In this document: positions 1 through 11,423 of the stretch, one piece after another
How positions within the stretch are numbered: position 1 is the first letter of the stretch
Layout of the letters: the number at the start of each line of letters is the position of its first letter
Assembly: GCA_016926735.1 (NCBI GenBank)
Contig: JAFGOA010000233.1
Span: forward strand, 1-11,423
Source: Promethearchaeota archaeon
GTDB lineage: Archaea; Asgardarchaeota; Lokiarchaeia; Sigyniarchaeales; SOKP01
Direction of reading: 5' to 3'
Length of the DNA stretch: 11,423 nt
The notes under the pieces: model-generated
Seen by the model: only the letters and a program-made list of their open reading frames with translations
What the model was told of the DNA's origin: nothing
Databases searched by the model: none
Position numbers and translations under genes: made by a program

Positions 1-1051
1 AGACTTGGGTTGTAGCTGATTCATCAATTTTTATTACTCTTTTACCTATTTTTTCTGCTTTATAGGTTAAAAATTGTATAAATCGAGCCATAAATCCTGT
101 GTTTTGAACGGAATGATTCAATGTTTTTTTCTGTTGATTTATTTTAGCGTTTCCTGTTGTTTTCTTCTTTTTAGCCATTTGCTTTACTTTCAATTTTCCC
201 ACAATGATTGTATTTGCTTTCGTATTGGATACTATTTGATGTGAAAGCCAATGTTGATAATCTCTAAGTTGATGAGCACATGTTCTTTTCATTTTCGATA
301 CTTTTTAATGATACCAATTCCACCTCTTACTATATTTCTTGCAATGGTCTCGTTTTGATTGCACTTGTTCAATCTTTTTTTTCCAATAGAGATCTGCTCT
401 TCGATTTTTAAATTGAATGGATTTTCCAACGATATTTACTCCAGCTGTCTGGGAAATTCCAATATCATAAGCTTGAAAGAAGAAATTATCGAAGTATTTG
501 GGTGGATTGAAATCATAGGTAATTGATACAAACCATTTCTTACTTACTTGAGATATTTCTACTTGTTTCATTTTTTTTTGCGGAATGAGATGAGAGGGAA
601 GAATAAAGCAAAGATTGATTTTCGAGGGGTATTTATGGGAGAATGTAATTGTATTCTCCTTAATTTTAAATCCAGACTGATTCTAACAGAGGGTAAAAAA
701 ATACTTCTTTCCTTTAAATCCTGGAGGTCTTGCTGTTGTATCTCCTTTTTTTAATTTAGAGAAAAAGGAGGTATAATCTCTCTTGAGTTTTTCAAGTGTC
801 ATTTGAAGGACTTTCGAATAGACCCACTTATATTCTGGGTATCTTTCCTTCAAGAGAGGTAATGATTTTGATTGATCCTCATAGGTAATATAGTTACGTT
901 GTTCTTTTGTTTTCTTTTTATTGTCTTTCCAATCTTGAATACGCTGAGCCAACACAAAATTAAAAATAAGGCGGCATTTCTCAGATAAGATCCATAGAAG
1001 TTGTTCTTGTTCTTTAATCGGATATATTCTTATTTTTTGAGTTAGCTTCAT
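1..1051 (-). pseudogene. tnpB: TnpB (IS200/IS605 OrfB, RNA-guided endonuclease) pseudogene, two in-frame nonsense codons, 3' end outside window
   Basis: Manual translation shows that ORFs 683..1051 and 305..571 and the stretch 304..2 are one reading frame, interrupted by TAG (683-685) and TAA (305-307). The N-terminus KIRIYP..EQ..LL....EKCRLIFN is the OrfB HTH, followed by VYSKVLQMTL and RPPGFKG, ...FFTLC*NQSGFKI, RuvC-I AYDIG (D at 464-466), HQLRDYQHWLSHQIV, NTIIVGKL, GFMARFIQFLTYKAEKIGKRVIKIDESATTQV. The sequence ends just before the expected Zn-ribbon. Confidence 0.92.
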
Positions 1052-1122
1052 TATTTTGAAAAGAAGCAGAGAACCATTAAATATAAGAAGACTGTAATGA
1101 TTTATTAATTCATATAATCAGA

Positions 1123-1162
1123 CTCAATTCATCCTATTCCTAAAGGAAGGGGTCTTCTTGAG
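1123..1162. repeat. Imperfect inverted repeat: IS200/IS605 left-end subterminal hairpin
   Basis: CTCAA-TTCAT-CCTA-TTCC-TAAA-GGAA-GGGG-TCTTC-TTGAG. The core stem is TTCC/GGAA with a TAAA loop and the outer stem is CTCAA/TTGAG. It is a GC-rich island in AT-rich DNA and matches the recurring CAATTCATCC...CTAAAG...GGGGTCTTCTTG end signature of this family. Confidence 0.75.
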
Positions 1163-1366
1163 GTTCAAAGGATAAATAAATTTTCGAAAAAATTTACTTA
1201 ATATCAATCAATATCTCATTTTTGTATAATATTGATAGTAATATTCGGAAATACTTTATGATTAAAGTTTATACTCTCAAAAATTCGAATAGAAGTATTA
1301 AATAAGGATACAAAATTTCAATAATAAAAAAAATCGTTAGAAATTATAATAAATATTGCATTTTCT

Positions 1367-2326
1367 ATGATAAAAAATAAAACTATTCTTATAACAGGAG
1401 GAGCGGGATTTATTGGTTCTAATCTGGCTCAAACATTACTAAAGGAAGATAATTATATTTTGATAATCGATAATTTTAATGATTTTTATCCTGGAAAAAA
1501 AGAACAATTAGAGACTATACTTGAACCATATAAACATAAAATAGAGTACAATATTATAAATGGAGATCTTGTGAATAAATCTATATTTCAAAAAATTGAT
1601 ATGGAGGTGGATTACATCTTTCATTTAGCGGCTCAACCCGGTGTAAGATACTCTATTAATAATATAGAACAAGTTTCCCATAATAATATGTTTAGTACAA
1701 TTAAAATTTATGAATATGCTTTAGAAAAAAACGTAAAGAAAGTATTATATGCTTCTTCTTCTTCTGTCTATGGTAATCCTTTATATACACCTGTGGATGA
1801 AGATCATCCTAAAAATCCAATTTCACCTTATGCAATTTCAAAATGGATCGGTGAAATATATGCAGATTATTATTATCGAGAGTTAAATTTACCTATAAGC
1901 ACTTTAAGATTTTATACTGTTTATGGACCTTTTGGAAGACCTGATATGGCAATAAGGAAATTTTTTGACTTAATTCTCCATAATAAAAAGTTAACTATTT
2001 TTGGAGATGGAAATCAACTCAGAGATTTCACGTATGTGAGTGATATTATTAATGGTTTGATTTTATCCTGTGAAAATAAGAAAGCTGAGGGAGAGACTTT
2101 TAATTTAGGATCTTCAAATCCAATAACTGTTAATGAATTAATAGATAAAATATATAAAATTACTGAGAAGAACAGAAATGTTGAGTATATTGAAAAACAA
2201 AAAGGAGATATAGAAGTCACTTTTTCTAACATCGAAAAAGCCCAGAGAATCTTAGGCTTTAAACCTAAGTTTGATATAGATGTAGGTTTAGAAAAGACAT
2301 ATAATTGGCAATTAAATAATTCTTAA
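1367..2326 (+). CDS. NAD-dependent nucleotide-sugar epimerase/dehydratase (extended SDR), UDP-glucuronate 4-epimerase-like
   Basis: TGGAGFIG Rossmann motif, HLAAQPGVRYS, ASSSSVYG, catalytic YAISK (YxxxK). RFYTVYGPFGRPDMA is typical of the UDP-GlcA 4-epimerase (CapI/WbnF) subgroup. Confidence 0.92.
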   Translation: MIKNKTILITGGAGFIGSNLAQTLLKEDNYILIIDNFNDFYPGKKEQLETILEPYKHKIEYNIINGDLVNKSIFQKIDMEVDYIFHLAAQPGVRYSINNIEQVSHNNMFSTIKIYEYALEKNVKKVLYASSSSVYGNPLYTPVDEDHPKNPISPYAISKWIGEIYADYYYRELNLPISTLRFYTVYGPFGRPDMAIRKFFDLILHNKKLTIFGDGNQLRDFTYVSDIINGLILSCENKKAEGETFNLGSSNPITVNELIDKIYKITEKNRNVEYIEKQKGDIEVTFSNIEKAQRILGFKPKFDIDVGLEKTYNWQLNNS

Positions 2327-2369
2327 ATGACTTCAATAATTAAAATAAAACTAAAGAGAAGATGATATT

Positions 2370-3332
2370 ATGAATTTCCAAAATAAAAGAGTTGTTGTTA
2401 CTGGAGTTGCTGGTTTTATAGGTAGTAATCTTGCAGATAAATTATTAGAATTAGGAGCGGAGGTCATTGGAATTGATAATCTTCTCACAGGAAGAAAAGA
2501 AAATTTAGCCCTAGCTTTAAATAATACTAATTTTAAATTTTTTCAGGGAGATATAAGAGATTTAGACTTTCTTTTAGAGATATTTAAAGATATCGATATA
2601 ATTTTTCATCAAGCAGCTTTCACAAGTGTACCTCAATCAATTTTAATGCCTAAAACATGTAATGATATTAATGTTGATGGTATTTTAAACATACTTAATG
2701 TAGCCAGAAAAAGAGATATTGAAAATATTGTATCTGCTTCAAGTGCTGCGGTTTATGGAGATGATCAAACACTACCTAAAAAAGAAGATATGTTATGTAC
2801 TCCAATCTCTCCATATGGGGTCTCTAAGTTAGCTGGTGAAATGTATATGCAATCATATTATCACAGTTATGGATTAAAGACAAAATCCTTACGATATTTT
2901 AACGTATTTGGTCCAAAGCAGAGAGATTCTGCATATAGTGGTGTAATTGCTATTTGGTTTGGGAATGTTGTTCGAAATGAAGATGTATTAGTCTATGGAG
3001 ATGGAATGCAAACAAGAGATTTTATTTATATAAAGGATATAGTTCATGCTAATTTATTGGCTTCAGAAAGCAAGGTTTGGGGTGAAGTATTTAATATTGG
3101 ATCTGGAATCCCAATTAATTTAAATACATTAGCAGAACTTATAATAAAAATAACAAATAAAGCAAATTTAAAAATTAAATATAAAATGCAAAGAAATGGT
3201 GATATACTACATAGTTATTGCGATAATAATAAAGCAAAAGAAATCCTTAAGTTTATACCAACTTATAATCTAGAAGAAGGATTAAAAAATTATTATAAAT
3301 ATTTATTGGATAATAAAATATCGCTAATATAG
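2370..3332 (+). CDS. NAD-dependent nucleotide-sugar epimerase (extended SDR), WbpP/VipB-like UDP-GlcNAc(A) 4-epimerase
   Basis: TGVAGFIG, HQAAFTSVPQS, ASSAAVYG, YGVSK, LRYFNVFGPKQ...YSGVI, GDGMQTRDF. Confidence 0.92.
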   Translation: MNFQNKRVVVTGVAGFIGSNLADKLLELGAEVIGIDNLLTGRKENLALALNNTNFKFFQGDIRDLDFLLEIFKDIDIIFHQAAFTSVPQSILMPKTCNDINVDGILNILNVARKRDIENIVSASSAAVYGDDQTLPKKEDMLCTPISPYGVSKLAGEMYMQSYYHSYGLKTKSLRYFNVFGPKQRDSAYSGVIAIWFGNVVRNEDVLVYGDGMQTRDFIYIKDIVHANLLASESKVWGEVFNIGSGIPINLNTLAELIIKITNKANLKIKYKMQRNGDILHSYCDNNKAKEILKFIPTYNLEEGLKNYYKYLLDNKISLI

Positions 3333-3340
3333 ATAAAAAA

Positions 3341-5590
3341 ATGAAAGATATAACTATTAAATATAAAATAAATAATATTATTATTTCGATTTATAATAAT
3401 CGAATTATATTAAGCTTTCTTATCTCAATACTTTCGTTTAGTATGATAATACTACAAATATTTCATGTGAATATCAGTAGTATAATATATAATTTTTATG
3501 CTTTATTTACGCTCCTATTTATCCCTTCTTATCCAGTTTTTTTTTTAATATTGAAAAGATGGAAAATTAACATATTAGAGAAATTTACATTAACAATTAT
3601 TTCTAATATATCATTTTATATTTTAATAGGATATTTTATTTCTTATACAGGATTAGCAATAACATCATTTTACTATATTACAATAACAATATTAAGCTTT
3701 TTAATTATTTTTTTATATTCAATAGCTAAATTAGAAAAATCTAATTATCAAGGTTTTTTATTTATTGAAAAGAAATCTAAAGAATACACAGATTTTTGTA
3801 ATACTTTTTCATTATTGAATTATATAAAGACAAAAATTTCATTAAATTTTTTTCTACTTTTAGTTTTTCTTATGCTTATTTGCTTTTTTAATTTATTTTC
3901 ATCCAGTATTTTTCTGGGAACCGATTCTTGGCTTCATGTTTCGATTATTCGATTTATTACTGAGAAAAATATGATTCCTCACAACGAATACTTCGGTGCT
4001 ATGGGATTACATATATATAGTGCTGTTTTTCATTTTTTTTCAGGAATAGACATTTTATTGATTCCTAAGTTTTACGTTTTTTATACATTCCCCATCTCTG
4101 CTATGATATTATATATCATATTAAAAAGAATTTTTAACAATCAAAATCTAGCAATTTTTGGAGTATTTATATTAGAATTCTCTTCTTTAGGTTTTGGAAA
4201 TATTATGCATTTATTCTGGCCAGAGAGTCTCGCAGTTTTACAGTTATTAACAATCTTTTTTATATTATATCTTAGAATTAAAGAGTTTACAGAACTAAAA
4301 ACAATAAAAAAAGAAAATATTTTTAAAAATCTTGTTATATCATATACGCTAATTACAATATTATTCCTAAGCGCTTTTATTATCCATTCATTAGTATCTC
4401 TTATTCTATTAGTTTCATATTTATGGATCTATTTAATCTTTTTTTTAAAAGATTATAGAAGGGGATTTGATTTTATAATTTTGTGTTTTTTAGTTGGTAT
4501 TATTTTTATTTTTTATTATCTCAAAATAGGAGTAGGCCATTTGTTTGTATTCTCATATTTTCTGACTCTTCCCGTTTTTTATTATTTTCTATTATTGTTA
4601 GCTTTAATTGTGGTATTATTTCCAATAATAAGGGCGTTTCATAATACTATAAAATTTGGTCAAGTTGAATTTTTTGAATTAGATTCAAGAGATTTTAAAA
4701 AATATTTGGATTTTGAAAATAAAATTATAATTCCATTATCTGTAATCATTGTATCATTTTTGTCAGTTCTATTCATGCTTGGTAATATTTTTTCACTAAA
4801 CCTAGATATTGTAAGCGCAATAACGTCCATAGAAATGTTTATTTTTGCCTTTTTTGCTATTTGGGGTATTATTATTTTTCAAAAAATATCGAAAGGAAAA
4901 ATTTTAATGATTTGGATGGTGGGCTTGGGATTATTGATATTTGCTGCATTAGTCTATGATATGTTATTTATTGTTAAAGGATTTTGGTTGAGAATAATCC
5001 ATCTTAGCTCTCCTTCCATAATAATAGGATTTATATCATATATTTACAAATTAGTTAAAATAAAAGCATTTGAATATAAAAAATTCTCAATAATCGTATC
5101 AATTATAATCTTCTTTTCATTAATATCTGCCTTCTCATATGATAATACTGTTTTTAGACATTTTAGTCTTGAAAGGAGAGAATTAAATACCGTTTATTGG
5201 TATAGTGAATACACATCTAATAAAGGATTAGTGGCAATCGAATTTGGTTGGCATTATGGTATTATGTATTATGATTATCCATATGATCAAAACAATGAAT
5301 CATTAGGATTAGATTCTGTAGCTTATATCAAATATGTAAATTCAAGTATTTTAAAACCAGAAGAACATATATCTAATAACGTAAATATACTACAGCAATT
5401 GAAAAATCGTTATAGTACTGATTTTTATATCTTCTTAACAGATTACTATTTGGTATATGGAGGATGGACCTTTTATGATAGTTTAAATCAAACGCAGATT
5501 CAACAATATTATAATCTTCCTTACTTGAATAGAATTTGTTCATCTAAAAGTATTGATGGATTAATAGAACCAATATATTGGGTAATATAA
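3341..5590 (+). CDS. Polytopic membrane protein, putative GT-C-fold glycosyltransferase
   Basis: 749 aa with well over a dozen hydrophobic segments. A GTDSWLH motif (3917-3937) sits just after a TM helix, where GT-C enzymes carry their catalytic acidic residue. There is a soluble C-terminal domain. It lies 8 nt downstream of the epimerase and upstream of a DPM1-like GT2. The CDS is certain; the function is inferred. Confidence 0.65.
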   Translation: MKDITIKYKINNIIISIYNNRIILSFLISILSFSMIILQIFHVNISSIIYNFYALFTLLFIPSYPVFFLILKRWKINILEKFTLTIISNISFYILIGYFISYTGLAITSFYYITITILSFLIIFLYSIAKLEKSNYQGFLFIEKKSKEYTDFCNTFSLLNYIKTKISLNFFLLLVFLMLICFFNLFSSSIFLGTDSWLHVSIIRFITEKNMIPHNEYFGAMGLHIYSAVFHFFSGIDILLIPKFYVFYTFPISAMILYIILKRIFNNQNLAIFGVFILEFSSLGFGNIMHLFWPESLAVLQLLTIFFILYLRIKEFTELKTIKKENIFKNLVISYTLITILFLSAFIIHSLVSLILLVSYLWIYLIFFLKDYRRGFDFIILCFLVGIIFIFYYLKIGVGHLFVFSYFLTLPVFYYFLLLLALIVVLFPIIRAFHNTIKFGQVEFFELDSRDFKKYLDFENKIIIPLSVIIVSFLSVLFMLGNIFSLNLDIVSAITSIEMFIFAFFAIWGIIIFQKISKGKILMIWMVGLGLLIFAALVYDMLFIVKGFWLRIIHLSSPSIIIGFISYIYKLVKIKAFEYKKFSIIVSIIIFFSLISAFSYDNTVFRHFSLERRELNTVYWYSEYTSNKGLVAIEFGWHYGIMYYDYPYDQNNESLGLDSVAYIKYVNSSILKPEEHISNNVNILQQLKNRYSTDFYIFLTDYYLVYGGWTFYDSLNQTQIQQYYNLPYLNRICSSKSIDGLIEPIYWVI

Positions 5591-5817
5591 TTTATTTATT
5601 TTCCTACTTTAAGGGTATTTTATCATTATTTGGAATATATTAACTCTTTCAAATATAATTGGATTTTTTTTTTTTAACACATTTTTATAAGGAAAGATTG
5701 ATATAAATAAAATACAATATTTATATTACTAAATCAAATCTATTGATTCTATTAATTAAAATAATTTTAATTTCCAATTAAGTGTATTGATTCAAATTTA
5801 ACTTGGCATTATAATCT

Positions 5818-6588
5818 ATGACATTAGATAAAAATCTAGTAGAAATTAACACAAAAAGATTTATTTCAAAGAGCAATTCTATAATCCGGAAGGAAAATCG
5901 ATTAATATCTATAGTTATTCCTTTATATAATGAAGAAAAATCAATAAAATATGTTTTATTTAAAATTCCTCATGATGAAAACTATGAAATTTTAGTAGTT
6001 GACGATGGATCAACTGATGATAGTATAAAAAAGGTTCAAGAAGTTAGAGACAAGCGAATAAGAATTATCAAACATAAAAAAAATCAAGGATACGGGAAAG
6101 CGATATTAACAGGTTTCAAATACTCAAGAGGAGATATTATAGTTACACTTGATTCTGATGGTCAACATAATCCAGAAGAAATTTCAAGAATAATTAGACC
6201 AATAAAATTCAAGAAGGCAGATATTATAATAGGATCAAGATATTTAGGAAAAAGCAACTACAAGGTTCCTTTATATGTTAGAACGGGTGAGATGGTAATA
6301 AGTTATATCTTGTGGATTTTCTTTGGTAATAAAATAAATAATAATCAGAGTGGATTTAGAGCATTTAATAAAAAAAGTATCGAATGTATAAAAGCTACAA
6401 AAGATACGGGAATGGGTTTTACTACAGAAATATTATTTAGATCTAGTCAAGAAAATCTTAGAATATATGAAATTCCGATAACAGTTAATCCAAGAATGCA
6501 TGGTGTATCTCGCGTTCGCTTAATTAAATTGATTAAATCAATTTTACTTTGTGTAGCTTATTATTTTTTTAAAAAAAGAAAAACATAA
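5818..6588 (+). CDS. Glycosyltransferase family 2, dolichol/polyprenol-phosphate glycosyltransferase (DPM1-like)
   Basis: SIVIPLYNEE, VVDDGSTD, NQGYGKA, TLDSDGQHNPEEI (DxD), IIGSRY, QSGFRAF. Confidence 0.92.
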   Translation: MTLDKNLVEINTKRFISKSNSIIRKENRLISIVIPLYNEEKSIKYVLFKIPHDENYEILVVDDGSTDDSIKKVQEVRDKRIRIIKHKKNQGYGKAILTGFKYSRGDIIVTLDSDGQHNPEEISRIIRPIKFKKADIIIGSRYLGKSNYKVPLYVRTGEMVISYILWIFFGNKINNNQSGFRAFNKKSIECIKATKDTGMGFTTEILFRSSQENLRIYEIPITVNPRMHGVSRVRLIKLIKSILLCVAYYFFKKRKT

Positions 6589-6700
6589 TTTTCTTGTATA
6601 GATTGTCATGTGAATTAAATATAATTTAAAAATCTGACTTCTTACGAATGCACAACACCTTCCATTATGAATTGATTTGTATTTCGTAAAAGATTCGTTA

Positions 6701-7456
6701 TTAATTCAGTTTTTTTTTTATTAGAGAATTTGTATCCCCTTCAATTTTTATTAATTTTGGTATTATTCCTGCTTTGCCGACTTTATTTTCTCGATTAATT
6801 ATAACTCCTTTTACTCCAATAATATCTTGAGCAATATCCAGACCCTTGTTAATTGATTTTTCTATGTCTTCTCCTTTTACAACATTTGCAACTCTAGTAG
6901 CGGCAGCATCAGCTAAAGTTGCATTCTCAGCAAATATAGTTACAGCATCAGCATCTCCAAAACTAAAAGCATGCCCAATAGTTGCTGAACTGGTTCCAAT
7001 ACCTATAGGACAATCACTCTTTTCTATTAAAAACCCTATATTTAAATTTAAGTCATTAAGACCTGTATATAATCCAACTGTCATTGATTGAATAGAATTT
7101 ATCGCAATTTCTCCACCATTTTCTACAAGTGCAATTTTAGCAGGTTTGTAATCAGTTAATCCCTCCTGTTGCATTACTTCGACCATAATATCTGCAAATG
7201 CTCCAGCAACTGAAGCCATTGGACCGACATCACACAAATAACTTGCTTTCATCATAATTTTAATTATTTGATCATTACTATCGACCTTAATAGGAGAAAA
7301 GGAAGTTAAAAATTCCTTATTTTTATAAAGAAATTTCTCTAATATATTTCTTTGATAGAAGAATGATTCTTTTGCTCTTTGTATTGCAGAATTTGATTCT
7401 GAAATAATTGTTACATCTGATTCTTTTTCTATAAAATGATGCTTAAAAGTTTCCAT
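6701..7456 (-). CDS. UPF0280 family protein (ApbE superfamily)
   Basis: VGPMASVAGAFAD, VENGGEIA, GIGTSSATIGHAFSFGDADAVTIFAENATLADAAATRVAN are the conserved UPF0280 blocks. The length of 251 aa fits the family. Confidence 0.88.
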   Translation of the reverse strand: METFKHHFIEKESDVTIISESNSAIQRAKESFFYQRNILEKFLYKNKEFLTSFSPIKVDSNDQIIKIMMKASYLCDVGPMASVAGAFADIMVEVMQQEGLTDYKPAKIALVENGGEIAINSIQSMTVGLYTGLNDLNLNIGFLIEKSDCPIGIGTSSATIGHAFSFGDADAVTIFAENATLADAAATRVANVVKGEDIEKSINKGLDIAQDIIGVKGVIINRENKVGKAGIIPKLIKIEGDTNSLIKKKLN

Positions 7457-7557
7457 AATAAATATCTGTGAAAAATCTCTTTTTAGATGATCCTATAAAA
7501 TAAAATATAAATAAATATTGCATTATTAAGTTATTATAAACTTATTATTTTTAATTT

Positions 7558-8049
7558 ATGATTGATTTAAACTATGATGAAGTTATTTCTCATTTGCAAA
7601 AAGAATTAAATGCTGAGTGTGCGATTTCAAATAAATATGGTGTAATTCTTGGATCAGCAATAAAAGAGCTCCCAAAAAACAAAATAATCCCTCAAAATGT
7701 ATTAGATTTAATTGCAAATAGACAAGGCATTGCTAGTGTACTTAATCTTGATCAAATTACATCTTTTGCTCTAGAAGCTAAGGAAAATAATTATTTATTC
7801 ACATTTTCTAAGGATTTTATTTTAATATCTAAATTAGGCTTAGATGTTAACTTGGCTAAGTTTATGCCAAGTATCAGATTATTCCTGAAGAATCTAGATA
7901 CAAAAATAAAAAAACCAGAACAAATTGATTTTTCCAAATTCGATTTTTCAAAAGAGATAAGTCAAATTAAAGATAGCTTAGAGAAAGAAAAAATAAATAC
8001 CGAAAAATATTCAATTGTTAAAACTCTTATAAAATATATGTCTGATTAA
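7558..8049 (+). CDS. Roadblock/LAMTOR/MglB-like protein with C-terminal extension
   Basis: The sequence pattern is helix, beta hairpin (ECAISNKYGVILGS), helix, three strands (ITSFALEA/NYLFTF/FILISK), helix (NLAKFMPSIRLFLKNL), which matches the roadblock topology. It lies directly upstream of a small GTPase gene. The fold was inferred by eye. Confidence 0.6.
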   Translation: MIDLNYDEVISHLQKELNAECAISNKYGVILGSAIKELPKNKIIPQNVLDLIANRQGIASVLNLDQITSFALEAKENNYLFTFSKDFILISKLGLDVNLAKFMPSIRLFLKNLDTKIKKPEQIDFSKFDFSKEISQIKDSLEKEKINTEKYSIVKTLIKYMSD

Positions 8050-8050
8050 T

Positions 8051-8056
8051 GGTGAT
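8051..8056 (+). promoter_or_regulatory. Archaeal Shine-Dalgarno (GGTGAT) for the longin-GTPase gene
   Basis: GGTGAT lies 5 nt before the in-frame ATT (8062) at which the longin beta1 strand begins. Confidence 0.6.
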
Positions 8057-8127
8057 ACAAAATTTTAAGACAAGTATACATTTATAAAGAATCAGAATTA
8101 CTCTACCATAGACATTTTGGTAAAGTA

Positions 8128-9816
8128 ATGAAAGAAGAAGCTTTTAATACAATTTTAGATGATATATCTAAAGAACTCTCAAATAATACTAGCGAAAAAG
8201 TAATTTATCATGATTATTATAAATTTAGAATATCATATCTTTTCGATACCAATCATAAGGTTCTATTCCTATTTATTACCGGATTAACAGATAATTTTGA
8301 TAGCATTCAAAAAGAATTAAAAAAATGCAAAAAGGAATTTATAAATCTGTTTGGAGATATTATTCAACATAAATTTGATACTAAAACCTTTGAGGTTTTT
8401 GATCCTACTGTAGATGCAATTCATAGGAGTCTTAGACCAAAAATATCTTTAATAGGATTCTCAGGGGTAGGAAAAACAACAATAACACGATTAATAAAAG
8501 CAGAAGAGATTCCTATGCAACATGTTCCAACAATAACGGGAGATATCGCAACAATTAAAATAGGAAAATTACATTTTCATCTGTGGGATTTTGCTGGTCA
8601 GGAGCAATTTAGTTATTTATGGTCTAATTTTATAAAAGGAAGTGATGCTGCTTTGCTTATAACAGATTCTTCAATGGAAAATGTTGAAAAAAGTAAATTT
8701 TTCTTAGATTTAATAAGGGAACAAGCGCCTCATGCTCACTCAGCTGTTATTGCAAATAAACAAGATCTTCCAAAATCTATGACTCCCGAACAAATTGAAG
8801 GAGAATTAGGATTAAAAGCCTATTCTATGGTTGCAATAGAAGAAGATAATCGAGACAAAATGATTAAAATTATTGCAGATGTTTTAGAAATGAACACATC
8901 AATATCTCCACTATTAAAACCCCTCTTAGAAAGAGACAATAAAATTAGAGAGGCACAAATGGCATTAGAAAATGCTCAATTTGATCATGCAATTGAATTG
9001 TTTGAAAAAATTAGTGATTTGTGCATTGATTTAGGTGATGATAGCCTTAGTAAAGAATTTTATGAAAAAGCACAGAAAATTAATGCAATGCTAACAAAAG
9101 CTAGTAAAACTAAGGAGGTTGTAAAAGAGCAACCTGTTGAGGTTGAAGATACAAAACTCAAAGAAGCAACAATTAAAAAAGAGAAAAAAGTAAAAATCGA
9201 AGAAAATCTAAAACCAATGGTTAAACCATTGCCAAATTCAAAGAGTGAATCTTTAGAAAAAGATACAACATCTGAAATGATAAATGTTGAAGATAATCAG
9301 ATAAAGAACGATATACCTCTCGATGATAATATAAAAGGATTGGATATAAATCCAGAAGATTTTATGGTGAAAGAGCGTCCCAAACAAGTTTTAAGTGTTC
9401 CTAAAGATGCAAAGAATAAATTGAGGACTTCTTCATACGGACATGTGATGAATCCTACAGAAACTTCAGCTAAAGATAAAAAGGTTTCAGAAGATAAAGT
9501 ATCTGTTGCCCCAACTATAAATGATTCTGATACAATAGATAATAAAATAGAAAACTTAGAAGAAATTAAAGAAGAAGATGAAACTCTCGTTTCTCCAGAA
9601 TTGAAAGAAGATAGAAAAAGAAATCTGGAAAAAGACTTGATGGATCTTAGGGTAAAAAAAGCACAAATTTCAAAAATGGAATTGGATTTTGAGATAAAAG
9701 AATTATCTGGTGAAATAACTACAGAAGAACTCAATGAGAAAAAACAAAGAATTGAAGAAATAAAAAAAGATATTAATAAGCAAATTGAGGAACTTGAAAA
9801 ACTTATTAAAGTATAA
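8128..9816 (+). CDS. Multidomain Ras-superfamily small GTPase (Arf/Rag-like): N-terminal longin domain, GTPase, TPR/MIT-like helices, low-complexity linker, C-terminal coiled coil; true start probably about 8062
   Basis: G1 GFSGVGKT (8455-8478), G2 HVPTI, G3 WDFAGQ, G4 NKQD, degenerate G5 SMVA. The N-terminal YKFRISYLFD..HKVLFLFITGLTD....IQKELKKCKKEFINLF pattern is longin-like. Confidence 0.9.
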   Translation: MKEEAFNTILDDISKELSNNTSEKVIYHDYYKFRISYLFDTNHKVLFLFITGLTDNFDSIQKELKKCKKEFINLFGDIIQHKFDTKTFEVFDPTVDAIHRSLRPKISLIGFSGVGKTTITRLIKAEEIPMQHVPTITGDIATIKIGKLHFHLWDFAGQEQFSYLWSNFIKGSDAALLITDSSMENVEKSKFFLDLIREQAPHAHSAVIANKQDLPKSMTPEQIEGELGLKAYSMVAIEEDNRDKMIKIIADVLEMNTSISPLLKPLLERDNKIREAQMALENAQFDHAIELFEKISDLCIDLGDDSLSKEFYEKAQKINAMLTKASKTKEVVKEQPVEVEDTKLKEATIKKEKKVKIEENLKPMVKPLPNSKSESLEKDTTSEMINVEDNQIKNDIPLDDNIKGLDINPEDFMVKERPKQVLSVPKDAKNKLRTSSYGHVMNPTETSAKDKKVSEDKVSVAPTINDSDTIDNKIENLEEIKEEDETLVSPELKEDRKRNLEKDLMDLRVKKAQISKMELDFEIKELSGEITTEELNEKKQRIEEIKKDINKQIEELEKLIKV

Positions 9817-9834
9817 TAGAATCAAACTAATGAA

Positions 9835-10707
9835 TCAGAGTATATTTAATAAATATTTATCGGGAACTTTTGCTTCTCCAATTATTATGTCTTTTTTATT
9901 ACCATGATAATCTGAACCTCCTGATTTTATTAATTTATAGTCATTAGCAATTTTATTAAAGTATTCTGGTAACGATTTTAAAGCCCATTCTGCTTTATTT
10001 GTACCAAAATAGGGTCGATTTTTATCATATGTGTATTGTATTTCAATTCCTTTAATACCTGCTTGAATACATAACTGAATGAATTTTTTTTTATTAACAA
10101 CATTATATATCCCGGGATGAGCTAATATTGGAATACCTCCAGTATTACTAATTAGTTCTATTGATTCTTCAAGAGTAAATTCAAATTCACGATCAACATA
10201 TGCTTTTCCACCTAAACTTATCATCTTAAAAAGTTCGTTTTTTGTTTTATTTTTTACTTTTGTTGGATTATTCTTTATCAATACATCCACAATATGAGGA
10301 CGACCAATAGAAGAAGATTTAGCTATGTTTTTTACTTCTTCAAATGAGATATCATATCCAAATTCTTCATTTAATCTTTTACAGATTTCCTTTTTTTGAT
10401 TCTGTCTTCCTTCTTTTTGTAATTTTATCTTTTTATTTAATATGTTTGCATTATGATCAATATTTAGTCCAATAATATGTACATCTTTTATATCTCTTTT
10501 AAGATCATGTTTAATGGATATTTCAATCCCAGAGATAACAATAATTTTCTTATCTTCACCATATTGAAGAAATTCTTTTATTCCATCGATAGTATCATGG
10601 TCTGTGAGAGCAATAGCTTTTAATTTCTTTTCTGAAGCAAGATCAATAATATAAGATGGAGAATCTATTCCGTCGGAAGCTTCAGAATGTAAATGGAGAT
10701 CTATCAT
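9835..10707 (-). CDS. PHP-domain metal-dependent phosphoesterase (TrpH/YciV-like)
   Basis: DLHLHSEASDG, ALTDHDT, GIEIS, VHIIG, GRPHI, LAHPG, GGSDYHG. Confidence 0.93.
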   Translation of the reverse strand: MIDLHLHSEASDGIDSPSYIIDLASEKKLKAIALTDHDTIDGIKEFLQYGEDKKIIVISGIEISIKHDLKRDIKDVHIIGLNIDHNANILNKKIKLQKEGRQNQKKEICKRLNEEFGYDISFEEVKNIAKSSSIGRPHIVDVLIKNNPTKVKNKTKNELFKMISLGGKAYVDREFEFTLEESIELISNTGGIPILAHPGIYNVVNKKKFIQLCIQAGIKGIEIQYTYDKNRPYFGTNKAEWALKSLPEYFNKIANDYKLIKSGGSDYHGNKKDIIIGEAKVPDKYLLNIL

Positions 10708-10835
10708 TTATATAATCTTTTATTATATTCTCTCTATCTAATAATTTTATCTAAATTGATACAAATAGTAGAATTTAAATAAAAATTAAAGCAAAACTAT
10801 TGAATTTAAGAAAAATGAAAAGATAAAAGCTCTAG

Positions 10836-11255
10836 CTATTTAATTATATCTGTTATAAAACAGGTTTCCATAATTTTTACACCTTTTATTGGAGAGATTT
10901 TATCCTCAATTAAAGGATTAAAATCTTCAATTGTTGGGATTTCAACTTTTATAAAAAGTCCACAATCTCCACTTAACCTCCAAATATCCGTAATTTCATT
11001 GATATTTCTTAGTTCTTTCAATATATTTTTCATCTCCTTAAAATCAGGTTCAATTTTTACAGTTGCTTTGGTCTTTGGTTTTGAGTCAACTTGATATTCA
11101 ATAGTAAATTTCTTAATAACTCCATTTTTAATAAGTCGATTTACTCTTCTTCTAACTGTAGCTTCTGTCTTTCCTATATTTTCAGAGATTTCATTATATG
11201 ATTTTCTCCCATCATCTTTAAGTTCCTCCAGAATTTTAAGATCTATAACATCCAT
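10836..11255 (-). CDS. Lrp/AsnC family transcriptional regulator
   Basis: N-terminal HTH D..DLKILEELKDDGRKSYNEISENIGKTEATVRRRVNRLIKNGVIKKF, plus a C-terminal RAM domain (WRLSGDCGLFIKV). Confidence 0.93.
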   Translation of the reverse strand: MDVIDLKILEELKDDGRKSYNEISENIGKTEATVRRRVNRLIKNGVIKKFTIEYQVDSKPKTKATVKIEPDFKEMKNILKELRNINEITDIWRLSGDCGLFIKVEIPTIEDFNPLIEDKISPIKGVKIMETCFITDIIK

Positions 11256-11262
11256 TGTTTTA

Positions 11263-11267
11263 CTCCT
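11263..11267 (-). promoter_or_regulatory. Shine-Dalgarno (AGGAG) of the Lrp gene
   Basis: AGGAG lies on the minus strand 7 nt upstream of the ATG at 11255. Confidence 0.6.
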
Positions 11268-11423
11268 TTATAATTTATTAAAATTAGAAATACTATTTTA
11301 CCAAAATAAAAACATTTTCTTTAGTAAAAAAATAAAAAAAAAGTATTAAAATTTTTCATTTCAATATTAAAAACATTATTTATGTTTCGAAAAAAAGATG
11401 TTTAATATAGAATTATGAAAAAA

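Follow-up and report, generated by a model that had tools for sequence, protein, structure and literature searches.

The window, by which we mean the whole 11,423-nt stretch of DNA that was analyzed, contains two adjacent genes on the + strand. Gene A (7558..8049, + strand) is a 163-aa ORF for a putative roadblock (MglB-like) protein. Gene B, which encodes a longin-fused small GTPase, is given in the ORF list from its first ATG, at 8128..9816 (+ strand, 562 aa), while its corrected extent is 8062..9816 (+ strand, 584 aa), with the ATT at 8062 as the most likely start. The flanking genes of the ORF list, at 6701-7456 and 9835-10707, lie on the opposite strand and, as this is so on both sides, genes A and B form a stand-alone unit. 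The co-orientation of the two genes, as claimed in the earlier note, agrees with the coordinates of both ORFs. The claim that there is essentially no gap between them depends on the start codon: the gap is only 12 nt if gene B starts at ATT 8062, but 78 nt if counted from ATG 8128. The two ORFs share one reading frame and are separated by TAA-TGG-TGA. A read-through fusion of the two was nonetheless ruled out, as the homologues are separate 163-aa proteins and as the frames of the two genes differ in other loci, where the gaps measure 12-53 nt. Homologue searches returned 97 matches for gene A at E<=0.001 (identity 51-98%) and 1117 for the N-terminal 270 aa of the GTPase, counts that exclude chance ORFs; judged by sequence, both genes are thus genuine. 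An Rfam search of the whole window gave no match.

The start of gene B should be considered with care, since it determines whether the N-terminal domain is complete. The frame is open from 8056, and the stretch ILRQVYIYKESELLYHRHFGKV (8062-8127) corresponds to the N-terminus conserved among homologues (ILRQVYIYK...). A Shine-Dalgarno-like GGTGAT (8051..8056, + strand) is found 5 nt before the ATT at 8062, and the TGA that it contains (8053-8055) is the in-frame stop closing the gene B frame just upstream. Among 73 loci, the codon homologous to 8062 is ATT in 49, ATA in 17 and ATG in 7, with GGTGA at -11 or -10 from this conserved first codon in 61 of the 73; in 62 of 72 loci, the stretch from the upstream stop to that codon is free of ATG, GTG and TTG. 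In the structural model, the 22 extra residues gained from ATT 8062 form the first longin hairpin, with residues 2-20 folded as two strands (block pLDDT 81-85). Most likely, gene B therefore starts at ATT 8062, behind GGTGAT, rather than at ATG 8128, a start that would cut off longin strands beta1-beta2. In many database entries for the gene B family, the start is set at an ATG, GTG or TTG further downstream; such entries lack the first longin hairpin, and models or constructs made from them are thus truncated. Going by the consensus of the 16S rRNA 3' end, GGTGA presumably pairs with it; the 16S rRNA, with its anti-Shine-Dalgarno, is unassembled in the genome of the window, and one of three relatives gave just model positions 4-828.

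The gene A product models as a divergent roadblock protein, its membership resting on fold and not on sequence. In the AF2 model, residues 1-117 form a roadblock core of the order alpha-beta-beta-alpha-beta-beta-beta-alpha (H6-17, E20-25, E29-33, H46-61, E69-73, E78-83, E87-93, H99-116), with the N-terminal helix expected of a roadblock protein and, in addition, the C-terminal helix of the long form. It should be noted that the confidence of this model is moderate, with a mean pLDDT of 67 (66-87 in the core blocks) and values above 50 in just one of five models. Structural comparisons are consistent with the roadblock assignment. The best Foldseek match of the model is MglB in complex with MglA (6h5b_C, E 1.9e-5), followed among the 68 matches at E<=0.001 by the Asgard roadblocks 9jue, 7yh1 and 7f8m and by LAMTOR subunits, and in VIA the first six ranks are all held by roadblock proteins (Z 11.6-12.8, 113-120 residues aligned). 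GAF domains follow in VIA from Z 10.9, about 2 Z units or less below the roadblock matches, so the margin of roadblock over other folds is modest. Pfam gave no match for this protein at E<=0.01 and no roadblock family even at E<=1, the sole matches being weak ones to CodY GAF-like (0.026) and TetR_C_19 (0.056), and the best match in a search of PDB sequences was the MK-D1 roadblock 7yh1, at E 0.16. The roadblock fold that the earlier note had proposed for the 163-aa protein is thus supported by the AF2 topology and by the top matches of Foldseek and VIA, MglB and Asgard roadblocks among them. The C-terminal tail beyond the core is also conserved (FSxFDFSKE and KYSI(V/I)K..K(Y/H)(I/M)S, with a block identity of 0.65-0.78).

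Gene B encodes a protein of several parts, as had been claimed: longin, Arf-like G domain, TPR-like hairpin, linker with a motif, and C-terminal hairpin. In the model, the longin domain (8062..8436, + strand, residues 1-125) has the topology beta-beta-alpha-beta-beta-beta-alpha-alpha (E2-9, E12-20, H25-41, E48-51, E55-62, E67-74, H79-97, H107-124), with no N-terminal helix, a topology that is complete only with the corrected start at 8062. VIA matched it to solved longins, namely synbindin (2zmv_A, Z 14.1 over 121 aa), Sec22 (3egd_C, 13.7 over 122), VAMP7 (4afi_B, 13.7 over 118), sedlin (2j3w_A, 12.8), the TRAPP core (12.6) and SRX (5ck3_A, 11.8, rmsd 3.3, 122/135 residues), with each match spanning residues 1-120 to 1-127. 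Together with the topology, these matches bear out the longin domain that had been read N-terminal to the small GTPase. In sequence comparisons, the Pfam families SRP-alpha_N and SRX appeared in 4 and 3 of 35 members, respectively, all below threshold (best E 0.0083 and 0.02), PDB sequences searched with a profile of the longin family gave chance-level matches only, and hhalign detected no relation between the longin and roadblock families (probability 0.1%). In GAP-type longins (FLCN, NPRL2, SMCR8/C9orf72), a GP motif lies in or just before strand beta2, beside the arginine finger (PMC12290439). The beta1-beta2 consensus of the gene B family, ILRQVYIYKGxELLYYRHFGK, has no GP in the loop, and the assignment to the GAP type was therefore rejected. 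Arg3 and Arg17 are conserved in this beta1-beta2 region.

The G domain (8437..8883, + strand, residues 126-274) is Arf-like according to Pfam, Foldseek and VIA. In the numbering of the 584-aa protein, all on the + strand, it contains G1 GFSGVGKT (residues 132-139, 8455-8478), switch I PTITGD (156-161, 8527-8544), G3 WDFAGQ with the catalytic Gln (175-180, 8584-8601), G4 NKQD (232-235, 8755-8766) and G5 YSMVA (254-258, 8821-8835). The intact G motifs and catalytic Gln described earlier are thus present, and in a 40-sequence alignment G1-G5 and this Gln are invariant or nearly so. Among Pfam families, Arf scored best (3.1e-20, 72.8 bits against a cut-off of 22.3), with Roc at 60 and Ras at 49.7 bits. 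The sequence search placed Arl1 and Arf1 first (E ~1e-16), with no gap in the alignment between the PTI that opens switch I and the end of switch II, so that the interswitch is of Arf length. The structure search also placed Arf first (Foldseek E 3e-9), and in VIA, Arf1 reached Z 15.1, as compared to 12.4 for MglA (5ymx_A). The N-terminal amphipathic, often myristoylated, helix of Arf proteins is missing, and the 125-residue longin precedes the G domain instead; gene B thus has an Arf-type core but does not encode a canonical Arf. The earlier description of the module as Rag/Ragulator-like fits poorly, since Gtr1_RagA scored only 22.3 bits (cut-off 22.0) as compared to 72.8 for Arf, and since no C-terminal roadblock domain is present.

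Three parts follow the G domain. The helical domain (8914..9117, + strand, residues 285-352) is modelled as three helices (285-303, 307-324 and 327-352) that include a single TPR-like hairpin, and LGDDSL is invariant in it; Pfam TPR_8 matches it at E 5.5e-5 with 23.5 bits, under the cut-off of 25.7. The 160-aa linker (9118..9597, + strand, residues 353-512) is K/E/D/P-rich, differs in length among homologues and is predicted to be disordered, with pLDDT <50 over most of residues 350-514. Within it lies a conserved 40-aa motif, GLxLNPEDFMVKxRPKxVxxVPKDAKxKLKTSxYxHVxNP (residues 426-465, 9337-9456, + strand). The protein ends in a predicted coiled-coil-like helical hairpin (9598..9813, + strand, residues 513-583) with helices 513-549 and 554-583 (pLDDT 84-89) and the conserved LxDLKIKKAxISKMxLDFxMKELxGEIT. 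For these tail pieces, Pfam returned no family for the linker, no significant one for the C-terminal hairpin and no roadblock family, and a search of the ESM Atlas with residues 285-584 gave no usable match.

The association of the two genes is conserved. Among species-representative genomes, gene B lies directly downstream of gene A on the same strand in 73 of the 76 loci that could be tested, at a distance of 12-53 nt (from 80 loci, four with <=200 nt of 3' sequence were set aside), and more distant loci in families f1-f3 kept the pair in 8/8. The synteny survey thus supports the conservation of the gene pair, which lies side by side in one orientation in 81 of the 84 testable loci, and adjacency persists even where the roadblock proteins share no more than 27-34% identity. 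The pair occurs only in three related families of a single Loki-type order, in line with an Asgard (Loki-type) origin of the window, and is found in closed genomes of this order too. Of the 124 genomes with gene A, nearly all have just one copy. As adjacency was lost in the remaining three of the 84 loci, where both genes are retained but apart (in one genome ~20 kb away on the same contig), the tight linkage is not obligatory; the unlinked gene B orthologues keep the ATT/ATA start. Family f3 presents a wider gap of 105-163 nt and an ATG or GTG start, and gene B of this family may be transcribed from a separate promoter.

The genome of the window has 41 small-GTPase matches and four longin-GTPase paralogues of gene B (52, 45, 44 and 26% identity). 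All four start with ATG, none has an upstream roadblock gene and none has the long tail (351-476 aa in total). As the paralogues without the partner are also without the long tail, the presence of the roadblock gene follows a subtype of its own. In a quick ML tree, from which the split between orthologues and paralogues was taken, 35 roadblock-linked or secondarily split orthologues separate from all 6 paralogues with an SH-aLRT of 93. Gene A is linked to one longin-GTPase orthogroup only.

Longin-Arf fusions and roadblock-GTPase operons are each already known. As reported in previous studies, five longin domains are fused to lokiarchaeal Arf-like GTPases (PMC4917890), 26 of the 74 GTPases of MK-D1 are combined with roadblock or longin domains (PMC10933270), and Asgard Arfs include longin N-termini (PMC11914678). 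The novelty that the earlier note had suggested was thus overstated, since, by these texts (PMC4917890, PMC10933270, PMC11914678), fusions in Lokiarchaeum and MK-D1 had already been published, with the same order of longin followed by an Arf/Rag-like G domain as in gene B. In their passages on such fusions, the same three articles do not describe the tail of this orthogroup, its roadblock neighbour or its non-AUG start, and their supplementary tables may list the protein. Searches of the open-access literature found no description of the operon, of Asgard AUU/AUA starts or of 'LokiRagM'; what we did not find in open-access text, then, is the conserved operon, the Pfam-invisible roadblock partner and the non-AUG start.

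Comparison with characterized systems shows what is shared and what is not. As in MglA/MglB of Myxococcus xanthus and Thermus thermophilus, a roadblock gene adjoins a small-GTPase gene, MglB being the best Foldseek and second-best VIA match of gene A, and both proteins have a C-terminal extension past the roadblock core. The Loki operon differs in having the roadblock gene first, a G domain that matches Arf better than MglA, a longin in cis and a 300-aa tail, and in a gene A product that no Pfam model recognizes. With Rag/Ragulator, it shares the use of roadblock-fold proteins together with a small GTPase, and both LAMTOR and Rag C-terminal-domain chains match gene A. Rags, however, carry a C-terminal roadblock domain for heterodimerization, where gene B has helices, linker and hairpin, and no LAMTOR1-like wrapper is known for the Loki operon. 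Arf/Arl proteins and the Asgard ArfR (GerdArfR1, PDB 8oun/8oum) give the best sequence and structure matches for the G domain and share WDxxGQ and NKQD, but gene B has a 125-aa longin in place of the amphipathic helix, as well as the long C-terminal tail. SRalpha SRX-SRbeta likewise pairs a longin-type domain with an Arf-like G domain, and SRX is matched in structure and weakly in Pfam, although in gene B the parts are in cis and the longin is closer to those of trafficking proteins.

We lean, with slightly better than even confidence, towards reading the operon as a small-GTPase switch of Loki-type Asgard archaea that is complete in itself and follows the MglA/MglB pattern. MglB is a roadblock dimer and the GAP of MglA, according to PMC3199381 and PMC10933270. 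On this reading, the two genes would be co-transcribed and their products would bind one another, and we propose the following for which protein regulates which, what the tail does and what the start codon means. The roles that the earlier note gave to the longin, as regulator in cis, and to the roadblock protein, as partner in trans, are likewise an inference. The roadblock protein, a dimer like other roadblocks, would bind the G domain and set its nucleotide state, acting as a GAP and/or helping exchange, as MglB does on MglA. The longin stands in place of the Arf N-terminal membrane helix, and its position would be coupled to GTP binding through the Arf-type interswitch, while the 40-aa linear motif and the C-terminal hairpin may recruit or oligomerize downstream partners. 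In the family of the window, the weak AUU/AUA start, with GGTGA near the gene A stop, would couple gene B synthesis to gene A and may hold the gene B protein below the roadblock protein in amount. One should still consider that the MglB mechanism may not transfer, as the G domain scores closer to Arf1 than to MglA (VIA Z 15.1 vs 12.4), and that the roadblock protein could serve other GTPases, given the 41 small-GTPase matches in the genome. A 1:1 complex prediction of gene B residues 1-352 with the roadblock protein gave an ipSAE of 0.00 in both runs, a value that, obtained with no controls, argues neither way on binding. Of public RNA runs, none is listed as carrying the sequence, and two metatranscriptomes from the same study contain almost none of the sequence words searched for.

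The roadblock protein might instead pair side by side with the longin in cis and, with no homodimeric GAP, scaffold or localize the G domain or act as an exchange factor. We hold this to be unlikely; such an arrangement would resemble LAMTOR2/3, the Rag C-terminal domains or the longin pairs of Mon1-Ccz1 and TRAPP. That one conserved operon encodes both domains argues for such pairing, as do the structural hits of the roadblock model on chains of LAMTOR and of Rag C-terminal domains and the absence of the long tail from the partnerless paralogues, by which the partner is tied to a distinct subtype. These same paralogues, however, show that the longin-GTPase type can exist without a roadblock partner, and the hhalign comparison detects no sequence relation between longin and roadblock. 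It would likewise be a doubtful step to see here a roadblock/longin platform that docks an Arf-type G domain, with the AUU/AUA start setting the ratio of the chains, as a pared-down prokaryotic counterpart of the eukaryotic platforms in Ragulator-Rag, SRalpha-SRbeta, TRAPP and Mon1-Ccz1. If true, this order of archaea would keep, within a single operon, an ancestor-like form of a GTPase-regulator design known from eukaryotes.

Somewhat less probable again is co-expression with no direct regulation, whereby both products would serve a shared process (e.g., of membrane or cytoskeleton), the roadblock protein would act on other GTPases or partners and the longin alone would handle the G domain in cis. 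The 41 small-GTPase matches offer such other targets, and three genomes hold both genes unlinked; in MK-D1, the genes for GTPases as a rule do not share an operon with those for roadblock or longin proteins, according to PMC10933270, so regulators are usually encoded apart. Adjacency in 81 of 84 loci across three families is, nonetheless, hard to explain without a functional tie, and the single-copy gene A has its link to just one orthogroup. SRbeta is a member of the Arf/Sar group, and it is conceivable, though very improbable, that an SRX-type longin binds the GTP state of the Arf-like G domain in cis, as in SRalpha(SRX)-SRbeta, the roadblock protein being an added regulator. The longin model does align with SRX of the SRbeta-GTP/SRX complex (5ck3_A, Z 11.8), and SRP-alpha_N and SRX were the only longin-type Pfam families to appear. 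Yet these Pfam matches all fall far under the curated cut-offs, synbindin, Sec22, VAMP7 and sedlin outscore SRX (Z 12.8-14.1 vs 11.8), the gene B protein has neither an SRP-receptor NG domain nor a membrane anchor, and no SRbeta chain is among the matches listed.

Asgard genomes contain dozens of small GTPases, and dozens of roadblock and longin proteins. As the genes are usually scattered, few regulators have been matched with their GTPases. In the main text of previous studies, this scattering is said to make the matching of GTPases with GAPs and GEFs hard to predict (PMC10933270), and operon analysis of Loki GTPases is listed as an open question (PMC4917890). Read as a switch of the MglA/MglB type, the operon is one of the few cases in which a genome sets a GTPase switch beside its likely regulator. 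With one GTPase orthogroup tied to one roadblock protein across an order, it provides a concrete pair for biochemistry and structure determination. The ATT/ATA start of gene B also bears on gene calling in such archaea, together with hints at other genes: ATT/ATA starts behind GGTGA seem to be present at other genes of the same genome, so that such a start is maybe a habit of the lineage and not a device specific to this operon.

The window comprises one entire contig (C61, 11,423 bases) of a 3.88-Mb genome that is 99% complete, with 21–32% G+C. Positions 7558–9816 are filled by two plus-strand open reading frames, both of whose neighbours lie on the opposite strand, namely genes for a PRK04334/ApbE-like protein (6701–7456, minus strand) and a PHP-domain phosphoesterase (9835–10707, minus strand). 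Gene A (7558–8049, plus strand) encodes 163 amino acids and gene B, as listed from its first ATG (8128–9816, plus strand), encodes 562. An earlier note had described these as a co-oriented roadblock and longin-fused small GTPase operon of the Rag/Ragulator or MglAB kind. The observation is confirmed, with the start of gene B corrected to ATT 8062, and the reading placed on it is supported in part: domains and operon stand, but the Rag analogy does not.

To survey the synteny of the pair, the roadblock alignment was scanned over species-representative genomes, yielding 101 relatives. The best 80 of the 101 loci were kept, and four with at most 200 nt of downstream sequence were set aside. In 73 of the 76 testable loci from these best 80, the orthologous GTPase gene comes next on the same strand, 12–53 nt after the roadblock stop codon, and all eight more distant loci also keep the pair. 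Of 400 genomes sampled from the phylum, 124 carry the roadblock family, almost everywhere in single copy: it is found in 112 of 134 genomes of the window's own family (f1), in the one genome of f2 and in 10 of 14 of f3 (a family with the closed single-contig genomes G135, G138 and G143 among its members), all three families being assigned to the same order as the window. At E ≤ 1e-5, it was found in none of the 250 genomes in the 30 other families of the sample.

At the three exceptions among the 76 loci (L016, L023 and L034), the GTPase orthologue occupies another place in the genome, in one case about 20 kb away on the same contig, and retains its ATT or ATA start. The PHP gene still lies downstream in the three GTPase copies that have downstream sequence, while a fourth is the first of a tandem two in one genome and is followed by the second. 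As the roadblock gene retains its upstream neighbours as well (checked in L023), we regard these cases as secondary splits. The window's genome gives 41 GTPase matches and holds four longin-GTPase paralogues, at 52, 45, 44 and 26% identity. Each of these has an ATG start and lacks an upstream roadblock gene. In a quick maximum-likelihood tree, a single branch (SH-aLRT 93) sets all six paralogues apart from the 35 orthologues, whether linked or split. The pairing is thus conserved and specific.

Pfam and NCBIfam searches with the gene A product gave no significant match, none of the 97 homologues found carries a Pfam domain, and their source names, where given, are hypothetical, with the single exception of the JGI name 'midasin'. 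An AlphaFold2 model with an input of 47 sequences has the topology alpha-beta-beta-alpha-beta-beta-beta-alpha and a mean pLDDT of 67 (core blocks 66–87); confidence in it is moderate, as only one of five models exceeds a pLDDT of 50. With this model, Foldseek returned 68 PDB matches at E ≤ 0.001, led by MglB from its complex with MglA (6h5b_C, E 1.9e-5), other leading matches being three MK-D1 roadblocks and one Thorarchaeote roadblock (all solved structures), LAMTOR subunits and dynein LC7. In an independent structural comparison, all against all, ranks 1–6 went to roadblock proteins (Z 11.6–12.8, 113–120 residues aligned), followed by a Rag C-terminal domain/LAMTOR entry (Z 11.0) and GAF domains from Z 10.9. 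No orthologue was found among solved structures, the best PDB sequence match being 7yh1 (E 0.16). Model and searches agree with the roadblock fold proposed earlier, and we consider the gene A product, as modelled, to be a roadblock protein missed by sequence models. Past the core, residues 118–163 are poorly modelled yet conserved (block identity 0.65–0.78), with F125, F130, Y151 and L157 invariant.

The gene B protein (overall pLDDT 63.5) begins with a longin domain (residues 1–125, beta-beta-alpha-beta-beta-beta-alpha-alpha in the model), which matches synbindin (Z 14.1 over 121 residues), Sec22 (13.7), VAMP7 (13.7), sedlin (12.8) and SRX (11.8) and appears in Pfam at sub-threshold level only (SRP-alpha_N in 4 and SRX in 3 of 35 members). 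A GAP-type longin was rejected, as the GP motif is absent. The G domain (residues 126–274) is Arf-like by every measure: it scores 72.8 bits with Pfam Arf versus 60 with Roc, 49.7 with Ras and 22.3 with Gtr1_RagA, it matches Arl1 and Arf1 at E about 1e-16 without gaps from the start of switch I through switch II, and Arf structures rank first in both structural searches. G1 (GFSGVGKT), switch I (PTITGD), G3 (WDFAGQ), G4 (NKQD) and G5 (YSMVA) are all present and invariant or nearly so among homologues, and a longin fused to a small GTPase with intact motifs is borne out. Three helices (residues 285–352, with a TPR_8 Pfam match below threshold), a disordered linker that differs in length among homologues (353–512) and holds a strongly conserved 40-residue motif (426–465), and a confidently modelled C-terminal helical hairpin (513–583) complete what may fairly be called a five-part architecture. 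Rags have a C-terminal roadblock domain, whereas the gene B protein has none, and gene B as a Rag was rejected; with an Arf-like G domain besides, the Rag/Ragulator analogy fails. A canonical Arf was also rejected, since the protein has a longin domain where Arf has its N-terminal membrane helix.

Many gene B homologues are about 22 residues longer at the N-terminus (…LRQVYIYKxxxLLYYRHFGKALK) than the ATG-started frame, and the window encodes these residues in frame at 8062–8127, right behind TAA-TGG-TGA-TAC-AAA. The first codon is ATT in the window and, across 73 loci, ATT in 49, ATA in 17 and ATG in 7; no ATG, GTG or TTG lies between it and the upstream in-frame stop in 62 of 72 loci. GGTGA precedes this codon in 61 of the 73 loci, 11 bases ahead in 60 and 10 in one. 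The window's site (8051–8055, plus strand), whose TGA is the in-frame stop, lies 11 bases before ATT 8062, and presumably pairs with the 16S 3' end; no 16S gene is present in this genome's assembly. Given the conserved N-terminus, the choice of codon, the few canonical alternatives and the GGTGA spacing, the start is most likely ATT 8062, giving 584 residues and leaving 12 nt between the two genes. In f2 and f3, the homologous position is ATG or GTG, with gaps of 33 nt in the single f2 locus and 105–163 nt in five f3 loci, and one f1 genus has ACG. Across the window's genome, the codons at 34 GGTGA-N6 sites with a frame of at least 150 codons behind include ATT (9), ATG (6), ATA (4), TTG (4), AAA (4) and ATC (2), with ATT 4.6-fold above its frequency before short frames; for eight of the nine ATT cases, the first canonical start lies 13–61 codons further in. 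Other genes in the genome, such as those at C91:10847, C133:14713 and C147:21470 (contig:position), seem to have ATT or ATA starts (also ATC and ACG) behind GGTGA, and one case is a Rab-like GTPase that would lose its P-loop if started at its first ATG. No Asgard reports of such starts were found in the literature searched. In the gene B family, conserved non-AUG initiation would have given rise to truncated annotations.

Among systems whose working has been established, MglA/MglB comes closest: the roadblock dimer MglB, encoded next to the small GTPase MglA, acts as its GAP (PMC3199381; PMC10933270). We propose the same logic on an Arf-type core. The roadblock protein would bind the G domain and control its nucleotide state, and the longin domain, occupying the place of the Arf membrane helix, would be repositioned by an Arf-type interswitch upon GTP binding; the linear motif and C-terminal hairpin may bind or oligomerise effectors. 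The genes would be co-transcribed. In f1, the GTPase, with its weak AUU/AUA start just past the gene A stop, could be translationally coupled to the roadblock protein and made in smaller amounts.

A roadblock/longin heterodimeric platform of the kind seen in Ragulator or TRAPP is the main rival; the gene A model matches LAMTOR subunits as well as MglB, with MglB first. Lesser rivals are a cis pair resembling SRX/SRbeta, SRX standing behind synbindin, Sec22, VAMP7 and sedlin among the longin matches, and mere co-expression of the two adjoining genes, their products making no direct contact.

The pair belongs with known kinds, as a variant of roadblock-GTPase modules and Asgard longin-GTPase fusions. 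Lokiarchaeum is credited with five longin fusions to Arf-like GTPases (PMC4917890 Box 1, citing its reference 23), and some Asgard Arfs have longin N-termini (PMC11914678). According to a preprint on Asgard diversity, the Asgard core includes three roadblock/longin and two GTPase families, and a different Asgard operon combines a LAMTOR1-like roadblock, a Rab-like GTPase and a DENN protein (10.1101/2020.10.19.343400). Of 74 MK-D1 GTPases, 26 occur in combination with roadblock or longin domains, and the GTPase genes of that strain are stated to lie generally outside operons that contain genes for roadblock, longin or TRAPPC3 proteins (both PMC10933270). No description of the present pair was found in the literature text searched; supplementary tables may list it. 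Its main value is that it offers, in Asgard archaea, a GTPase-regulator pairing that is rare, conserved and open to testing. Among solved structures are 9m28, a 'monomeric Rag-like small GTPase from Asgard Lokiarchaeota (LokiRagM)', on which no paper was found in the literature searched, and 8yqk, the roadblock domain of a 'Roadblock-Longin protein'.

Six records carrying orthologues of the pair (L020, L028, L031, L042, L062 and L078) bear submitter labels of Thor-, Hermod-, Hod- or Odinarchaeota, which seem at odds with the restriction of the roadblock family to three families of one order; the four placed in the tree (L028, L031, L062 and L078) nest among Promethearchaeota/Promethearchaeia records. 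Upstream of the pair, a glycosylation-type cluster (window 1367–6588) holds two NAD-dependent epimerase/dehydratases, a 749-residue multi-pass membrane protein with no match in a Pfam search, and a GT2 glycosyltransferase. This upstream neighbourhood is also conserved, as locus L023 (2821–5891) has a comparable 761-residue membrane protein and an ApbE-like gene before its roadblock gene. At the contig edge, a minus-strand TnpB-type gene (2–1051; HTH_OrfB_IS605 E 7e-10, Cas12f1-like TNB E 2.5e-6) lies in three consecutive pieces (683–1051, 305–571 and 2–292), its frames broken, and continues past the contig end.

A gene of about 331–339 residues (…MQIYSTHEYSGEKGTITL…) or a look-alike lies near longin-GTPases in L097 (3035–4030, minus strand), L098 (19–1038), L099 (18–1034) and L085 (2164–3243). 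It precedes the GTPase orthologue in split-pair genomes, with a gap of about 460–500 nt, and a 359-residue look-alike (…MQIYASHEYGGEGG…) adjoins the paralogue on contig C119 of the window's genome; judged by eye, this may be a further gene that accompanies longin-GTPases. In L023, where the pair is split, a 688-residue paralogue with an ATA start (7717–9783, minus strand) is convergent to the roadblock gene and appears, by eye, to join a longin, a GTPase, a roadblock-like segment and a second Rab-like GTPase in a single chain.
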